DNA from: an uncultured Granulosicoccaceae bacterium | GTDB taxonomy: Bacteria > Pseudomonadota > Gammaproteobacteria > Granulosicoccales > Granulosicoccaceae | Assembly: GCA_937922675.1 (NCBI GenBank) | Contig: CALAJN010000002.1 | Location: forward strand, 153,192 to 217,191 | Direction of reading: 5' to 3' | DNA: 64,000 nt | Shown here: piece by piece, positions 1 through 64,000 of the stretch | How positions within the stretch are numbered: position 1 is the stretch's first letter | Layout: each line of letters starts with the position of its first letter | Notes under the pieces: generated by a model | Database searches by the model: none | What the model was told of the DNA's origin: nothing | What the model saw: the letters and a program-made list of their open reading frames with translations, nothing else | Made by a program: the position numbers and the translations under genes

Positions 1-290
1 ACTCCGTACATTTTGGTGCCTCACTGGTTGATACGGCAATCTACACACTCAAAGATGAATTCAGCGTTGCCAGTTTCGACGCCATCACATTCAACCTGTT
101 GTTCATGACGCGTAAGAGAAAATCAGTCACATCGGCTCGTCACAACATCATCAAGGGCAACAGTGACAACTACTCTCCCGGTGGGATCGTCAGCTTGCCT
201 GCTGACAAGCGCGGTTCAAGTTTGCACGCAAACGGTTTGTGGCGTCTGGTTGTGGCAGGTTCAACAGAAACAACCCGATTCCGGCTTGAG

Positions 291-1229
291 TCAACCGAGC
301 AACTCTTGCTCGATAAGCCGGTAACCGCCAAGTGCCTGAGCATCATTATCTGCTGCCGTATCGGCCAGTCGTTTAAGGAGCTCACGCATCAGATGGCGAA
401 AGTAGGTGCGCTTTTCAAGGACGAGGTCGATAGCAACAGTGTCCATCGGTAGAAAGTCGAGGCGGTATTCTCGCGCTACGCTTTCAACGCCTGGAGTCGC
501 GTCTGCTTCTCCTGCTGCGACCGCTGCGGCAGCGCCGCGCTCGCTGTTGTGTCGCGTTGCAACCTGCAGCCGATCGATCGAGATACCGTGCGCCACGCAG
601 GCATCGGCGAGGATGCGATCTGTTCCGGTGTCGCCATCGCGCAATGCCCATCGGATAGCGGTGTTGTGCAACAACGATGCACCGTCAGGGGCAATCACAT
701 CGCTGCCGAGCAAGGCACCCTGATTGCGTTCAAAGCAACGCACCACGGTCCAGCTCCCATGATTTCGGTAACCGCGTAGCAGCGCCTGGTGGCGTCGACC
801 ATGCGCTTCGGCAGCACCCCAATTGATAAAGCAGGCATCTACTCGCCCGGCATCCAGCATCGCAAGACCGTGGCGTGTACCTGCAGGACAATAGGCGAGC
901 AGAGCGCTACGTTGCCATTCAACTGCAAGACGCCCACAGACCTTGTGCACCAGGCGATCATCGCTGCCGGCAATCAATAGCCTGTCGGCCATCACTCCGC
1001 CATGACTGTTCTCCACAATCCATTGCTCGACAAGAGAACGGGGAAATAACCACTTTCCTGTGATCTTGGTTCCGGGCAGGCTTCCGTCTCCTGCCAGCTG
1101 GTAGATCTTTTTCTCGTTCAGGTGCAGCAGTTCGGCAAGCTCTGTGACCGATAAAAACGGGCTGCCCTGAGTCGTGATGCCTGGCTCGGCTGAGGGGTTG
1201 GCGCCCGGTGAAGCGATCTCGATGCCCAC
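291..1229 (-). CDS. HTH (excisionase/MerR-type) DNA-binding protein fused to a periplasmic-binding-protein-like (molybdate-binding-like) domain; putative regulator
   Basis: 312-aa ORF. The N-terminal SVTELAELLHLNEKKIYQLAGDGSLPGTKITGKWLFPRSLVEQWI looks like an HTH_17/excisionase motif. The rest resembles a PBP-like domain. It lies adjacent to fdhD. Confidence 0.6.
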   Translation of the reverse strand: MGIEIASPGANPSAEPGITTQGSPFLSVTELAELLHLNEKKIYQLAGDGSLPGTKITGKWLFPRSLVEQWIVENSHGGVMADRLLIAGSDDRLVHKVCGRLAVEWQRSALLAYCPAGTRHGLAMLDAGRVDACFINWGAAEAHGRRHQALLRGYRNHGSWTVVRCFERNQGALLGSDVIAPDGASLLHNTAIRWALRDGDTGTDRILADACVAHGISIDRLQVATRHNSERGAAAAVAAGEADATPGVESVAREYRLDFLPMDTVAIDLVLEKRTYFRHLMRELLKRLADTAADNDAQALGGYRLIEQELLG

Positions 1230-1244
1230 GTTGCTCTCCTACCA

Positions 1245-2129
1245 CTAGCCAGTTGCAAGATCACGCATCCCCTTTGTCGGAGGGGGGGCTGAGCGCTCCG
1301 GTGGTATGGCATCGAAGGTCATGTGCTCGGCTCCGTTGTAGATCAGGAAGTGCCTGCCCTTGGCGCGCGCGATCATGGTCATGCCAATCTCACGCGCAAG
1401 GTCCAGTCCCATTTCGGTAACACCGGAGCGAGATAACAGGACGGGGATCCCCATGAAGGCTGTCTTCATGACGATTTCGGAGGTCAGGCGACCTGTTGTG
1501 TAGAAGATCTTGTCGGATCCATCGATTCCTTCGAGCCACATGCGCCCGGCGATGGCATCGGCTGCATTGTGACGACCAACATCCTCGATATGCATGATCG
1601 ATGTGGTCGCTGTGCACAGACCACAGCCGTGAACTGCCCCGGACACGCGGTACACATCATTCAGGCGCGACACGTTGCGGATCAACTCGTAGATCGCTGA
1701 CTGCTGCAAGGGCAATGCTTGCAGTTGCACCTCATAGAGCTTGTCCACTGTGCAGCTGAATATGGTCCCTTGACCGCAACCGCTGGTGACAATGCGACGC
1801 TTCATCTTGTCTTGCCAGTCTGCGATGCCTGCCTTTTCTCGCGTCACGACATCAACCACTTCGTTGTCCCAGTCAACCGATACCGATTCGATGGCGTCGA
1901 TCTCCTCGATGAGTTTCTGGTTGCGGATGTAGCCGAGAGTCAGAGCCTCGGGTTGAGTGCCGAGGGTCATCAGTGTGACCACCTCCATGCCGTCCACACG
2001 AATGGTGAGCGGCACTTCACCCGGAACATGGACATCCACAGACTCGCCGAATTCATTGACTGCGGGTGTGGCATGCGCTGGATCGAGTCCGTGATCCGTC
2101 AGCGTTGGTCGTCGGCTTGGCTCGGTCAT
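1245..2129 (-). CDS. fdhD: formate dehydrogenase accessory sulfurtransferase FdhD
   Basis: 294-aa ORF with FdhD-typical GCGLCTATTSIMHIEDVGRHNAADAIAGRMW and YTTGRLTSEIVMKTA. It lies in an fdh gene neighbourhood. Confidence 0.85.
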   Translation of the reverse strand: MTEPSRRPTLTDHGLDPAHATPAVNEFGESVDVHVPGEVPLTIRVDGMEVVTLMTLGTQPEALTLGYIRNQKLIEEIDAIESVSVDWDNEVVDVVTREKAGIADWQDKMKRRIVTSGCGQGTIFSCTVDKLYEVQLQALPLQQSAIYELIRNVSRLNDVYRVSGAVHGCGLCTATTSIMHIEDVGRHNAADAIAGRMWLEGIDGSDKIFYTTGRLTSEIVMKTAFMGIPVLLSRSGVTEMGLDLAREIGMTMIARAKGRHFLIYNGAEHMTFDAIPPERSAPPPTKGMRDLATG

Positions 2130-2378
2130 GTGGTCCTGTCGTGGATAACTCAGTTGTCGATGAGATGTGGACGCAGGCGCTGCGCGTAGCGAGTGCAGCG
2201 TCCAGTCTGCCCGCGATTGACAATCGGCGTTCTGGTACAGCTACGACGATACTGGTACAAAATGACCCAAATAGGGCTTCGTCAGGCAGATCCGTGCTGA
2301 TCTGAGACGATTTGACGCACCTTGGTGGCATCGATTATTGCTTGCCAGGTACAAGCATGACGATCACAGTGCAATAGT

Positions 2379-2927
2379 GTGTGCATGTTAGAGGAAGCGA
2401 ACAGTCAGTCGAGCCGTTTGCATTTGCCGGTCGCGGTCGTGATTGAACGGCGGGAGATCGTGCGTAAATTCTGGAGCGCTCCGTCCTGGTACCTGTCTGG
2501 CGTGCTAGTGGGTGATGGGCTGGCGCCGATGGCTGACGGGACCGTGATCCGCGAATCCTCGCAGAGAGATGAAAGGCTATGGGGCGGGTTTACAGTCACC
2601 TTGTACAAGGATGCGTGTGAGCGTTACTGGCATGCCCTGATTGGTGACAAGCCGCTGGTCTATGTTGTGTGCCGCGAAACCGGCGTTGTCGACGATCCGG
2701 ATACGGAAGCAGGCATCGAACCCATTGTCGTCACCATCGACTATGACGAGGCCACCGCCTTTGCAGAGACCGATGAGCTGGTGCTCTCAACCGAAATTCC
2801 CGGCGAGCTGTACCGGCACATGGAGTCGTTTGTGTTGCAGCACTACCGACCCAAGGAGTTCAGGAAACGCAAGCGCAAGAAATGGATCGATGGTGAGTCA
2901 CCCACAGACAAGCGGTTGGGCGCATGA
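2379..2927 (+). CDS. DUF3305-like protein (formate dehydrogenase-associated)
   Basis: 182-aa ORF that opens a run of stop/start-overlapping genes. Its position and composition match the DUF3305/DUF3306 pair recalled from proteobacterial fdh clusters. Confidence 0.55.
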   Translation: MCMLEEANSQSSRLHLPVAVVIERREIVRKFWSAPSWYLSGVLVGDGLAPMADGTVIRESSQRDERLWGGFTVTLYKDACERYWHALIGDKPLVYVVCRETGVVDDPDTEAGIEPIVVTIDYDEATAFAETDELVLSTEIPGELYRHMESFVLQHYRPKEFRKRKRKKWIDGESPTDKRLGA

Positions 2928-3613
2928 GCTCGCGCTCCAGCGACAACGACCCATGCGAGAGCAAAGGCTTCATTGGGCGTTGGTCCGAGCGCAAGAGAAG
3001 TCACGCAGCGCCTGACCTGGCTGATGGTCCCGATAGCGTGCCTGATCTGGGAGCTGTGCCTGATCCAGACGTTGTCGCACCCGAGCTGGGCTCTGATCAA
3101 TCGACAGCTACAACGGCCAGCACGACTGACGAACCGCCTCGGTTGAGCGATGCCGACATGCCGCCAATCGAGTCGTTGGACGCATCAAGCGATGTGTCGG
3201 ATTTTTTCAATCGAGGCGTGAGTGCTGCGCTGCGACGCGCTGCCTTGCGTCAGATCTTCAAAAGCCCTGTGTACAACGTGCGCGACGGTCTCAACGACTA
3301 CGACGATGACTTCACCGTGTTTGAACCTCTCGGAGACACAGTCACCTCCGACATGAAATTTCACGCTGCACGCAAGGAACGCGAACGCTTGGAGCGTGAG
3401 GCCGAGTTGCAGGCTGAAGAGGACGAATCTGAGAGTGCATCAGAGGTTTCCGGGGAGTCATCGGAAAACGAAACGGTTGCTGTAGACGATGAGCATGAAC
3501 CTATGAACGAAACCAGAGATGAACCCTCTGCAGAATCCATGGATCCCGACAGTCATGTTGGCCCCGTCTCAGAGGAGACTGACCAACACAACAGCGAGGA
3601 CCTGCTGGCATGA
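2924..3613 (+). CDS. DUF3306-like acidic protein (formate dehydrogenase-associated)
   Basis: 229-aa ORF with ATGA overlaps on both neighbours. It is highly acidic and low-complexity, with a conserved-looking LRRAALRQIFKSPVYNVRDGLNDYDDDF core. Confidence 0.5.
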   Translation: MSSRSSDNDPCESKGFIGRWSERKRSHAAPDLADGPDSVPDLGAVPDPDVVAPELGSDQSTATTASTTDEPPRLSDADMPPIESLDASSDVSDFFNRGVSAALRRAALRQIFKSPVYNVRDGLNDYDDDFTVFEPLGDTVTSDMKFHAARKERERLEREAELQAEEDESESASEVSGESSENETVAVDDEHEPMNETRDEPSAESMDPDSHVGPVSEETDQHNSEDLLA

Positions 3614-5319
3614 GCGATGCAACTCCCGTCACCTTTGTCAGTGATCCTGCGCTTTTCGCAACGCAGGGGAATGCTGTGCCAGCGTCAACCGGCACCGTAG
3701 TGTATCGATCAACAGGTCATTGCCTGATAATTGGTGAGCTTGACGTTGCACTGGAGGCTATAGCCTTGATGCCGTCTCTGAAGTGCACCTGCATCGCAGT
3801 CAGTGCCAATGCCTCTGATATCGACAAACGCTTGTTGGACACCGGCTCTGCGGTTTTCACTGCAGCCGCTGTTGAGTTGGCAGGTCATCTCGGAGCATTT
3901 ACAGCAACGGCCCACGCAGCAACAGCCAGTACGCCAACTGAGCAGGCGAAGGAGTCATCGCTCGATCTTGGCGTGGCAGTATGGTTGGAGGAGGGACGCT
4001 TCGATGTGGTTCTGGATCTAGGCGATACCCCGGTATTCACTCAACGCTTACCACCTGTGGGCTACACCCATTCCACGCGAGCCGACCTTGTCGATGCCTG
4101 TGAGAGTCTTGATGCGCTAGTCGGTGAATTCGACAAGCCGCGGTATTTTGAGTACCGGGAGTCGGTTTGCGCACATAGCCGCTCAACGCTCAGTGGCTGT
4201 ACGCGTTGTATCGATGTGTGCGTCACGGGCGCGATCATGTCCGCAGGTGAGGGCGTTCATGTTGATCCGTATTTGTGCCAGGGTTGTGGTTCTTGCGCTA
4301 CGGTCTGCCCCTCGGGGGCTATGAGTTATGCCTATCCCCCTGTTAGCGAGGCGGTCATGCGTACGCGTGAGCACTACTCAAACGCCACTGAATCTCACAC
4401 CGTAATATTGCATGTACAAAGTGATCAACAAGCGGTTGACTCGGCGGTTGACTCGGCAGTTGGTAACGCGACGGGTTCTGCACTGTCGCTCGCTGTTGAG
4501 GAAGTCAGTGCCTTTGGCATCGACTTCTGGCTAACCCTATTGACAGGCGGTGTTGGTCGTATCGTTCTGGTGACAGATGCGGATGACGACAATCCGAATC
4601 GCCTCGTGCTCGTGGAGCAGTCCGAGCTGTTGGAGCAATTGTTGACAGGCCTTGGTGCAGGGAGTGCACAAGCGCCGGTAGTGCACATAACCAGTTGTGA
4701 GGGTTTGGCTACCTGTCTTGAAAACGCCCCCGTCAATCAAGTGCTCGCATCGGCCCAGGCCTCAGCTCATGCGGTGCATAACGACAAGCGTGCCACGATC
4801 CGGGCCGCACTGGATGTGCTTGCTGATCGACATCCCCCCCAGACTGCCTCAGTAGCACTTGCAGCGGGCGCGCCATTTGGGCGCATTCGTGTGGATACCG
4901 ACGCCTGCACTCTGTGCATGGCGTGCGTATCGGTCTGCCCGGCAGGCTCGCTGCTCGATGGTCAGGACGTACCGGCCTTGCGGCAGATCGAGGCAAACTG
5001 TGTGCAGTGCGGATTGTGCGAGAGCGCTTGCCCGGAAAATGCGGTCACGTTGGAGCCGCGTTATCAATGGGACAGTGTGGCAGCGCGGCGTACCGAATCG
5101 CTACACGAGGAAGAGCCTTTTCACTGTGTTCGTTGCCACAAGGCGTTTGCGACGCGACGCATGATAGACACGATGACCGAAAAGCTGGCTGGTCATTGGA
5201 TGTTTGATGACGCCAAGGCCCTGCGACGGCTGAAGATGTGCGAAGACTGTCGTGTCAAGGATATGTTTGAAAACGATGCTGCTGGCATCGATGTGCGCAA
5301 GACTACCCCGCCTGCCTGA
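3610..5319 (+). CDS. multi-cluster 4Fe-4S ferredoxin-domain protein (polyferredoxin)
   Basis: 569-aa ORF with four CxxCxxCxxxCP motifs: CTRCIDVCVTGA, CQGCGSCATVCPSGA, CTLCMACVSVCPAGS and CVQCGLCESACPENA. It is translationally coupled to the upstream gene. Confidence 0.8.
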   Translation: MSDATPVTFVSDPALFATQGNAVPASTGTVVYRSTGHCLIIGELDVALEAIALMPSLKCTCIAVSANASDIDKRLLDTGSAVFTAAAVELAGHLGAFTATAHAATASTPTEQAKESSLDLGVAVWLEEGRFDVVLDLGDTPVFTQRLPPVGYTHSTRADLVDACESLDALVGEFDKPRYFEYRESVCAHSRSTLSGCTRCIDVCVTGAIMSAGEGVHVDPYLCQGCGSCATVCPSGAMSYAYPPVSEAVMRTREHYSNATESHTVILHVQSDQQAVDSAVDSAVGNATGSALSLAVEEVSAFGIDFWLTLLTGGVGRIVLVTDADDDNPNRLVLVEQSELLEQLLTGLGAGSAQAPVVHITSCEGLATCLENAPVNQVLASAQASAHAVHNDKRATIRAALDVLADRHPPQTASVALAAGAPFGRIRVDTDACTLCMACVSVCPAGSLLDGQDVPALRQIEANCVQCGLCESACPENAVTLEPRYQWDSVAARRTESLHEEEPFHCVRCHKAFATRRMIDTMTEKLAGHWMFDDAKALRRLKMCEDCRVKDMFENDAAGIDVRKTTPPA

Positions 5320-5332
5320 TCGGGAGATCGGA

Positions 5333-5992
5333 ATGAGTGATGTAAGCAGTCCAGAGCCCGCGGCGTCCAGTCGAGCTTCTCTGAATGTCAAAAGTGAGCA
5401 AGCGTTTCTTGCTGATGAAATGCAAGCCGTGCGCGCCGGGACCTGGCGTTTTCTTGCAGGCCTCCTGGCGCGTGCTCCCGACAGTAGTGTACTTGACTCA
5501 CTGCGAGCGCTTGAGAACATCGATACCTCTGAAGGACGCATTGCCATGGGCTGGGAGTTAATGCGCCAAGCGGCGAGTGACGCTGACATGGCTTCACTTG
5601 AGGATGAGTACTTCAACCTGTTTACAGGTCTTGGACGTGGTGAGTTGGTTCCTTTTGGCAGCTGGTACCTGACCGGGTTCCTGATGGAGAAGCCCGTAGC
5701 TGTTTTACGCCGTGATCTTCAGCGACTCGGCATCGAACGTGAGGCCGGGGTTGTAGAGTCGGAAGATCATGCCGCCGCTTTGGCTGAAACCATGGCCATC
5801 CTGATTGATGCCCACGAGGAAATATCTCTCAGCGAGCAGCAAAGCTTTTTCAAGGAACACATCGAGCCCTGGATGGGATCCTTCTTCAAGGATTTGCAAA
5901 ACGCCAAAAACGCACGGTTTTACCGAGCAGCAGGCTTCTTTGGAGAGAGCGTGTTTGATTTTGAGCGGGAGCTTCTGGCAATGCGTGGCTAG
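5333..5992 (+). CDS. TorD/DmsD-family redox-enzyme maturation chaperone
   Basis: In-frame ATG at 5333 is preceded by GGGAGA. TorD-like motifs are present: EDEYFNLFTG...PFGSWY and ESEDHAAALAETMAIL. Confidence 0.7.
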   Translation: MSDVSSPEPAASSRASLNVKSEQAFLADEMQAVRAGTWRFLAGLLARAPDSSVLDSLRALENIDTSEGRIAMGWELMRQAASDADMASLEDEYFNLFTGLGRGELVPFGSWYLTGFLMEKPVAVLRRDLQRLGIEREAGVVESEDHAAALAETMAILIDAHEEISLSEQQSFFKEHIEPWMGSFFKDLQNAKNARFYRAAGFFGESVFDFERELLAMRG

Positions 5993-6290
5993 AGCGCAAA
6001 AAAATGTGGTGAGAAAACGAATGATTTCCCGGTGTGGTGTTTTACAAGAGGTATGGAAGTCGCGCATGTGGTGCACGTGATCTGACACCTGGAGAACACT
6101 CTGAATTGAATCGCCTTGTTCTGTCACTGACCGCCGGCGCTATGCTGTCTGGCGGATCCTTGCCGGGAATACCAATACCCGCGTGTCTCCGGTGACGCTA
6201 CGACTGGTCTTTACACACAGCCAAGACTGCTAGAGGCGGCTCGCGTGTTGATGAAACAGCGGGTCGGAGTCCGGGGATGCAGAAGTACTT

Positions 6291-7517
6291 TCAATAGTTC
6301 CATAAGGTTCCATCCTCCAGCCGGACAATCGGGTGGCTTCCAGGCTCGTACTCATAACGAGCAGCTTCGGTTTCATCGAAATCGACGCCAAGCCCCGGCG
6401 CATCGCTGACGTACATAAACCCTTGATCCATCCTGTGGTCGCTTGGGAAGAGTGCGTGGCATTCAGGTGTGTCGAGCACCAGGTATTCCTGAATACCGAA
6501 GTTTGGTGCCCAGGCGTTCAGGTGTGCATGGGCCGCCATGCATAGTGGTGAATGGCTGGGTGCGCCGTGGAAACCCGTGCGCACATGGTGCAGAGCGGCA
6601 AGATCAACGATGCGTTTTACGGGCGTGATACCACCGGCGTAGGTGGCCGCCACTCGGATGAAGTCGATAAGTTCGTTCTCGATCAGTTTGTTGCAGTCCC
6701 ATATCGAGTTGAATACTTCACCTATGGCTATTGGTACAGTTGAATGCTGTCGCAGCAGTTGCAGAGCATTCTGATCCTCTGCCGGTGTTGGATCCTCCAG
6801 CCAGAACAGCTTTACCGGTTCCACTTCTTTTGAGAACTCTGCAGCCTCGCGCGGCAGTAAACGATGATGCACATCGTGCAGTAGTCTGATTTGTGGACCA
6901 AAGCGTTCGCGAAGCTCGGCGAGCGCACCAGGCATGTAACGCAGATAGCGATCGGTGTCCCATATTTCTTCCTGCGGGCGAATACCACTGAAATCCGTGA
7001 TGTAGTGTTTTGAATCGCTAGTGCTATCTGGAATTGCATAGCTTGCCGTTGGCATGCCCGGGATGCCGCATTGCACCCGTACGGCCTTGTAGCCCTTGTC
7101 AACGTAGTGCGACACCGAGTCCACCAAGGCAGGTAGGTCAGATCCTGTGGCGTGTGCGTACACCATCGCCCCGTTGCGACTCTTGCCGCCAAACAGTTGA
7201 TACAGAGGCATATTGGCAAGCTTGCCTTTGATGTCCCAAAGGGCCATGTCAATCGCGCCGATGGCTGCCATAGTGATGGGGCCGCGACGAAAGTAGGCGC
7301 CGCGATAGAAGTACTGCCAGATGTCCTCGCTGTTGCGCGGATCCATACCGATCAGAACGGGAATCAGGTAGTCCTGCAGATACGTTGCAGGCAGGGTCTC
7401 GCGATTGTTGAGCGTGGCATCGCCAAGGCCATAGATGCCTTGGTCGGTAACAAGCTTGAGCGTCACGTAGTTCTTGCCGGGCCCCCCGACAAATACCTTG
7501 GCGTCGACAATCTTCAT
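6291..7517 (-). CDS. enolase-superfamily D-mannonate/D-galactonate dehydratase family protein
   Basis: 408-aa ORF. The N-terminus MKIVDAKVFVGGPGKNYVTLKLVTDQGIYGLGDATLNNRE and the later LEDP, IAIGE and HG motifs are typical of ManD-type enolase-superfamily dehydratases. Confidence 0.8.
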   Translation of the reverse strand: MKIVDAKVFVGGPGKNYVTLKLVTDQGIYGLGDATLNNRETLPATYLQDYLIPVLIGMDPRNSEDIWQYFYRGAYFRRGPITMAAIGAIDMALWDIKGKLANMPLYQLFGGKSRNGAMVYAHATGSDLPALVDSVSHYVDKGYKAVRVQCGIPGMPTASYAIPDSTSDSKHYITDFSGIRPQEEIWDTDRYLRYMPGALAELRERFGPQIRLLHDVHHRLLPREAAEFSKEVEPVKLFWLEDPTPAEDQNALQLLRQHSTVPIAIGEVFNSIWDCNKLIENELIDFIRVAATYAGGITPVKRIVDLAALHHVRTGFHGAPSHSPLCMAAHAHLNAWAPNFGIQEYLVLDTPECHALFPSDHRMDQGFMYVSDAPGLGVDFDETEAARYEYEPGSHPIVRLEDGTLWNY

Positions 7518-7798
7518 GAGCCTCTCCAGGCGGTGCGCTCCGACACGGACAGGTTAGCCCCAACTGCTCGCAGTACGAGTCAATTCCACCCGGCTGCCCC
7601 TTGCTCTAGAGACAATTTGTACCACCGTGCCGGAAAACGGTATCAGGTCCTCAATTTCATCAGATTCTGTCAGATCCGGGCGGACTGGCTTACCGATGAA
7701 ATCGGTCCCGTGCGTGCCTCAACAATTACACCAGTTTCCAGCACTTACGCGTGCGCCGCGGTGGCGCATCGATGTGAACACATCAGGAGCCGAGCAGC

Positions 7799-8077
7799 AT
7801 GAGCAAGTCACCGACAGGCAAAACCGGTCAGGAGCACACCGAACAGACAATCACCGATCAGAAACCAGAGCATCAGCAGCCGACCTTCATCAATGCGCGG
7901 CGACGCGGGTTTCTGCAAAGCGCGGCTGTGGTCTCAGCGGGCGCTTCGGTTGGTGCAGGGGCAGCGGTTGCCGGCGAGCTCACACAGGCTGCCGAGCCGA
8001 CAACCGAGAGCCTCAAGCACCGCGGCTACCAAGAAACCGAGCACGTGCGCGAGTACTACCGCAAGGCGCGCTCCTGA
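7799..8077 (+). CDS. small twin-arginine signal protein of the formate dehydrogenase region (Tat target)
   Basis: 92-aa ORF with CAGGAG upstream. It has the twin-arginine motif ARRRGFLQSAAVVSAGA and a C-terminal HRGYQETEHVREYYRKA, and sits directly upstream of fdhA. Confidence 0.7.
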   Translation: MSKSPTGKTGQEHTEQTITDQKPEHQQPTFINARRRGFLQSAAVVSAGASVGAGAAVAGELTQAAEPTTESLKHRGYQETEHVREYYRKARS

Positions 8078-8144
8078 TCACTCATCGATTAGCACCATGC
8101 CCGCTGCAGTACACCACGCAGCGCACCCTCTACACGGAGTCAGC

Positions 8145-11057
8145 ATGAAACTCACAAGACGTACACCTGGCGCCATCGGCGCTCCCGCCAGTGGAATATC
8201 AGCACCTGACACACCAGCAAACAGCCTGCTCGGCTCAAGCGTCGATCGTCGTGGCTTTCTGAAAACCTCAGGCCTCGGTGCTGGCGGTGCCGCGGTGCTC
8301 GCCGTTGGTGGTGCTGGTATGGTCAAAAAGGTCCGTGCTGCCGAGAATTATCCCAAGGCAGGTGTTGAGACCACCGAGGTGCACTCTATCTGCACGCACT
8401 GCTCTGTTGGCTGTGGCGTGATCGCCGAAGTGCAAAACGGGGTCTGGACAGGGCAGGAGCCTGATACCAAATCACCGATCAACCTCGGCGCTCACTGCGC
8501 CAAGGGTGCCGCCTTGCGTGAGCACGGACACGGTGAGCGTCGCTTGAAATATCCGATGAAACTGACGGGGGGCAAGTGGACGCGCGTCTCCTGGGAAGAG
8601 GCGATCGACGAGATCGGCGATGGCATGCTCAAGGTGCGTGAGGAATCCGGTCCGGATTCGGTGTACTGGCTCGGCTCAGCCAAGCACAACAACGAGCAGG
8701 CCTACCTGTTCAGAAAGTTTGCAGCCCTCTGGGGTACAAACAACGTGGACCACCAGGCGCGAATCTGTCACTCCACTACGGTTGCGGGTGTTGCCAATAC
8801 CTGGGGCTATGGCGCGATGACCAACTCCTACAACGACATGCAGAAGTCCAGGGCGATGTTCTTTATCGGCTCCAACGCCGCTGAAGCGCACCCGGTGGCA
8901 ATGCAGCATGTGCTGAAGGCAAAAGAGAACGGCTCGAAGTTGATTGTTGTCGATCCGCGATTCACGCGGACCGCGGCTCATTCGGATCAGTTCATCCAGA
9001 TACGCCCGGGCACCGACGTTCCGGTTATCTGGGGCATCCTCTGGCATGTGTTCGAGAACGGTTGGGAAGATAAGGAGTACATCCGACAGCGCGTGTACGG
9101 TATGGAGGATATCCGTGCGGAAGTGGCCAAGTGGACACCGGAGGAAACCGAGCGGGTAACCGGTATTCCGGGGCCGCAACTGGAACAGGCGGCGCGCACC
9201 ATGGCGGAGAATCGCCCGGGCACCATCGTGTGGTGCATGGGTGGCACCCAGCACACCATCGGTAACAACAACACGCGTGCGTACTGCGTGTTGCAATTGG
9301 CGCTGGGCAACATTGGTGTCTCCGGTGGTGGTGCAAACATTTTTCGCGGGCACGACAATGTGCAGGGAGCAACTGACCTTGGTGTGCTGTCGCACACCCT
9401 ACCGGGCTACTACGGACTGTCTGAAGGCTCATGGAAGCACTGGTCCAAGGTCTGGGGCCTTGAGCACGATTGGGTCAGGGCGCGTTTTGACCAAGCTGAC
9501 TACGAAGGTCCCGAGGATGCGCGCAAGTCACCGATGAACACTGCCGGTATGCCCGTCTCGCGCTGGATTGACGGCATCCTCGAAGACAAGGCAAACATCG
9601 CCCAGAACGACAATATCCGTGTCATGGTGCTCGATGGCCACGCTCCCAATTCGCAAACGCGAGCGCCGGAGATGAAAGAGGCCATGGAAAAGCTCGACAT
9701 GCTGGTCGTGATTGATCCATACCCGACGCACTCCGCTGTGCTGCCGGATCGTCAGGAAGGCATGTACTTGTTGCCCGCCTGCACGCAGTTTGAAACCAGA
9801 GGATCGGTTACCGCGTCCAATCGCTCCTTGCAGTGGCGTGACAGGATCATCGAGCCGCTTTTCGAGTCCAAGCCTGATCACACCATCCTGTACGAGCTCG
9901 CGGTCAAGCTTGGCTTTGGCGATGAGCTGTTCAAGAACATCGAGATCAAGGACGGCGAGCCTGTGGTAGAGGACATCACGCGTGAATTCAACGCTGGCAT
10001 GTGGACTGTTGGCTATACAGGCCAGAGCCCTGAGCGTATCAAGGAGCACATGGCAAACCGGCACACCTTCGACGAGATATCGTTACAAGCCAGGGGTGGC
10101 CCGCTGGATGGTGAGTACTACGGCATGCCGTGGCCGTGCTGGGGTACAGCAGACATGAAACACCCGGGTACCCCCAATCTCTACGACCCGAGCAAGGCAG
10201 TCGCAGAGGGTGGACTCAACTTCCGCGCGCGCTTTGGTGTCGAGCGGGATGGCGTCAATCTGCTCGCTGAGGACAGCTGGTCGGCGGGAGCCGAGATCGA
10301 GGACGGTTATCCGGAATTCACGGCTGACATGCTCAAGCAGCTGGGTTGGTGGGATGACCTCACAGCGGACGAGAAGTCAGCAGCGGAAGGCAAGAACTGG
10401 AAGACTGATCTATCCGGTGGAATTCAGCGAGTGGCCATTGCCCACGGTTGTGCCCCGTTTGGGAACGCCAAGGCGCGCACCGTGGTCTGGACCTTCCCGG
10501 ATCCTGTGCCAATTCACCGCGAGCCGCTGTACACCGCTCGTTATGACCTTGTTGACGATTACCCCACCTACGAGGACAGAAAGAGCCACTACCGGCTGCC
10601 GACACGCTATGCGTCGATCCAGGCGGATGACTACTCGGGCGATTACCCGCTGATCCATACCTCCGGGCGACTGGTGGAGTACGAAGGTGGTGGTGAGGAG
10701 ACGCGGTCCAATCCGTGGCTTGCCGAATTGCAGCAAGACATGTTTGTCGAGATAAATCCGGCGGATGCCAACGATATCGGTCTGCAGGATGGACAGATGG
10801 TCTGGCTTGAAGGGCCAGAGGGCGGCAAGATCGAGATCAAGACCATGATTACCGACCGTGTAGCACGTGGTGTCGTGTTTACGCCTTTTCACTTTGGCGG
10901 CAAATACCAGGGCAAGGACCTGCTCGACAAGTACCCGGAAGGATCTGCCCCCTACGTGCGAGGTGAATCGGATAACACCACCTTCACCTACGGTTACGAC
11001 TCAGTGACCCAGATGCAGGAGTCCAAGTGCTCGCTCTGCAAGATCACCGCGGCTTGA
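8145..11057 (+). CDS. fdhA: formate dehydrogenase catalytic (alpha) subunit, molybdopterin enzyme, Cys-type, Tat-exported
   Basis: Start chosen at ATG 8145 (MKLTRR..., ACGGAG upstream). Tat motif SVDRRGFLKTSGLGAGG. 4Fe-4S motif CTHCSVGCGV. Active-site region HQARICHSTTVAG has Cys where Sec-type enzymes have U. Confidence 0.9.
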   Translation: MKLTRRTPGAIGAPASGISAPDTPANSLLGSSVDRRGFLKTSGLGAGGAAVLAVGGAGMVKKVRAAENYPKAGVETTEVHSICTHCSVGCGVIAEVQNGVWTGQEPDTKSPINLGAHCAKGAALREHGHGERRLKYPMKLTGGKWTRVSWEEAIDEIGDGMLKVREESGPDSVYWLGSAKHNNEQAYLFRKFAALWGTNNVDHQARICHSTTVAGVANTWGYGAMTNSYNDMQKSRAMFFIGSNAAEAHPVAMQHVLKAKENGSKLIVVDPRFTRTAAHSDQFIQIRPGTDVPVIWGILWHVFENGWEDKEYIRQRVYGMEDIRAEVAKWTPEETERVTGIPGPQLEQAARTMAENRPGTIVWCMGGTQHTIGNNNTRAYCVLQLALGNIGVSGGGANIFRGHDNVQGATDLGVLSHTLPGYYGLSEGSWKHWSKVWGLEHDWVRARFDQADYEGPEDARKSPMNTAGMPVSRWIDGILEDKANIAQNDNIRVMVLDGHAPNSQTRAPEMKEAMEKLDMLVVIDPYPTHSAVLPDRQEGMYLLPACTQFETRGSVTASNRSLQWRDRIIEPLFESKPDHTILYELAVKLGFGDELFKNIEIKDGEPVVEDITREFNAGMWTVGYTGQSPERIKEHMANRHTFDEISLQARGGPLDGEYYGMPWPCWGTADMKHPGTPNLYDPSKAVAEGGLNFRARFGVERDGVNLLAEDSWSAGAEIEDGYPEFTADMLKQLGWWDDLTADEKSAAEGKNWKTDLSGGIQRVAIAHGCAPFGNAKARTVVWTFPDPVPIHREPLYTARYDLVDDYPTYEDRKSHYRLPTRYASIQADDYSGDYPLIHTSGRLVEYEGGGEETRSNPWLAELQQDMFVEINPADANDIGLQDGQMVWLEGPEGGKIEIKTMITDRVARGVVFTPFHFGGKYQGKDLLDKYPEGSAPYVRGESDNTTFTYGYDSVTQMQESKCSLCKITAA

Positions 11058-11086
11058 TTGCGGCTCGATAACCAGGAGATAACAAC

Positions 11087-11674
11087 ATGGCCAGAATGAA
11101 ATTCCTGTGCGACGCAGAGCGCTGCATCGAGTGCAACGGTTGCGTCACCGCTTGTAAAAACGAGCACGAGGTGCCGTGGGGAGTGAACCGCCGTCGTGTG
11201 GTCACGCTCGATGATGGCAAGCCGGGTGAGAAATCGATATCAGTGGCTTGCATGCACTGCACCGATGCTCCTTGCCAGGCGGTGTGTCCGGTGGACTGTT
11301 TTTACACCACCGATGACGGCATCGTTTTGCACGACAAGGACCTCTGTATCGGTTGTGGCTACTGCTTTTATGCCTGCCCTTTTGGCGCGCCGCAGTACCC
11401 GCAGCAGACCTCGTTTGGAGCTCGTGGCAAGATGGACAAGTGCACCTTCTGCGCGGGTGGTCCGGAAGATGATCTCGCCGATGCCGAGTACGAAAAGTAC
11501 GGGCGTAACCGTATCGCCGAGGGCAAACTGCCACTCTGCGCCGAGATGTGCGCCACCAAGGCACTGATTGCCGGTGACGGTGACGAGGTGGCTGACATCT
11601 ACCGTGAACGCGTTTTGCGGCGTGGCGGTCGGCCGCAAACCTGGGGCTGGGAAACAGCCTACGACAAGGGGTGA
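11087..11674 (+). CDS. fdhB: formate dehydrogenase iron-sulfur (beta) subunit
   Basis: 195-aa ORF with several Cys clusters: CIECNGCVTACK, CMHCTDAPCQAVCP and CIGCGYCFYACPFGAP. Confidence 0.85.
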   Translation: MARMKFLCDAERCIECNGCVTACKNEHEVPWGVNRRRVVTLDDGKPGEKSISVACMHCTDAPCQAVCPVDCFYTTDDGIVLHDKDLCIGCGYCFYACPFGAPQYPQQTSFGARGKMDKCTFCAGGPEDDLADAEYEKYGRNRIAEGKLPLCAEMCATKALIAGDGDEVADIYRERVLRRGGRPQTWGWETAYDKG

Positions 11675-11676
11675 CT

Positions 11677-12780
11677 ATGTCGGCAGCCAGACGTATGGAC
11701 CCAAAACGGCGGCGTCGCATTGGCCTGTGGAGCCTGGCTTTGGTGCTGGGCCTGAGCTTTGTACTGCCGTTGGGTAGCTACGGGCTCCATTGGCTCGGCC
11801 AGACAGCAGTGGCGCAGGATATAACCGGCGGTATCGTCGGGGGTGAGAATCCGCGTTCCAACTTCTGGAACGCCGTGAACCACGGCGCGCAGGGCTACTC
11901 TGCGGTAAAGGGTGAGGGCGCCAACGTGCTGGTGGTACGCAGCGCAGCTGAATGGCAGCAGTTTCGTCAAGGGACCATAGCCAAATACCTGCCGTGGGCT
12001 GTAGTTGTCATGGCGGTGCTGATCCTGTTGTTCCATCTGATCTTTGGCAAGCAGAAGCTTGATCAACCGTTGTCGGGTCGCAAGGTGCCGCGTTGGGGGT
12101 GGTTTAATCGGCTCTTGCACTGGACGACTGCTGTGACCTTCATTGCACTGGCTATCACGGGTCTGTCGATGTTGATCGGACGTGAGCTGTTGATTCCCTT
12201 GCTCGGCAAGGAAGGCTTTGCGATGTGGGCGCAAGCGTCCATACAAGTACACAATGTGGTTGGTCTGGTGTTTGCGGTTTGTATCGCCCTCATGGTGGTC
12301 TTGTGGGTCTGGCACAACATCCCCAACAAGGTCGATGTGGCATGGCTCAAGGCCGGTGGAGGTTTGTTCAGCAAGAATGCGCATCCGTCCGCGGGCCGCT
12401 TCAACGCGGGAGAAAAGATCTGGTTTTGGTTGCTCGCCACAGGTGGTGTTGTGGTGGTTTTGAGCGGTCTGGTAATGGTCTCGCCCAACTACGGTATCGA
12501 GCTTGCGTTTTTGAACGACGTGCGGGCCCAAATGCAACAGGCGAATGTTGTCCATGCGATCCTCTCGGTGTTGTGGACAGCGCTTGCGCTTGGCCATATC
12601 TACATCGGCACCGCCGGTACCGAGGGAGCGTTCGAGGGCATGTCCACGGGCTATGTCTCCGAAGAGTGGGCGCGGCAGCATCATGATCTCTGGTTCGAGA
12701 AGATGGTCGAAAAGGGCAAGGTTGTTGAACCCTCGCGTGGGCAAGAAGGTGTCTCCGGTCAGACGGTTTCGTCCCACTGA
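11677..12780 (+). CDS. fdhC: formate dehydrogenase gamma subunit (cytochrome b) with N-terminal periplasmic extension
   Basis: ATG 11677 lies 6 nt after AAGGGG; an alternative GTG at 11671 overlaps the fdhB stop. The product has a signal-like N-terminus, then multiple TM helices with conserved His (RLLHWTTAV, VHNVVG, VHAILS). Confidence 0.75.
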   Translation: MSAARRMDPKRRRRIGLWSLALVLGLSFVLPLGSYGLHWLGQTAVAQDITGGIVGGENPRSNFWNAVNHGAQGYSAVKGEGANVLVVRSAAEWQQFRQGTIAKYLPWAVVVMAVLILLFHLIFGKQKLDQPLSGRKVPRWGWFNRLLHWTTAVTFIALAITGLSMLIGRELLIPLLGKEGFAMWAQASIQVHNVVGLVFAVCIALMVVLWVWHNIPNKVDVAWLKAGGGLFSKNAHPSAGRFNAGEKIWFWLLATGGVVVVLSGLVMVSPNYGIELAFLNDVRAQMQQANVVHAILSVLWTALALGHIYIGTAGTEGAFEGMSTGYVSEEWARQHHDLWFEKMVEKGKVVEPSRGQEGVSGQTVSSH

Positions 12781-12902
12781 CCAAGACGTATCACGACGAT
12801 TGCCGCACACTTGGGGTTTGCCGGTAACGGCAGGCCCCGGCAGTTCTCGGCATGCTGGCGGCAGAGCGATTGCGCTCAAGCTCTCATGTCTCACGAATCC
12901 AG

Positions 12903-13442
12903 ATGACCCCAACGCGTTTTCCTGACGATGTTGTCGTAGCTCTTCACGATAGTGGCGTGACCGTGACTTGCCTGCCAGTCCAGCTCGATGGGGGTGAGTG
13001 GCAAGCGGCGCTGTTTTACGTGGTACCGCTTGGTTCACCGGCACTTGGGACAGGGGCGCTTGATCAAGGCCCGTTTGCCGTGCAATTCGAAGGGGATCTC
13101 TTTGAGCACGAGCAGGGTACGGTACTGGAGCTTGACATCGAGATTCGTGTGCCGGGCAATCCGCTGGCTGGTACGTTGCTGTTTTTGACCGGTCACGCAA
13201 GCGCTCACTTTGAAGCTCTCACGTTGCTTGGGACACAAGAGGATGTGCCCCTGTTTATCGGTGATCCCTTTTGTCAGGTGTTGTGTCAGCAGCGCGTGCC
13301 GCTCAGTGAGGCGCATCGCGCCGGGTTTTCTGAATTGGTAGCTGAGGCAGTGAGGTTGGATGCGGTCATTCGCATGAGCGGGCACTACGATGCGGAGGCA
13401 GCCTTTACTGCCGCTTCCGAGCGACAGCACGGGCGCACCTGA
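12903..13442 (+). CDS. hypothetical protein
   Basis: The open frame runs 12852..13442, and the first ATG that gives a sensible N-terminus is at 12903. I recognise no motif. Coding is supported only by ORF length and the tight fit to neighbouring genes. Confidence 0.35.
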   Translation: MTPTRFPDDVVVALHDSGVTVTCLPVQLDGGEWQAALFYVVPLGSPALGTGALDQGPFAVQFEGDLFEHEQGTVLELDIEIRVPGNPLAGTLLFLTGHASAHFEALTLLGTQEDVPLFIGDPFCQVLCQQRVPLSEAHRAGFSELVAEAVRLDAVIRMSGHYDAEAAFTAASERQHGRT

Positions 13443-13451
13443 GTCCTGAAG

Positions 13452-14207
13452 GTGGTGAGTGTTTTGTCATCACTGCGCGTTCTGTTCCTGTGTTCGCTTG
13501 CAGGGTTGGTGCCTGCTACCGCGCCTGCCATCGCGTCCGCTGCTCAGTTGACCGGTGGCACGGCAGCGCGTGATCCAGCTATTGTCTGGCAGCGTGCTAT
13601 AGCAGCCGACGATACCGAGGTGTTGGCGAGTATGCTTGCCGAGCATCCGCGGGCCGGCCTTGTTGAGACCACCGCCAGCAACGGCAAGACGGCCTTGATG
13701 GTTGCTGCCAAGGCAGCGGACCTGGACCTGGCCCGTGACTTGGTTGCAAGTGGCGCGCAGATTGATGCGGTAACGGTTACTGGCGGTACAGCGATGATGT
13801 TCGCAGCCCTTGGTGAGCGTGTCGATGTTGCACTATGGCTACATGAGCATGGAGCGCGTACCGACGCTGTTGGCAGCAATGGCTGGACAGCTGTCACGAT
13901 TGCAGCGGCCCGTGGCTTTGCCCCGATGTTGCAGTGGTTGTTGTCGGTTGATGCGCCAGCTGCTTCTATAGATGTCTATGGTTATACACCGCTGATGCGC
14001 GCGGTTGAAAACGGACACGAAGATACGACGGCGATCTTGCTGGAAGCAGGTGCAGAGTCGCTCGACCACCAGGATGAGTTCGGCAATACCGCTCTCCATC
14101 ATGCTGCCCGGAGCAACCGGGATGATCTTGTGGCACTACTGTTGGCGGCGGGTGCGAACGAGACGATCACCAACAGGGACGGGCAAGGGCCCTACGGCTC
14201 CGACTGA
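13452..14207 (+). CDS. secreted ankyrin-repeat protein
   Basis: GTG start. Signal peptide VSVLSSLRVLFLCSLAGLVPATAPAIASA. At least five ankyrin repeats are visible (GKTALMVAA, GGTAMMFAA, GWTAVTIAA, GYTPLMRAVENGH, GNTALHHAARSN). Confidence 0.8.
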   Translation: MVSVLSSLRVLFLCSLAGLVPATAPAIASAAQLTGGTAARDPAIVWQRAIAADDTEVLASMLAEHPRAGLVETTASNGKTALMVAAKAADLDLARDLVASGAQIDAVTVTGGTAMMFAALGERVDVALWLHEHGARTDAVGSNGWTAVTIAAARGFAPMLQWLLSVDAPAASIDVYGYTPLMRAVENGHEDTTAILLEAGAESLDHQDEFGNTALHHAARSNRDDLVALLLAAGANETITNRDGQGPYGSD

Positions 14208-16540
14208 GCGTGCTTCGTTGACGACTGCGGGGCACCCGGCGTACTCAGTGTGCCCAGGTTGCCCATCACACGATGTGCCTCGTCATAACCGATCTGACTA
14301 ATGGGCTGGTAGTACTTGAAATCGAGTAGCGACCACGTGCTTACATCCGGCTCTACCAGCACATCGATCATGGCGCGCCGTTCGCCGATACGTTCAAGGT
14401 CCTTGACATCGGTTGCTCGCAACAAGGTTTCCGCGAGGCGCGGTACGGGTATCGCCTCCCGCCACGGAGCAAGTCGTGACCACAACACGCTCCAGCCCGA
14501 GAGCGATGTATCAAATTCAAAGCGTTGAAACCGCTCAGGTACCCGGCTCACATTGACGCCGATTACTTCGCCGCTGCCGGCAAAGCGCTCGCGCATAATG
14601 CCGACAGGGAAGGAATCGAGTACAGCGCCATCGATCAACAGATCACCGGACGATGTCGGAATCGGTGAAAACAGGCCGGGCAGGGAGATTGATGTTCTGA
14701 CAATCTTCCACAAGGGGCCACGATCGTGCAGCATGGTACGTCCATCGGCGAGATTTGACGACACCGCAAAGAAAGGCGTCCAGAGATCTTCTGCTTGTAT
14801 CTCGCCATAGACCTCTTGGCAAAATCGGGTGAGCTTGGCTGACAACATCAAGGACACAAAGGGCAAGGTGTAGTCGAACAAGGCTCGCTTGTTGGCAAAG
14901 CGTGACGATAACTCGAGTACGTCCTCGTAAGACTGTCCCATGGCCATGGCGGCGCCAAGAAGTGCTCCCATGCTTGAACCACCGATCGCATCAATCTCGA
15001 TGGCCTGTTCCTCGATGTAGCGATGCACACCGAGATGAGCGTATCCACGCGCACCACCGCCTGAGAACACCAGGCCTCGCGCCTGTCCTGCAAGACGTCT
15101 GGCGAGCCTGTCGATATGCGGCCGGCTATCGATCTTGACATGATGAAAATCTGAAAGAGCGCGTGGCTCCAGCCAGCGAAGCGTGTGGCTCGGTCGCGCG
15201 GTGTCCGGCTTGTGCAGCAGGATCAATTCGACCCGGGGTCGAGATCGCGCCCCGGCAAAGTTTGCAGCAAGCTCACGCTCGACCTCGCGCAGCGATGCAT
15301 CGTCGCTGTCAGCATTGGCAAGCAACAAGATTCTATCGGCACGGTTGATCGCGCGAATCGTCCATGGCGTCCAGTCGCGATCGGCGACGTAGACGAGGGT
15401 ATCGTGTCTCTCTTCTTGATCGTCGAGCCACTCGGCAACCGTTGAGTTGAACAAATCATCAAAGGTAGTCAGTGACGCGCCTGTCTTGCCGTAAAGCGTG
15501 TCAAATCCGCGTGAATCCAGCACTCTGGATGCACCGTGATGGCGCAGGGATCGCTTGAGCTGATGAGAAAAGCGACGCAAATGCAAGCGTGCTTCGAGCG
15601 GTATCACTACAAAGGTTCTATCGGCAGAGCGTGTCATCTGGTAGGCCGAGCGCTCAAGACTCAACTGACGCTGGATGACCAATTGAGTAAGTGACAACAA
15701 GAGTTTTGGATCAACAGCGATGAGCCGGTGAAACTCGCTTGTTGGCAACAAGGCAACTGTGGACTCTCGTGCGGCGACCACGGTCGAGCTACGCAACCCG
15801 TCAGACAACAGTGCGAGCTCGCCAACGGATTCGGGCGCCCGTACTTCGGCAATGCGCGTTGTCTCTGTTTCGAGAGCTACATCCACGGTACCGGGGCGGG
15901 CGGGAGCTGATCGATGTGATTGTGAAGGTGAGTGCACCACGAGTCGGCCTGAGACCACCATGTGCAATCCATCAGGAGGATCACCTTCTTCAAACACCAC
16001 GTCACCGCTGCGATAGTGTTTGACGGCGGTCGCCTTTAACAGATCTCGCATCAGCTCTTCGCTGATATCACCGAGCAATTCAAGATAAGTACGAGCAAGC
16101 ATGACGCGCCGCGACAGTTCGGCGGCTGCGGCATAGACGCGGGCGAGAATCTTTGGGTCGATATCGGTGAGCAGCTCGAAGGCAAAGCGCGGAAAGGTCG
16201 CTACGCGTGTGCGGCCGATAGCGACAGCACTGACCAGATGAGCGCCACCATTGAGCACGGCAAAGTCTCCCGCAGTCGAGCCGGCGCGGCGCGTCTGTAG
16301 CCAGAAACCGTGCCCGTTCGGAGACTCACGAGGCAGATGTAGTCCAAGCTCGCCCTCCACGACGAGAAACAAGGACTCAGACGCGCGCCCGGCGGAAAAC
16401 AGGGGCTGGCCGTCTGCAAGGGTCAGAAAACTGATGTGCGGCGAAAGCGTGCTCCAGCGATCTTCATCAATCAGCTCGAGGATGGGCAGACGTTTTAGCT
16501 GCTTGATCTGCCGCGCAGCGCTTGACAAGGGGTTCATCAC
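14192..16540 (-). CDS. cyclic-nucleotide-binding domain(s) + patatin-like phospholipase (NTE-like) protein
   Basis: 782-aa ORF. Two cNMP-binding-like segments are present (FGE-type ...VGELALLSDGLRSSTVVAARES). Patatin motifs are GLVFSGGGARGYAHLGV (oxyanion), GGSSMGALLG (GxSxG) and DGAVLD (catalytic Asp). Confidence 0.85.
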   Translation of the reverse strand: MMNPLSSAARQIKQLKRLPILELIDEDRWSTLSPHISFLTLADGQPLFSAGRASESLFLVVEGELGLHLPRESPNGHGFWLQTRRAGSTAGDFAVLNGGAHLVSAVAIGRTRVATFPRFAFELLTDIDPKILARVYAAAAELSRRVMLARTYLELLGDISEELMRDLLKATAVKHYRSGDVVFEEGDPPDGLHMVVSGRLVVHSPSQSHRSAPARPGTVDVALETETTRIAEVRAPESVGELALLSDGLRSSTVVAARESTVALLPTSEFHRLIAVDPKLLLSLTQLVIQRQLSLERSAYQMTRSADRTFVVIPLEARLHLRRFSHQLKRSLRHHGASRVLDSRGFDTLYGKTGASLTTFDDLFNSTVAEWLDDQEERHDTLVYVADRDWTPWTIRAINRADRILLLANADSDDASLREVERELAANFAGARSRPRVELILLHKPDTARPSHTLRWLEPRALSDFHHVKIDSRPHIDRLARRLAGQARGLVFSGGGARGYAHLGVHRYIEEQAIEIDAIGGSSMGALLGAAMAMGQSYEDVLELSSRFANKRALFDYTLPFVSLMLSAKLTRFCQEVYGEIQAEDLWTPFFAVSSNLADGRTMLHDRGPLWKIVRTSISLPGLFSPIPTSSGDLLIDGAVLDSFPVGIMRERFAGSGEVIGVNVSRVPERFQRFEFDTSLSGWSVLWSRLAPWREAIPVPRLAETLLRATDVKDLERIGERRAMIDVLVEPDVSTWSLLDFKYYQPISQIGYDEAHRVMGNLGTLSTPGAPQSSTKHAQSEP

Positions 16541-16577
16541 TCAATGAGGTTGTTCACGTCTGGTTTGTCATCACAAA

Positions 16578-17222
16578 TCAGCAGCGGATGGTTTGTCGAG
16601 AATACTGTGCGGCAGGCTCTGCGATGGTCTCATTGCCGGTTCTTTGACGAACATCGCTGATGCCATGCTCGATAGCAAGGCGAAAACCGAAGGCGTCCAA
16701 AAACTGTTCATAGAACGCGCCTCCGGTGCTCGATACCGCGGCGATCTGCTCATCAGTAATGTCGAGCCCGATGCGCGGCAGCGGTATGGGCGCTGGCCCC
16801 GAGAGCACGGCAGCATCATCCTCGGGGTCATAGACGCTGCGCTCCGAGCAGCAGCTGATGACCCCGCTGCGTTCGATCTGCCTGCCATCCTTGCCCTGGA
16901 AGGTGACTGGCTGATCACGATAGGCGATGTGGCTGATCGGCCGTGACGGGTGGGTCATCTTGTGCGTGCAGATCGCCGAGAAGGCAAGAATTCGATCGCT
17001 GGCCGACGTGCGGACAAGAAAGCACGGCGTTGCGATAAACGGGTAGCCGAATACCCAGGCCTCATCCGGTTTGAGGTCGGCCGGGCGTAGCGTTGCGCCA
17101 GACGCATGTCGCAGGCGGGTGCGCGGCGTCGGTGCAGCGTTTGCCAGTGAGACCTTGGAAGCGGCAACCAGAAGAGTGCTACAGAGGCCGCCTGCCATTC
17201 GGTGGAATGCGCGTCTGTCCAT
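16578..17222 (-). CDS. Tat-signal Rieske-fold-like protein with incomplete cluster ligand set
   Basis: 214-aa ORF. The N-terminus is MDRRAFHRMAGGLCSTLLVAASKVSLANA. A box-1-like CTHKMTH is present, but the box-2 position reads CCSERSVYD instead of CPCHGSxYD. Confidence 0.45.
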   Translation of the reverse strand: MDRRAFHRMAGGLCSTLLVAASKVSLANAAPTPRTRLRHASGATLRPADLKPDEAWVFGYPFIATPCFLVRTSASDRILAFSAICTHKMTHPSRPISHIAYRDQPVTFQGKDGRQIERSGVISCCSERSVYDPEDDAAVLSGPAPIPLPRIGLDITDEQIAAVSSTGGAFYEQFLDAFGFRLAIEHGISDVRQRTGNETIAEPAAQYSRQTIRC

Positions 17223-17280
17223 GACGCTGAGTGTACCCGCGGATCACCAATTCAATGCGTTTTGGTCATGCTCCGCGTGA

Positions 17281-17985
17281 CTAGCCGGGTTCAAACATCA
17301 GGCCACCAAAGCGGGCCTGCCCGCTGAAGCCACCGTTATCGCCGTCAATCATGACGGCATAGCCCGAGAGGTTTTTGGGCGGCTCAGGAAAGACCTCGGG
17401 AAAGGCCATGGCGAAGTCTGCCGCAACGTCTCGCTGCTCGCAATGCCAGCTTCCGACGGCCTCTTGCCCGCTCTGCACGGCAATCATCATGGCCTTGTCC
17501 GTAAAGGGATTCAGCCACTGCGTATCTTGCGGCGTGGAAGACGCGAAGACGTAGTTGATGGCGTGGGTGTCCCACGGCAGGAAGCCCGTTTGCACCACCA
17601 CGTACAAGCGTGCGGGAAAATCATCGCCCTTCTTTGATTGCTCGTTGGGGTTGTCGTAGATCGAGTCAACAAGCCATGACCAGCTCAGGATTGGCGTTGC
17701 GGCAAGATCAACCTCTTGCTGGCGGTAGAGGACCGAGGCCTTGCCCTCGGTGCGCGCATCGAGCACACGCAGGCCATCGTGCTCAGTCAGGCGGTACTGA
17801 CTTGCCCCCGCAAACTCTCGAACGTCCCAGCGCTTCAGATCCAATTCTGGCCAGGCTGCGACGGTGTTGTTTCCGATGCTGCAGGTGTTGCTGGCCGTGG
17901 TATTGGTCGCGGTATCAGCAAACGCATGCGCGGTTGGCAGGAACAAGGCGACGACAAGTGGCAGAGAAGTGCGCAGGACTGGCAT
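17281..17985 (-). CDS. DUF3047-like secreted protein
   Basis: Start chosen at the ATG ending at 17985 (MPVLRTSLPLVVALFLPTAHAFA signal peptide). The body (WSWLVDSIYDNPNEQSKKGDDFPARLYVVV) matches my recollection of DUF3047. The longer ORF upstream is antisense to crcB and was discarded. Confidence 0.55.
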   Translation of the reverse strand: MPVLRTSLPLVVALFLPTAHAFADTATNTTASNTCSIGNNTVAAWPELDLKRWDVREFAGASQYRLTEHDGLRVLDARTEGKASVLYRQQEVDLAATPILSWSWLVDSIYDNPNEQSKKGDDFPARLYVVVQTGFLPWDTHAINYVFASSTPQDTQWLNPFTDKAMMIAVQSGQEAVGSWHCEQRDVAADFAMAFPEVFPEPPKNLSGYAVMIDGDNGGFSGQARFGGLMFEPG

Positions 17986-18060
17986 GGGTGGGTAACAATC
18001 ACCGAAGATGAATATCAGTACATTGACACGCGATTCGGTTCCCCATGGACTGACCTGTAT

Positions 18061-18489
18061 ATGACCCCACGCACACGTCGGACGGTGTCCACGCCCGCTC
18101 ATGTGAAGGATTCCACACCGTGGATATCGGGTGCGGCGGCCGTGCTTGTGGGGGGGACTGCAGGTGCAGGGCTTCGACTGGTTTTGCCGGAGCTGCCATT
18201 TGATGTCGCGAGCCCGAGCCTGTTGCCCAATGCGCTCGCCTGCCTTTTGATAGGGTTCCTGCACGGCTCGCGCAAGCGTTGGGCTGCGCTTCTGGCGCCC
18301 TTGGGCGCGATCGGATTCTGCGGTGGTTTGTCGACATTCTCTGGTCTGGCTCTGACATTGGCGCACAGGGTATCGGCGGGCGACGTCTCGCAGGCAGTCC
18401 TCACAGCTTGCCTGGAGGTGGCTCTTGGTCTTTGTCTTGCGTTGCTCGGCGATACCGTGGCTACGCGCCTGTGGCGGGCCAGGGTGTGA
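18061..18489 (+). CDS. crcB: CrcB/Fluc-family fluoride channel subunit (copy 1)
   Basis: The C-terminal 120 aa show a CrcB pattern (VGGTAGAGLR, PNALACLLIGFL, GFCGGLSTFSGL). The start is uncertain: ATG 18061, or an in-frame GTG near 18145. Confidence 0.6.
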   Translation: MTPRTRRTVSTPAHVKDSTPWISGAAAVLVGGTAGAGLRLVLPELPFDVASPSLLPNALACLLIGFLHGSRKRWAALLAPLGAIGFCGGLSTFSGLALTLAHRVSAGDVSQAVLTACLEVALGLCLALLGDTVATRLWRARV

Positions 18490-18953
18490 GCACGCAGATC
18501 GTGCTCGGAACCGAGGCGATGATAGCGTTGGCAGGCGGCGCAGGAGCCGTTGCTCGCTATGCGCTGGTGCGTCTGGCAGTCAACCGTGCCGTTACGATGA
18601 CGCTGTTGATCAATGTCGCTGGCAGTCTGTTGCTGGGGTGCTCGATCGGGCTGATGACACTGAACGGCGAGGGGAGCTTGTGGCTGCTGGCGGCAGGTTT
18701 TTGCGGCGGGTTCACCACCTTTTCAAGCTTTGCCCTGCACGTACTCGATGCCGGGCGTGATGATCGATTGGGTCACCGTGTATTCAAGGCGAATGGACTT
18801 GTGGTCGCGCACGTCAGCGTCTGTCTGATCGCGGTGCTGTTCGGTTGGGCGATCGTTGGAGGAACTGTCGGGGGCTGCTGTGCGTATCATCTAGCATCCC
18901 AGGCAGGCCAACACGATTGCAACACTACCCATGACAAACCCGGCAGCGGCTGA
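18486..18953 (+). CDS. crcB: CrcB/Fluc-family fluoride channel subunit (copy 2)
   Basis: The GTG start shares the sequence GTGA (18486..18489) with the stop of copy 1; an alternative ATG is at 18519. Motifs are GGAGAVARY, INVAGSLLLG and GFCGGFTTFSSF. Confidence 0.75.
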   Translation: MSTQIVLGTEAMIALAGGAGAVARYALVRLAVNRAVTMTLLINVAGSLLLGCSIGLMTLNGEGSLWLLAAGFCGGFTTFSSFALHVLDAGRDDRLGHRVFKANGLVVAHVSVCLIAVLFGWAIVGGTVGGCCAYHLASQAGQHDCNTTHDKPGSG

Positions 18954-19998
18954 CGATCGGGCAAGGCGTCGGTTCCGACGATTTGCCATCGCTACGGTGG
19001 TGACAATTTATGCACTGATTCTGGTCGGCGGCATCGTGCGCGCAACCGGCGCTGGCATGGGTTGTCCGGATTGGCCGACGTGTTTCGGGCAGTGGATTCC
19101 GCCAACCGCTGAGTCTCAGCTGCCTGCCGACTATCAAACGATCTACGCTGATCGTGGCTATGCCAATACGACTTTCAATGTCACCAAGACCTGGACCGAG
19201 TACCTGAACCGATTGCTGGGTGTGTTCACGGGTTTCACCATCCTGTTGACCTTGATAGCGGCATGGCCGCTGCGTCGGCGAGCCAGTGCAAACACCGGCA
19301 AACCCGGGGACTCAAACAGCATCTTTGTGCTGTCGCTTGCCGCCTTTGTGCTGGTGGTTTTTCAGGGGTGGTTGGGCTCGCGTGTTGTCGCGAGCAATTT
19401 GTCGCCGGGCATGATCACGGTGCACATGCTGGTCGCACAAATTATTGTCGGCCTGGTGATAGCCTCGGTTGTCAGTGCGTCTCGGCCGCGCATTGATGTT
19501 GATGCCGTGAGAGCGCTACCGCCCTTGATCAGTACCGGTTTGATCGTTGCTATGGTGTTGGGGCTTTCGCAGCTGATCATTGGTACTCAGGTGCGCGAGG
19601 CGGTTGACTTGATCGCACGTGCCAGTGACCATGAAAATCGCCACCTGTGGATCGATAACCTGCCTTGGGTGTTCACGCTGCACAAATGGTATGCATTGCC
19701 TTTGGTTGCACTCAACGGCTGGCTCGCGTGGCAGTTGCTATCCAGCAATCACAGTGGCGTGCTGCGTTCGTTGAACATCGCACTTGTCGCCTTGTTGCTT
19801 GGCACGAGCTTGATTGGAATGAGCATGGATCGGCTGAACTTGCCGATGTTTGCGCAGCCACTGCACCTCTGGTTTGCATCGCTGATCTTCGGTGTCCAGC
19901 TTGCCATCACACTGGTGTTGCGCAGTGCACGTACCGAGCTTGCACAACCGCCTCGCAACCAATCGCCACGAGGTGTGGGTACTGCAACACAAACGTGA
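18931..19998 (+). CDS. ctaA: COX15/CtaA-family heme A synthase
   Basis: 355-aa polytopic ORF with the characteristic GAGMGCPDWPTCFGQWIPP motif and His-containing TM helices. Confidence 0.8.
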   Translation: MTNPAAADDRARRRFRRFAIATVVTIYALILVGGIVRATGAGMGCPDWPTCFGQWIPPTAESQLPADYQTIYADRGYANTTFNVTKTWTEYLNRLLGVFTGFTILLTLIAAWPLRRRASANTGKPGDSNSIFVLSLAAFVLVVFQGWLGSRVVASNLSPGMITVHMLVAQIIVGLVIASVVSASRPRIDVDAVRALPPLISTGLIVAMVLGLSQLIIGTQVREAVDLIARASDHENRHLWIDNLPWVFTLHKWYALPLVALNGWLAWQLLSSNHSGVLRSLNIALVALLLGTSLIGMSMDRLNLPMFAQPLHLWFASLIFGVQLAITLVLRSARTELAQPPRNQSPRGVGTATQT

Positions 19999-20121
19999 AT
20001 CGGCTTGCGGCAGCGGGTCGCGGTTGTTTTACTGTTAATGCAATCAGCCAGGCCTCCCGGGGCTTGAGTTGCGGGTGTCGCTGAGTAAGGGTGTGAGCTT
20101 CTGCTTACATCAGGAGTCGAT

Positions 20122-20526
20122 ATGGATATCGCTCGCACATCAGGTCGCACATCATGGAGCAGGTCTTGTAGTGCTGCCTGCATAACGCTCAGCTGCCTTG
20201 TCTGGCTGTGTTCAGCCGCTGTTGTTCACGCAGCCGGGGGCGCCGAGCGGTTGAACATCAATCTTGCCAGTGCGGCAGAGCTCGCGCAGTCGCTGCCCGG
20301 TATCGGGCCGGTCAAGGCATCGAGGATCGTGGAACACAGACAGATCTCAGGTGCTTTCGAGACGATCGAGGCTTTGATTGACGTAAAGGGGATTGGTCCT
20401 GGGACACTGAACAAGCTCAGAGACCTCATCACTGTCGGCGTTGAGCTTGAATCACGTGCAGAGGCGCGTGAGGCCATGGTGACTGACTCTGTCAGGCGCG
20501 TCATCGCGCGGGCCAAAGAGCCCTGA
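20122..20526 (+). CDS. comEA: ComEA-family helix-hairpin-helix DNA-binding protein
   Basis: Signal/anchor N-terminus followed by LNINLASAAELAQSLPGIGPVKASRIVEHRQISGAFETIEALIDVKGIGPGTLNKL, a tandem HhH. Confidence 0.8.
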   Translation: MDIARTSGRTSWSRSCSAACITLSCLVWLCSAAVVHAAGGAERLNINLASAAELAQSLPGIGPVKASRIVEHRQISGAFETIEALIDVKGIGPGTLNKLRDLITVGVELESRAEAREAMVTDSVRRVIARAKEP

Positions 20527-20537
20527 GCCCTGAATGC

Positions 20538-21068
20538 CTAGTCGCCTTCGAAGGCGCACAAGGTGTGTACGCGAACGTCGAGCGACTCCACACGCGCTCG
20601 ACCACCAAGGTCCGGCAAGTCGATGATGAAACCACAACCGACGATATGACCTTGTTGTCGTCGCACGAGATTGATGCCTGCCTCGCAGGTGCCACCGGTT
20701 GCGATCAAATCATCAACCAGCAACACGCGCTCGCCCGGCTTGATGGCATCATCATGAAGCTCCATCACAGCCTCGCCGTACTCGAGGGTGTAGGCCTCCG
20801 AGCTGCGCGGCCCCGGTAACTTGCCCGCTTTGCGAATGGGCACAAAGCCGACGGATAGCTGATGCGCGATAGCGCCGCCCATGATGAAGCCTCTGGCCTC
20901 CAGAGCGGCGACCTTGTCAATGCGCTCTCCTGCCCAGGGGTGCAAGAGCATATCGATGGCCATGCGAAAGGCACGCGCATCGTTGAACAGGGTGGTGACA
21001 TCGCGGAACTGGATGCCGGGCTCCGGGAAGTCAGGAATCGTCCGGATGGAGTCCTTGATGATGTCCAT
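20538..21068 (-). CDS. apt: adenine phosphoribosyltransferase
   Basis: Start chosen at [29 protein letters not shown]-binding motif [13 protein letters not shown]. Confidence 0.9.
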
Positions 21069-21205
21069 GAGGTGTTGATGAAGATTGCTTGCGACCAGCT
21101 GCGGAGCTCGAGCGTAGCGCATTGTGTCGTCTGCATGGCGCGTGGCAGCCGGTGCTACCATTTGGGTTCAGAAGACTCGTTGGATCACAGAGAGAGACAC
21201 CCTAG

Positions 21206-21850
21206 ATGGCACGCAATATTTTGCTCGCTTCGGCACTTGCCTTGCTGCTCGGCGGCTGTACAACGGCTAAATACGGAGCACTGGAGAAAGTCGGCATTCA
21301 CAAACGCGATATTCTGGTCGGCAATGTAGAGGATGCCAGAGAGTCCCAGGAAGACGCCCGTGAGGAATTCAAGGACGCGCTAGAGCGCTTCGAGAGTGTG
21401 GTGGATATTGAGGAAACTGGCCTCAAGAAAGCCTACAACCAGCTCAACGACGAGTATGAGGATGCTCAGGAAGCGGCAGAAGACGTCAGCGATCGGATAG
21501 ACGATGTCGAGCAGGTGGCCGAGGATCTGTTTGATGAGTGGGCGGACGAGAACAAGCTCTATTCAGACCAATCGCTCAAGCGCGATAGTGAAACCCGCCT
21601 CAAGCAGACGCGCGCGCGATATCAGGAGATGCTTGCAAGCATGCAGTCGGCAGAGGCCAGCATGCAGCCGGTGCTCGATACCCTGCGTGACAACGTCTTC
21701 TACCTGAAGCACAACCTCAATGCGCAGGCAGTCGGCTCGCTCAAAGGTACCTTCACCAGTCTTGAAGGTGACATCGACCGCTTGATCGCACAGATGAACC
21801 GCTCAATAGAGCGATCCAATGCGTTTATCTCCGAGATGTCCGGTGCCTGA
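21206..21850 (+). CDS. DUF2959-like lipoprotein
   Basis: Lipobox LLLGGC, then a coiled-coil acidic body (KRDILVGNVEDARESQEDAREEFKDALERF) that matches my recollection of DUF2959. Confidence 0.6.
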   Translation: MARNILLASALALLLGGCTTAKYGALEKVGIHKRDILVGNVEDARESQEDAREEFKDALERFESVVDIEETGLKKAYNQLNDEYEDAQEAAEDVSDRIDDVEQVAEDLFDEWADENKLYSDQSLKRDSETRLKQTRARYQEMLASMQSAEASMQPVLDTLRDNVFYLKHNLNAQAVGSLKGTFTSLEGDIDRLIAQMNRSIERSNAFISEMSGA

Positions 21851-22166
21851 GAGCAGGACTGACGACACAGCGCCCCCGCCCACCTTGGACGAGGCGCTGG
21901 CGCAGGAGTGGGGCGTCATCTCCTGGGATGAGCTGGCGCGTCATTTCGCACGCGGAGTCGTGATCACGGTGTCTGTGCGTCTGGACTTGCTGAACGTTGC
22001 CAAAGGCTTTGCCGCAGACGACAAGGCGCTGGTCGAGCAGTGGCTGGCGGCTGAAGATGTAGCCCGCGCCTCTGACGATGATGCACGTGCTTGGGTCGAG
22101 CGATCGCCGAGTTTTCGTTGTGTTGTTACCGCGCCCTGGGTGCTGGTTCAGGAGATGGAGGGCTAG
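21819..22166 (+). CDS. DUF2288-like protein
   Basis: 115-aa ORF overlapping the previous stop; an alternative GTG is at 21843. The WDELARHFARGVVITV...ALVEQWL pattern is recalled from DUF2288. Confidence 0.45.
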   Translation: MRLSPRCPVPESRTDDTAPPPTLDEALAQEWGVISWDELARHFARGVVITVSVRLDLLNVAKGFAADDKALVEQWLAAEDVARASDDDARAWVERSPSFRCVVTAPWVLVQEMEG

Positions 22167-22187
22167 GCCCGCAAACCATTGAACTCG

Positions 22188-23387
22188 TCAGGCCAATCGA
22201 CCCTTACGGGCCGCTTTGACGATAAATCGATGAGGTGCGAGCTCCGGCGCCCAGGTTTGCAGTATCGACCCGGTGCCGCAGAGCCAGTCGGCCAACAAGT
22301 GGGCCGATAGCGGCGCTGTGATGATCCCACGGGAACCAAAGCCGCCGAGTACCGACAGGCCGTCGATATAGGAGGGCCGTGCGTAGGTCTCGGCCGCTCT
22401 TCCGCGATGCAGATCTGCCCAGTCCCTGCGAGCAATCCCGGCATCGCACACGGGGCCGACAAACGGCAGGCGATCTGGCGTTGTCGCGCGTACGCCGGCG
22501 CGGGATTCAAGCGCCTTGCCCGTTTTTTGTCCAACCAGATGTTCGACACCGTTACGATTGAGTTGTTGGTCGCTGACACGCGTTGTGGGATCGATATCGT
22601 CGCGTTGATACGTGGAGCCTGCAATTAAAGTGTCACCATCGGGCACCACCCAGTGCAAGCCTGTCACCACACAAGACACCTGACACTGGTTGCGCTCAAA
22701 TCGATCCAATTGGCCGCGGGCAGGTGTTACCGGTAGATGGGCGGTGGCAGACAGCTCATGCAATGCGGCACCGTTGGCAAGCACGACATGTTCGACTCGC
22801 TCAGGCGTGTTATCGCCGATGCTCACGTGCCAGTCGTGCTCGGCTTGTAGGGCTATAGTGGCAGGCTTGCCAAAGTGAGTTGTGAGCGTGGCAGTCTCGA
22901 TCAATGCACGACACAGGGCGCCGGGATCCAGCCAGCCGCCGCGCTTGAAAAAGAGCCCTGATGCTTCGCCAACAGCTTCAGCACTCAGACCGCTGCGTTG
23001 TGCGACCTCGGCACTGGTGCACGTATCAAGGTCCGTGCGTGATGGCCATGGCTTGGCCAGTAATTGCATGACACCACAGGCGTGAAAACGCGCGGGTGTG
23101 GCAAGTGCATCCTGCTCGAGTCGGGCCAGCAAGTGCTCAAAGGCCTGGCAGTGAAATGCCTCGGCTCGACTGGCATCACGGGTTACAAAGGGTTTGACAA
23201 CGCCTGCCGGATTACCTGATGCAGCACTGGCAGGTCCTGCGCCCTGATCGCACAGCAGGACTCGGCGCCCGCGGCGTGACAGTTCAAAGGCCAACCAGCA
23301 ACCGGCAAGTCCGGCACCGATAATGGCTATCCGTGATTGCTCGGGGAGCGAGGGCGAGGGGGGTAGCTCGAACCAGGGCGGGGTCAC
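22188..23387 (-). CDS. FAD-dependent oxidoreductase resembling the C-terminal (oxidase) domain of MnmC
   Basis: 399-aa ORF. Dinucleotide-binding motif RIAIIGAGLAGCWLAFELSRRGRRVLLCDQ. DAO-family architecture, with no methyltransferase domain. Confidence 0.6.
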   Translation of the reverse strand: MTPPWFELPPSPSLPEQSRIAIIGAGLAGCWLAFELSRRGRRVLLCDQGAGPASAASGNPAGVVKPFVTRDASRAEAFHCQAFEHLLARLEQDALATPARFHACGVMQLLAKPWPSRTDLDTCTSAEVAQRSGLSAEAVGEASGLFFKRGGWLDPGALCRALIETATLTTHFGKPATIALQAEHDWHVSIGDNTPERVEHVVLANGAALHELSATAHLPVTPARGQLDRFERNQCQVSCVVTGLHWVVPDGDTLIAGSTYQRDDIDPTTRVSDQQLNRNGVEHLVGQKTGKALESRAGVRATTPDRLPFVGPVCDAGIARRDWADLHRGRAAETYARPSYIDGLSVLGGFGSRGIITAPLSAHLLADWLCGTGSILQTWAPELAPHRFIVKAARKGRLA

Positions 23388-23409
23388 AGGGCCGTGTCAC
23401 AGGGCGAGG

Positions 23410-24651
23410 TCAGGCGGCGCTCCCGAAGCGCGATTCTATGTAGCGATCGACAACACCCTGAAACTCCTCGGCGATGTGATCACCCTTCAGCGTCATGGCC
23501 TTCTCGCCATCGATGTAAACGGGGGCTACCGGTGTCTCACCGGTACCGGGCAAGCTGATGCCGATATCGGCGTGCTTACTCTCGCCGGGGCCATTGACCA
23601 CACAACCCATCACCGCAACCGTCATGTCTTCGACACCCTTGTATTGGGTCTTCCAGGTGGGCATGTTGTCACGCAGGTAGGTCTGGATTCGATCGGCGAG
23701 TTCCTGAAAGTAGGTGCTGCTGGTGCGACCGCAACCGGGGCAGGCAGTCACCATCGGGGTGAATGCGCGCAGCCCCATGGTCTGCAGAATCTCCTGACCG
23801 ACAACGACTTCCCTGGTGCGATCACCGCCGGGTTCGGGTGTCAGTGAGATACGAATGGTGTCACCGATGCCTTGCTGCAGGAGCACCGCCAGCGCAGCCG
23901 TCGATGCAACGATGCCCTTGGAGCCCATGCCGGCCTCGGTAAGCCCCAGGTGCAGCGCGTAGGACGAGCGATCGCCGAGGCTCTTGTAGACACTGATCAG
24001 ATCCTGCACGCGGCTCATCTTGCAGGAAATGATGATGCGATCAGCACCGAGTCCAAGCTCCTCAGCCCGTGCCGCGCTCTCGAGGGCAGATGCGATCACA
24101 GCCTCTCGGTTGATGGCCTCAAGCGGCTTGGGGTTGTCAGAGGCGAGGTTGGCGTCGAGCATGCGGGCGAGCAGATCCTGATCCAGACTGCCCCAATTGG
24201 CGCCGATGCGCACCGGCTTGTCATGTTGGGCGGCAATCTCGATCATCTCGGCAAACTGGGTGTCGCGTTTGGCCCCGCGGCCGACATTGCCAGGATTGAT
24301 GCGGTACTTGGCCAGGGCCTGGGCGCAATCCGGCGCCGCCTTCAATAGCTTGTGGCCATTGAAATGAAAGTCCCCGATCAGCGGCACGTGGACGTCCATG
24401 GCGGCCAGCCGGTCGCGGATTTCGGGTACGGCATTGGCCGCCGCTTCGTTGTTGACCGTGATGCGCACCAGCTCGGATCCGGCACGCGCCAGATCGGCTA
24501 CCTGAGCCGCTGTGCGCACGGCATCCACCGTGTCGGTGTTGGTCATCGACTGCACCACAATCGGGGCGCCACCGCCAATCGCGACGGCGGCGTCACTCGT
24601 GACGCTCCGAATCATTACCTGGTGCGTATTTTTCCTCGGCATCTCAAACAC
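23410..24651 (-). CDS. ispG: 4-hydroxy-3-methylbut-2-en-1-yl diphosphate synthase (flavodoxin)
   Basis: 413-aa ORF with [17 protein letters not shown], and Cys ligands CPGCGRT and GCVVNGPGE. Confidence 0.9.
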
Positions 24652-24740
24652 TTGATCGACCTTGAGCGGCCCACTAGTTTACTGTGTATGTGTATGAGTG
24701 ACGCCCCCATCAGCGATAACACCCTGCAAGTGACGCTTCT

Positions 24741-25802
24741 GTGAGCAACGAATCCAGCAATCCGATCAGTGAACGCGAACAGCACATCCTCAAGGTGCTC
24801 GTCGATCAGTACATAGCGCTCGGTACACCCGTCGGATCGCGCACCTTGTCACGGCTGCCGGGGATCGACATCAGCGCGGCGTCTGTGCGCAATGTGATGG
24901 GCGATCTTGAGGAGATGGGCTTGCTGCGCTCGCCTCATACCTCTGCGGGCCGTGTGCCCACTTCCAAGGCGTTCCGGGTATTTGTGGATTCTCTGCTTGA
25001 GGTTCGTCCACCCAACGAAAGCACGGTGGCCGAGTTGCGTGCCACCCTGGACCCCAGCCTCGATGATCAGTCCCTGATAACGCTTGCGACCAACTACCTC
25101 TCTGGCTGCACTCGCATGGCCGGAATGGTTACTGTGCCTCACCGTGAGGACAAGGCACTGCAACAGGTCGAATTCATCCCTCTGTCCGAGCAGCGTGTGC
25201 TGGCGGTGCTGGTCATTGACGGCGAGGAGGTGCAAAACCGTATCGTCACGGTCGACCGTGATTACAGCAAGGATGAGCTGTCGGCCTTTGCCAGACAGCT
25301 GAACGCGGAATACCTCGGCAAGCCGCTCAATGAGATTCGCGAGCGACTGAGGCATGACCTGGAGGCGACGCGCGAGGACATGGACAAGACCATGCAGCAG
25401 TTGATCCAGATTGCCGGTCGCGTACTGGATGATTCTGCGGCGCCCCCCGCGGACAGTGCCTGCATGGTGGTCAGCGGTGAGACCAATCTCATGACCCACG
25501 AAGACCTGTCGGATGTAGGAAAATTGCGCGAGCTGTTTGCAGCCTTTGAAAAAAAACGAGACATCTACGCGCTGCTGGAGCGGTGCAACTCGGCCGATGG
25601 TGTGCAGATCTTCATCGGCCGCGAGTCGGGCTACGAGGCGCTTGGTGATGTCAGCCTGGTGACCGCCCCCTACGAGATTGGTGGCGAGGTGCTGGGTGTG
25701 CTGGGTGTGGTGGGGCCGAAGCGCATGTCCTACGCTGATGTGATTCCCGTGGTCGATGTGACTTCAAGATTGTTGGGCGCGGCCTTGAATCGGCGCAGTT
25801 AG
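24741..25802 (+). CDS. hrcA: heat-inducible transcription repressor HrcA
   Basis: GTG start. The product begins ...EREQHILKVLVDQYIALGTPVGSRTLSRLPGIDISAASVRNVMGDLEEMGLLRSPHTSAGRVPT, which is HrcA-typical, and it precedes grpE-dnaK-dnaJ. Confidence 0.9.
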   Translation: MSNESSNPISEREQHILKVLVDQYIALGTPVGSRTLSRLPGIDISAASVRNVMGDLEEMGLLRSPHTSAGRVPTSKAFRVFVDSLLEVRPPNESTVAELRATLDPSLDDQSLITLATNYLSGCTRMAGMVTVPHREDKALQQVEFIPLSEQRVLAVLVIDGEEVQNRIVTVDRDYSKDELSAFARQLNAEYLGKPLNEIRERLRHDLEATREDMDKTMQQLIQIAGRVLDDSAAPPADSACMVVSGETNLMTHEDLSDVGKLRELFAAFEKKRDIYALLERCNSADGVQIFIGRESGYEALGDVSLVTAPYEIGGEVLGVLGVVGPKRMSYADVIPVVDVTSRLLGAALNRRS

Positions 25803-25859
25803 TCGCTACTGTTGGCCTGCGAGACGAGGCACAAGCGAACTACTGGACACAAATATCGA

Positions 25860-26588
25860 ATGACTCCCGAGGACAAGGTGCCGGAGACGCCGGCACACGA
25901 AGGCGACGATCCGGACGATCAGGCCGCAGCCAACACCACGTCGGACATGCCGACTGACGAGGTGCAAGGTAGCCCTCAGCAGGGGGCCGCTCAGTCGGGT
26001 TGCGAGACTGTCGTGGACCCGCGTGTTGACGATGTGCTCGGCGAGGGCGCAGAGCAGGCCAGTGCCGAGGATCAAGTCAGCGCCCCTGACTCTGATGACT
26101 CGGTCGAAGCGCCCGACTCGCTCGAAGCGCTCAAGGAGAAGCTCGCTGCCGCCGAGGCGCGTGCCGATGAGAACTACGACCGCATGCTCCGCATGCAGGC
26201 AGATGTCGAGAACAAGAACAAGCGGGCGCAGCGCGATGTGCAGAACGCACGCAAGTTCGCCCTTGAGGCCATCGCCAATGAGCTGTTACCGATCAGGGAC
26301 AGCCTTGAAATGGGACTGGCGGCAGCGCGTGAGGAAGCAGCGTCTGTGGACTCCATTCGAGAGGGCAGCGAGCTGACGCTCAACATGCTCAGCTCGGCCA
26401 TGGAGAAGCACCAGATCTGTGAGTTGAATCCGGTGGGGGAGAAGTTTGACCCCGAGTTTCATCAGGCGATGTCGATGCTGCCGGTCGAGGATGGCACCGA
26501 GCCCAACACCGTGATCCACGTCATGCAGAAAGGTTACACGCTCAATGAGCGCTTGATTCGCCCGGCGCTGGTCACAGTCGCAAAGTGA
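25860..26588 (+). CDS. grpE: nucleotide exchange factor GrpE
   Basis: ATG 25860. Acidic N-terminus, then YDRMLRMQADVENKNKRAQRD and a C-terminal GYTLNERLIRPALVTV. Confidence 0.9.
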   Translation: MTPEDKVPETPAHEGDDPDDQAAANTTSDMPTDEVQGSPQQGAAQSGCETVVDPRVDDVLGEGAEQASAEDQVSAPDSDDSVEAPDSLEALKEKLAAAEARADENYDRMLRMQADVENKNKRAQRDVQNARKFALEAIANELLPIRDSLEMGLAAAREEAASVDSIREGSELTLNMLSSAMEKHQICELNPVGEKFDPEFHQAMSMLPVEDGTEPNTVIHVMQKGYTLNERLIRPALVTVAK

Positions 26589-26598
26589 CCGCCGCGGT

Positions 26599-26629
26599 GT
26601 TGAAAAGGTCGACACCACACCTCACATAG
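26599..26629 (+). promoter_or_regulatory. candidate sigma-32-type heat-shock promoter upstream of dnaK
   Basis: gTTGAAA (26600-26605), 14 nt, then CCTCACATA (26620-26628), compared with the consensus CTTGAAA-N11-16-CCCCATNT. It lies 68 nt upstream of the dnaK ATG. Confidence 0.35.
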
Positions 26630-26696
26630 TAATCAGCCCGGGTCGCGCCTCCACGAGGGCGGCACGTTTTTCAGAATCACGATACGGAATAGATCA

Positions 26697-28634
26697 ATGG
26701 GAACTATCATCGGAATCGATCTCGGCACGACGAATTCGTGTGTCGCGGTCATGGAGGGGGACAAGCCCCGCGTTATCGAAAACAGCGAAGGCGATCGCAC
26801 AACGCCGTCCATTGTCGCGTTCAGCGACGACGGTGAGGTCATCGTTGGCCAGCCTGCCAAGCGTCAGGCGGTCACCAACCCGCAAAACACCTTGTATGCC
26901 GTCAAGCGCCTGATCGGGCGCCGATTTGATGAGGACGCGGTCCAAAAGGACATCGAGCTGGTGCCCTACAAGATCATCAAGGCCGACAATGGCGATGCCT
27001 GGGTAGAGGCTGCCGGCAAGGGCATGGCGCCACCGGAAGTGGCTGCACGTGTACTCCAGAAGATGAAGTCCACCGCTGAGGAATACCTTGGCGAGACGGT
27101 AACCGAAGCGGTCATTACCGTGCCTGCTTACTTCAACGATTCACAGCGACAGGCGACCAAGGACGCCGGCCGAATCGCAGGACTTGACGTCAAGCGCATC
27201 ATCAACGAGCCGACCGCCGCAGCCCTTGCCTATGGCATGGACAAGCAGCGCGGAAACTCTGCTGTGGCTGTGTATGACCTGGGCGGCGGCACCTTCGACA
27301 TCTCGATCATCGAGATCGCTGAAGTCGATGGCGAGCACCAGTTTGAGGTGCTGTCCACCAACGGTGACACCTTCCTCGGCGGTGAGGATTTTGACAACCG
27401 CTTGATCGACTACCTGGCTGATGAGTTCAAGAAGGAGTCGGGCATCGATCTGCACAGCGATCCGCTTGCCCTGCAGCGCTTGAAAGAAGCTGCCGAGAAA
27501 GCGAAGATCGAGCTGTCCAGCACCCAGCAGACCGACGTCAATCTGCCGTACATCACAGCCGATGCCTCAGGCCCCAAGCACCTCAACATCAAGGTCACCC
27601 GAGCCAAACTCGAGTCACTGGTCGAGGATCTTGTGGCGCGCACGATTGATCCCTGCAAGACCGCTCTGAAAGACGCGGGACTGTCCGCATCCGACATCAA
27701 TGACGTGATCATGGTCGGCGGCCAGACGCGTATGCCCAAGGTGCAGGAGACGGTCAAGGACTTCTTTGGCAAGGAGCCGCGCAAGGACGTCAACCCCGAT
27801 GAGGCCGTTGCTGTCGGCGCGGCGATTCAGGGTGGTGTACTCGGTGGCCAGGTCAAGGACGTGCTGCTGCTGGACGTCACACCACTGTCTGTCGGTATCG
27901 AGACGCTGGGTGGTGTCATGACCAAGCTGATCGACAAGAACACCACGATCCCCACCAAGGCTCAGCAGGTGTTCAGTACTGCTGATGACAACCAGTCTGC
28001 GGTGACCGTGCACGTCTTGCAGGGTGAGCGCGAAATCGCTGGTGGCAACAAGTCTCTTGGTCGTTTCGATCTTGGGGACATTCCGCCTGCGCCGCGTGGC
28101 GTACCTCAGATCGAGGTCACCTTCGACATCGATGCCAACGGCATCATGAATGTATCGGCCAAGGACAAGGCAACCGGCAAGCAAACGTCGATCGTGATCA
28201 AGGCCTCATCCGGTCTCTCCGATGAAGAGATCGAGAAGATGGTCCGCGACGCCGAGGAGAATGCCGAAGAGGATGCCAAGCAACGCTCATTGATTGACAA
28301 GCGCAATCAGGGCGAGCAGCTGATTCATGCCACCGAGAAGTCGTTGACAGATCTGGCAGACCAGGTAGCCGACGACGAAAAGGCCGATATCGAGAGCAAG
28401 GTTGCCGCTTTGCGTGAAGCGATTGGTGGCGATGATGTGGATGCCATTGATGCTGCTACCGGTGCCTTGGGTGAGGTCACCGGCAAGCTTGCCGAGAAGG
28501 CCTATGCTGCGCAGCAGTCGGCCGAGGAGGGCAGTGCTGCGCCCGAAGGGGCTGATGCCAATGCCTCTGCAGACGATGCAGTGGATGCGGAGTTTGAGGA
28601 AGTGAAAGAAGACGAGGACAAGAAGGCGTCCTGA
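26697..28634 (+). CDS. dnaK: molecular chaperone DnaK (Hsp70)
   Basis: 645-aa ORF with [23 protein letters not shown] and [11 protein letters not shown]-type motifs. Confidence 0.97.
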
Positions 28635-28656
28635 CGACGCAGTCTTGTAGGCCTTG

Positions 28657-28712
28657 GGCCGGGAGTCAGATGGGTACCTGTAACAGGTTCCCATCAGGCC
28701 TCCGGCTTTTTC
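28657..28712 (+). terminator. long imperfect stem-loop followed by a T-tract between dnaK and dnaJ (terminator/attenuator)
   Basis: ggccgggagtca-GATGGGTACCTG-taa-CAGGTTCCCATC-aggcctccggc followed by TTTTT (28707-28711). Confidence 0.5.
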
Positions 28713-28790
28713 GTGAATCCCTATTGAAGACACGGCACTGCGCGAGCCCATTTGCCGGGGCGCGGATTGCCGCAGACAGGACCGACATCG

Positions 28791-29933
28791 ATGTCCCAGC
28801 GTGACTACTATGAAGTTCTTGGCGTCGAACGCGATGTCTCAGCGGCTGATCTGAAAAAGGCGTATCGACGCCTGGCCATGAAGTACCACCCCGACCGGAA
28901 TCCGGACGATGAAGGTGCCGACGCCAAGTTCAAGGAGGCCAAGGAAGCCTACGAGGTACTCAATTCATCAGAAAAACGTGCAGCCTATGACCAGTTTGGT
29001 CACGCCGGGGTCAACAACCAGCCCGGTGGCGGCGGTGGTTTTGGCGGCGGTGCGGATATCAACGATATCTTCGGCGATGTCTTTGGCGACATTTTCAGTG
29101 GTGGGCGACGCGGCGGTGGTGGCGGTCAGCGTGTTTATCGCGGCGATGACCTTCAATACAATCTCGAGATAACGCTGGAAGATGCGGTAGCAGGCGTTGC
29201 CAAGGAAATTCGTATCCCCAACCTTGTGGCCTGTGATGTCTGTGATGGATCAGGTGCCAAGCGTGGCACCAAGCCAAGCTCCTGCCAGACCTGTAATGGT
29301 GTGGGGCAGGTGCGTATGCAGCAGGGCTTTTTCAGTGTGCAGCAGGCCTGCCCGACGTGTCGTGGCAAGGGCAAGGTGATCTCTGATCCGTGCCCCAAGT
29401 GCATCGGTCAGGGCCGTATCCAGAAAGAGAAAACCTTGTCGGTGAAGGTGCCGGCAGGTGTTGACACCGGCGACAAGATTCGCTTGCAGGGTGAGGGCGA
29501 GGCGAGTGACAGTGGAGGCCCGGCGGGCGATCTCTTTGTCGCCATTCGCGTCAAGGAGCACAGCATCTTCAAACGTGACGGCGCCAATCTCGAGTGCACC
29601 GTACCGATCAATTTTGCAACCGCTGCGGTCGGTGGTGAGCTTGAAGTGCCCACGCTGGATGGCAGGGTCAAGCTCAAGGTGCCTGCAGGAACGCAGACCG
29701 AAAAATTGTTTCGTGTGCGAGGCAAGGGGGTCAAGCCTGTTCGTGGAGGCGCGCAAGGAGACTTGCTGTGTCGCGTGCGTGTGGAAACGCCGGTCAGTCT
29801 CAACAGCGATCAACGTGATCTGTTGATGGCCTTTCATGACAGCATCTCGGGTGACAAGGCGCAAAAGCATTCACCGCAGGCCCACAGCTGGTTGGGTGGG
29901 GTGAAAAAGTTCTTCGATGAGTTGCGCGGCTGA
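28791..29933 (+). CDS. dnaJ: molecular chaperone DnaJ
   Basis: ATG 28791 ([12 protein letters not shown]). J-domain HPD motif, a G/F-rich region, and four CxxCxGxG zinc-finger repeats. Confidence 0.95.
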
Positions 29934-29966
29934 CGCCATCATTCTTCAGGTAACAAGGCTGATGCC

Positions 29967-30662
29967 ATGTATCGCATAGCGCCGTCTATCCTGTCAGCCG
30001 ACTTTGCAAACCTCGGCACAGAGGTGAGAGAGGTTATCGAGGCGGGCGCTGACTGGATTCACTTTGACGTGATGGATAACCATTACGTTCCCAACCTGAC
30101 GGTTGGCCCGGCGGTGGCCGCGGCGATCAAGCGGTATTGTGTGACAGGGGATGGCACGCCTGTTCCTCTGGATGTGCATCTGATGGTGGAACCTGTGGAT
30201 GAACTGGCTGCAGCCTTTTGTGAGGCGGGTGCGGACCTGGTGAGCTTTCATCCCGAGGCCTCACGTCATGTCGACAGGACACTGTCGTTGATTCACGATG
30301 CGGGCGCAAAGACGGGCCTGGTGTTCAATCCCGGAACCTCATTGGCAGCCCTGGAGTGGGTAATTGACAAGGTTGATCTTGTCTTGCTGATGAGTGTTAA
30401 CCCGGGCTTCGGAGGGCAAGCCTTTATCGAATCCACCTACGAGAAGATCGATTTTGCCAGGCGCTTGATAGATGACAGCGGGCGCGATATTCGACTGCAG
30501 GTGGATGGTGGAGTCAAGACCGATAACATTGCGGATGTGGCGGCGGCGGGTGCCGATACCTTTGTTGCCGGTAGTGCGATCTTTGGACAAGCGAGCTATC
30601 GCGATGCGATTGATGCGATGCGCACGGAGCTTGGGACGGTTGCACAGGGTGAGGGCAAGTAG
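29967..30662 (+). CDS. rpe: ribulose-phosphate 3-epimerase
   Basis: [17 protein letters not shown]...[14 protein letters not shown]...[10 protein letters not shown]...VDGG. Confidence 0.92.
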
Positions 30663-30669
30663 AACAGCC

Positions 30670-32313
30670 CTAGTAGTTGGCCGCCCGCTTGGTCATCTGC
30701 TGGCTTGCCAGATACTCGTCATAAGTGCCGTCAAAGTTGATCAGCGTGTGGTCCTTGATCTCGATGATCTGAGTGGCAAGTGATGACACAAACTCGCGAT
30801 CGTGGCTGACAAAGATAATGGTGCCCTCGTAGTGCATCAGGGCCTGGTTCAGCGCTTCAATCGCTTCCATGTCCATGTGGTTGGTGGGCTCGTCGAGGAT
30901 CAGTACGTTCGGGGATATCATCATCAACTTGCCGAACAGCAGGCGGTTTTTCTCACCCCCTGAACAGACCTTGACCTTCTTCAGGAAGTCATCTGAAGAG
31001 AACAGTAATTGACCCAGGATGGCCCGCACGATTTGATCGTTGTGAGACGCCTTGCGCCACTGACTCATCCAGTCAAACAGGTTGAGGTTGTTGTCAAAGT
31101 CTGCGGTGTTGTCTTGTGGGCAATAGCCGATGCTTGCGTTCTCGGACATCTGGATCTTGCCGGTATCAGGCGTAATTTCACCGAGAAGGCAGCGGAGCAA
31201 GGTGGTCTTGCCAACACCGTTTTCGCCGATGATGGCCAGACGTGAGCCGGCTTCCAGCATCAACTTGCCGCCTTCAAACAGGACGCACTCGTCGAAACCC
31301 TTGCTGATGTTCTCAAAGGTCACGGCTTGTCTGAACAGCTTCTTGTCCTGGGTAAAACGCAGGTAAGGGCTGATACGACTGGAGCGCTTGATGTCGTTGA
31401 GCTCGATCTTCTCCAGGCGCTTGGCGCGCGAGGTCGCTTGCTTGGCCTTGGAGGCATTGGCAGAGAAGCGGCTGACAAACTGCTGCAGCTCTGCTATCTC
31501 GACCTTCTTCTTCGCGTTCTCACTGTGCAGCAACTCGCGTGCGGCAGTCGCTGCTGTCATGAAGTCATCGTAGTTGCCCGGATAGACGCGCAGCTCGCCA
31601 AAGTCGATGTCGGCAATGTGTGTGCAGACGGTGTTGAGGAAGTGGCGATCGTGCGAAATGATGATGATGGTGCTCTTCTGGCGGCTCAGCACATCTTCGA
31701 GCCAATTGATCGCGTTGATATCCAGGTTGTTGGTGGGTTCGTCCAGTAGCAGGATGTCAGGTGCTGCGAACAAGGCTTGTGCGAGCAGTACGCGCAGCTT
31801 CCAGCCGGGGGCCACCTCGCGCATGAGGCCAGAATGCAAGGCCTCCTCTATGCCTGCACCACTCAAAAACTCTCCGGCTCGGCTCTCTGCGGTGTAGCCG
31901 TCCATCTCGGCAAACTCGACTTCGAGTTCGGCAACGCGCATGCCTTCTTCTTCGGTCATCTCCGGTAGTGCGTAGAGCCGCTCACGCTCCTGCTTGACCC
32001 TCCAAAGCCCCTCATGACCCATGATGACGGTGTCGATGACCGTGAAATCCTCGAAAGCGAACTGGTCCTGATGCAACTTGCCAATGCGGTTGTTGGGGGC
32101 GAGAGACACGTTGCCCGCGGTAGGCTCAAGAGCGCCTGACAAGATGTTCATGAACGTGGACTTGCCACAGCCGTTAGCGCCGATAAGCCCGTAGCGATTA
32201 CCGTCACCAAACTTGACCGAAATGTTCTCGAACAGAGGCTTGGAGCCGAACTGAATGGTGACGTTGGAGGCGGAAATCACGCGATGTACCTGGGTTTGAG
32301 GGCGCTGGTGCAC
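30670..32313 (-). CDS. ybiT: ABC-F family ATPase (YbiT-like)
   Basis: Two ABC cassettes (GANGCGKST and GENGVGKTT Walker A; LSGG and CSGGEKNR signatures). The N-terminus [33 protein letters not shown] is close to E. coli YbiT as I recall it. Confidence 0.85.
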
Positions 32314-32459
32314 CGCTTGGACTGACGACCCGGCACAGTACCACCCACGTCTACAACCTCGGTGGCGGTCGCGTCACGGCTGCTGTGAGCTATCGGGTGC
32401 ATCATGACGATTGCAGAGCGCGAGCAGTTCAGCAGCTTGTCACTGCGCGTGTAGCCAGT

Positions 32460-33710
32460 TCAGGGAATGCGTTCGGTGATCTCCAGTATCAACGGGGCAT
32501 CCGGCGTGCCGCCTTGCCCGATCACGAGCGGCTGCTCTATGGACCAGTCACCGGATGAGGCTGTCGGTTGACCAGACAATGATGCGCGTGCGCCGACAAT
32601 GACTTCCGGGAAGGCCGCAAGCGTCATGTTGGGTATCATCGCCATTGTCTCGTCCAGCGTCAGTGTAAGCGGCAAGTCAGCCACGCTAAGCCTTTGCACC
32701 GCAAGCGGCATGGGTGGGCCATTGGCCGCTCGCGCAAAGACGAACACGGCCGTCTCCGGAGATAGTGCCGCCGCGGCTTCCCCAAGTGACACACTGACAG
32801 TGATCGACACTGAGCTACTCGCGTCCGATGCGGCGGTTTCCGCGGGAGTCGCCATAGCCCCCAATTCAGCCTGCGAGCGTGCAGCGTATTGATCAACGGT
32901 GGCGACCGCCTGGCTGTTGCCATTGGCGTTGGCAATGGACCTGAGCGTGCCGAACAGGGTGAGTGCCTCCTCATGTTGACCGGCTTGTTGGCGCGCAACT
33001 CCGAGCAGCCATAGCGCTTGTTCGTTTTGATCGTCAAGCGCATACGCTCGCTCGAGCAGAGCCACCGGCTCGCCGGCGAGCAGTCCTCCGTCGCGCATGG
33101 CCTTTGCCTCGGCAAGACTTGTCATGGTGCCTACATCGTCGGTGTCGAATTCCAGGGCACGGGTCAGTGCATCGGAGGCCTTGTCGAATTCAGAGGTTGC
33201 CAGGTAGGTTCGCCCCAACATGCGCCATCCTGTGACGTCTTCCGGGTTCTGCGCAAGCCGTTGCTCCAATCCGGCGATCAGCTCTGGCATCGAAGGCATG
33301 CTTCGATCGTCTGTATTGGCTGCCACCGCTGGGTCAATTGCTGCGGGTGTGCCAATTTTTGCGTAGAGCCAGGCAGCGCTGATCGGTATGGCGATCACCA
33401 TCACGAAGATCAGGCCGATGTCGGCCTTGCGCGAGCGTTTGACCTGAGTATCCGGATCAAGCTCGGATGCGAGCGTCAGTTCGATGCGCGCCCGTTCTTC
33501 GGCATACTCGGACTCACTGGTGGCGCCGTTGGCGTGGGCGGCATCCAGCGCTTGCAGGCTCTCGCGAGCGATGGCGATGTTTTTCTCGGCAAGCCCCGGT
33601 GTGTTGAGGTGGTGAGGGTCCTCGCGCCAGACACTGGCGAAAAGTATGACGAGGGTTATCAGGACCAGCAACGCAGCCAGTACCAGGAAAAGAGTCATCA
33701 GAGCAAACAC
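32460..33710 (-). CDS. ccmI: c-type cytochrome biogenesis protein CcmI/CycH-like (TPR)
   Basis: Two N-terminal TM segments separated by a charged loop, TPR-like central repeats, and a C-terminal FVFARAANGPPMPLAVQRLSVADLPLTLTLDE typical of CcmI. Confidence 0.65.
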   Translation of the reverse strand: MFALMTLFLVLAALLVLITLVILFASVWREDPHHLNTPGLAEKNIAIARESLQALDAAHANGATSESEYAEERARIELTLASELDPDTQVKRSRKADIGLIFVMVIAIPISAAWLYAKIGTPAAIDPAVAANTDDRSMPSMPELIAGLEQRLAQNPEDVTGWRMLGRTYLATSEFDKASDALTRALEFDTDDVGTMTSLAEAKAMRDGGLLAGEPVALLERAYALDDQNEQALWLLGVARQQAGQHEEALTLFGTLRSIANANGNSQAVATVDQYAARSQAELGAMATPAETAASDASSSVSITVSVSLGEAAAALSPETAVFVFARAANGPPMPLAVQRLSVADLPLTLTLDETMAMIPNMTLAAFPEVIVGARASLSGQPTASSGDWSIEQPLVIGQGGTPDAPLILEITERIP

Positions 33711-33743
33711 GGTGGCTTGACGCGCAAGTATAGGGTGCGCAGC

Positions 33744-34283
33744 TCAGCTCTCTGCAAGTTTTCGGGTCGCGGATATTCCTGCGGACGGGGCAGACGCCAT
33801 CGCTCTGAGTCGACGCTGCAGCGGAAGACGCCGAATGGCCGATAGACGGTCTATGAACAGCTTGCCGTCCAGATGATCTAGCTCGTGCTGCAGGCAAACG
33901 GCGTGCATATTTTCCAGAGTGCGCTCAAAAGGCGTTCCGTGCCGATCACAAGCCCTCACGACGATCGTTCCTGATCGGATAACCTTGGCGCTTATACCCG
34001 GCAGGGACAGACAGGCTTCGGTCGCGATGGCCAGGCCCGATCGAGATATGATTTGCGGGTTGACGTACTCCTGAAGCGCCGAGCCATCGTCAGACAGATC
34101 CATGACCAGAACGCGCTTGAGTTCACCGACTTGCGGGGCGCACAACCCGATGCCAGGCGTGGCGTACACGGTGTCTGCAAGATCATTCAACAGCGTTGAC
34201 AATGACTCGTCGAAGGCGTGAACGGGTTGGCAAACGGTTCTCAGCGCCGAGTGCGGGTATTCCAGAATGGGCTGCTCAGCCAT
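33744..34283 (-). CDS. def: peptide deformylase
   Basis: Motifs GIGLCAPQVG, EACLSLPG and QHELDHLDGKLF. All three metal ligands are present. The start lies 9 nt after the pucC stop. Confidence 0.9.
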   Translation of the reverse strand: MAEQPILEYPHSALRTVCQPVHAFDESLSTLLNDLADTVYATPGIGLCAPQVGELKRVLVMDLSDDGSALQEYVNPQIISRSGLAIATEACLSLPGISAKVIRSGTIVVRACDRHGTPFERTLENMHAVCLQHELDHLDGKLFIDRLSAIRRLPLQRRLRAMASAPSAGISATRKLAES

Positions 34284-34292
34284 GCTTCAAGG

Positions 34293-35762
34293 TCAATGGG
34301 CGACGTGGTGCTTGATGCTGCCCCGATATGCGCGGGCGCTGCGGCTACGTAACAGCGGCCAGGTCGCCACCACGGTGACCAACAGTAGTGTGACTTCAAT
34401 GACGTACACCGCGACATAGCCCCCGGCAAGACCGAGCGAGCTTTCGCTAGCCTGCAGGGCGGCATTGACGGCATCTCTGATGATGCCGCTGGCTGCGATC
34501 GCAATACCAGCAGCGGTCGCTTGTACAGCGCCCCAGGCACCCATGGCCAGGCCTGCTTGGTGCGCCGGTGCACGCATCATGGTCGCTGTTAGTGTGCCAT
34601 GACCGAACAAGGCAGCGCCAAAGCCGATCATGAAATTGCCCACTAAAAACAGTGCCGGTGTACTCAACGGCGCCGCGCTCATGACCAGGACAAACGCAGG
34701 GATTCCAATCAAGACACCGTGCAGCACGATTTTGTAGGGATCCTCGCCTCGACCCAGCACACGCGAGGCATAGCCAAAGCCCAACAGGCCACCCAGGGCG
34801 AGCAGGGCGGTGAGCTTGGTTGTCGCACTGACCGACATCAGTAGTACATGACCACCGAAGGGCTCCAGCAGAACGTCTGCCATGCCGAAGGCCAGTGTGC
34901 CAACGCCAATAATGATCAACAGACGCATGGCGTCTGCACCCTGACTGAAGCGTGCCCACGACTCGCTGAACGTCGGATCAGCGGGGGCGTCCTTCCTGCT
35001 GGCGCCGAGCGTCTCCTGTTGCCACATCGCCACAAAGTTCAGCAGTACGGTAAGCACCGCTGCTCCTTGTATGACCTTGACCAACTTGCCAGGCGAAAAC
35101 TCTTCCAGCGCCTTGCCAAAAATCAGCGCACTGATGAGCATGCCAAGGAGCAGGGTGACGTACATCAACCCTACAACCTTCGGGTGGGATTCAGGCTCGG
35201 TCAGGTCAGTGGCCAGTGCAAGCCCCGCGGTTTGAACCGTGTGTACTCCCGCGCCCACCAGCAAAAAGGCCACCGCTGCTGAGACGTGGCCCAGCCACAG
35301 GGGAAAGTTATACGACTCACCTTGTTGTCCGAGTACCAGCAAGGCGAAAGGCATGATGGCGAAGCCACCGAACTGCCACAAGGTGCCTTTCCAGATAAAC
35401 GGTACGCGTCGCCAGCCAAGGGCACAGCGATGGGTGTCGGATTTGTATCCGATCAAGGCACGAAAAGGGGCAAATACGAGGGGCAGGGCCAGCATCACGG
35501 CTACCAACCATGCCGGTACGCCCAACTCAACGATCATGACCCGGTTAAGGGTGCCCACGAGCAAAACCAGCGCCATGCCTACGCTGACCTGAAAGAGTGA
35601 CAGACGTAGCAGTCGCCTCAGTGGCACTTCACTCGTTGCTACATCGGCAAAGGGCATGAAACGAGGGCCCAGATCCGCTAGCGTGGATACAAGCCGTTTG
35701 GCGGGTGGCCTGGATGGCAACCTGGGGGGCGTCTTTGAAGCCCCCTTGACACTATTGCTCAT
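34293..35762 (-). CDS. pucC: BCD-family MFS protein PucC/LhaA (light-harvesting complex assembly)
   Basis: 489-aa, ~12-TM ORF. The N-terminal LRLSLFQVSVGMALVLLVGTLNRVMIVELGVPAWLVAVMLALPLVFAPFRALIGYKSDTH...GWRRVPFIWKGTLWQFGGFAIMPFAL is characteristic of PucC/LhaA. It lies downstream of pucBA. Confidence 0.8.
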   Translation of the reverse strand: MSNSVKGASKTPPRLPSRPPAKRLVSTLADLGPRFMPFADVATSEVPLRRLLRLSLFQVSVGMALVLLVGTLNRVMIVELGVPAWLVAVMLALPLVFAPFRALIGYKSDTHRCALGWRRVPFIWKGTLWQFGGFAIMPFALLVLGQQGESYNFPLWLGHVSAAVAFLLVGAGVHTVQTAGLALATDLTEPESHPKVVGLMYVTLLLGMLISALIFGKALEEFSPGKLVKVIQGAAVLTVLLNFVAMWQQETLGASRKDAPADPTFSESWARFSQGADAMRLLIIIGVGTLAFGMADVLLEPFGGHVLLMSVSATTKLTALLALGGLLGFGYASRVLGRGEDPYKIVLHGVLIGIPAFVLVMSAAPLSTPALFLVGNFMIGFGAALFGHGTLTATMMRAPAHQAGLAMGAWGAVQATAAGIAIAASGIIRDAVNAALQASESSLGLAGGYVAVYVIEVTLLLVTVVATWPLLRSRSARAYRGSIKHHVAH

Positions 35763-35780
35763 GGCGCGCGTGCCGCAGTG

Positions 35781-36629
35781 CTAATCGTCTTTTTTCAGTA
35801 GTGGCCACCCGAACAGCGACGACACGGGTGCCGGGTTGTTGGACAACAGTGGCAGGCCGAAACTGGAGGTCTTTTGTGCTGGTCGCTCTGATGTGAGTAC
35901 GTCAATCCCCGCCTTATCAGACAAGGGAGCAGGGTTGTCTTTAAGTACACCCATACCGACTTTGGAAGATAGCGGAGCCGGATTGTCCGTCAGCGTGCTC
36001 ATGCCAACCTTGGACGACAAGGGTGCCGGATTGTCCGTCAGGGTACTCATGCCAAACCTGGACGACAAGGGTGCCGGATTGTCACTGAGCAACCCACCCA
36101 TGAGCCCACTTGTGGGGAGACTTTCTGTACTTTTCAATTCGGGGAAGGCGCGTGACATCCAGCTTCTGCGATGCGTCAGTACGGGTATATCAAGCAGAGC
36201 GGATAGAGGGGCTGCCTGCATCCAGGTGTGATAATCCAACTCTGGCACCTCGGGCATGGGCACGGATCGGCTTTGATCCAGTGTGTAGTCCACCTGCTTG
36301 CCCTCACCAAAAGGGGGAGTGACTATCAGAAGCGTCTTGCCTTCCTGAACCGTATCGGCATATACCAGGGCGTGACTGTCCGGGACGCGTGAACCGTCAT
36401 GAATGCTGACGATCAGTTCAGCCAATACGGCGCTTGAATCTGTGCCGTCCTTCTCACCGCGGTTGCGCAACCACTCGTTCTGGCCGTTGAGCATGGATGG
36501 TGAAAGGATGGATATTGCATCATCTTCGAGACCAGGCGACCTTGCCTTGAGGCTGTCCACCGATTCAAGCGCGTCCTGCTCGGATGCATAGGCTCTAGCG
36601 ATGGGGATCAGGTTCATCGTCAGTGGCAT
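35781..36629 (-). CDS. uncharacterised puc-operon protein with six C-terminal 16-aa DNPAPLSS repeats
   Basis: Start chosen at the ATG ending at 36629 (GGAGAG 7 nt upstream); the longest ORF begins at 36677. The N-terminal ~170 aa are soluble. The C-terminal 108 aa are tandem xxLxDNPAPLSSKxGM units. The stop lies 18 nt before the pucC start. Confidence 0.6.
   Translation of the reverse strand: MPLTMNLIPIARAYASEQDALESVDSLKARSPGLEDDAISILSPSMLNGQNEWLRNRGEKDGTDSSAVLAELIVSIHDGSRVPDSHALVYADTVQEGKTLLIVTPPFGEGKQVDYTLDQSRSVPMPEVPELDYHTWMQAAPLSALLDIPVLTHRRSWMSRAFPELKSTESLPTSGLMGGLLSDNPAPLSSRFGMSTLTDNPAPLSSKVGMSTLTDNPAPLSSKVGMGVLKDNPAPLSDKAGIDVLTSERPAQKTSSFGLPLLSNNPAPVSSLFGWPLLKKDD
35784..36107 (-). repeat. 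in-frame 48-bp tandem repeat array (six units, two nearly identical)
   Basis: The + strand shows repeated ggtgccggattgtccgtcag(c/g)gt(g/a)ctcatgccaa(c/a)c(t/-)tggacgacaag units. Confidence 0.85.
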
Positions 36630-36750
36630 GTCTAGTCTCTCCTGGAATGAGCGAGGGACCGGGTACTTGAGAGTCACTGAACCGACCAGTGGTGGCCGGA
36701 CTCGGCAAGCTGATCCCTGGGTAAGCGTGCCCTACGGGCAGGCTGTGATC

Positions 36751-36806
36751 AAAAGCTGATCCTGTGTGTGATCTGCCTGAGCAGATCGGTTCACAAGATC
36801 AGCTTG
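36751..36806 (-). terminator. compound stem-loop immediately downstream of pucA (partial terminator / mRNA-stabilising hairpin)
   Basis: The outer stem AAGCTGATC (36753-36761) pairs with GATCAGCTT (36797-36805). The inner perfect stem is GATCTGC-ctga-GCAGATC. A short U-run follows on the minus strand. Confidence 0.5.
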
Positions 36807-36812
36807 TTTACT

Positions 36813-36953
36813 TCAACCAAAAAAGGAGGAAAACCAACTGGAGTGCTTGAGCAGCGCGTAGTGCACACTCAGTGCCATGAAGGATACCCAGCCCAAGAAC
36901 AAGGGGATGCCGTAGGCAGGCTTGATCACAAGCCACATTCTGCTTTGATTCAT
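36813..36953 (-). CDS. pucA: light-harvesting complex 2 alpha polypeptide
   Basis: MNQSRMWLVIKPAYGIPLFLGWVSFMALSVHYALLKHSSWFSSFFG (46 aa) aligns without gaps to the Rhodoblastus acidophilus LH2 alpha chain as I recall it, including the BChl-ligand His31. A GGAGA RBS is present. Confidence 0.85.
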   Translation of the reverse strand: MNQSRMWLVIKPAYGIPLFLGWVSFMALSVHYALLKHSSWFSSFFG

Positions 36954-36963
36954 TGTTGTCTCC

Positions 36964-37122
36964 TTAGCCGAGCCAGGGTGTGAGAGCGAATGCCAGGACA
37001 TGCGCGATCAGCGCAATGACGAAGAACACGCGAGCACCGTCGATTACGTGCTTGTGCAATTCCTCGGCTTGGCCGATCGTCAGGCCACTCGGCCACACTT
37101 TGTCTGCGTTTTCAGTTGTCAT
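36964..37122 (-). CDS. pucB: light-harvesting complex 2 beta polypeptide (not in supplied ORF track; 52 aa)
   Basis: My own translation gives [52 protein letters not shown]. Beta-chain hallmarks are EELHKxVIDGxRVF and AHxLAFxxTPWL. GGAGA lies 8 nt upstream, and pucA follows 10 nt downstream. Confidence 0.85.
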
Positions 37123-37285
37123 CAGGTCCGTATCTCCAAAAAAACCGGAACATAGACGCGTGCACCACCTGCACGCGGGTCGTCCCAGTCGAAGCGGGAC
37201 ATCGCTGGATCACCCCTTGGACAAAATTCCCCGAGAGGTTGCGTCGCAACTGTGTGACGCATAGGAATGTGCCGAGCGTGTCTCA

Positions 37286-37314
37286 AGAGTAAACAAGGCT
37301 TGTAAAATCGTCAA
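37286..37314 (-). promoter_or_regulatory. candidate sigma-70 promoter for the puc operon
   Basis: The minus strand reads TTGACG (37314-37309), 17 nt, then TACTCT (37291-37286). The -35 element overlaps a TGT-N12-ACA palindrome. Confidence 0.3.
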
Positions 37315-37318
37315 CACA
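37301..37318. promoter_or_regulatory. PpsR/CrtJ-type operator candidate (TGT-N12-ACA), site 1
   Basis: TGTaaaatcgtcaacACA lies about 180 bp upstream of the pucB ATG. Confidence 0.45.
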
Positions 37319-37335
37319 CATTTACAGATGTAATC

Positions 37336-37353
37336 TGTCAACTTGGGTTGACA
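37336..37353. promoter_or_regulatory. PpsR/CrtJ-type operator candidate, site 2 (perfect TGTCA-N8-TGACA)
   Basis: TGTCAACttggGTTGACA is a 7+7 perfect inverted repeat that matches the consensus TGTcAN8TgACA exactly. Confidence 0.6.
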
Positions 37354-37581
37354 CATTCTTGACAAGAAGTGACCTGGCGCTTCGAAGTACTGCGAGTCTG
37401 GCAGCCGGGTTGTGCCTGCGCGGACACCGCCCGCGGCTGCTGGTGCCACAACAGGCCTGGCAAAGGTCGGTGCCAGTGCAGGGCTGGGTGCTGGTCGGAT
37501 GCACCGTGTGTCCCCGGATTTGAGTTGCAGGGATTCGAGTTGGCAGATCCCGGGTGGCAGCCTTGAGTGGAGCTTTGCGCT

Positions 37582-38445
37582 CTACAAACCGTTCAAGGGC
37601 ACTTTCAAGGCAGGTGCGCCTGAATCATCTGTGGGTAATTCACCGGCTCGCATGTTCACTTGTAGCGACGGAATAATCAGCCCGGGCACCTTGAGTGTGG
37701 CGTCACGTTCGGTGCGGAGTTTTACAAAGGCCTCACGCGTCGCGCCGTCACCCACGTGAATGTTGTTGGCGCGCTCATCAGCGACAGTTGTCTCCCAGGA
37801 AATCTCGCGCCCGTTCGGGCCGTAGTCGTGACACATGAACAGACGTGTCTCCGGCGGTAGCGAGAGGACGCGCTGGATCGAGTCGTAGAGCATGCCCGCA
37901 TCGCCGCCGGGAAAATCGGCACGCGCGGTTCCGCCATCAGGCATGAACAGGGTGTCGCCGACGAAGCCTGCATCGCCGATCACGTGCACGGTGCACGCGG
38001 GGGTGTGCCCCGGCGTGTGCATGACGCGCGCTTGCATGGTGCCTATCGAATAGGTGTCACCGTCTTCAAACAGTCGATCAAACTGCGAGCCGTCCCGCTG
38101 GAACTCGGTGCCTTCGTTAAACACCTTGCCAAACGTGTCCTGTACCACCGTGATGCCTGCGCCAATGCCGATGCGACCTCCGAGCCGCTCCTGCAGCCAC
38201 GGAGCCGCCGACAAATGGTCCGCATGTACATGCGTCTCGATGATCCACTCGAGGCTGAGCCCGTTGGACTCGATATGTGACGCAATCCGCTCAGCCTGAT
38301 CAGTGGCAATACGGCCTGCAGCGTAGTCAAAGTCCAGCACAGAGTCGATGACCGCGCAGGCGCTGCCCGCTGGGTCGCGCACCACGTAGCTGATGGTGTG
38401 GCTGGCCTGGTCGAAGAAGGCGGTGACTTCTGGAGATGCGATCAT
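37582..38445 (-). CDS. MBL-fold metallo-hydrolase (glyoxalase II / persulfide-dioxygenase-like)
   Basis: Start MIASPE has GGAGGG 6 nt upstream. Metal motif ETHVHADHLS, with later HTPGHTPA and a conserved Asp/His. Confidence 0.8.
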   Translation of the reverse strand: MIASPEVTAFFDQASHTISYVVRDPAGSACAVIDSVLDFDYAAGRIATDQAERIASHIESNGLSLEWIIETHVHADHLSAAPWLQERLGGRIGIGAGITVVQDTFGKVFNEGTEFQRDGSQFDRLFEDGDTYSIGTMQARVMHTPGHTPACTVHVIGDAGFVGDTLFMPDGGTARADFPGGDAGMLYDSIQRVLSLPPETRLFMCHDYGPNGREISWETTVADERANNIHVGDGATREAFVKLRTERDATLKVPGLIIPSLQVNMRAGELPTDDSGAPALKVPLNGL

Positions 38446-38732
38446 TTTATTCCCTCCGGTTATCGGGGATACCAATACTGCCGCCTGGATAGAGACCTCG
38501 CCTGCGTTCGAGGCGCTGGAGGCAAGCGTTGTTGTGCCGGGGGCACGGCGAGCCGACCACCATCGATGTTGTGTGTACCTGGGCGATGGGTTGTCTGGAG
38601 TACACGCGCGGTGAATTCAGGCGGCTGCTCGATGAGGGCGTGCCATGGAGTCTGAATAACCTTATTGACAACACGTAGCACGCGAACAGGCTAGTCTAGA
38701 CAGACATTACAGATTTTACGCATCTGCCCTTT

Positions 38733-38942
38733 ATGCCCGCATCGGTCATGTCCATCGTCAGGCGGCCTGATATCCAGAAACGCGCCTTGATCATCGCTGT
38801 GGTTGTCGGCACACTACTTAACTGCATCAACCAGGTCCCCGATCTCATGTCGGGAGCCTCCTTGCAGTGGACCAAGGCCGCACTGACGTATATGGTTCCC
38901 TACTGTGTGTCGCTGTACAGCGCAGTGGCAACGTTACGCTAG
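38733..38942 (+). CDS. NrtS-like small membrane protein (putative nitrate/nitrite transporter family)
   Basis: 69-aa, two-TM ORF. ALIIAVVVGTLLNCINQ...LTYMVPYCVSLYSA resembles the NrtS family as I recall it. Confidence 0.45.
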   Translation: MPASVMSIVRRPDIQKRALIIAVVVGTLLNCINQVPDLMSGASLQWTKAALTYMVPYCVSLYSAVATLR

Positions 38943-38950
38943 CGAGCCAA

Positions 38951-40267
38951 TTGTCCCGCAGCGATGCTCAAGCCGTCGTGTTTTACGCGTCTTGTAGATG
39001 GCTACTGTGGTGTCTCCTCGGTTTGGTGTGTGCCGTAGTTCTGACCAAGCCATTCGCACCGACTTCGGACACAAGCACTGTTCAGCGCGAACGGGTTGCC
39101 AGCGACCTCGAGCGCGTACGCTTCGACCAGGATGTGGCTGTTCAGTCAGGCTTTGTTGAGTTTGAGGTTCGCCCCACTGACGTCTCCGTGCACGTTCAGT
39201 TCTCAGCGCTTGACCCGCGTGCCTATGTTCTGATCACGGGAATTCAAGGCCCGGACGACGAGTGGATCTACCGCAATGGCGGTAGTGCCGACGATGACGA
39301 AGAGGGGCCTGTAACCAGTGCATTCACTGATTCCATCTACGGGCAGTACGGAGATGCTGCCGTGTTCATGCCGATGGTGCCATTGCAGCCCCTGAAGCCT
39401 GGCAGGTATCGTGTGCTGTTTGATACTCAGGCGGATGCACGGCTGCGCAATTCAGCTGCGCTGTTCAAGTCGAGTGAGCGCCCCATAGACGAGTCCCTGC
39501 AGCTTCTCGATATCAACCTGTGGGTTGCCCATACGGATGCTGCGTGGCTTGAAGAGCTGGCAGACCAGCGACTGGATGGAGCCTATCGGCAGACGCTCGA
39601 GGGCATCCTGCAACCGCATGACCTGACCGTAGGCGAGCTATCACTCTACCGCGCGAGCAACGAACAGATTGCTGAATTTGCGCTCATCGACGAGTACGAC
39701 GACGCACAAATTCAGAGCGCATGCAGGGCCATGTTGTCGGGTGTCGAGAATGAGCGCGCCCTGAACGTAGTCATGGTTGAGACTCTGTATGCCGACGAAG
39801 GAGGATCGGCAGGTTTTTCATCCGTACCGGGGCCTCTTTTTGATACATCGGCAGCTAATGGCTGTGTGTTCATGGGAGAGACCGCCTACATCACAGATGC
39901 TGCCGAGGGTCTTGATCAAGCTATGGTGGATGAACTGCACGCTGTGACCATGTTGCACGAAGGTGGGCACTTCATGTCTCTGGAACATCCAAGCGAGAGC
40001 GATGGGCGGAGTTTCGATTATTTGAGCGATACGCCAGAGTGCGATATTCAATCTCACGATGGGCGCATTGACGAGTGGACCGGCGAGCAAGGTGAGATCG
40101 ACGGCGAGATCAGTGACTATGAGTGCGGCACGGCGGGTGGTGCTGACAACGTGCTGTTCTACAGCGGTGTCATTGAGTACGCTCCCTTCAAACTGTCTCG
40201 CCAGCAAGCCTGGGTGTTGCGTCGCCACCCTTTGTTCAGACCCCGAACACCGGCAGACAGCCACTAA
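38951..40267 (+). CDS. secreted/anchored metzincin-like zinc metalloprotease
   Basis: The frame is open from 38867 but overlaps the previous gene. The likely start is TTG 38951 or GTG 38978, ahead of the hydrophobic WLLWCLLGLVCAVVL. The motif HEGGHFMSLEH fits the HExxHxxxxxH spacing. Confidence 0.5.
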   Translation: MSRSDAQAVVFYASCRWLLWCLLGLVCAVVLTKPFAPTSDTSTVQRERVASDLERVRFDQDVAVQSGFVEFEVRPTDVSVHVQFSALDPRAYVLITGIQGPDDEWIYRNGGSADDDEEGPVTSAFTDSIYGQYGDAAVFMPMVPLQPLKPGRYRVLFDTQADARLRNSAALFKSSERPIDESLQLLDINLWVAHTDAAWLEELADQRLDGAYRQTLEGILQPHDLTVGELSLYRASNEQIAEFALIDEYDDAQIQSACRAMLSGVENERALNVVMVETLYADEGGSAGFSSVPGPLFDTSAANGCVFMGETAYITDAAEGLDQAMVDELHAVTMLHEGGHFMSLEHPSESDGRSFDYLSDTPECDIQSHDGRIDEWTGEQGEIDGEISDYECGTAGGADNVLFYSGVIEYAPFKLSRQQAWVLRRHPLFRPRTPADSH

Positions 40268-40281
40268 GCCACGACCGGAAC

Positions 40282-41301
40282 ATGCAAAGAAGACAATTTA
40301 TCCGGCTTAACTGTGCGGCTGTGGTGCATGCACTCGCTCCTCTTGCTGCACTTGCGTCTGCATCGTCGTCTGCAGAGCCTGATGCGCAAGCGCTCGTGCA
40401 ATTGAGAAACGAAGCTGCCCGTATTGATCGTCTGCGCTCGATTGTTGTATCTCATCGTGGACGCGTTGTGCTGGCCGAGGCTGTGCATGGCCCGCCGGTC
40501 GACAAGGCTGTAAATATCAAGTCAGTCTCAAAGACGCTGGTGGCAACCCTGATTGGCTGCGCTCAACAACGCGGTGTTATCGAGTCTGTTGAGCAAACCC
40601 TCGGATCACTGGTACCCACGATAGTGCCGACAGGCGCTGATCCCCGAGTTGGCGGGCTAACGCTTGAGAATCTGATGACCATGCAAGCAGGTCTTGAGCG
40701 AGTCTCAGGTGCAGGATATGGTGCTTGGGTCAACAGCGACAACTGGACCCGCTACGTCTTGACACGTCCGTTTGTTGATCAACCGGGTGCCCGTATGTTG
40801 TATTCCACGGGCAGCACACATGTGCTTGGTGTCGTGCTGAGTGAACTCACCGGACAGAGTCTGTACACACTGGCAAACAGCTGGTTAGGCAAGCCATTGT
40901 CCATCGACTTTGCGCCCTGGACGCGTGATCCTCAGGGGTACTACATGGGCGGCAACGAGATGTCCCTGTCGCCGTTGCATATGGTGCGTGTTGGCGAATT
41001 GTATTTGTCTGGCGGTATAGTTGATGGGAAGCAGGTACTGCCGGCGCAGTGGTTACAAGACTGCTTCGTTGCTCGAACGCGATCACCATACTCCAGAGAC
41101 GGTTACGGCTATGGATGGTTTTTACGCAACATGAACGGGCGTTCCGTGGCTTACGCGCGAGGCTATGGCGGGCAAGTACTCTACGTTGCTCCCGAGCTTG
41201 ATATGGTAGTAGCTATCACATCAGACATCAGCCAGCGAGCACGCAGCAACGGCTACATGAGCGTTCTGCACGATCTTGTACAGCGCCATTTGGTCGGTTG
41301 A
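40282..41301 (+). CDS. Tat-signal serine hydrolase (class C beta-lactamase/PBP family)
   Basis: MQRRQFIRLNCAAVVHALAPLAALASA signal. SxxK motif SVSKTL. YSTGSTH and other family-typical segments are present. Confidence 0.8.
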   Translation: MQRRQFIRLNCAAVVHALAPLAALASASSSAEPDAQALVQLRNEAARIDRLRSIVVSHRGRVVLAEAVHGPPVDKAVNIKSVSKTLVATLIGCAQQRGVIESVEQTLGSLVPTIVPTGADPRVGGLTLENLMTMQAGLERVSGAGYGAWVNSDNWTRYVLTRPFVDQPGARMLYSTGSTHVLGVVLSELTGQSLYTLANSWLGKPLSIDFAPWTRDPQGYYMGGNEMSLSPLHMVRVGELYLSGGIVDGKQVLPAQWLQDCFVARTRSPYSRDGYGYGWFLRNMNGRSVAYARGYGGQVLYVAPELDMVVAITSDISQRARSNGYMSVLHDLVQRHLVG

Positions 41302-41366
41302 TCCCCCGTGTTGACTGACACTCGTATAGATGTCGCCGGGCTTCATTCCGGTGAGACCACAGGTCG

Positions 41367-41606
41367 ATGAAAACCGTCGATTCACCGGCAGTGCTGTTGA
41401 TTTTGACCGGAGCACTACTGCAGTCAGTTGGTGGGCCGACCTACTTGAGTCAGATCGGCTATGTCGCGGCCGCCGTGGCTCTGCTGTGCGGCACGCTGGT
41501 GTTTTCCGAGCGTTACAGCCTGCTTACCTGGTTTGGGGCCGCTGTCATAGTGGTTGCTATCGTGGTCAGTGTACGAGCGCAACGCTCGCCCCAAAGGACC
41601 GAATGA
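41367..41606 (+). CDS. small hypothetical membrane protein
   Basis: 79-aa ORF with three hydrophobic segments and no recognised motif. Confidence 0.3.
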   Translation: MKTVDSPAVLLILTGALLQSVGGPTYLSQIGYVAAAVALLCGTLVFSERYSLLTWFGAAVIVVAIVVSVRAQRSPQRTE

Positions 41607-41746
41607 ACAAACAGACAGTGAGCGTTGAGTTTCACATGTCTACGGCCGCGTGCACTAGCGGCGCGTCCCATCGTTGTGAGTGCTACAACGTCGGCAAGGC
41701 AATCTTTGGAACAAAGGCGAGGATGCCATGGCTGAGGCAGCCGGCG

Positions 41747-42157
41747 TCAAGGGCTGACTTCTTCGAGCTCGATCAAGGTGCCATTCATGTCGGCCGGGTT
41801 AAGAAACAGCACAGGATTCCCGTGTGCACCGATCTTCGGCTGCCCGTCACCCAGCACGCGCACACCGGCAGCGACGAGGCGATCACGTTCCGCAATAACG
41901 TCATCCACTTCCAGGCAGAGATGGTGCAAGCCACCGCCTGTGTGTTTCTCCAGAAACCGACTGACAGGTGAGCCATCGCCGAGTGGCTGCAATAACTCGA
42001 TGCGGCTGTTGGGTAGATCGATGAATACAACCGTGACACCATGTTCTGGCAGCGGCAGCGGCTGACCAACCTCGGCACCCAGCACGTCGCGCCAGGTGGA
42101 GGCCGCGAGGGTGAGGTCTGGTACCACCAAAGCTACGTGATTGAGTCGGTGTCTCAT
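41747..42157 (-). CDS. mce: methylmalonyl-CoA epimerase (VOC family)
   Basis: LNHVALVVPDL...IELLQPLG..SPVSRFLEKHTGGGLHHLCLEVDD...FLNPADMNGTLIELEE. It overlaps the prpE stop by 4 nt. Confidence 0.85.
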   Translation of the reverse strand: MRHRLNHVALVVPDLTLAASTWRDVLGAEVGQPLPLPEHGVTVVFIDLPNSRIELLQPLGDGSPVSRFLEKHTGGGLHHLCLEVDDVIAERDRLVAAGVRVLGDGQPKIGAHGNPVLFLNPADMNGTLIELEEVSP

Positions 42158-44064
42158 TTTCCGCCCGCGTATCCGATCGCTTGCAGCTTCTCGGTTACCT
42201 CATCGAGCACGCTGGGGTCTTCTATGGTCGCTGGCATATTCCATTCTTTCTGGTCAGCAATCGCGCGTAGCGTGCCGCGCAGGATCTTGCCCGAGCGTGT
42301 CTTTGGCAAGCGCTCCACCACAGCAACGGATTTGAAGGCTGCCACCGGGCCGATTTCCTTGCGCACGCGTGCGATCAGTTCATCGCGTATCTCATCATGC
42401 GGGCGATCTACACCAGCGTTGAGAATGACAAGTCCTACCGGAAGCTGTCCCTTTAGCTGGTCCGCTGCGCCCATGACAGCGCATTCGGCGACGTCGGGGT
42501 GCGCGGCCAGAACTTCTTCCATCGCGCCGGTGGAGAGTCGGTGGCCTGCGACGTTAATCACGTCATCGGTTCTGGCCATGACATAGATATAGCCGTCCGA
42601 GTCTATGTAGCCTGCATCGCCTGTCTCATAGTAGCCGTCAAATCGGCTGAAGTACGCCGAAACGTAGCGCTCCTCTGCGTTCCATAGCGTAGTGAAGGTG
42701 CCGGGTGGCAAAGGGAGTTTGACCACGATGGAGCCGATGTCGCCGGCGGTTACCGGCTGACCATTGGTATCGAGTACCTGCACGTCGTAGCCCGGCATGG
42801 CAACCGATGGTGAGCCTGATTTGACCGGCAGTGCCTCGATTCCCAGGGGATTAGCTGCTATGGCCCAGCCGGTTTCTGTCTGCCACCAGTGATCGATGAC
42901 GGGTACGCCAAGGGTTGCGCCGGCCCAGTCCAGCGTGTCCGGGTCGCAGCGTTCGCCTGCGAGAAACAGGCTCTTCAGTGATGACAGGTTGTAGTTGCCC
43001 GCGAGTGAGCCCGTGGGGTCCTCTTTCTTGATGGCGCGACAGGCTGTCGGTGCAGTGAACAAGATCTTGACCTTGTACTCTTCGATGACACGCCAGAAGG
43101 CACCGGCGTCAGGAGTTCCGACGGGCTTGCCTTCGTAGAGCACCGAGGTGCAGCCGTTGAGCAGTGGCGCGTACACGATGTAGGAGTGACCAACGACCCA
43201 GCCGATATCCGAGGCTGCCCAATACACATCGCCAGGCTCGGCGTCGTAGAGCGCCGACATGGTCCAGTCCAGTGACACCACCGTGCCACCGGTATCGCGA
43301 ACCACACCCTTGGGTTGCCCGGTGGTGCCGGAGGTGTACAAGACATACAACGGGTCGGTACTGGCTACCGGCACACACGGAGCAGCGCTCGCTGTGCTCA
43401 TCACGCTCTGCCAAGCGTGATCACGGCCGTCGAGCAACTCCGCCTGCAGAGCGTCTCGTTGCAGGATGATGCAGGTGGCAACGCGGTGAGTAGCCAGTTC
43501 AAGGGCTTCGTCCAGCAGCGGCTTGTAGGCTACGGTGCGGTTGGGCTCGATGCCGCAGGAAGCGCTGACAATGACCGCCGGTTGGCTGTCGTCGACGCGC
43601 ACAGCCAACTCCTTGGCCGCGAACCCACCGAAGACCACTGAATGCACAGCGCCAAGTCGCGCACAGGCGAGCATCGCGACGATGGCCTCTGGCACCATCG
43701 GCATGTAAATGACGACACGGTCTCCCTTGTCAACGCCGAAGGAGGCGAGGGCGCCGGCGAATCGAGCTACCTCGTCAGTGAGCTCGGCGTAGCTGATCTG
43801 TCGCTTGCTGCCGGTGACGGGACTGTCGTAGAGGATGGCCGCTTGCTCGCCGCGACCGGCAGCGACATGACGGTCCAGTGCGTTGTGACAGGCATTGAGC
43901 TCTCCGTCCGGGAACCAGCGATTGAATGGAGATCGGCTCTGATCAACGCCGATTGTCGGCGAACGTGTCCAGTCGGCTGCGGCAGCACGCTCCAGCCAGA
44001 ACCTGCCGGGATCGGTTTGAGCTTCGCTGTGCTGTTGCTTGTAAGTAGTCGCTGCACCAGTCAT
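42154..44064 (-). CDS. prpE: propionate--CoA ligase (acyl-CoA synthetase family)
   Basis: 636-aa ORF. AMP-binding motifs YTSGTTGQPKG and YETGDAGYIDSDGYIYVMARTDDVINVAGHR, with a C-terminal PKTRSGKILR. The overall similarity is PrpE/Acs-like. Confidence 0.85.
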   Translation of the reverse strand: MTGAATTYKQQHSEAQTDPGRFWLERAAAADWTRSPTIGVDQSRSPFNRWFPDGELNACHNALDRHVAAGRGEQAAILYDSPVTGSKRQISYAELTDEVARFAGALASFGVDKGDRVVIYMPMVPEAIVAMLACARLGAVHSVVFGGFAAKELAVRVDDSQPAVIVSASCGIEPNRTVAYKPLLDEALELATHRVATCIILQRDALQAELLDGRDHAWQSVMSTASAAPCVPVASTDPLYVLYTSGTTGQPKGVVRDTGGTVVSLDWTMSALYDAEPGDVYWAASDIGWVVGHSYIVYAPLLNGCTSVLYEGKPVGTPDAGAFWRVIEEYKVKILFTAPTACRAIKKEDPTGSLAGNYNLSSLKSLFLAGERCDPDTLDWAGATLGVPVIDHWWQTETGWAIAANPLGIEALPVKSGSPSVAMPGYDVQVLDTNGQPVTAGDIGSIVVKLPLPPGTFTTLWNAEERYVSAYFSRFDGYYETGDAGYIDSDGYIYVMARTDDVINVAGHRLSTGAMEEVLAAHPDVAECAVMGAADQLKGQLPVGLVILNAGVDRPHDEIRDELIARVRKEIGPVAAFKSVAVVERLPKTRSGKILRGTLRAIADQKEWNMPATIEDPSVLDEVTEKLQAIGYAGGK

Positions 44065-44151
44065 TGATGTCTGCCTCTTATGGATCCGACCCGGCAGCTT
44101 GCAGCCGGGGCGGGCAGAGTATATCGACGCAGGTGAGTCTTGGTGCCGGCG

Positions 44152-44847
44152 TCAGATGCGAGCGCGCAGGCTGCAGGCGCGACCGACGATACTCAGGGCG
44201 CCGAGCAGAAGCAGCCAGGGTCCCGTTCCTCCGCCTGCATATTCAAAGGCGACGACATCTTGCACGGTGTCATCGTTGCCGATGCGTCCGTCACGACGCG
44301 CATCCTCCAGCGGAAGGTCATCAAGTGTTCTGAAGTCGCCGGCGTCCACCACATCCAGCAGTTGGTCATTGAAGGCATCACGCAGTTCGACGACCATGTC
44401 GTAGCGGTCTTCCGGGTAGGCGCCGCGCAGATCGAGCTCGATGCGGTGGCGATCTCCACCGCTGGTGCCATACACGTCAAACACATCCGAGTCGTAGAGC
44501 AGGTTTTCCACACCTGAGGAATCAGTCAATGACAGCCGTACGTACACGCTGGCCTCGTCGGCAAACAAAAAGGCATTGTCGCGGTGGCGGTCGCTGTAGA
44601 CATCGGCATCAATGCTGATGACAAAGCGGGAGAACCAGCCGTCGCGATCCCGATCGATGTCCAGCAGGCTGCCCACCTCATTGATCCACACGTCACTCAG
44701 GTCGTCCAGTCGATGGTCGTTGTGTGCCAGCTCGGTTGCGTCATCGGCTGCGGCAGAGAGACTCATCGACAGTGCGCAGACCATCAGGATGCCAGTGCCG
44801 ATGCGTGCGATGGCGGCGTAGTATGGTGTGCGATGGACAGGGGTCAT
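44152..44847 (-). CDS. secreted repeat protein with GlyGly-CTERM-like sorting tail
   Basis: Start MTPVHRT (AAGGAG 7 nt upstream). Signal peptide, Asp-rich DRDRDGWF-type segments, and a C-terminal GGGTGPWLLLLGALSIVGRACSLRARI. Confidence 0.55.
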   Translation of the reverse strand: MTPVHRTPYYAAIARIGTGILMVCALSMSLSAAADDATELAHNDHRLDDLSDVWINEVGSLLDIDRDRDGWFSRFVISIDADVYSDRHRDNAFLFADEASVYVRLSLTDSSGVENLLYDSDVFDVYGTSGGDRHRIELDLRGAYPEDRYDMVVELRDAFNDQLLDVVDAGDFRTLDDLPLEDARRDGRIGNDDTVQDVVAFEYAGGGTGPWLLLLGALSIVGRACSLRARI

Positions 44848-45085
44848 GGCGTGCTCCTTGGGGTATGAGCTGCATTGTGATTGTCTGCACTGAACGCTCA
44901 CTGAACTGGCGTGAGCCGCGAGTGCGGGCCGCGTCTCAATCCTGTGAAATCAACCCCACATTGACACAGGAGCCCGGTGCGGCCAATATTGAGAGGTAGT
45001 GCGCGTTTCGGATCTTACCTGCGAGCATAATGCGAGGCACAGGATCCGAGGCACCCGACACCCATACAGCAAGGATAATAAGAAT

Positions 45086-45334
45086 ATGGCGAAAGGGCAG
45101 TCTCTTCAGGAGCCTTTCCTGAATACCCTGCGCAAAGAGCGTATCCCGGTAGCCATCTATCTGGTCAACGGCATCAAACTGCAGGGTCAGATAGAGTCCT
45201 TTGACCAATTTGTGGTGCTCTTAAAGAACACGGTCAGCCAGATGGTCTACAAGCACGCCATTTCCACGGTGGTGCCAAGTAGACCAGTGAAGGTGGCTCT
45301 GCCGACCGATGACGACCCGGCCCCGGCGGAGTAA
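45086..45334 (+). CDS. hfq: RNA chaperone Hfq
   Basis: [68 protein letters not shown]. Confidence 0.97.
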
Positions 45335-45345
45335 GTCGAGCTCTA

Positions 45346-46683
45346 TTGTTTGACAGACCCGACACCGGGCATCGTGCGCTGCTTGTGCACGTCGCCATCC
45401 AGCAGGGTCGTGGGCAGGATGGCACGCCAACCGACATCGATGCGGATCGAGCGGAGTTCGTTGAGCTAGGGCGCTCGGCAGGGCTCGAGGTGGTTGACCT
45501 GATCACGGCTACACGACAGCGACCAACGGCGCGACATTTTATCGGCACTGGCAAGATCGAGGAGTTGCGCACCGCATTGCAGGCGTTCGACGAGCCTGTC
45601 GATGTGCTGCTGTTTGGTCAGAGGCTTTCACCCAGCCAGGAGAGAAACCTCGAGGCAGAGCTTAAAGTCCGCGTGCTTGACCGCAACAGCCTGATTCTCG
45701 ACATCTTCGCTCAGAGAGCGCGCACCTTCGAGGGCAAGCTGCAGGTGGAGCTTGCCCAATTGGTACACCTGTCGACCCGTTTGGTTCGAGGCTGGACACA
45801 TCTTGAACGACAAAAAGGCGGCATCGGACTCAGAGGGCCCGGTGAGACCCAGCTCGAGACCGACCGGCGATTGCTGGGAGAGCGCGTGCGCGTCATTCGC
45901 AAACGCCTCGAGAAAGTGCGCCGCCAGCGAGAGCAGGGGCGCAGCCAGCGGGGTAAGTCCGGTATCGCAACGGTTGCTCTGGTCGGCTATACCAACGCAG
46001 GCAAGTCAACGCTGTTCAATCGATTGACAGATGCTCGCATCTACGCGGCCGATCAGCTCTTTGCGACTCTTGATCCGACGCTGCGGCGCCTGGATTTGCC
46101 CGGTGGGACCTCATTGGTTTTGGCCGACACGGTTGGATTTATAAGAGACCTCCCCCATGAACTAGTGGAGGCGTTCAGATCCACGCTGATTGAAACCCGG
46201 GAAGCCGATTTGCTCTTGCATGTCGTAGATGACAGTGATGATGAGCGCGAACAGCGACGGGATGACGTTGATCGTGTGCTGCTGGGCATCGGCGCGGATG
46301 AGGTCCCGCAGTTGATGGTATTCAACAAGATTGATCGGTCCGGGCGCGATCCGGGTGTGGATCGGGAAGACACCGGGCGGGTGAAGGCGGCGCGGGTGTC
46401 GGCTCTGGATGGCGCAGGAATCGAAGCTCTGGCGGAGGCCATTACCGAGCGCCTGAGTCTTGGGCGGTCCTCGGGCTGGCTGAGTGTTGCGCCTTCGGAT
46501 GGACGATTGCGGGCCAGATTGTTTTCCGCGGATGCCGTTTTGGAGGAGCGATTCGGGGACAATGGCGGGTCGTGCCTGAAGATCGACATGGATTCGGTTG
46601 AGTTTGCGCGAATTGCGCGTGAACATCGTATAAGTGACACACTGGAAGACGACCCCGCGCTTGTGCAAAGTGGCGGGACATGA
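45346..46683 (+). CDS. hflX: GTPase HflX
   Basis: TTG start giving MFDRPDTGHRALLVHV. G motifs GYTNAGKST and DTVGF, with NKID-type NKIDRS. Confidence 0.95.
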   Translation: MFDRPDTGHRALLVHVAIQQGRGQDGTPTDIDADRAEFVELGRSAGLEVVDLITATRQRPTARHFIGTGKIEELRTALQAFDEPVDVLLFGQRLSPSQERNLEAELKVRVLDRNSLILDIFAQRARTFEGKLQVELAQLVHLSTRLVRGWTHLERQKGGIGLRGPGETQLETDRRLLGERVRVIRKRLEKVRRQREQGRSQRGKSGIATVALVGYTNAGKSTLFNRLTDARIYAADQLFATLDPTLRRLDLPGGTSLVLADTVGFIRDLPHELVEAFRSTLIETREADLLLHVVDDSDDEREQRRDDVDRVLLGIGADEVPQLMVFNKIDRSGRDPGVDREDTGRVKAARVSALDGAGIEALAEAITERLSLGRSSGWLSVAPSDGRLRARLFSADAVLEERFGDNGGSCLKIDMDSVEFARIAREHRISDTLEDDPALVQSGGT

Positions 46684-46730
46684 ATACAATTTACGGTTCG
46701 GCTGAACCGGCTGTGGAGTAGATACCGAAT

Positions 46731-47942
46731 ATGGCCTGGAACGAGCCTGGCGGAAACGACAACGATCCGTGGGGCAACCGCAAAAATAGCGGTGGACCAC
46801 CTGACCTCGACGAGGTCTTCAAAAACGTCCGTGGCAAGATTGATGGGCTCTTCGGTAAGAAGGGGCCCAGGCAATCGGGCGGCGGCAGCAATGGCGGCGG
46901 CTCATCCGGTTTCCCGGGCGGCTCCCTGGGGTCGAAGGGAATCGGGGTAGTCGCAGCCATACTTGGCGCACTCTGGCTGCTTTCGGGCATCTACATCGTC
47001 GAGCCTGCAGAGGCCGGTGTAGTCACACAGTTTGGGCGGCATGTGCAGACCACGCGCGCCGGCCCACATTGGCACATCCCGTACCCGATCCAATCGGTTG
47101 AGACCATCAACGTGCAGGAGGTGCGTACGGCCACCATGCCCGACCAGCTGATTCTCACGCAGGACGAGAATCTGGCGGACATCAAGGTGACCGTCCAGTA
47201 TGTGATCAGCAGTGCGGAGAACTACCTGTTCAACGTGCGCGGTCCGGATGAGACTCTCAACCAGGTCATGGAGAGTGCCCTGCGTGAGGTGATTGGTCAG
47301 ACTGACCTTGAAGCGGTATTGACCGAAGGACGAGACCTGGTACCCAGTGTGACGCGCGACGAGATGCAAACTGTGCTCGATTCTTACAATGCGGGTATCG
47401 CAATCACGTCGGTTAACTTCGAAAAGGGTCAGCCACCGGCTGAAGTTCAGGCGGCGTTCTCGGACGTGATCAAGGCGCGAGAGGATCGCGAGCGCTTTAT
47501 CAACGAAGCCCAGGGTTACAGCAACGAGATCGTGCCGCAGGCACGTGGTGACGCGCAGCGCATCATCGAAGAGGCGCAGGCGTACCGCACACGCGTTGAG
47601 CAGGCCGCTATTGGTGAGTCGCAGCGTTTCCTCTCGCTGCTCACCGAGTTTGAAAAAGCCCCTGAAGTGACCCGCGAGCGGCTGTATATCGAGGCCATGG
47701 AAACCGTGCTTGGCAACAGCAACAAGGTGCTGATCGATTCCGGCGATGGCGGCGGCAACAGCCTGATGTACCTGCCTATCGACAAGCTGATCGAGCAGGG
47801 TGGTAATCGTCAGAACACAACGACAGGAAACGCCTTGTCCAGCAGCAGCAACGACTCGCCGCGATTCTCGGATCTGCCAAGCCGCGTCGAGCAAGTCACG
47901 CGCGATACCGGCCGTAGTCGCGCACGAGGGACCCTGCAATGA
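46731..47942 (+). CDS. hflK: FtsH protease modulator HflK
   Basis: MAWNEPGGNDNDPWG...GPPDLDEVF, followed by a TM segment and an SPFH domain. Confidence 0.95.
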   Translation: MAWNEPGGNDNDPWGNRKNSGGPPDLDEVFKNVRGKIDGLFGKKGPRQSGGGSNGGGSSGFPGGSLGSKGIGVVAAILGALWLLSGIYIVEPAEAGVVTQFGRHVQTTRAGPHWHIPYPIQSVETINVQEVRTATMPDQLILTQDENLADIKVTVQYVISSAENYLFNVRGPDETLNQVMESALREVIGQTDLEAVLTEGRDLVPSVTRDEMQTVLDSYNAGIAITSVNFEKGQPPAEVQAAFSDVIKAREDRERFINEAQGYSNEIVPQARGDAQRIIEEAQAYRTRVEQAAIGESQRFLSLLTEFEKAPEVTRERLYIEAMETVLGNSNKVLIDSGDGGGNSLMYLPIDKLIEQGGNRQNTTTGNALSSSSNDSPRFSDLPSRVEQVTRDTGRSRARGTLQ

Positions 47943-48823
47943 AACGCCTTACACACCCGGCCAGCTTGCTTGCGATTGCCGTTGGCTTGCTGGTCTTGAG
48001 TTCATCGATCTTTACCGTGAACGAGCGCGAGAAGGCGATCAAGCTGTTTCTCGGTAATATCGCCCGCTCTGATTATGAGCCAGGCTTGCACTTCAAGATA
48101 CCGTTCCTGCAGCGGGTGATCAAATTTGATCAGCGTCTTTTGACGATGGACGTACCGCCTGAGCCTGTTCTCACCAGCGAAGAGAAGAACGTTATCGTTG
48201 ATGTGTTCGTCAAGTGGCGTATCGAGAATCCCGAATTGTTCTACACCTCGGTGAGCGGTAGCGAGCAATTTGCCAACAATCGTCTGGCGCAATTCGCACG
48301 TGAGAGTCTGCGAAACGCTTTCGGTAAGCTCACCATTCGCGAGGTCGTGTCGTCTGCAAGATCCAGTCTGCGCGAGGCCATCAGAGAACCTGTCGATGCC
48401 CAGGCAGAGAGTCTCGGCATTGAAGTGGTCGACATGCGGGTCAAGAAGGTAGAGCTGCCCGAGGACGTGCGCGACTCGGTCTACCAGAGAATGGAGGTTG
48501 ACCGCGAAAAAATCGCTCGTGAAATCAGATCGCAAGGGGCGGAGAGTGCTCAGCGAATCCGCGCGGCGGCAGACAGGATTCGGGAGGAGACGCTTGCAAC
48601 GGCGTATGCCGAAGCTGAGCAGACGCGCGGTACAGGCGACGGTGAGTCTGCTCGTATCTATGCCGAGGCCTACACCCAGGATCCTGACTTCTACGGGTTA
48701 TACCGTTCCTTGAGTGCCTATCGGAGTGCCTTCAGTGGCAACAATGATGTACTGCTGCTCAATCCGGATTCCGAGTTCTTTCGCTACTTCAACGGCTCTG
48801 CCGGCACAGCACCCGGTCAGTAG
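47939..48823 (+). CDS. hflC: FtsH protease modulator HflC
   Basis: ATGA overlap with hflK. N-terminal TM segment followed by an SPFH domain. Confidence 0.95.
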   Translation: MKRLTHPASLLAIAVGLLVLSSSIFTVNEREKAIKLFLGNIARSDYEPGLHFKIPFLQRVIKFDQRLLTMDVPPEPVLTSEEKNVIVDVFVKWRIENPELFYTSVSGSEQFANNRLAQFARESLRNAFGKLTIREVVSSARSSLREAIREPVDAQAESLGIEVVDMRVKKVELPEDVRDSVYQRMEVDREKIAREIRSQGAESAQRIRAAADRIREETLATAYAEAEQTRGTGDGESARIYAEAYTQDPDFYGLYRSLSAYRSAFSGNNDVLLLNPDSEFFRYFNGSAGTAPGQ

Positions 48824-48856
48824 ATCGTGCGCCGACGTCAGCACAATTTGCCGTAG

Positions 48857-49042
48857 ATGTGGACCGAGATACTGACCGCAGTGGCCCTCGTGCTCGTTAT
48901 CGAGGGCTTGCTGCCGTGTATCAATCCCGGTGGCTGGAAGCAGGCCATGCGGCAATTGCTTGAGACCGACGAGGACCGCCTGCGTTGGTTTGGTCTCGGC
49001 AGCATGATCACGGGCGCTCTGCTGCTAGCGATTATTCACTAG
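48857..49042 (+). CDS. DUF2065-like small membrane protein
   Basis: 61-aa, two-TM ORF (ALVLVIEGLLPCINPGGWK) in the conserved slot between hflC and hisZ. Confidence 0.7.
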   Translation: MWTEILTAVALVLVIEGLLPCINPGGWKQAMRQLLETDEDRLRWFGLGSMITGALLLAIIH

Positions 49043-49065
49043 CCGGCCCGCCGAGATACCGCCTG

Positions 49066-50289
49066 ATGAACGTGTCGCCATCCGAACCCTGGCGTCTACC
49101 CGATGGGGTGGACGAGTTGTTGCCGCCGGTTGTGCGGCGGGTCGAGGCGTTGCGCCAAGCGTTTCTTGCGCTCGGATCGCGCTGGGGTTTCGAGCCGGTT
49201 TCACCGCCGCTGATCGAATCACTTGATGGCTTGCTCACAGGCACCGGAGAGGTCATGCAACGCGAGACCTTTCAGATCGTCGATCAGGTAGATGGACGAA
49301 CCCTTGGGATTCGTGCAGATATGACGCCGCAGGTAGCACGCATGGATGCCCATGCTCTCGCCAGTGAACAACCCAACCGACTGCTGTACACCGGGACAGT
49401 GCTCAAGGCGCGCGCTGACGGAATTGGTGCGAGTCGTAACCCGCAGCAATTTGGTGCCGAGCTGTTCGGTCATGGCGGATCCGAAAGTGATATCGAGTTG
49501 CTTCGCTTGATGCTCGAGACAACGCTGTTGACCGGAGTGGCTTCCGAGCAGCTGGTTCTCGATCTGGGGCATGTCGGTATCTATGCAGGTCTTGTCGGCC
49601 AGGCGCAACTTGGGGCGAGGGATGAGTCCTTGCTGTTTGATGCCATGGTGCGCGGCTCGCTGCCGGATGTTCAGCAGCTGCTCACAGGCTTGGCACAGGT
49701 TGCGCCTGGCGTAGCCAAGGCGCGCAAGGCTTTGTTGTCCCTGCCAGAGCTGCGCGGTGAGCCCGTGGTGCTCGCACAGGCGCGCGAGATCGCTGGTGGC
49801 ATTGATGCGCGGGTCGACGAAGCGCTTGATCGGCTAGACACGGTCGTTGCAGCGGTGGCGTTGACTCATCCCGGTGTCAGGCAGCACATAGATTTGTGCG
49901 AGTTGCGCGGATTTCGATATCACACCGGTCTACTCTTTGCGGTTCACGATTCACGCGGCCAGCAGCTGGCGCGAGGCGGGCGCTACGATGCGATAGGAGA
50001 GGCCTTCGGAAGCGCCCGCGCTGCCACCGGATTCAGCGGTGATTTGAAGAGTCTTTCAGAATTGGTGCAAGACGATGACGCTGAACAGATGCCACAAACC
50101 GGCATCAGTGCCGCTGATCTCGAGAAGCCCGGTGCCTGGGAAACGGTTGCTCGACTGCGCTCTGAAGGTCAGTCAGTTGTGACGCTGTTACCAGAAGCAC
50201 GACAGCCTGATGCTGTTACCGCCTACCTCGTGCAGGATAGCGGGCAGTGGATCGTTCGCCCGGCGGGTGACCCGGACTCCGCGCGCTAG
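49066..50289 (+). CDS. hisZ: ATP phosphoribosyltransferase regulatory subunit HisZ
   Basis: ATG 49066. WRLPDGVDELLPP..., an HisRS-like core without an anticodon domain. It lies upstream of purA. Confidence 0.85.
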   Translation: MNVSPSEPWRLPDGVDELLPPVVRRVEALRQAFLALGSRWGFEPVSPPLIESLDGLLTGTGEVMQRETFQIVDQVDGRTLGIRADMTPQVARMDAHALASEQPNRLLYTGTVLKARADGIGASRNPQQFGAELFGHGGSESDIELLRLMLETTLLTGVASEQLVLDLGHVGIYAGLVGQAQLGARDESLLFDAMVRGSLPDVQQLLTGLAQVAPGVAKARKALLSLPELRGEPVVLAQAREIAGGIDARVDEALDRLDTVVAAVALTHPGVRQHIDLCELRGFRYHTGLLFAVHDSRGQQLARGGRYDAIGEAFGSARAATGFSGDLKSLSELVQDDDAEQMPQTGISAADLEKPGAWETVARLRSEGQSVVTLLPEARQPDAVTAYLVQDSGQWIVRPAGDPDSAR

Positions 50290-51684
<1,395 letters not shown>

Positions 51685-51707
51685 CGCAGGGGACCTGCAA
51701 GCCTGCG

Positions 51708-51794
<87 letters not shown>

Positions 51795-52039
51795 ATGAGG
51801 TGTAATTCTATCTACAAGCAGCACGAGACATCACTCATCGCCAGATCGGGCCGTGCCACCAGATCCGGCGAGCGCGCAATGTACCCAAGTGGGTTCGCGT
51901 CTGTCAACCGCCAAATTGTTTTGGTCCTCACCGGCCTTGATGGCGGGCAGCGGCTTTTGCGCCGGTGCACTATCTTCCTAACTCAGGTCACGCCTCGGGT
52001 CATGCCTCGGGCAGCGCTTTTCCGGACATATTTATCGTA

Positions 52040-54892
52040 ATGAGTGCACGAAAGCGTAACCGCTCCAAAGAACGTGACGTCACGACTGAAGATCCGAACC
52101 GCGCAAAGGAAAGCGCCCGCTATGAATCACCGATAGCCAGTCGTGATTTCATCATCACGACCTTGCGAGCGGTCAAGGCGCCCATGGACCTGGCTGCATT
52201 GGCGCGCAAACTGTCGATTGGCGATGACGATGGCCGTGAGGCTCTGCGTCGACGCGTCGGCGCCATGCTGCGCGACGGCCAACTGATCCAGAACCGCAAG
52301 CGTGAGCTTGTGCCGGTCGACGCCGATGCGCTGGTTGCCGGGCGCATAAGTGCTCACAAGGACGGTTTTGGTTTTCTCGTGCCCGACGAGGGTGGCGATG
52401 ATGTGTACCTGAGTGCTCGGCAGATGCGTCAGGTTTTACATGGCGACCGCGTTGTTGGTTCTGTCACTGGCACAGACCGACGTGGCAGGCGCGAAGGGCG
52501 CATCGTTGAGGTGGTGGAGCGTGCTAACAAGTCACTGGTCGGTCGCTTGGTCATCGAGGGTGGTGTGCCCTTCGTGTCTCCTGACAACAAGCGCTTGCAT
52601 CAGGACTTGATGCTTCCAGCCGATGCGATCGGCGGTGCCGTTGCGGGCGATATCGTGGTCGCAGAAATTGTTGAACAGCCAAGCTTTCGCCAGCCGCCTG
52701 TGGGGCGTGTGGTTGAAGTGCTGGGAGCACACTTGCAACCCGGTATGGAAATCGACGTGGCCTTGCGATCTCACGGCATCCCGACAGAGTGGCCAGAGGA
52801 AGTTGCAGCAGAAGCGGCTGCCTTGTCGACCGAAGTCGAAGAGCACGCCAAGCGTGGCAGGCATGATGTGCGCGATCTGCCTCTGATTACCATTGACGGG
52901 GCCGATGCTCGAGACTTTGATGATGCGGTGTGGTGTGAAGAAGACGAGACCGGCTGGCGTCTGCTCGTTGCCATTGCCGATGTTGCCCACTATGTGACCC
53001 CTGACAGTCCTCTCGACAAGCAGGCCCTGGAACGAGGCACATCGGTGTACTTTCCAGGGCGCGTGGTGCCTATGCTCCCTGAGGTTCTCTCCAACGGGTT
53101 GTGTTCACTGAACCCGGAGGTGGACAGACTATGCATGCTATGCGAGTTGACGATAAGCAAGCGTGGCACCTTGCAACGGGCGCGGTTTCACAATGGCCTC
53201 ATGCGCTCACATGCCCGCCTGACCTACGACCAGGTCAACGAGATGCTGACGCAAACAGCGTCGCCACTGCGCCAGCAGTATCAGTCTCTGGTGCCAATGA
53301 TCGAGCAGTTGCACGCACTCTACAGAGCGCTGGCGGTGACACGCGCCAAGCGTGGAGCGATCGAGTTTGACTCCAATGAGACACGTATCGTCTTCGATGA
53401 AAACCAGAAGATCAGGGAGCTGGTTCCAGTCGTCAGAAACGATGCCCACAAGCTCATTGAGGAATGCATGATTCTCGCAAACATTGCGGCCGCAGCCTTG
53501 CTCGAGAAGCATGAGATGCCAGCCTTGTATCGTGTGCATGCAGGACCAAAACCTGATCGGCTTGAGGATCTGCGAGGATTTCTTGCCTTGCAGGGTCTGA
53601 GCCTCGGCGGAGGTGATTCACCAGGCGCACTCGACTATGCCGCTTTGGCAAGTCAGATCGAGGGCAGGGCTGACCGGCATGTTATCCAGACCGTGATGTT
53701 GCGTTCTATGCAACAGGCGGTATATCAGCCGCGCAACGAGGGGCACTTCGGGCTGGCGTTGGAGCAGTATGCGCATTTCACCTCACCCATACGCCGCTAT
53801 CCGGACCTGTTGGTGCATCGTGGCATCAAGCACATTCTGTCGCGTGCGCCTGTTGCAGATTATCGCTACAGCTCATCTCGGATGCAGAGCCTTGGTGAGA
53901 GTTGTTCATCAACCGAGCGTCGTGCTGAAGAGGCGTCTCGTGATGTGGTTGCCTGGCTCAAGTGTGAGTATATGCTGGAGCACATCGGTAGTGAGTTTGC
54001 CGGTGTGATTTCAGCGGTGACCTCGTTTGGCTTGTTTGTTGAGCTCGATGGTGTGCATGTCGAAGGTCTGATTCATGTCACCAATCTTGCCCATGATTTT
54101 TATCGCTTTGACGTGGCTGCTCATTGCTTGATTGGCGAGCGCACTGGAAAACGCTACCGCCTGGGTGATGCCATGAAGGTGAGCGTGCAGGCCGTCAACC
54201 TTGATGATCGCAAGATCGATTTTGCTGAGGTTGAGCATCAGCCAAGCGGAAAAGCTGCGCACGTAAACGCTGGTAGAGGCAGTGGCAAGGACAAAGGCAA
54301 GAACAAGCACAAGGGTCGGAGCAAAGGTGATGCAACACGCGAGGAGCAAGAGCAGCTCAAGCGTAGTGATCGCTCTGTCAGAAAGCCGAAAGGCAAACGA
54401 AAGAACAAGGCCAACCCAAGAACCGAAGACCATCGCACACTGGCTCGTGCTGAAAAGCAATTGGCGGCCACCAGTGTTGCCGCAGAGATCTCCCACGCGC
54501 CTGTGAACGATGAGAATGATGCACAGACTTCCACCGGGTCGGTTGAGTCGATAACGTATACGGAAACCAGCGCTGCAAAGAAGACCGCCGCAAAGAAGAC
54601 CGCTGCAAAGAAGACCGCTGCAAAGAAGACCGCTGCAAAGAAGACCGCTGCAAAGAAGACCGCTGCAAAGAAGACCGCTGCAAAGAAGACCGCTGCAAAG
54701 AAGACCGCTGCAAAGAAGACCGCTGCAAAGAAGACCGCCGCAAAGAAGACCGCCGCAAAGAAGACCGCTGCAAAGAAGACCGCCGCTAAGAAGACCGCCG
54801 CAAAGAAGACCGCTGCAAAGAAGACGGCCGCCAAGAAAAAATCGTCAACCTCAAGACAAGATGAGGGGCGGGACGAGGGCCGTAGCGAGTGA
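52040..54892 (+). CDS. rnr: ribonuclease R with repetitive lysine-rich C-terminal tail
   Basis: ATG 52040. RNB-domain motifs ([41 protein letters not shown]), an S1 domain, and then a basic tail that includes (AAKKT)17. Confidence 0.93.
54572..54841 (+). repeat. 15-bp tandem repeat, ~18 copies (gc[t/c]gcaaagaagacc), in frame within rnr
   Basis: Counted directly. There are 17 units encoding AAKKT plus one degenerate AAKKK unit. Among the first 16 units nearly all differences are the synonymous gct/gcc change; unit 15 also has gct for gca, unit 17 ends acg, and unit 18 is degenerate. Confidence 0.95.
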
Positions 54893-55668
54893 GCGAAACC
54901 AGTTCAGGCAGCATGCCGGATGCGGCCAGACTGGTGGGCGGGATGCATGCTGTCGGTGCTCTGTTGCAGTCACGTCCGGGTGATATCGAGCTGCTGCATT
55001 ATGCCGAGCGTCGGCGTGATGCTCGCATGACAGAGCTACTTGACGCTGCCAGGGCGGCAGGTGTTTCGTGTCAGTCGAGTGATCGGGGTGGCATTGCGCG
55101 GCTTGCTGAAGCTGCAGGGCTGACCGCTCATCAGGGAGTTATCGCGGAGTTGCGGTCTGCTATTGGAGGCCCAAGGCGCGATGGACTCATCGAGCATGTT
55201 GAAAAGTCGCAAGGTCCTGCCCTGGTGCTGGTTCTGGATGAGATTCAGGATCCGCATAATTTTGGAGCTTGCTTGCGCAGTGCCGAGGCCGCAGGTGTCA
55301 CGGCGGTAGTCACGACCACTGACAACAGTGTTGGGGTAACCCCGATAGTGCGCAAGGTGGCCGCTGGCGCGGTTGAGACCATTGACTGGTTTCGTGTGCC
55401 GAATCTGGCCCGGGCTCTGGATGATCTCAAGGCAGCGGGCGTCTGGGTTCATGGGGCTGCCGGTGAGGCCCGGACTGCACACTTCGAGCTTGATCTTGCA
55501 GGTCCTGTGGCATTGGTCATGGGCGCAGAGGGCAGGGGGCTCAGGCGCTTGACCCGCGAGCGCTGTGATTCGCTGTTTGCCATCCCGATGCTTGGTCAGA
55601 TGGAGAGCCTCAATGTGTCGGTTGCCACCGGGATAGCCTTGTTCGAGGCCAGACGTCAGCGCTCCTAG
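54889..55668 (+). CDS. rlmB: 23S rRNA (guanosine-2'-O)-methyltransferase RlmB (SpoU/TrmH family)
   Basis: The GTG start overlaps the rnr stop. SpoU motifs [34 protein letters not shown] and [15 protein letters not shown]. Confidence 0.85.
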
Positions 55669-55838
55669 ACGATCAGCTGTAAATCGTCTGTACCGAGCAT
55701 TGTCCTGAAGCCTCAGCTCCGCTAACATAGGCGGGCTGTACCGGGATGACATGCGTCCCCGGAAGCTTTCACTTCCTCGTCCAGTCCGCGATGCCGTTTC
55801 TCGGCCGTCGGGCGGGCGTCAATCCACAGGGAGAACAC

Positions 55839-56261
55839 ATGCGTCACTACGAAATCGTTTTTTTGGTCCATCCGGACCAGTCAGAGCAGGTTCCTGCGAT
55901 GGTCGAGCGTTATCGCGGCATCATCGAGGGCCACGAGGGGGTGGTTCACCGACAGGAAGACTGGGGCCGCCGTCAGCTTGCCTACCCGATCAACAAGATC
56001 TACAAGGCTCACTACACGCTGCTCAATATCGAATGTCCGCAGGTGGCTATCGATGAACTGACCAGTGCATTCAAGTTCAACGACGCCGTCATCCGGCACA
56101 TGGTGCTGCTGATGAATCGCCCGATCACCGAGGCGTCCCCGCTAGTCAAGAAAGAAGAGTCACGCAGTGAGGACAGCGGCAGCCGAAGTGCAGACCACGC
56201 ATCGGACGCTAGTAGCGACGAGGCCGATCTGGCGCCCGTTGTTGAATCCACAGACAGCTGA
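55839..56261 (+). CDS. rpsF: 30S ribosomal protein S6
   Basis: ATG 55839 with AGGGAGA upstream. [18 protein letters not shown]..., followed by an acidic C-terminus. Confidence 0.95.
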
Positions 56262-56278
56262 TTGAGGGAGACGCCGAC

Positions 56279-56503
56279 ATGTCACGTTACTTTCGCCGCC
56301 GCAAGTACTGCCGTTTCACTGCCGAAGGCATCACCGAGATCGATTACAAGGATCTTGAGTTGCTCAAGGGTTTTGTGACCGAGACGGGCAAGATCGTGCC
56401 CAGCCGCATCACCGGTACCAAGGCTCGGTACCAGCGTCAGCTGGCGACGGCCATCAAGCGGGCTCGCTACATCTCGTTGTTGCCCTACACCGACCAGCAC
56501 TGA
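56279..56503 (+). CDS. rpsR: 30S ribosomal protein S18
   Basis: [74 protein letters not shown]. Confidence 0.97.
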
Positions 56504-56594
56504 GCCGACAGGCTCGGAGCCAACCGACAACGGAGCATGGCAGGCCGCGCTTGTGCGGCGTGCCGGCTACCCGAGCGGTTGCGGAGTCGCTCGC

Positions 56595-57503
56595 ATGATC
56601 GTCATTGCTCGACAGGCTGATCGCAGTCCCACCGTTGCCGCGGCGATGGCAGCAGCGCTACAGATTCTTGCGCTGGTGTCATTGCCGGTTATTGGTGTGC
56701 TCGCAATCGTACCGGCGACGCTCAGTGGCTCGGTAGTCGCCTACGTCATTCTCAGACGAGGCTTGGGCGCGTCTGCGCGTGTGCTGCTGTTTGCATTCAT
56801 CGGGCTGGCACTGGTATCCATAGCGATCAGTGGGTCGGCCTTTTCGGTTCCCTTGATGGCCGTCTTCTCGTGGGTGCCAGTCGTTATCGCTGCTGTAGCA
56901 CTGGCGCAAACGTCGAGCCTGTCGTTTTCCGTGTTGGCCACAATGGCAACTTCGATACTGGGTGTGCTTGCTTTTGCACTAATCGTCGGTGATGTCGCTG
57001 CATGGTGGCGGCCGATGCTCGACGCCATGCTCGGTGAGCTGGTCGATCAGCGAGGGGTGGACGTTGAGGCTGCGGATATCTCGGCGGCCAGTGCCCAGGG
57101 GGCTGCCTGGATGACCGGTGCTGCCGGCGTGTCTTTCGCCACCTCGGCCCTCGTCCAGTTGTTCATCGCTCGCCATTGGCAAGCGGTGCAGGTCAACCCG
57201 GGTGGTTTTCGTACCGAGTTTCATGCACTTTCCCTTGGCCGATCAGCGGCTCTGGGGGCCTTGGTGATGATTGCTTTAGCGGCTGTGCTGGGTGCGCCCT
57301 CCTTGCGCGCAATCGCCATGATCGCAGGCGCTGCCTTTTCAATTCAGGGTCTGGCGGTTTTGCATTCCCTGATTGCAACTCGTGGACTTGCGGGCGGATG
57401 GCTGGTAGGTATCTACGCACTCCTGATAATCCCCCAGACATGGCTGCTGCTATCGGCACTTGGTCTGCTCGACAATTACGTACCACTGCGGCGCACTGCG
57501 TAA
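56595..57503 (+). CDS. polytopic membrane protein of unknown function (conserved rpsR-rplI slot)
   Basis: ATG 56595 lies 8 nt after GGAG; the longest ORF begins at GTG 56553. It has at least 7 hydrophobic helices. Pseudomonas-type genomes have a hypothetical membrane protein in the same position. Confidence 0.6.
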   Translation: MIVIARQADRSPTVAAAMAAALQILALVSLPVIGVLAIVPATLSGSVVAYVILRRGLGASARVLLFAFIGLALVSIAISGSAFSVPLMAVFSWVPVVIAAVALAQTSSLSFSVLATMATSILGVLAFALIVGDVAAWWRPMLDAMLGELVDQRGVDVEAADISAASAQGAAWMTGAAGVSFATSALVQLFIARHWQAVQVNPGGFRTEFHALSLGRSAALGALVMIALAAVLGAPSLRAIAMIAGAAFSIQGLAVLHSLIATRGLAGGWLVGIYALLIIPQTWLLLSALGLLDNYVPLRRTA

Positions 57504-57545
57504 TGCGCAACAGGCTCACAATCAACTGATTCCGGAGAACTTCTC

Positions 57546-58001
57546 ATGCAAGTCATTCTTCTTGAAAAGATCGACAATGTCGGCCTACTCGGCGACCTTG
57601 TGGACGTCAAGGCAGGCTTTGCCCGTAATTTCCTGTTGCCACAGGGCAAGGCTCAGGTCGCAACAGAAGACAATATCGAGGCCTTCAAGGTGCGCCGAGC
57701 AGAGCTCGAAAAACAACAAGCCGAGCAATTGGCCAATGCGCAACAGCGGGCCGCAAAACTGGAGGGCGCTGTGGTCTCGGTCACCTCTCGTTCGGGCACT
57801 GAGGGCAAGCTCTTTGGCTCTGTCGGTACCGAGGAAATTCGTCAAGCCATAAATGCAGCTGGCCATGAGGTCGAGAAGCGCGAGGTGCGCCTGCCGGATG
57901 GACCTTTTCGCACCGTTGGTGAGTTTCCCATCACCTTGCATCTGCACACTGATGTCGATGTGGAAGTGACCGTGAACGTGGTCGGCGAAGAAGCCGCCTG
58001 A
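57546..58001 (+). CDS. rplI: 50S ribosomal protein L9
   Basis: MQVILLEKIDNVGLLGDLVDVKAGFARNFLLPQGKA. Confidence 0.95.
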   Translation: MQVILLEKIDNVGLLGDLVDVKAGFARNFLLPQGKAQVATEDNIEAFKVRRAELEKQQAEQLANAQQRAAKLEGAVVSVTSRSGTEGKLFGSVGTEEIRQAINAAGHEVEKREVRLPDGPFRTVGEFPITLHLHTDVDVEVTVNVVGEEAA

Positions 58002-58041
58002 TCAGGCTTGGCGTCTCGCCACCGCGTTTCAGGCACCTGGC

Positions 58042-59721
58042 ATGAGTTCGGTCTACCCACCGGGTCCGCCCGAGCTGGATATTGACGAGGACGATGATGC
58101 TGCCAACCGGCAGCCACCGTTCGGACCCGGGCCGGGCGGCCCGCCGCCGGGTCCTGACTACGCGGAGGGAATCCCGGATGGGCTTTCCCCGGCATTTGTC
58201 GGTGATGACGAGGATCCTTTTGCAGCGCCTGTAGCGTTGTCAGTTGCCTCCGGGGTCGGTACCTTCGGGTCGGCTGGCCCAGGTGCTCACAGCGCCAGCG
58301 CTGCGCCTGTGAGCTTTGGTGCGCGTTATGAGGGATTACCGGAGATCGCGTCACGCCTGGCCGCAGCTCGAATGCCGCCCCATTCCGAGGAGGCAGAGCA
58401 GGCAGTGCTGGGCGCACTGCTGATCACCACCACTGATGGCTTTGACTCTGTCTCCGAGATCGTCGTCGAGGAAGACTTCTACAAGGAAAGTCATCGCATC
58501 ATTTTTCGGGCTATCGGCTCGCTTGTTTCTGAAAACGCCAACCCTGACATCGTGACGGTTGCGGGATGGCTTGATGCCCATGGGTTGCTCGACAAGGCCA
58601 ATGGGCTTGCCTATGTCGCAACCCTTGCGGATGTCACGCCTAGCGCCAGCAACGTCAAGGTCTATGCCGAGATTGTGCGTGAGCGCTCTGTGCTGCGCCA
58701 GATGATTACTGTTGCCAACGAGATCGCTGACAGTGCCTTTGATGCCGAAGGGCGCACCAGCAAGGAGTTGCTGGACGAGGCAGAGACCAAGGTGTTTGCC
58801 ATCGCTGATCAAACCACGCGCAGTGGCGTGGGTTTTCAGGATATCAAGTCGGTGTTGAAGGGTGCTGTCGAGAGGATCACGCTGCTCTATGAATCGGACG
58901 CGGCGATAACCGGTCTGGAAACAGGCTTTAGCGAGCTTGACGAGAAGACCAGCGGATTGCAGAAATCGGACCTCGTCATTGTTGCCGGTCGTCCCTCAAT
59001 GGGCAAAACCACCTTTGCGATGAACATCGCAGAGCATGCTGCGATGACTGCCGACGCACCGGTCGCCGTGTTCAGTATGGAGATGCCGGCAGAACAACTG
59101 GCGCTGCGCATGATCTCGTCGCTAGGCAGAGTGGAGCTGCAGAAGATTCGTACTGGAAACCTGGCTGATCAGGACTGGCCACGCATCAATTCAGCGATCG
59201 CCATGCTTGCGCAAAAACGCAGTGTGTTCATTGACGATACGCCTGCTCTGACCCCGACAGATTTACGCGCACGATCCCGCCGCCTGGCACGGGAGCGAGG
59301 TCTCAGTCTGATTGTGATCGACTACCTGCAACTGATGCAGCTGTCCAACTCCAAGGAAAACAGGGCAACCGAGATATCCGAGATTTCGCGCTCATTGAAG
59401 GCATTGGCCAAGGAGCTGGAAGTGCCGATTATTGCCTTGTCTCAGCTCAACCGCTCGCTTGAGCAGCGACCGGACAAGCGCCCGGTGATGTCAGACCTGC
59501 GCGAGTCGGGCGCAATCGAGCAGGACGCGGATGTCATCATGTTCATCTATCGGGATGAGGTCTATAACCCCGAAGACGAGACCAATCACGGCAAGGCCGA
59601 GATTCTTATCAGGAAGCAGCGAAACGGACCGATTGGCGCGGTCAATTTAAGCTTTCTGGGCAAGTTCACCCGGTTTGAAAACTACTCTCCCGAGGTGCAG
59701 ATGGGTGGGGATTTTGCATGA
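58042..59721 (+). CDS. dnaB: replicative DNA helicase DnaB (possible ~110-aa Pro/Gly-rich N-terminal extension)
   Basis: The canonical core starts at PPHSEEAEQAVLGALL (codon ~113). Walker A is GRPSMGKTTFAMN, with IVIDYLQLM and ALSQLNR also present. An alternative start is ATG 58372. Confidence 0.9.
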   Translation: MSSVYPPGPPELDIDEDDDAANRQPPFGPGPGGPPPGPDYAEGIPDGLSPAFVGDDEDPFAAPVALSVASGVGTFGSAGPGAHSASAAPVSFGARYEGLPEIASRLAAARMPPHSEEAEQAVLGALLITTTDGFDSVSEIVVEEDFYKESHRIIFRAIGSLVSENANPDIVTVAGWLDAHGLLDKANGLAYVATLADVTPSASNVKVYAEIVRERSVLRQMITVANEIADSAFDAEGRTSKELLDEAETKVFAIADQTTRSGVGFQDIKSVLKGAVERITLLYESDAAITGLETGFSELDEKTSGLQKSDLVIVAGRPSMGKTTFAMNIAEHAAMTADAPVAVFSMEMPAEQLALRMISSLGRVELQKIRTGNLADQDWPRINSAIAMLAQKRSVFIDDTPALTPTDLRARSRRLARERGLSLIVIDYLQLMQLSNSKENRATEISEISRSLKALAKELEVPIIALSQLNRSLEQRPDKRPVMSDLRESGAIEQDADVIMFIYRDEVYNPEDETNHGKAEILIRKQRNGPIGAVNLSFLGKFTRFENYSPEVQMGGDFA

Positions 59722-60797
59722 GCGCCATCCGGGAGCGCGCTCTCGAGGTGGTCATTGATCGGCAGGCACTGAAGCACAACCTGGCCGTCGTGCGGCGTTT
59801 GATTCCCGACAAAACGCGCATTCTGGCGGTCGTCAAGGCCGATGCTTATGGTCACGGAGCGGTCGAGGTCGCTCGCACCTTGAGTACTGCTGATGGCTTT
59901 GCCGTCGTCACCACAGCGGAGGCAAATGCCCTGCGTGAATCCGGTGATCAACGACCGATCCTGGTGATGCAAGGCCCGCGCGATGCCAAGGATGCAACAC
60001 GCTTTGCAGAGCTTGACTGCTGGGCGGCCATTCATCAAGCGCGTCAAGCCGCGTGGCTCGCCAGTGCAACAGCTCAATCGGACGCCAGGACGGCTGCCTG
60101 GTTGAAGATCGATACCGGGATGGGACGCCTTGGGGTCATGCCCGATGAGGTCGATGCCTTGCTGGCCGATACAGGTGTTGAATGGCAAGGGGTGATGAGC
60201 CACTTTGCCTGTGCTGATGCGCCCGGCAACGCGCATACGAGCAGTCAGCTCGAGGTGTTCGAGCAGATTGCGGTACCCGCAGGTGTGACTCGCAGCATTG
60301 CCAACTCGGCAGCCGTGGTCTCGGGCGTGGGTGTGCAACACGATTGGGTCAGACCTGGACTCATGCTGTACGGGTGCAACCCGCTGGATGAACGGGCACT
60401 ACCTGCCGGTATCGAGCTGGCGCCTGTGATGAATGTCTCGGCTCCCTTGATCAGCGTCAAGCAAATGGATGCTGGGGTGGGTCTTGGCTACGCACAGACC
60501 TGGGTGACGCCTGAGGCAATGCCGGTGGGCTACGTGGCGGCAGGTTACGCGGACGGGCTGCCGAGGGTGCTGGATGCCTCGGCTGATGTGCGGGTAGGCG
60601 ACAAGCGCTGTGCGATCATCGGACGCGTGTCGATGGACTCCATTGCGATCGATCTGCGGCCGGCTCCGCACGCAGATGTCGGCGATCGGGCCACGCTGTG
60701 GGGCGCTGGTCAGCCGGTGGAGCGTTTGGCAGCGGCTGCCGGCACCATCGCATACGAGCTTCTTACCTCCGTGCGCGGAAGCTTGAGCTACGTCTGA
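59718..60797 (+). CDS. alr: alanine racemase
   Basis: ATGA overlap with dnaB. PLP-Lys motif AVVKADAYGHGA and the C-terminal YELLTS motif. Confidence 0.9.
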   Translation: MSAIRERALEVVIDRQALKHNLAVVRRLIPDKTRILAVVKADAYGHGAVEVARTLSTADGFAVVTTAEANALRESGDQRPILVMQGPRDAKDATRFAELDCWAAIHQARQAAWLASATAQSDARTAAWLKIDTGMGRLGVMPDEVDALLADTGVEWQGVMSHFACADAPGNAHTSSQLEVFEQIAVPAGVTRSIANSAAVVSGVGVQHDWVRPGLMLYGCNPLDERALPAGIELAPVMNVSAPLISVKQMDAGVGLGYAQTWVTPEAMPVGYVAAGYADGLPRVLDASADVRVGDKRCAIIGRVSMDSIAIDLRPAPHADVGDRATLWGAGQPVERLAAAAGTIAYELLTSVRGSLSYV

Positions 60798-61000
60798 TTG
60801 ACCTAATCCGGTGCCCGCAAGATGTGATGCACGTGACTAAACTCCGCCTGCACACCTTCGGCTGGGAGTGTGCTTGCCGAAATGAGAAGCGTGGCGCTTG
60901 CACATCGCGGTCAGTTGGTAGTATTCACCGCGCACGTGAGGCGACTGTTTGACACACTTTATTGCAGCGCACCGTTGTCTATCGGTGCCACACTTCACCG

Positions 61001-61324
61001 CTAACGCTCGAGGTATTGCAGCTTGTCAGGTTTGTTTTCCCATTCCTTGGCATCTTCAGGACCGTCTTTCTGGACCGTGATGACGGGCCAGACGGCAGAC
61101 AACTCGGCATTGAGCGCGAGGAAGTGCTCGTGCTCGGGCTTGAGATCTTCTTCGGCAACGATGGCGTCAATGGGGCATTCCGGCTCACAGAGTGAGCAAT
61201 CGATGCACTCCTCGGGGTCAATGACCAGAAAATTGGGACCTTCATGGAAGCAATCGACCGGGCATACTTCTACGCAGTCGGTGTACTTGCAGCGAATGCA
61301 GTTTTCGGTCACGACGAAAGTCAT
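61001..61324 (-). CDS. fdxA: 7Fe ferredoxin (FdxA-type, 3Fe-4S + 4Fe-4S)
   Basis: Start [29 protein letters not shown]...[16 protein letters not shown]. Confidence 0.9.
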
Positions 61325-61451
61325 GGGCGGCTGTAGCTCTGTATCTCGATTAAGTCCTAATCGTAACAAAGATCACTCAGGCGGCAGCGCACCACCTGTT
61401 TATAAAATTTAAGTTCAGCGATCAAGGCGTGATCGCACACAGCATACAATC

Positions 61452-62363
61452 ATGATGAAACCGATCAAAAAGGCCGTATTCCCTGTCGCAGGCATGGGGA
61501 CGCGATTTCTACCGGCGACCAAGGCCAATCCGAAAGAAATGCTACCGGTGGTGGACAAGCCGCTGATTCAGTACGCTGCCAACGAAGCCGTAGCGGCTGG
61601 CGTCGATACCTTGATCTTCGTGACAGGTCGCCACAAGCGCGCTATCGAGGACCACTTTGACGGCGCCTATGAGCTGGAGCGTGAGCTGGAGGCCAAAGGC
61701 AAGAAAAAGATGCTTGAGGTGCTCAAGGCCATCCTGCCGTCGCATGTGAAATGCGTCTTTATCCGCCAGTCGGAGGCGCTAGGCCTCGGACATGCCGTGC
61801 TGTGCGCACGCCCGGTCGTCAACGATGAGCCCTTTGCCGTCATCCTCGCTGACGATCTGATCAACTTCGCAGAAAAGCCCTGCTTGTCGCAGATGGTCGA
61901 TGTCTACAAGTATCAGCACTGCTCTGTGCTCGGCACCGAAGTGGTACCCAAAGAGGAGGTCAGCGCGTATGGCGTCGTGGCCGGCTCCGAAGTGCGCCCT
62001 GGCCTGATGGAGGTGTCAGGCATTGTCGAGAAACCCAAGGTTGAGGATGCGCCGAGCAATTGCGCGGTTGTCGGACGCTATATCCTGACGCCACGCATCT
62101 TTGATTTGCTCGAGAGCACGCCGCGAGGTGCTGGTAACGAGTATCAACTGACCGATGCTATCGCGGCACTTCTCAAGGAGGAGCGCGTGCTGTCGTACAA
62201 CTTTGAGGGGCGTCGTTTTGACTGCGGTAGCAAGCTTGGCTATCTGCAAGCGCAGGTCGAGTTTGCGTTGGAGCACGAGGAGGTGGGCCCCGCGTTTCGC
62301 ACCTATCTCGACGAGCTCATGACACGTGCGGACAACATCGTGCCCATCTCTCGCAAGGGCTGA
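61452..62363 (+). CDS. galU: UTP--glucose-1-phosphate uridylyltransferase
   Basis: [35 protein letters not shown] and VGRYILTP. Confidence 0.92.
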
Positions 62364-62388
62364 GACAACTCGTTCCGAGTGTTGCCAG

Positions 62389-62416
62389 GCGGCGCCCTCA
62401 CGGGCGCCGCTTGCGT
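62389..62416 (+). terminator. GC-rich hairpin after galU (possible terminator, weak U-tract)
   Basis: GCGGCGCCC-tcac-GGGCGCCGC is a perfect 9-bp stem, followed by ttgcgtt. Confidence 0.4.
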
Positions 62417-62464
62417 TGGATCAGAAATTGCCACGCTGGAGCTCGACTAACTCATACTGTGCAC

Positions 62465-63670
62465 ATGAGCGAGCGTTCGCCATCTGCATGGCCCATTTTC
62501 GGGGTGTTCTTTATTGAGTCTGTAGCGCTCGGGCTATGGATTCCGCGCATACCGGATATCAAGAACAATCTGGCCCTGACTGACTCTTTATTGGGGGTCG
62601 CGCTGCTATGCATGCCGATTGGCACCATGCTCGGTCTGGCGCTCGCAGGGCGGGTGATCGACCGGCTGGGTTTGCGTGAGACCTGCCGGGTGTTTTTGCC
62701 GATCTGGTCCCTGCTGTTTTTGATTCCTGCTGCCGCTGGCAGTTTGGTTGCGCTGGGTCTGGGTCTTGCCTTGGCAGGCTTTGCCGTTGGCATGATCGAG
62801 ACTGCCATGAACACCGAGGCAGCTCGTCAGGAGAACACAAGCAGGCGACGTTTGATGTCGCGCTGTCACGGGTTCTGGAGTTTGGGCTCGATGTCTGGCG
62901 CCTTGCTCGGTGGCTTGCTTGGAGAGGCTGGTATCAGTGTGGCGAGGCAGTCGCTGATACTCATGCCGATCGTCGCCATATTGGGTGTTTTGATCGCATC
63001 GGCGCTGCCTACGGCGTCCTCGGATTTCGCTGTACGCGCCACCACGGAGGAGCAGCTCGGCGGGCAGGGTGATCAGTCCGAGAGCTCACGTTTGTTTCGT
63101 TGGCCAGCTACCGCGCTGCTGCCTCTTTGCTGCATGCCGCTTGGGGTGATGATGGTCGAGGGAGCCTTTATCGATTGGTCTGCGGTCTATGCGCGTGAGG
63201 TACTTGAGGCTTCGCCCCTGGTGGTGGGCGTGATCTATGCCGCTTTCGCGTCTGTCATGGCGGTCACACGCTTGTCGGGTGACATGCTGGGGGATCGCTT
63301 TGGAGATGTTGCACTGGCACGTGCCTCCGGTGTCGCAGCTGTGGCGGGTATTGCGGGTTTTGCTTTGGCACCGAACGTGGCAGCAGCCTTCTTTGCCGCA
63401 GCCGTTGCTGGAGCAGGGGTTGCAGTTGTCTTTCCACTTGCCGTATCGGCCGTTGCCCGCCGACACACGCCCGGACGCTCGGCCGCTGACAATGTCGCTG
63501 GCCTTAACATGATCAGTTTCAGCGCGTTCCTTTTCGCACCGCCGCTTATCGGTTTTTTGTCCGACGCCACCAACCTGCGAATAGCCTTGTTGGCCTTGGT
63601 GCCGGGGGCGCTTGTCAGTCTGTACTTGACGCGAGAGCTCATGGTGACAGGCAGCTCTGATCAGGCTTGA
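62465..63670 (+). CDS. MFS transporter
   Basis: ATG 62465. About 12 hydrophobic helices, with an MFS-like loop motif GRVIDRLGLR between TM2 and TM3. Confidence 0.75.
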   Translation: MSERSPSAWPIFGVFFIESVALGLWIPRIPDIKNNLALTDSLLGVALLCMPIGTMLGLALAGRVIDRLGLRETCRVFLPIWSLLFLIPAAAGSLVALGLGLALAGFAVGMIETAMNTEAARQENTSRRRLMSRCHGFWSLGSMSGALLGGLLGEAGISVARQSLILMPIVAILGVLIASALPTASSDFAVRATTEEQLGGQGDQSESSRLFRWPATALLPLCCMPLGVMMVEGAFIDWSAVYAREVLEASPLVVGVIYAAFASVMAVTRLSGDMLGDRFGDVALARASGVAAVAGIAGFALAPNVAAAFFAAAVAGAGVAVVFPLAVSAVARRHTPGRSAADNVAGLNMISFSAFLFAPPLIGFLSDATNLRIALLALVPGALVSLYLTRELMVTGSSDQA

Positions 63671-63720
63671 TCGTACTTGTGCGGTGTAGGTGCTGGTGAC
63701 TTGAAGTGCCTGTCGGTCTA

Positions 63721-64000
63721 TCAGTCGAACACGTCAATCTCGTCAATGGAAAAGAGTTGCCGGGCTTGCATTTCCTTGTATATGAAGCTGTGCCACCATC
63801 GACCGGGGATCGTGCGCAGCTCGGTGTTGTAGCGTCGCACCGCCTCTATGTAGTCACCACGTGACGCTGTGATGAGGTTAGTGACATCCTGGAGTCGCTC
63901 TTGCAGTGTTGCAAAGTGCAGGTCAGTAGCCAGAACCGGCTGAGCATCCGCAAGCGCTGTCACGCGTAGCAAAGTCTCGCTCAATTGGTTTTGGGCATTC
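63721..64000 (-). CDS. LemA-family protein (C-terminal part; gene runs off the window end)
   Basis: The frame stays open to position 64000. The C-terminal ...RGDYIEAVRRYNTELRTIPGRWW... is LemA-like. Confidence 0.65.
   Translation of the reverse strand, partial: NAQNQLSETLLRVTALADAQPVLATDLHFATLQERLQDVTNLITASRGDYIEAVRRYNTELRTIPGRWWHSFIYKEMQARQLFSIDEIDVFD

Follow-up and report, generated by a model that had tools for sequence, protein, structure and literature searches.

A gene between the LH2 antenna genes pucBA and the assembly gene pucC, in a 64,000-nt stretch of DNA (the window) from an uncultured Granulosicoccaceae bacterium, belongs to a large, unnamed protein family that is nearly always encoded beside LH2 antenna genes. 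Through its orthologue in Rhodopseudomonas palustris, it is remotely linked to gamma, the ribbon polypeptide that wraps the LH2 ring in that species and has so far been reported from that genus only. The link from the window protein to gamma is transitive, and any role in LH2 is inferred.

The first-pass annotation described a 282-aa open reading frame in this position, and this observation is correct. The ORF is on the minus strand, with an ATG at 36629 and a stop codon at 35781-35783. A longer frame with a GTG start at 36677 is possible, but homologues start at the equivalent of 36629. AGGAGAG, a good ribosome-binding site, lies 7 nt upstream of the ATG, and the stop is 18 nt before the pucC ATG at 35762. 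The features of the locus are:

37301..37353 (no strand): two TGT-N12-ACA palindromes (PpsR/CrtJ-type repressor sites) about 180-230 nt upstream of pucB, one of them a perfect palindrome, TGTCAACTTGGGTTGACA
36964..37122 (minus): pucB, LH2 beta polypeptide, 52 aa (Pfam LHC, E = 1.4e-9)
36813..36953 (minus): pucA, LH2 alpha polypeptide, 46 aa (MNQSRMW...), preceded by AAGGAGA (Pfam LHC, E = 1.6e-7)
36753..36805 (minus): strong stem-loop immediately 3' of pucA, followed by UUUUGAU
35781..36629 (minus): the whole ORF, 282 aa plus stop
36222..36629 (minus): head domain of the ORF (residues 1-136), a compact alpha/beta domain, remotely YflT-like, predicted cytoplasmic
35784..36221 (minus): tail of the ORF (residues 137-282), nine ~16-residue units, predicted disordered
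34293..35762 (minus): pucC, LH2 assembly factor, 489 aa (Pfam PUCC, E = 1.8e-140)
33744..34283 (minus): peptide deformylase paralogue directly downstream of pucC (Pfam Pep_deformylase, E = 3.4e-46)

Each single PpsR-type match is weak, as a pattern scan found 22 matches in the window against 15 +/- 3.8 expected; the adjacent pair in the puc promoter region is the suggestive part. A sigma-70 promoter scan found nothing. The region of the stem-loop after pucA has an MFE of -75.8 kcal/mol (z = -3.46), and the same region is structured in related loci (median z = -2.6, 64% below -2). By analogy with classical puc operons, the stem-loop is a likely partial terminator or mRNA stabiliser that separates the abundant pucBA message from the distal genes.

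The protein has no hit in Pfam or NCBIfam. It has no transmembrane helix (the maximum Kyte-Doolittle 19-residue window is 0.77), so we rejected the idea that it is a secreted or membrane protein. It also lacks a PUCC hit, so it is not an MFS-type assembly factor (12 transmembrane segments, PF03209); the neighbouring gene is the true pucC. A search against plasmids with tblastn found no match. The first-pass annotation saw a loose resemblance to paired small stress-protein-like domains in the N-terminal ~170 residues. Instead, AlphaFold predicts a single alpha/beta domain of ~130 residues (pLDDT of 91-98 over residues ~10-130). The resemblance to the stress protein YflT (PF11181) is real but below Pfam's threshold: 17 of 25 family members match, the best at 23.3 bits against a gathering score of 26.2, and the window protein itself gives no hit at E <= 1. 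Sequence searches of the PDB with the family profile and the head profile gave only chance-level hits. Comparing the AlphaFold model to the PDB with Foldseek gave a best E of 0.57, to PII-like or NDK-like ferredoxin folds at low probability, so we made no assignment. A profile of the head finds 4,559 cluster representatives at E <= 1e-3.

As the first-pass annotation noted, six clear 16-residue units fill the last 108 residues, and two of them are identical at the protein level (STLTDNPAPLSSKVGM x2). In the DNA, TRF finds 2.2 copies of a 48-bp unit at 93% identity, and a looser search finds 5 copies, 61-81% identical to the reference copy and spaced 99, 48, 48 and 48 bp. The family alignment adds three degenerate units upstream, for a total of nine. 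These comprise the first motif AAPLSALLDIPVL, two degenerate units, four DNPAPLSSxxGM units, one SSFGLPLLS unit, and the terminal NNPAPVSSLFGWPLL. The tail's pLDDT is ~46-62 over most of its length and up to ~71 near the C-terminus. Across the family, the 16-residue spacing dominates (293 of the spacings counted).

To see if the gene is conserved, we searched for homologues and found 823 at E <= 1e-3, so this is not a spurious ORF. We then scanned genomes with a 12-sequence alignment and examined 80 loci from species-representative genomes, picked only by the C-terminal peptide motif. In 73 of the 80, pucB, pucA or pucC lies beside the gene (X). Sixty-five of these are in clean same-strand orders: 35 pucBA-X-pucC, 22 pucBA-pucC-X, and 8 X-pucBA-pucC. 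A distant member sits tail-to-tail with pucC. The pucBA-X-pucC order occurs, for example, in Algihabitans albus ac2 and Aestuariivirga litoralis, which are cultured, and in Granulosicoccus, of which isolates exist. The family is found in Alpha-, Beta- and Gammaproteobacteria and in Myxococcota, including marine aerobic phototrophs (Granulosicoccus), Burkholderiaceae, Acetobacteraceae, Hyphomicrobiales and purple non-sulfur model strains, so it is not an oddity of gammaproteobacterial aerobic phototrophs. The first-pass annotation would have been refuted by widespread homologues with no link to puc genes, and this is not what we found, although a few paralogues are not next to puc genes. Literature searches on pucD/pucE, PucC partners, YflT, Granulosicoccus, extra LH2 subunits and locus tags found no paper describing this family, but the search for neighbouring locus tags led to RPA1495, which encodes gamma.

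The conserved neighborhood bears on whether this might be a general stress or regulatory protein of the cytoplasm, whose YflT-like head acts as in Bacillus general stress proteins, and which merely travels with puc genes without touching LH2. Besides the weak YflT matches, one database names a homologue "general stress protein," the head profile also finds multi-domain YflT-like proteins outside this family, and a few paralogues lie away from puc genes. However, linkage to puc genes survives three rearrangements and an inversion across distant lineages, which simple hitch-hiking does not explain. Also, the YflT hits mostly cover only about a third of the model, and the tail is linked to a bona fide LH2 subunit (see below). 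We consider this explanation very unlikely.

The family includes the unnamed gene directly downstream of pucC in R. palustris (Rpal_1681 in strain TIE-1; RPA1494 in CGA009, by its position). The window protein is homologous to the Rhodopseudomonas members over its full length (hhalign probability 100%, E = 7.7e-46 over 254 columns; BLASTP E = 2e-15 against the protein from BisB18). In TIE-1, the order is pucB-pucA-pucC-X-gamma. The tail repeats of Rpal_1681 match the solved gamma polypeptide (PDB 7ZCU chain S, "PucA-LH2-gamma") with E = 1.9e-27, and the very next gene encodes the 97-aa gamma (identified as RPA1495 in PMC9618040). The gamma-like ORF of BisB18 still ends in the family's terminal motif, KNPTTLSSLLGIPTLLN. 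We did not find a second gamma-like ORF in the window.

For the window protein's own repeats, the relation to gamma is remote. In tail-only profile comparisons, window-type tails match Rhodopseudomonas-type tails with E = 1.2e-15 and a gamma alignment with E = 8.9e-9, while reversed and column-shuffled controls give E = 0.1-1. But if the shared first and last motifs are removed, the internal repeats match gamma-type repeats only at E ~0.014-0.02. Direct comparisons are not significant (BLASTP E = 0.014; family profile against gamma alone, E = 0.18-0.22), and the family profile did not retrieve gamma from the PDB. An HMM of the gamma unit gives hits of at most 8 bits, all restricted to the G-x-P-L-L core. 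In gamma, a serine immediately before the conserved glycine ligates the Mg of a bacteriochlorophyll a. In the hhalign register, this position is F, V, V, A, F, F in the window protein, and it is L/F/I/V/A in 895 family units.

The first-pass annotation argued from operon position for a role in LH2 assembly, stoichiometry or membrane organization, as a scaffold, a PucC partner, or a gamma-like peripheral subunit. That interpretation is partly supported: the tie to LH2 is strongly supported by the gene neighborhood, and the gamma-like subunit gains direct support from the Rhodopseudomonas member. Its statement that the repeat resembles no described photosynthesis protein was too strong, although the relation is only transitive for the window protein.

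Our best explanation, which remains tentative, is that the ORF encodes a two-part, membrane-peripheral LH2 accessory protein, with a soluble cytoplasmic head (residues 1-136) and a flexible ribbon of nine ~16-residue units (residues 137-282). On this reading, it is the orthologue of the unnamed gene that follows pucC in R. palustris, and the tail of that protein is the sister of gamma. In cryo-EM structures (PMC9618040), gamma is an extended ribbon in the lipid head-group zone on the cytoplasmic side, and it winds around the outside of the alpha-beta ring, with one 16-residue unit per alpha-beta pair. C1 reconstruction with relaxed symmetry was needed to see it. We infer that the tail of this protein binds LH2 in the same way, either as a subunit or as an assembly aid. 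The period (16 residues) and the position in the protein are the same. (AlphaFold predicts no fold for the tail, as expected for a ribbon that orders only on its partner.) Nine units would be enough to go around a nonameric ring. The N-terminus of the window's PucA has the same length as that of R. palustris PucA (MNQGKIW), whose LH2 complexes are nonamers (PMC9618040); the length of the alpha N-terminus is the proposed determinant of ring size. However, the number of units varies from 5 to 19 across the family, which argues against a strict ruler with one unit per protomer. The head would stay in the cytoplasm as a handle, for contacts with PucC or with neighboring complexes. Because gamma's serine is replaced by a hydrophobic residue in every unit, the belt is probably pigment-free, and would stabilize, template or organize the ring rather than add absorbers. 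The gene lies behind the post-pucA hairpin together with pucC, so it should be made in far lower amounts than alpha and beta, as expected for roughly one copy per ring. The analysis establishes the anatomy of the gene, its family, its linkage to puc genes, and the chain of homology, while the mode of binding, the lack of pigment, the stoichiometry and the role are all inferences.

Alternatively, the protein might be a pigment-binding auxiliary antenna subunit like gamma, with each unit holding an extra B800-type bacteriochlorophyll through another ligand, such as the near-invariant serine of P-L-S or the Asp/Asn of D-N-P. The tail is linked to gamma, which binds one bacteriochlorophyll per unit (PMC9618040). 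In the family, the P-L-S position is 99% Ser where the search pattern allowed Ser or Thr, and Asp and Asn are common at the D-N-P positions (D 44% and N 11% at one, N 46% and D 17% at the next). Both residue types can ligate Mg in other antenna proteins. But gamma's specific ligand position is hydrophobic in all units, the tail has only one histidine, and there is no evidence of any kind for pigment binding, so this is unlikely.

The protein might also be a transient co-factor of PucC. The tail would hold several newly inserted alpha-beta pairs, or the very short apoproteins before insertion, side by side near PucC while the ring closes, and then leave. The gene is usually beside pucC and often immediately adjacent (18 nt here, and 22-130 bp in most loci). 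A deformylase gene follows pucC by 11-252 bp in the pucBA-X-pucC and X-pucBA-pucC loci, and in none of the pucBA-pucC-X loci; this conserved pucBA-X-pucC-def cassette points to a biogenesis module. (It may also bear on how the N-terminal Met of the alpha polypeptide, which is the B800 ligand, is processed.) A multivalent disordered tail is typical of scaffolds, and PucC is an established LH2 assembly factor that forms oligomers at assembly sites (PMC4949548). The main text of the paper on the R. palustris LH2 structures, which contain gamma, never mentions the X orthologue (a full-text search for RPA1494 found nothing), so it may not be a stable subunit there. On the other hand, its closest characterized relative, gamma, is a stable stoichiometric subunit. 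Pull-downs with FLAG-PucC are from Rba. sphaeroides, which is not known to carry this gene, so they say nothing either way. Overall, we think that a transient role is possible but less likely than a belt.

A more far-reaching reading, which we consider unlikely, is that the family is the ancestral, widespread form of a third LH2 component, and gamma is a recent head-less offshoot of it. In most LH2-bearing Proteobacteria, one copy would form a complete belt around the cytoplasmic rim of each ring (nine units for a nonamer here), and the head would set ring closure or size, or couple rings to PucC or to each other. If so, the textbook picture of LH2 as alpha and beta only would be incomplete for many organisms, because the protein is lost on detergent purification. 

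LH2 is one of the most studied membrane protein complexes, and its only known ribbon subunit besides alpha and beta was described in 2022. Gamma sits next to a head-bearing paralogue and appears to derive from it, which would give an evolutionary origin for gamma, and the family is a concrete candidate for a missing LH2 assembly or organization factor alongside PucC.

Among known systems, the YflT (general stress protein 17M) domain shares an N-terminal beta-alpha-beta segment with the pattern x-I-x-R-x-Y-x-S-x-x-x-A-x-x-A-V-x-x-L, and the head profile reaches multi-copy YflT-like proteins. Most of the family's hits cover only about 33 of the 99 positions of the model, and no function is known for YflT, so the resemblance explains little. 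In Rhodobacter capsulatus (pucBACDE operon), PucD and PucE are extra products encoded downstream of pucC that are needed for stable LH2, and PucE, the non-pigmented 14-kDa "gamma" of B800-850, co-purifies without bound pigment, which is the role proposed here. No Pfam or NCBIfam model connected PucD or PucE to the window protein, and the parallel is only a lead.

The R. palustris protein downstream of pucC (Rpal_1681; WP_011474202 / Q20ZW6 in BisB18), which is annotated as hypothetical, has the same architecture and lies in the same operon. It has the head, the first motif AAP[LF]S..L...PVL, 16-residue repeats and the terminal NNP.P.SS.LG.P.L, and the window protein meets the family's definition as well (head, AAP[LF]S, 16-residue repeats, terminal NNP.PLSS.LG.P.L, beside puc genes). 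It differs in that its internal repeats are of the gamma type (GPYKSFSGTPLL, with the serine), it is shorter (216-223 aa, about 6-7 units), and it lies after pucC rather than before it and coexists with a separate gamma gene.

Gamma itself (RPA1495, UniProt Q6NP95; PDB 7ZCU/7ZDI/7ZE3/7ZE8; Qian et al. 2022, PMC9618040) is also encoded in a puc operon beside pucC, with tandem ~16-residue units, no transmembrane helix and no regular secondary structure, and some units share the G-x-P-L-L core. But gamma is 97 aa and is made of repeats only, with six units, while the window protein has a 136-aa folded head and nine units, lacks the ligating serine, and has internal units that are barely alignable to gamma's. 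Gamma was reported only from Rhodopseudomonas, whereas this family spans Alpha-, Beta- and Gammaproteobacteria and Myxococcota.

On its minus strand, the window carries pucB, pucA, an uncharacterized ORF, pucC, and a gene for peptide deformylase (def). We refer to the ORF and its homologs as X. The features are:

33744-34283, minus strand: peptide deformylase paralog
34293-35762, minus strand: pucC
35781-36629, minus strand: the 282-aa ORF
36753-36805, minus strand: long stem-loop followed by a U-run
36813-36953, minus strand: pucA
36964-37122, minus strand: pucB
37301-37318 and 37336-37353: two TGT-N12-ACA palindromes of the PpsR/CrtJ type
32460-33710 and 37582-38475, minus strand: a CcmH/CycH-type cytochrome c biogenesis gene and a metallo-beta-lactamase-fold gene, which flank the puc cassette

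The ORF starts at an ATG seven bases after AGGAGAG, and this start agrees with the N-termini of homologs. It stops 18 nt before the ATG of pucC. The ORF has no hit in Pfam or NCBIfam and no transmembrane segment (the maximum 19-residue hydropathy is 0.77). Its last 108 residues are six obvious 16-residue units, of which two are identical. In the DNA, the 48-bp period is visible for five copies at 61-93% identity. The first-pass annotation's description of this gene is correct, except that it did not state the strand.

To understand the anatomy of the protein, we used AlphaFold with a 75-sequence alignment. The result is a very confident compact alpha/beta head (pLDDT of 91-98 for residues ~10-130), and the remainder is predicted to be unstructured, with pLDDT about 46-62 over most of it. 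The first-pass annotation suggested paired domains, but the head is one domain, not two. It has no significant structural neighbor in the PDB. Family members give repeated matches to Pfam's YflT, but these are below the threshold: the best is 23.3 bits (the cut-off is 26.2), and most cover only the first third of the model. The family alignment shows that the repeat region begins earlier than had been noticed. A strongly conserved first motif (W-x-x-AAPLSxLLxxPVL, with P141 and S143 invariant in our 25-sequence alignment) and two degenerate units precede the six clear ones, which makes nine units over residues 137-282. The consensus unit, from 895 units in 256 proteins, is L-S-D-N-P-A-P-L-S-S-K-L-G-[LWM]-[PRK]-V-L, and the 16-residue spacing dominates.

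Among the candidates scored, the protein database contains 823 homologs with E <= 1e-3. All of these are unnamed or "hypothetical," with an occasional "general stress protein." A profile of the head alone finds 4,559 representatives of 50%-identity clusters at E <= 1e-3, and 853 at E <= 1e-10. These include proteins of 560-805 aa (such as our entries P0148 and P0151) with 5-7 copies of a YflT-like domain, interleaved with glycine-zipper hydrophobic segments, which places the head in a much wider superfamily of unknown function.

To check if X is tied to the puc genes, we fetched 80 loci from species-representative genomes using only the C-terminal peptide motif, and we located pucB, pucA, pucC, and def in them by tblastn. 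In 73 of the 80 loci, at least one puc gene is beside the gene for X. Of these loci, 35 are in the order pucBA-X-pucC, 22 are pucBA-pucC-X, and 8 are X-pucBA-pucC. Most of the rest are short contigs. The organisms include Granulosicoccus and other Gammaproteobacteria, Burkholderiaceae, Acetobacteraceae (Rhodopila, Acidisphaera), Hyphomicrobiales, Kiloniellales, Algihabitans albus, Aestuariivirga litoralis, Rhodopseudomonas, and MAGs of Myxococcota. A more distant member lies tail-to-tail with pucC. The exceptions are one short paralog and a cluster of three tandem paralogs in Rhodopila-like MAGs of Acetobacteraceae (loci L023, L033, and L038, ~3900-6800). These three have the same head domain and lie beside Rrf2/suf, a short-chain dehydrogenase, and ppx/ppk genes, with no puc genes within 6 kb. 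Linkage that survives three gene orders and an inversion is strong evidence for a functional tie to LH2. It had been proposed beforehand that widespread homologs with no link to puc genes would count against such a tie, and this is not what we found. The first-pass annotation's interpretation, which was a role in LH2 assembly, stoichiometry, or membrane organization, is supported in part.

The same loci show other regularities. In related genomes (loci L008-L087), a Def hit follows pucC by 11-252 bp in essentially all of the pucBA-X-pucC and X-pucBA-pucC loci, and in none of the 22 pucBA-pucC-X loci. In several LH2 structures, the B800 ligand is the N-carboxylated Met1 of the alpha polypeptide (PMC8775250), so a dedicated deformylase could prepare that N-terminus, but this is speculative. 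In some pucBA-pucC-X loci (L005 and L007, ~3990-4460), the called pucA product is 125-128 aa, which means a long C-terminal extension on the alpha polypeptide. In relatives from Granulosicoccus, the upstream neighbor of the cassette is the urease cluster instead of the neighbor seen in the window. The cassette therefore sits outside a photosynthesis gene cluster and has moved as a unit.

We also considered how the gene might be expressed. Of the two palindromes upstream of pucB, one is perfect (TGTCAACTTGGGTTGACA), and they suggest that oxygen or light represses this puc operon. The stem-loop is strong and lies directly after pucA, and the corresponding region is unusually structured in most related loci (median z = -2.6). 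In classical puc operons, such a structure separates the abundant pucBA message from the weakly expressed distal genes. The ORF lies on the distal side with pucC. That fits a protein that is needed at about one copy per ring, or an assembly factor that is needed in catalytic amounts. It does not fit a 1:1 partner of alpha and beta.

A link to a known protein came from Rhodopseudomonas. A search that started from the member in Rps. palustris BisB18 found orthologs in many Rhodopseudomonas strains, including Rps. palustris TIE-1 (Rpal_1681) and CGA009, and all of them are annotated as hypothetical. In TIE-1 (locus L091), the order is bacteriophytochrome, pucB, pucA, pucC, X, and then a 97-aa ORF. 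A bacteriophytochrome histidine kinase and a response regulator (354-2666) lie directly upstream of this operon, so the X ortholog is probably under the same light or redox control as these puc genes. A search for locus tags led to Qian et al. 2022 (PMC9618040), which identifies RPA1495 as the previously unknown gamma polypeptide of LH2. The 97-aa ORF is that sequence. According to that paper, gamma has six ~16-residue repeats, the serine of each repeat ligates an extra BChl a, and by BLASTp, gamma is found only in Rhodopseudomonas. When we compared Rpal_1681 to PDB sequences with phmmer, it hit 7zcu_S ("PucA-LH2-gamma") at E = 1.9e-27, through its tail repeats. Gamma is thus a head-less paralog of the tail of its upstream neighbor. 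In BisB18 (locus L073, 6577-7008), the X ortholog is followed by a 143-aa ORF that is gamma-like, consists of repeats only, and ends in the X family's terminal motif (KNPTTLSSLLGIPTLLN). It looks like an evolutionary intermediate between the tail of X and gamma.

We then asked how firmly this link reaches the protein in the window. The window-type family and the Rhodopseudomonas-type proteins are homologous over 254 columns (hhalign probability of 100%, E = 7.7e-46). By BLASTP, the window protein matches the BisB18 protein at E = 2e-15 and the TIE-1 protein at E = 4e-7. The alignment covers the head, the first motif, the repeats in a common 16-residue register, and the terminal motif. We also used hhalign to compare the tails alone. 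Window-type tails match Rhodopseudomonas-type tails at E = 1.2e-15 and a two-sequence alignment of gamma at E = 8.9e-9, while reversed and column-shuffled controls give E = 0.1-1. Most of that signal comes from the shared first and last motifs. With those motifs removed, the internal units match only at E ~0.014-0.02. Also, TIE-1 gamma alone is not significant, an HMM of the gamma unit finds only the G-x-P-L-L core (at 8 bits or less), and the family profile did not retrieve gamma from the PDB. In the common register, the serine of gamma that ligates BChl corresponds to the residue before the conserved glycine, and that residue is hydrophobic throughout the window-type family. Overall, the protein is an ortholog of gamma's apparent parent. 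It is not itself a gamma, and its repeats are a diverged variant.

The best-supported reading, which we hold only tentatively, is that the tail binds the cytoplasmic outer rim of the LH2 ring as gamma does, with one unit per alpha-beta pair and with the head in the cytoplasm, whether permanently or not. The window's PucA has the same N-terminal length as PucA from Rhodopseudomonas, whose complexes are nonamers, and PMC9618040 treats this length as a determinant of ring size. Nine units could therefore encircle the ring. However, the number of units varies from 5 to 19 in the family, so we do not treat this as a rule. Without the ligand serine, the belt is probably free of pigment, and we consider it unlikely that pigment is bound by another ligand. 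Alternatively, the protein might be a purely transient co-factor of PucC. The main text of the paper on LH2 from Rps. palustris does not mention the X ortholog, and the conserved adjacency to pucC and to a dedicated deformylase also favors a role in assembly, while homology to a stable subunit favors a structural role. We consider the purely transient co-factor doubtful, although more likely than pigment binding. An unrelated stress protein is the least likely of these readings. The anatomy of the gene, its family, its linkage to puc genes, and the chain of homology through the Rhodopseudomonas proteins rest directly on our analyses, while the binding to LH2, the lack of pigment, the stoichiometry, and the role of the protein are inferred.

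In the literature that we could search, we found no paper that mentions this family or that connects RPA1494-type proteins to gamma. The published statement is that gamma is restricted to Rhodopseudomonas (PMC9618040). Ribbon-type subunits of LH2 are known from that one genus. The protein described here, whose function is inferred from its sequence and context, should be of considerable interest to the field: it is a distinct variant that bears a head, lacks the ligand serine, and is widely distributed.

Follow-up and report, generated by a model that had tools for sequence, protein, structure and literature searches.

A peripheral LH2 antenna in a Granulosicoccus-type phototroph, encoded by a five-gene puc operon with proposed roles for its deformylase and repeat protein

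The antenna genes described here lie in a window of 64,000 nucleotides from an uncultured Granulosicoccaceae bacterium (assembly GCA_937922675.1, contig CALAJN010000002.1, positions 153,192 to 217,191) and head a block of five genes on one strand, in the order pucB-pucA-orfX-pucC-def2 (Table 1). The beta polypeptide gene, pucB, is present exactly where a first-pass annotation, made from the sequence without database searches, had read it by hand, and pucA, encoding the alpha polypeptide, follows it as described after a spacer of 10 nt, GGAGACAACA; the PucA protein reads MNQSRMWLVIKPAYGIPLFLGWVSFMALSVHYALLKHSSWFSSFFG. The GGAGA ribosome-binding site reported for pucB is likewise there, the same motif also stands ahead of pucA, and the pucB start is backed by the N-terminus MTT[DE]xAEKV, which is conserved in Granulosicoccus loci. 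Further downstream, the spacers are short, at 18 nt from orfX to pucC and 9 nt from the pucC stop to def2. The locus had been described as an antenna operon of pucBA and pucC; the place of pucC, on the same strand and with a clear PF03209 match, stands, but the operon counts five genes, and orfX and def had been omitted from it.

Both small genes are easily overlooked, since each encodes fewer than 60 residues and the sole matching curated NCBIfam model labels the beta chain "LH1". Its 52 residues fall under the 60-aa cut-off of the ORF track, from which pucB is missing, as had been pointed out, and pucA enters ORF lists only as a 62-aa ORF that begins at an upstream ATG at 37001.

Table 1. 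Genes and putative regulatory elements of the puc locus, with positions counted in the 64,000-nt window and listed in the direction of transcription.
Feature	Position	Strand	Evidence and remarks
PpsR/CrtJ-type operator (putative), perfect palindrome TGTCAACTTGGGTTGACA	37336..37353		pattern search; 214-231 nt upstream of pucB ATG
Second TGT-N12-ACA element TGTAAAATCGTCAACACA	37301..37318		pattern search; 17 nt from first
8-bp GC-rich hairpin in pucB leader, then T7 run just ahead of RBS	37157..37177	minus	terminator-like scan
pucB, LH2 beta polypeptide, 52 aa	36964..37122	minus	PF00556, 38.5 bits
pucA, LH2 alpha polypeptide, 46 aa	36813..36953	minus	PF00556, 31.9 bits
Compound stem-loop, 14-bp outer and 7-bp inner stem, then UUUU	36753..36805	minus	8 nt past pucA stop
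orfX, 282 aa	35781..36629	minus	between pucA and pucC; conserved start MPLTMNLIP...
pucC, MFS-type LH2 assembly factor, 489 aa	34293..35762	minus	PF03209, 469 bits
def2, peptide deformylase paralogue, 179 aa	33744..34283	minus	PF01327, 157 bits; TIGR00079, 141.5 bits

The spread of this arrangement was followed across 80 related puc loci, of which 44 carry a PucC at least 65% identical to the present one and 36 are others. A def2 gene follows pucC in all 44 of the former and in none of the 36, and orfX is found in 39 of the 44 cassette loci, where its position varies, after pucA or before pucB, always inside the block. On the PucC tree the def2-bearing loci group in a single clade (SH-aLRT 99), the state changing once, and its members come from the Gamma- and Alphaproteobacteria, one Burkholderiales genome and the Myxococcota. 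The PucC of the window is 77-79% identical to that of Granulosicoccus, whereas the LhaA of the same genome, on contig C4, is only 54.5% identical to it. In Granulosicoccus MAGs the cassette is flanked by orthologues of two regions of genome G000 (C5:28-32 kb and C5:43-44 kb), and ccmI and the MBL gene stay behind when the cassette changes place. The operon thus belongs to a lineage of puc operons that is distinct and has spread horizontally. One of the cassette carriers is Rhodothalassium salexigens DSM 2132.

The neighbours of the block are ccmI/cycH, a YbiT-type ABC-F ATPase and an MBL-fold protein. Two of them were considered as operon members and rejected: ccmI is absent from all 80 related loci, and the MBL gene occurs upstream in no more than three of them, all alphaproteobacterial, while a fourth locus (L031) shows a weak match on the downstream side. 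The first-pass annotation had listed def, ccmI, ybiT and the MBL gene as housekeeping flanks, and all four identities are right, but def has to be moved from the flank into the operon; it is a second paralogue, and the housekeeping def-fmt-rsmB set lies elsewhere, at C6:101480-104393.

The classical puc operons are pucBAC in Rhodobacter sphaeroides and pucBACDE in Rhodobacter capsulatus, and they share with the present locus the order pucB, pucA, pucC, a stem-loop after pucA, PpsR/CrtJ palindromes upstream and a location outside the photosynthesis gene cluster. To our knowledge they hold no deformylase and no orfX-type gene; unlike in Rhodobacter, orfX here separates pucA from pucC, and pucC is followed by def2. 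The puc operons of the Comamonadaceae and Sphingomonadales also come without def2 and orfX, so that LH2 in general does not depend on either gene. No published description of the pucB-pucA-orfX-pucC-def2 layout was found, nor anything relevant in the literature searched on a deformylase together with pucC or LH2, which is no proof of novelty in either case.

Several elements outside the genes bear on how the operon may be regulated. About 15 TGT-N12-ACA sites are expected in 64 kb, and two within 53 nt of the one intergenic region upstream of pucB are thus unlikely to stand there by chance. The element at 37336..37353 has the form TGTCAA-N6-TTGACA, which recurs upstream of pucB in Granulosicoccus and in many other cassette loci; operator sites were found in 24 of 40 loci, and their density is 1.94 per kb compared with 0.12 per kb in the background, a 16-fold enrichment. 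The photosynthesis gene cluster of the genome includes ppsR (TIGR02040, 417 bits), and it is proposed that PpsR would repress the puc operon through the two predicted operators, a control that would tie the detached puc locus into the photosynthesis regulon. A scan for sigma-70-like promoters over positions 32000-38600 returned no site. The leader hairpin in front of pucB appears also in the fold of the pucB leader, but the complete leader is no more stably folded than its shuffles (z -1.2). The 138-nt spacer after pucA folds at -60.1 kcal/mol (z = -5.5), with none of 200 shuffles as stable. Its stem-loop probably terminates transcription in part or stabilises the mRNA, which would provide the pucBA message in excess of that of the distal genes; the analogy behind this proposed function is with the hairpins of the Rhodobacter puc and puf operons.

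The reading of the two peptides as light-harvesting chains is borne out by profile searches and by solved structures. Both score above the 23-bit cut-off of PF00556, the Pfam LHC family, and a six-frame scan of the whole 3.63-Mb genome returned four matches above that cut-off, namely the pucBA pair and pufBA. The best PDB matches of the beta chain belong to LH2 and LH3 (8z81_b, 4e-20; 7ze3_B, 5e-19; 1ijd_B, 2e-15; 1kzu_B, 5e-13), the nine best are all LH2/LH3 chains with E from 4e-20 to 8e-11, and LH1 betas stand at 4e-6 or worse. For the alpha chain, the PDB matches at E <= 0.01 are LH2/LH3 alphas only, all of them gapless over residues 1-45, and no LH1 alpha chain is among them; the gapless alignment to the LH2 alpha chain of Rhodoblastus acidophilus, proposed earlier, is reproduced against 1kzu_A (residues 1-45 on 1-45, E 1.3e-11).

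It might be asked whether the two peptides build a second core-type, LH1-like ring instead of a peripheral LH2. The only curated match of pucB is the NCBIfam pufB model, an LH1 beta model and the only beta model in that collection, which it passes barely (64 bits against a cut-off of 61), so that an annotation pipeline would name pucB LH1; moreover, some phototrophs have extra LH1-type pairs, such as pufA2B2 of Hlr. halophila (PMC11802735). Yet the beta chain is 14 orders of magnitude nearer to LH2/LH3 than to LH1, the LH1 alpha model gives PucA 20.5 bits, below its cut-off of 35, and the residues of the B800 site (beta-Arg31, beta-His23 and alpha MNQ) are all there. Further, pucC adjoins the pucBA locus, whereas lhaA sits with puf on C4. 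A second core ring is, on this balance, exceedingly improbable, and the comparisons of sequence identify the products of pucB and pucA as the beta and alpha apoproteins of an LH2-type peripheral antenna. The solved LH2/LH3 relatives that rank above LH1 hold nine chain copies per entry, except for the crystal entries 1IJD and 1KZU, and the antenna most likely comprises nine alpha-beta pairs, each with one B800 and two strongly coupled BChl a. As such, the antenna is ordinary.

Equivalent residues were taken from the alignment to the LH2 chains of Hlr. halophila and from PMC11802735. By this alignment all five pigment-site residues are kept, two in alpha (Met1, His31) and three in beta (His23, Arg31, His41). 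Of the B850 ligands, His31 of alpha has its counterpart in alpha-His31 of Hlr. halophila and His41 of beta in beta-His48. The B800 site is represented in sequence by alpha Met1-Asn2-Gln3, by beta Arg31 as hydrogen-bond donor to the acetyl group of B800 and by beta His23, the aligned partner that would bond the carboxyl of the modified alpha-Met1, for which N-carboxylation itself is predicted.

Among solved complexes the Hlr. halophila LH2 (B800-835; 8Z81 a/b, PMC11802735), a nonamer from a gammaproteobacterial host, ranks first for beta (E 4e-20) and second for alpha (E 3e-13). It shares with the present chains the alpha start MNQ and Phe44-Phe45 at the C-terminal site, and its B800 site, built of alpha Cxm-Met1, beta-His30 and beta-Arg38, corresponds to beta His23 and Arg31 here. 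It differs in keeping the donor alpha-Tyr41, where Phe stands here, in the length of alpha (71 aa versus 46 aa) and in sitting within an LH1 ring as a co-complex, to which nothing here points. The alpha chain also aligns without gaps over residues 1-45 with Rbl. acidophilus 7050 LH3 (1IJD, E 2e-12) and 10050 LH2 (1KZU/1NKZ, E 1e-11), which have the same pigment ligands; LH3 has the non-bonding Phe44/Leu45 where B850 complexes have Tyr/Trp, and the present alpha is likewise non-bonding.

The expected colour of the antenna follows from the same positions. Alpha Phe41, Phe44 and Phe45 occupy the places of the red-shifting hydrogen-bond donors of B850 complexes, and with Phe at all three, hence with no hydrogen bonds to the C3-acetyl groups, a blue-shifted long-wavelength band is predicted, which we infer to lie near 815-830 nm (B800-820-like) and not at 850 nm. 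For comparison, the alpha Y44F mutant of Rba. sphaeroides absorbs at 838 nm (PMC8775250) and the LH2 of Hlr. halophila, with Y41/F44, at 835 nm (PMC11802735). With respect to LH3, the rule that donors are missing at alpha 44 and 45 (PMC8775250) agrees with Phe44 and Phe45 here, but the alternative donor of LH3, Tyr41, is replaced by Phe, and where LH3 comes from one of several puc pairs that light intensity switches, the low-light pair being the alternative, this genome has a single pair. The antenna may work as a blue-shifted LH2, but it is not an LH3 in the Rbl. acidophilus sense.

The prediction is approximate, and Ser42 and Ser43 could be substitute donors. An ordinary B800-850 antenna would result if the Phe residues were offset by these two serines, which adjoin the donor site, by Trp40 or by the geometry of the ring, and hydrogen-bond rules indeed give rough wavelengths only, as two complexes with the same hydrogen-bond pattern lie 12 nm apart (823 versus 835 nm; PMC11802735). 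However, loss of the donors at 44 and 45 moves the LH2 of Rba. sphaeroides to 826 nm (Y44F/Y45L), LH3 (1IJD), with Phe44/Leu45, absorbs at 820 nm (both PMC8775250), and Tyr41, the alternative donor of LH3 and Hlr. halophila, is also Phe here. An ordinary B800-850 spectrum is on these grounds unlikely, and a band to the blue of 850 nm is the preferred expectation.

Turning to the host, the genome carries a complete photosynthesis gene cluster on contig C4, with pufLM, pufBA, pufC, puhA, bchI/L/H/B/N/G/C/X/Y/Z, crtI and ppsR. A check of the genome for pufBALM, bch genes and extra pucBA copies, which had been recommended with the first annotation, recovers the reaction-centre and BChl genes and no second puc pair. 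Of the two findings named with that annotation as refuting it, a genome lacking reaction-centre or BChl genes and profiles that fail to support the peptides as LH chains, neither is seen. The acsF gene lies at C2:145565-146749, 6.4 kb outside the start of the window, bchE is absent from the genome, and this gene content, together with the full cluster, fits an aerobic anoxygenic phototroph. That puf, puh, bch and crt genes are missing from the 64 kb, as claimed, is consistent with the genome-wide searches that were run. The antenna locus is detached from the photosynthesis gene cluster, as had been supposed from the window: the two are on different contigs, and even abutting contigs would leave at least about 164 kb between them. 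In Granulosicoccaceae relatives the puc operon lies 39-79 kb from puf, and purple bacteria such as Rhodobacter and Rhodopseudomonas commonly have a puc operon away from the cluster, so that the detachment is not remarkable in itself.

The nearest relatives of the genome are Granulosicoccus (Gammaproteobacteria), it shares its GTDB genus with 47 other genomes, and on the PucC tree the window falls in a clade of eight rows (support 99), the rest of which are Granulosicoccus or Granulosicoccaceae MAGs. Judged by these placements, the host is shown to be a Granulosicoccus-type gammaproteobacterium, and the earlier suggestion of a BChl a-type gammaproteobacterium with a peripheral antenna agrees with its relatives and with its photosynthesis genes. 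Among pufLM-positive Granulosicoccaceae genomes, 15 of 21 carry this LH2 and 6 of 21 are without pucB; a published Granulosicoccus study (PMC9238374) never mentions puc. Loss of the antenna thus occurs in the family, and a locus set among housekeeping genes, at a distance from the photosynthesis gene cluster, might be taken for the silent relic of a lost or transferred antenna that is no longer expressed or assembled. This is very unlikely, given that all five genes are intact, with ribosome-binding sites and short spacers, that every pigment-binding residue is retained and that the PpsR operator and the cassette order are conserved with relatives. With a complete photosynthesis gene cluster elsewhere in the genome and this as its one puc pair, the locus is not read as a relic.

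What the two additional genes may contribute is more tentative. def2, the last conserved gene of the cassette, is 40% identical to the housekeeping def by tblastn (37% in a mafft alignment) and keeps all three catalytic motifs. In the proposed scheme PucC would assist LH2 assembly and def2 would deformylate the alpha chain, a very abundant protein whose Met1 would be retained because residue 2 is Asn; the free Met1 amine could then be N-carboxylated and serve as B800 ligand, as in solved LH2 structures.

The second gene, orfX, combines an N-terminal YflT-like alpha/beta domain with about seven to eight repeats of sixteen residues (PAPLSSxxGxxxLxDN), detected also as a 48-nt tandem period. In the AF2 model the pLDDT is 80-97 for residues 1-130 and below 50 in the repeats. 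PF11181 matches the family weakly, in 10 of 24 members; searches of the PDB with the single sequence (phmmer) and with a 24-sequence profile returned nothing relevant, and a Foldseek search with the AF2 model yielded nothing better than E 0.59. The closest parallel is the LH2 of Rps. palustris with its gamma subunit RPA1495 (7ZCU/7ZDI/7ZE3/7ZE8; PMC9618040), whose alpha (7zcu_A, E 1e-13) and beta (7ze3_B, E 5e-19) resemble the present chains and whose puc locus likewise encodes a third product with 16-residue repeats. A direct hhalign comparison of the orfX family with gamma is negative (0.4% probability), and the link runs through P0004, a metagenome-contig protein, which aligns with the orfX family at 98.5% (hhalign, E 2.8e-15) and with the gamma chain 7zcu_S at E 2e-18 (BLASTP), both scores being of the kind that repeats can inflate. 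By way of this bridging protein, orfX is placed as a probable distant relative of the gamma belt, and it may serve LH2 as a gamma-like subunit, either a belt or an assembly component, at the cytoplasmic side of the ring. Differences are nevertheless plain: gamma has about 97 aa and consists of repeats only, whereas orfX adds a 130-aa N-terminal domain, and the repeat consensus is PAPLSSxFGxPxL in orfX versus EYKGxSGxPLILKQEG in gamma. In each gamma repeat a Ser ligates an extra BChl, and this Ser (xSGxPL) is out of register with the orfX repeats (SxFGxPxL), which keep a conserved Ser of their own (PLSS). Among the gamma-type loci that could be read, no def gene was seen alongside.

Put together, these elements outline a possible three-component LH2 with its own maturation enzyme, in which a dedicated def2 would free alpha-Met1 and orfX would form a belt, possibly binding extra BChl; we put it forward tentatively. 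The alternative is that neither gene has a role in LH2 and that their linkage reflects the shared descent of a mobile block, with def2 a spare deformylase and orfX an unrelated stress-type protein. Many LH2 organisms do without both genes at the puc locus, the N-domain of orfX is weakly like YflT stress-protein domains, and Foldseek offers it no functional match. On the other hand, the linkage outlasts transfer across the Gamma- and Alphaproteobacteria, one Burkholderiales genome and the Myxococcota while the flanks change, orfX shifts from after pucA to before pucB and yet stays in the block, the pucC-def2 and orfX-pucC spacers are tight, and the orfX repeats are linked, through P0004, to gamma, a proven LH2 subunit. 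Such a purely passive linkage is in our view doubtful.

Overall, we are confident in the reading of the locus as an LH2 antenna in a Granulosicoccus-type phototroph, encoded by a five-gene puc operon for parts of which roles are proposed. Within one clade, pucBAC is firmly coupled to a private deformylase and a probable relative of the gamma belt, and the layout of the operon suggests steps in LH2 assembly that are so far unstudied. Should the three-component scheme hold true, the def2-linked operon would represent a distinct and widespread type of LH2, and the linkage of def2 offers a genetic handle on the origin of the carboxy-Met ligand of B800. Moreover, most phototrophic members of this abundant group of macroalgal symbionts probably have a peripheral antenna, and one that is likely tuned to about 800-820 nm affects estimates of light capture under the kelp canopy.

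The antenna encoded here adds one more, ordinary member to the LH2 family. Both peptides score above the cut-off of the Pfam LHC model (38.5 bits for the beta chain, pucB, and 31.9 bits for the alpha chain, pucA, against 23), the outcome of the profile check proposed by the first-pass annotation, and all the beta and alpha motifs it had quoted are found in them. The two genes lie 10 nt apart; as had been pointed out, pucB, at 52 aa below the 60-aa cut-off, is absent from the ORF track, and the ORF lists show pucA only as a 62-aa ORF starting at an upstream ATG. In the PDB sequence set, the nine best matches to the beta chain are all LH2 or LH3 betas (E 4e-20 to 8e-11; Hlr. halophila 8Z81, Rps. 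palustris 7ZE3, 7ZDI and 7ZCU, Rba. sphaeroides 7PBW, Rbl. acidophilus 1IJD, 1KZU and 9DWZ, and 9LT4), with LH1 betas from 4e-6. The alpha chain matches LH2/LH3 alphas only, each time residues 1-45 against 1-45, which bears out the gapless alignment drawn earlier; together with the LHC profile, these matches show that the LH2-type identification was right. When pigment sites were mapped from the Hlr. halophila (PMC11802735) and Rba. sphaeroides (PMC8775250) LH2 structure papers, alpha His31, beta His23, Arg31 and His41 were found to be conserved, as was alpha Met1, which once N-carboxylated is the B800 ligand. The sole NCBIfam beta model carries an LH1 name and is barely passed by pucB (64 versus 61 bits), which would explain routine mis-annotation.

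Features of the antenna locus and related genes (plain numbers, window positions; C2, C4, C6 and C17, genome contigs; G028, a family relative)
Feature	Position	Strand	Details
MBL-fold gene	37582-38475	minus	upstream of pucB
short upstream ORF	37122-37202	minus	its TGA overlaps the pucB ATG
pucB	37122 to 36964	minus	52 aa; GGAGA before start
pucA	36953 to 36813	minus	46 aa; GGAGA before start
orfX	35781-36629	minus	between pucA and pucC
acsF (aerobic Mg-protoporphyrin monomethyl ester cyclase)	C2:145565-146749		521 bits; 6.4 kb before window start
photosynthesis gene cluster	C4 ~125.8 to 165.4 kb		genome searches
third PucC-family gene	C4:143821-145011		beside bchG
usual def-fmt-rsmB set	C6:101480-104393		
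RuBisCO large-chain family match	C17:71903-72745		just 218.6 bits
split pufL match	G028:C2:48086-48779		in-frame TAA inside

In B850 complexes, residues 44 and 45 of the alpha chain are Tyr or Trp. The alpha chain here is 46 residues long and carries Phe at each of positions 41, 44 and 45; it thus differs from Hlr. halophila LH2, which has Tyr41 with Phe44 and absorbs at 835 nm (PMC11802735), and from LH3, in which Phe44 is followed by Leu45 and absorption is at 820 nm (PMC8775250). Changes at alpha 44/45 in Rba. sphaeroides gave 838 nm, then 826 nm (PMC8775250). Our best guess is a long-wavelength band near 815-830 nm.

The source genome (3.63 Mb, 20 contigs, 57.5% G+C), in which the window occupies C2:153192-217191, holds a photosynthesis gene cluster with bchI, puhA, lhaA, a bchM-like gene, bchL, bchH, bchB, bchN, ppsR, bchG, crtI, bchC, bchX, bchY, bchZ and pufBALMC. 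Reaction-centre and BChl genes are thus present, and the reading of the antenna as a relic, which supposed their absence, falls away. Scanned in all six frames, the whole genome gave only four LHC matches above cut-off, the pucBA pair and pufBA, and this is the only puc pair. The locus had been called detached from any photosynthesis gene cluster: it does lie on a separate contig, at least ~164 kb away by contig coordinates, but a puc locus outside the cluster is normal. Moreover, acsF stands alone among non-photosynthetic genes, so that the photosynthesis genes are spread over at least three loci; its presence, with bchE looked for in the genome and absent, fits an aerobic phototroph. The PucC-family gene beside bchG, with 27% identity to PucC, is the third in the genome, in addition to lhaA (54.5%). 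The RuBisCO-family match may encode a RuBisCO-like protein and not a carboxylase; phototrophic Granulosicoccus have been reported without RuBisCO.

The pucBA pair heads a five-gene cassette, pucB-pucA-orfX-pucC-def2. The deformylase gene, taken in the first-pass annotation for a housekeeping flank, is a second paralogue (40% identical to that of the usual set) which starts 9 nt after pucC and is conserved with the cassette. Among 80 loci fetched with PucC, those with PucC at least 65% identical have def2 directly after pucC in 44/44 and orfX in 39/44, and the Comamonadaceae/Sphingomonadales loci have neither (0/36 each). In the PucC tree the def2-bearing loci form one clade (SH-aLRT 99, one change of state) of Granulosicoccaceae, Woeseiaceae, Halieaceae, Wenzhouxiangellaceae, Geminicoccaceae, Rhodothalassium salexigens, one Burkholderiales MAG and Myxococcota MAGs. 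The block is flanked by the MBL gene and ccmI in the window and, in Granulosicoccus MAGs, by orthologues of C5:28-32 kb and C5:43-44 kb of genome G000, different flanks which indicate that it moved as a unit; locus comparison ruled out ccmI as a member.

In relatives, crtI lies 3.3 kb downstream of the cassette in a Woeseiaceae locus (L015), and an LH1-type beta gene 2-3 kb from it in L042 (Wenzhouxiangella) and L019, so its distance from the photosynthesis gene cluster varies between lineages. The MBL-fold protein is similar to the dioxygenase half of Blh, a sulfur transferase/persulfide dioxygenase (374 bits, under the cut-off of 625); three alphaproteobacterial loci (L016, L020, L024) have a homologue 48-50% identical immediately upstream of their cassette, and none of the Granulosicoccus loci does. 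On the PucC tree, the puc operons of two MAGs titled Akkermansia muciniphila (L080, CALQKH020000012.1) and Bordetella parapertussis (L054, CAMCWS010000089.1) nest inside the Limnohabitans-type clade of Comamonadaceae, a sign that these bins may be mislabelled or contaminated.

The region 179-231 nt upstream of pucB holds two TGT-N12-ACA palindromes. In a comparison of 40 cassette loci, the density of these sites over the 400 nt ahead of pucB was 16 times that found elsewhere, and 24 of the loci had at least one; the PpsR gene is inside the photosynthesis gene cluster. Downstream of pucA there is a strong compound hairpin (z -5.5), and a scan for sigma-70 consensus promoters found none.

The closest relatives of PucC are from Granulosicoccus MAGs (77-79% identity), and on the PucC tree the window falls in an eight-member clade, otherwise of Granulosicoccus or Granulosicoccaceae MAGs (support 99). 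Its GTDB genus has 47 other genomes, among them a single-contig 7.8-Mb genome without pucB or pufLM matches. Within Granulosicoccaceae, pufLM occurs in 21/85 genomes, 15 of these 21 having an LH2 beta chain of the window type; the split pufL of G028 could reflect a pseudogene or misassembly. The paper in which phototrophic Granulosicoccus were first described names pufABLMC along with bch genes, and puc is nowhere mentioned in it (PMC9238374).

All def2 copies keep the three deformylase motifs, with E-[SR]-C-L-S replacing EGCLS. In solved LH2 structures, N-carboxylated alpha Met1 binds the B800 Mg (PMC11802735, PMC8775250); such N-carboxylation would require a Met that is deformylated yet retained, a need that a private deformylase would meet. 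A dedicated def2 would thus suit alpha Met1 maturation, as a helper and not a requirement, since LH2 operons without def2 exist. A literature search for a deformylase linked to LH2 found none.

The 282-aa orfX product matched no Pfam or NCBIfam family, and a weak YflT-domain match was found in 10 of 24 homologues. Its AF2 model, for which Foldseek found nothing, has a confident N-terminal domain of ~130 residues and an unstructured repeat tail of 16-residue period, a 48-nt tandem repeat in the DNA. Direct tests against the gamma belt polypeptide of Rps. palustris LH2 (PDB sequence/profile search, hhalign) showed no relationship. With the PDB gamma sequence as query, a homologue 55% identical was found on a metagenome contig, in the order pucC, a 215-aa gene, the gamma-like gene. 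The 215-aa protein unites the N-domain of orfX with FSGTPLL repeats of gamma type and an orfX-type ending, NNPTPLSTWLGLPVLWK, and aligns both to the orfX family (98.5% probability, E 2.8e-15) and to gamma (E 2e-18), so that the link is transitive; orfX is probably related to the gamma belt in this way. Overall, the point worth keeping is a conserved five-gene LH2 architecture with a probable gamma-belt relative and what would be a dedicated deformylase.
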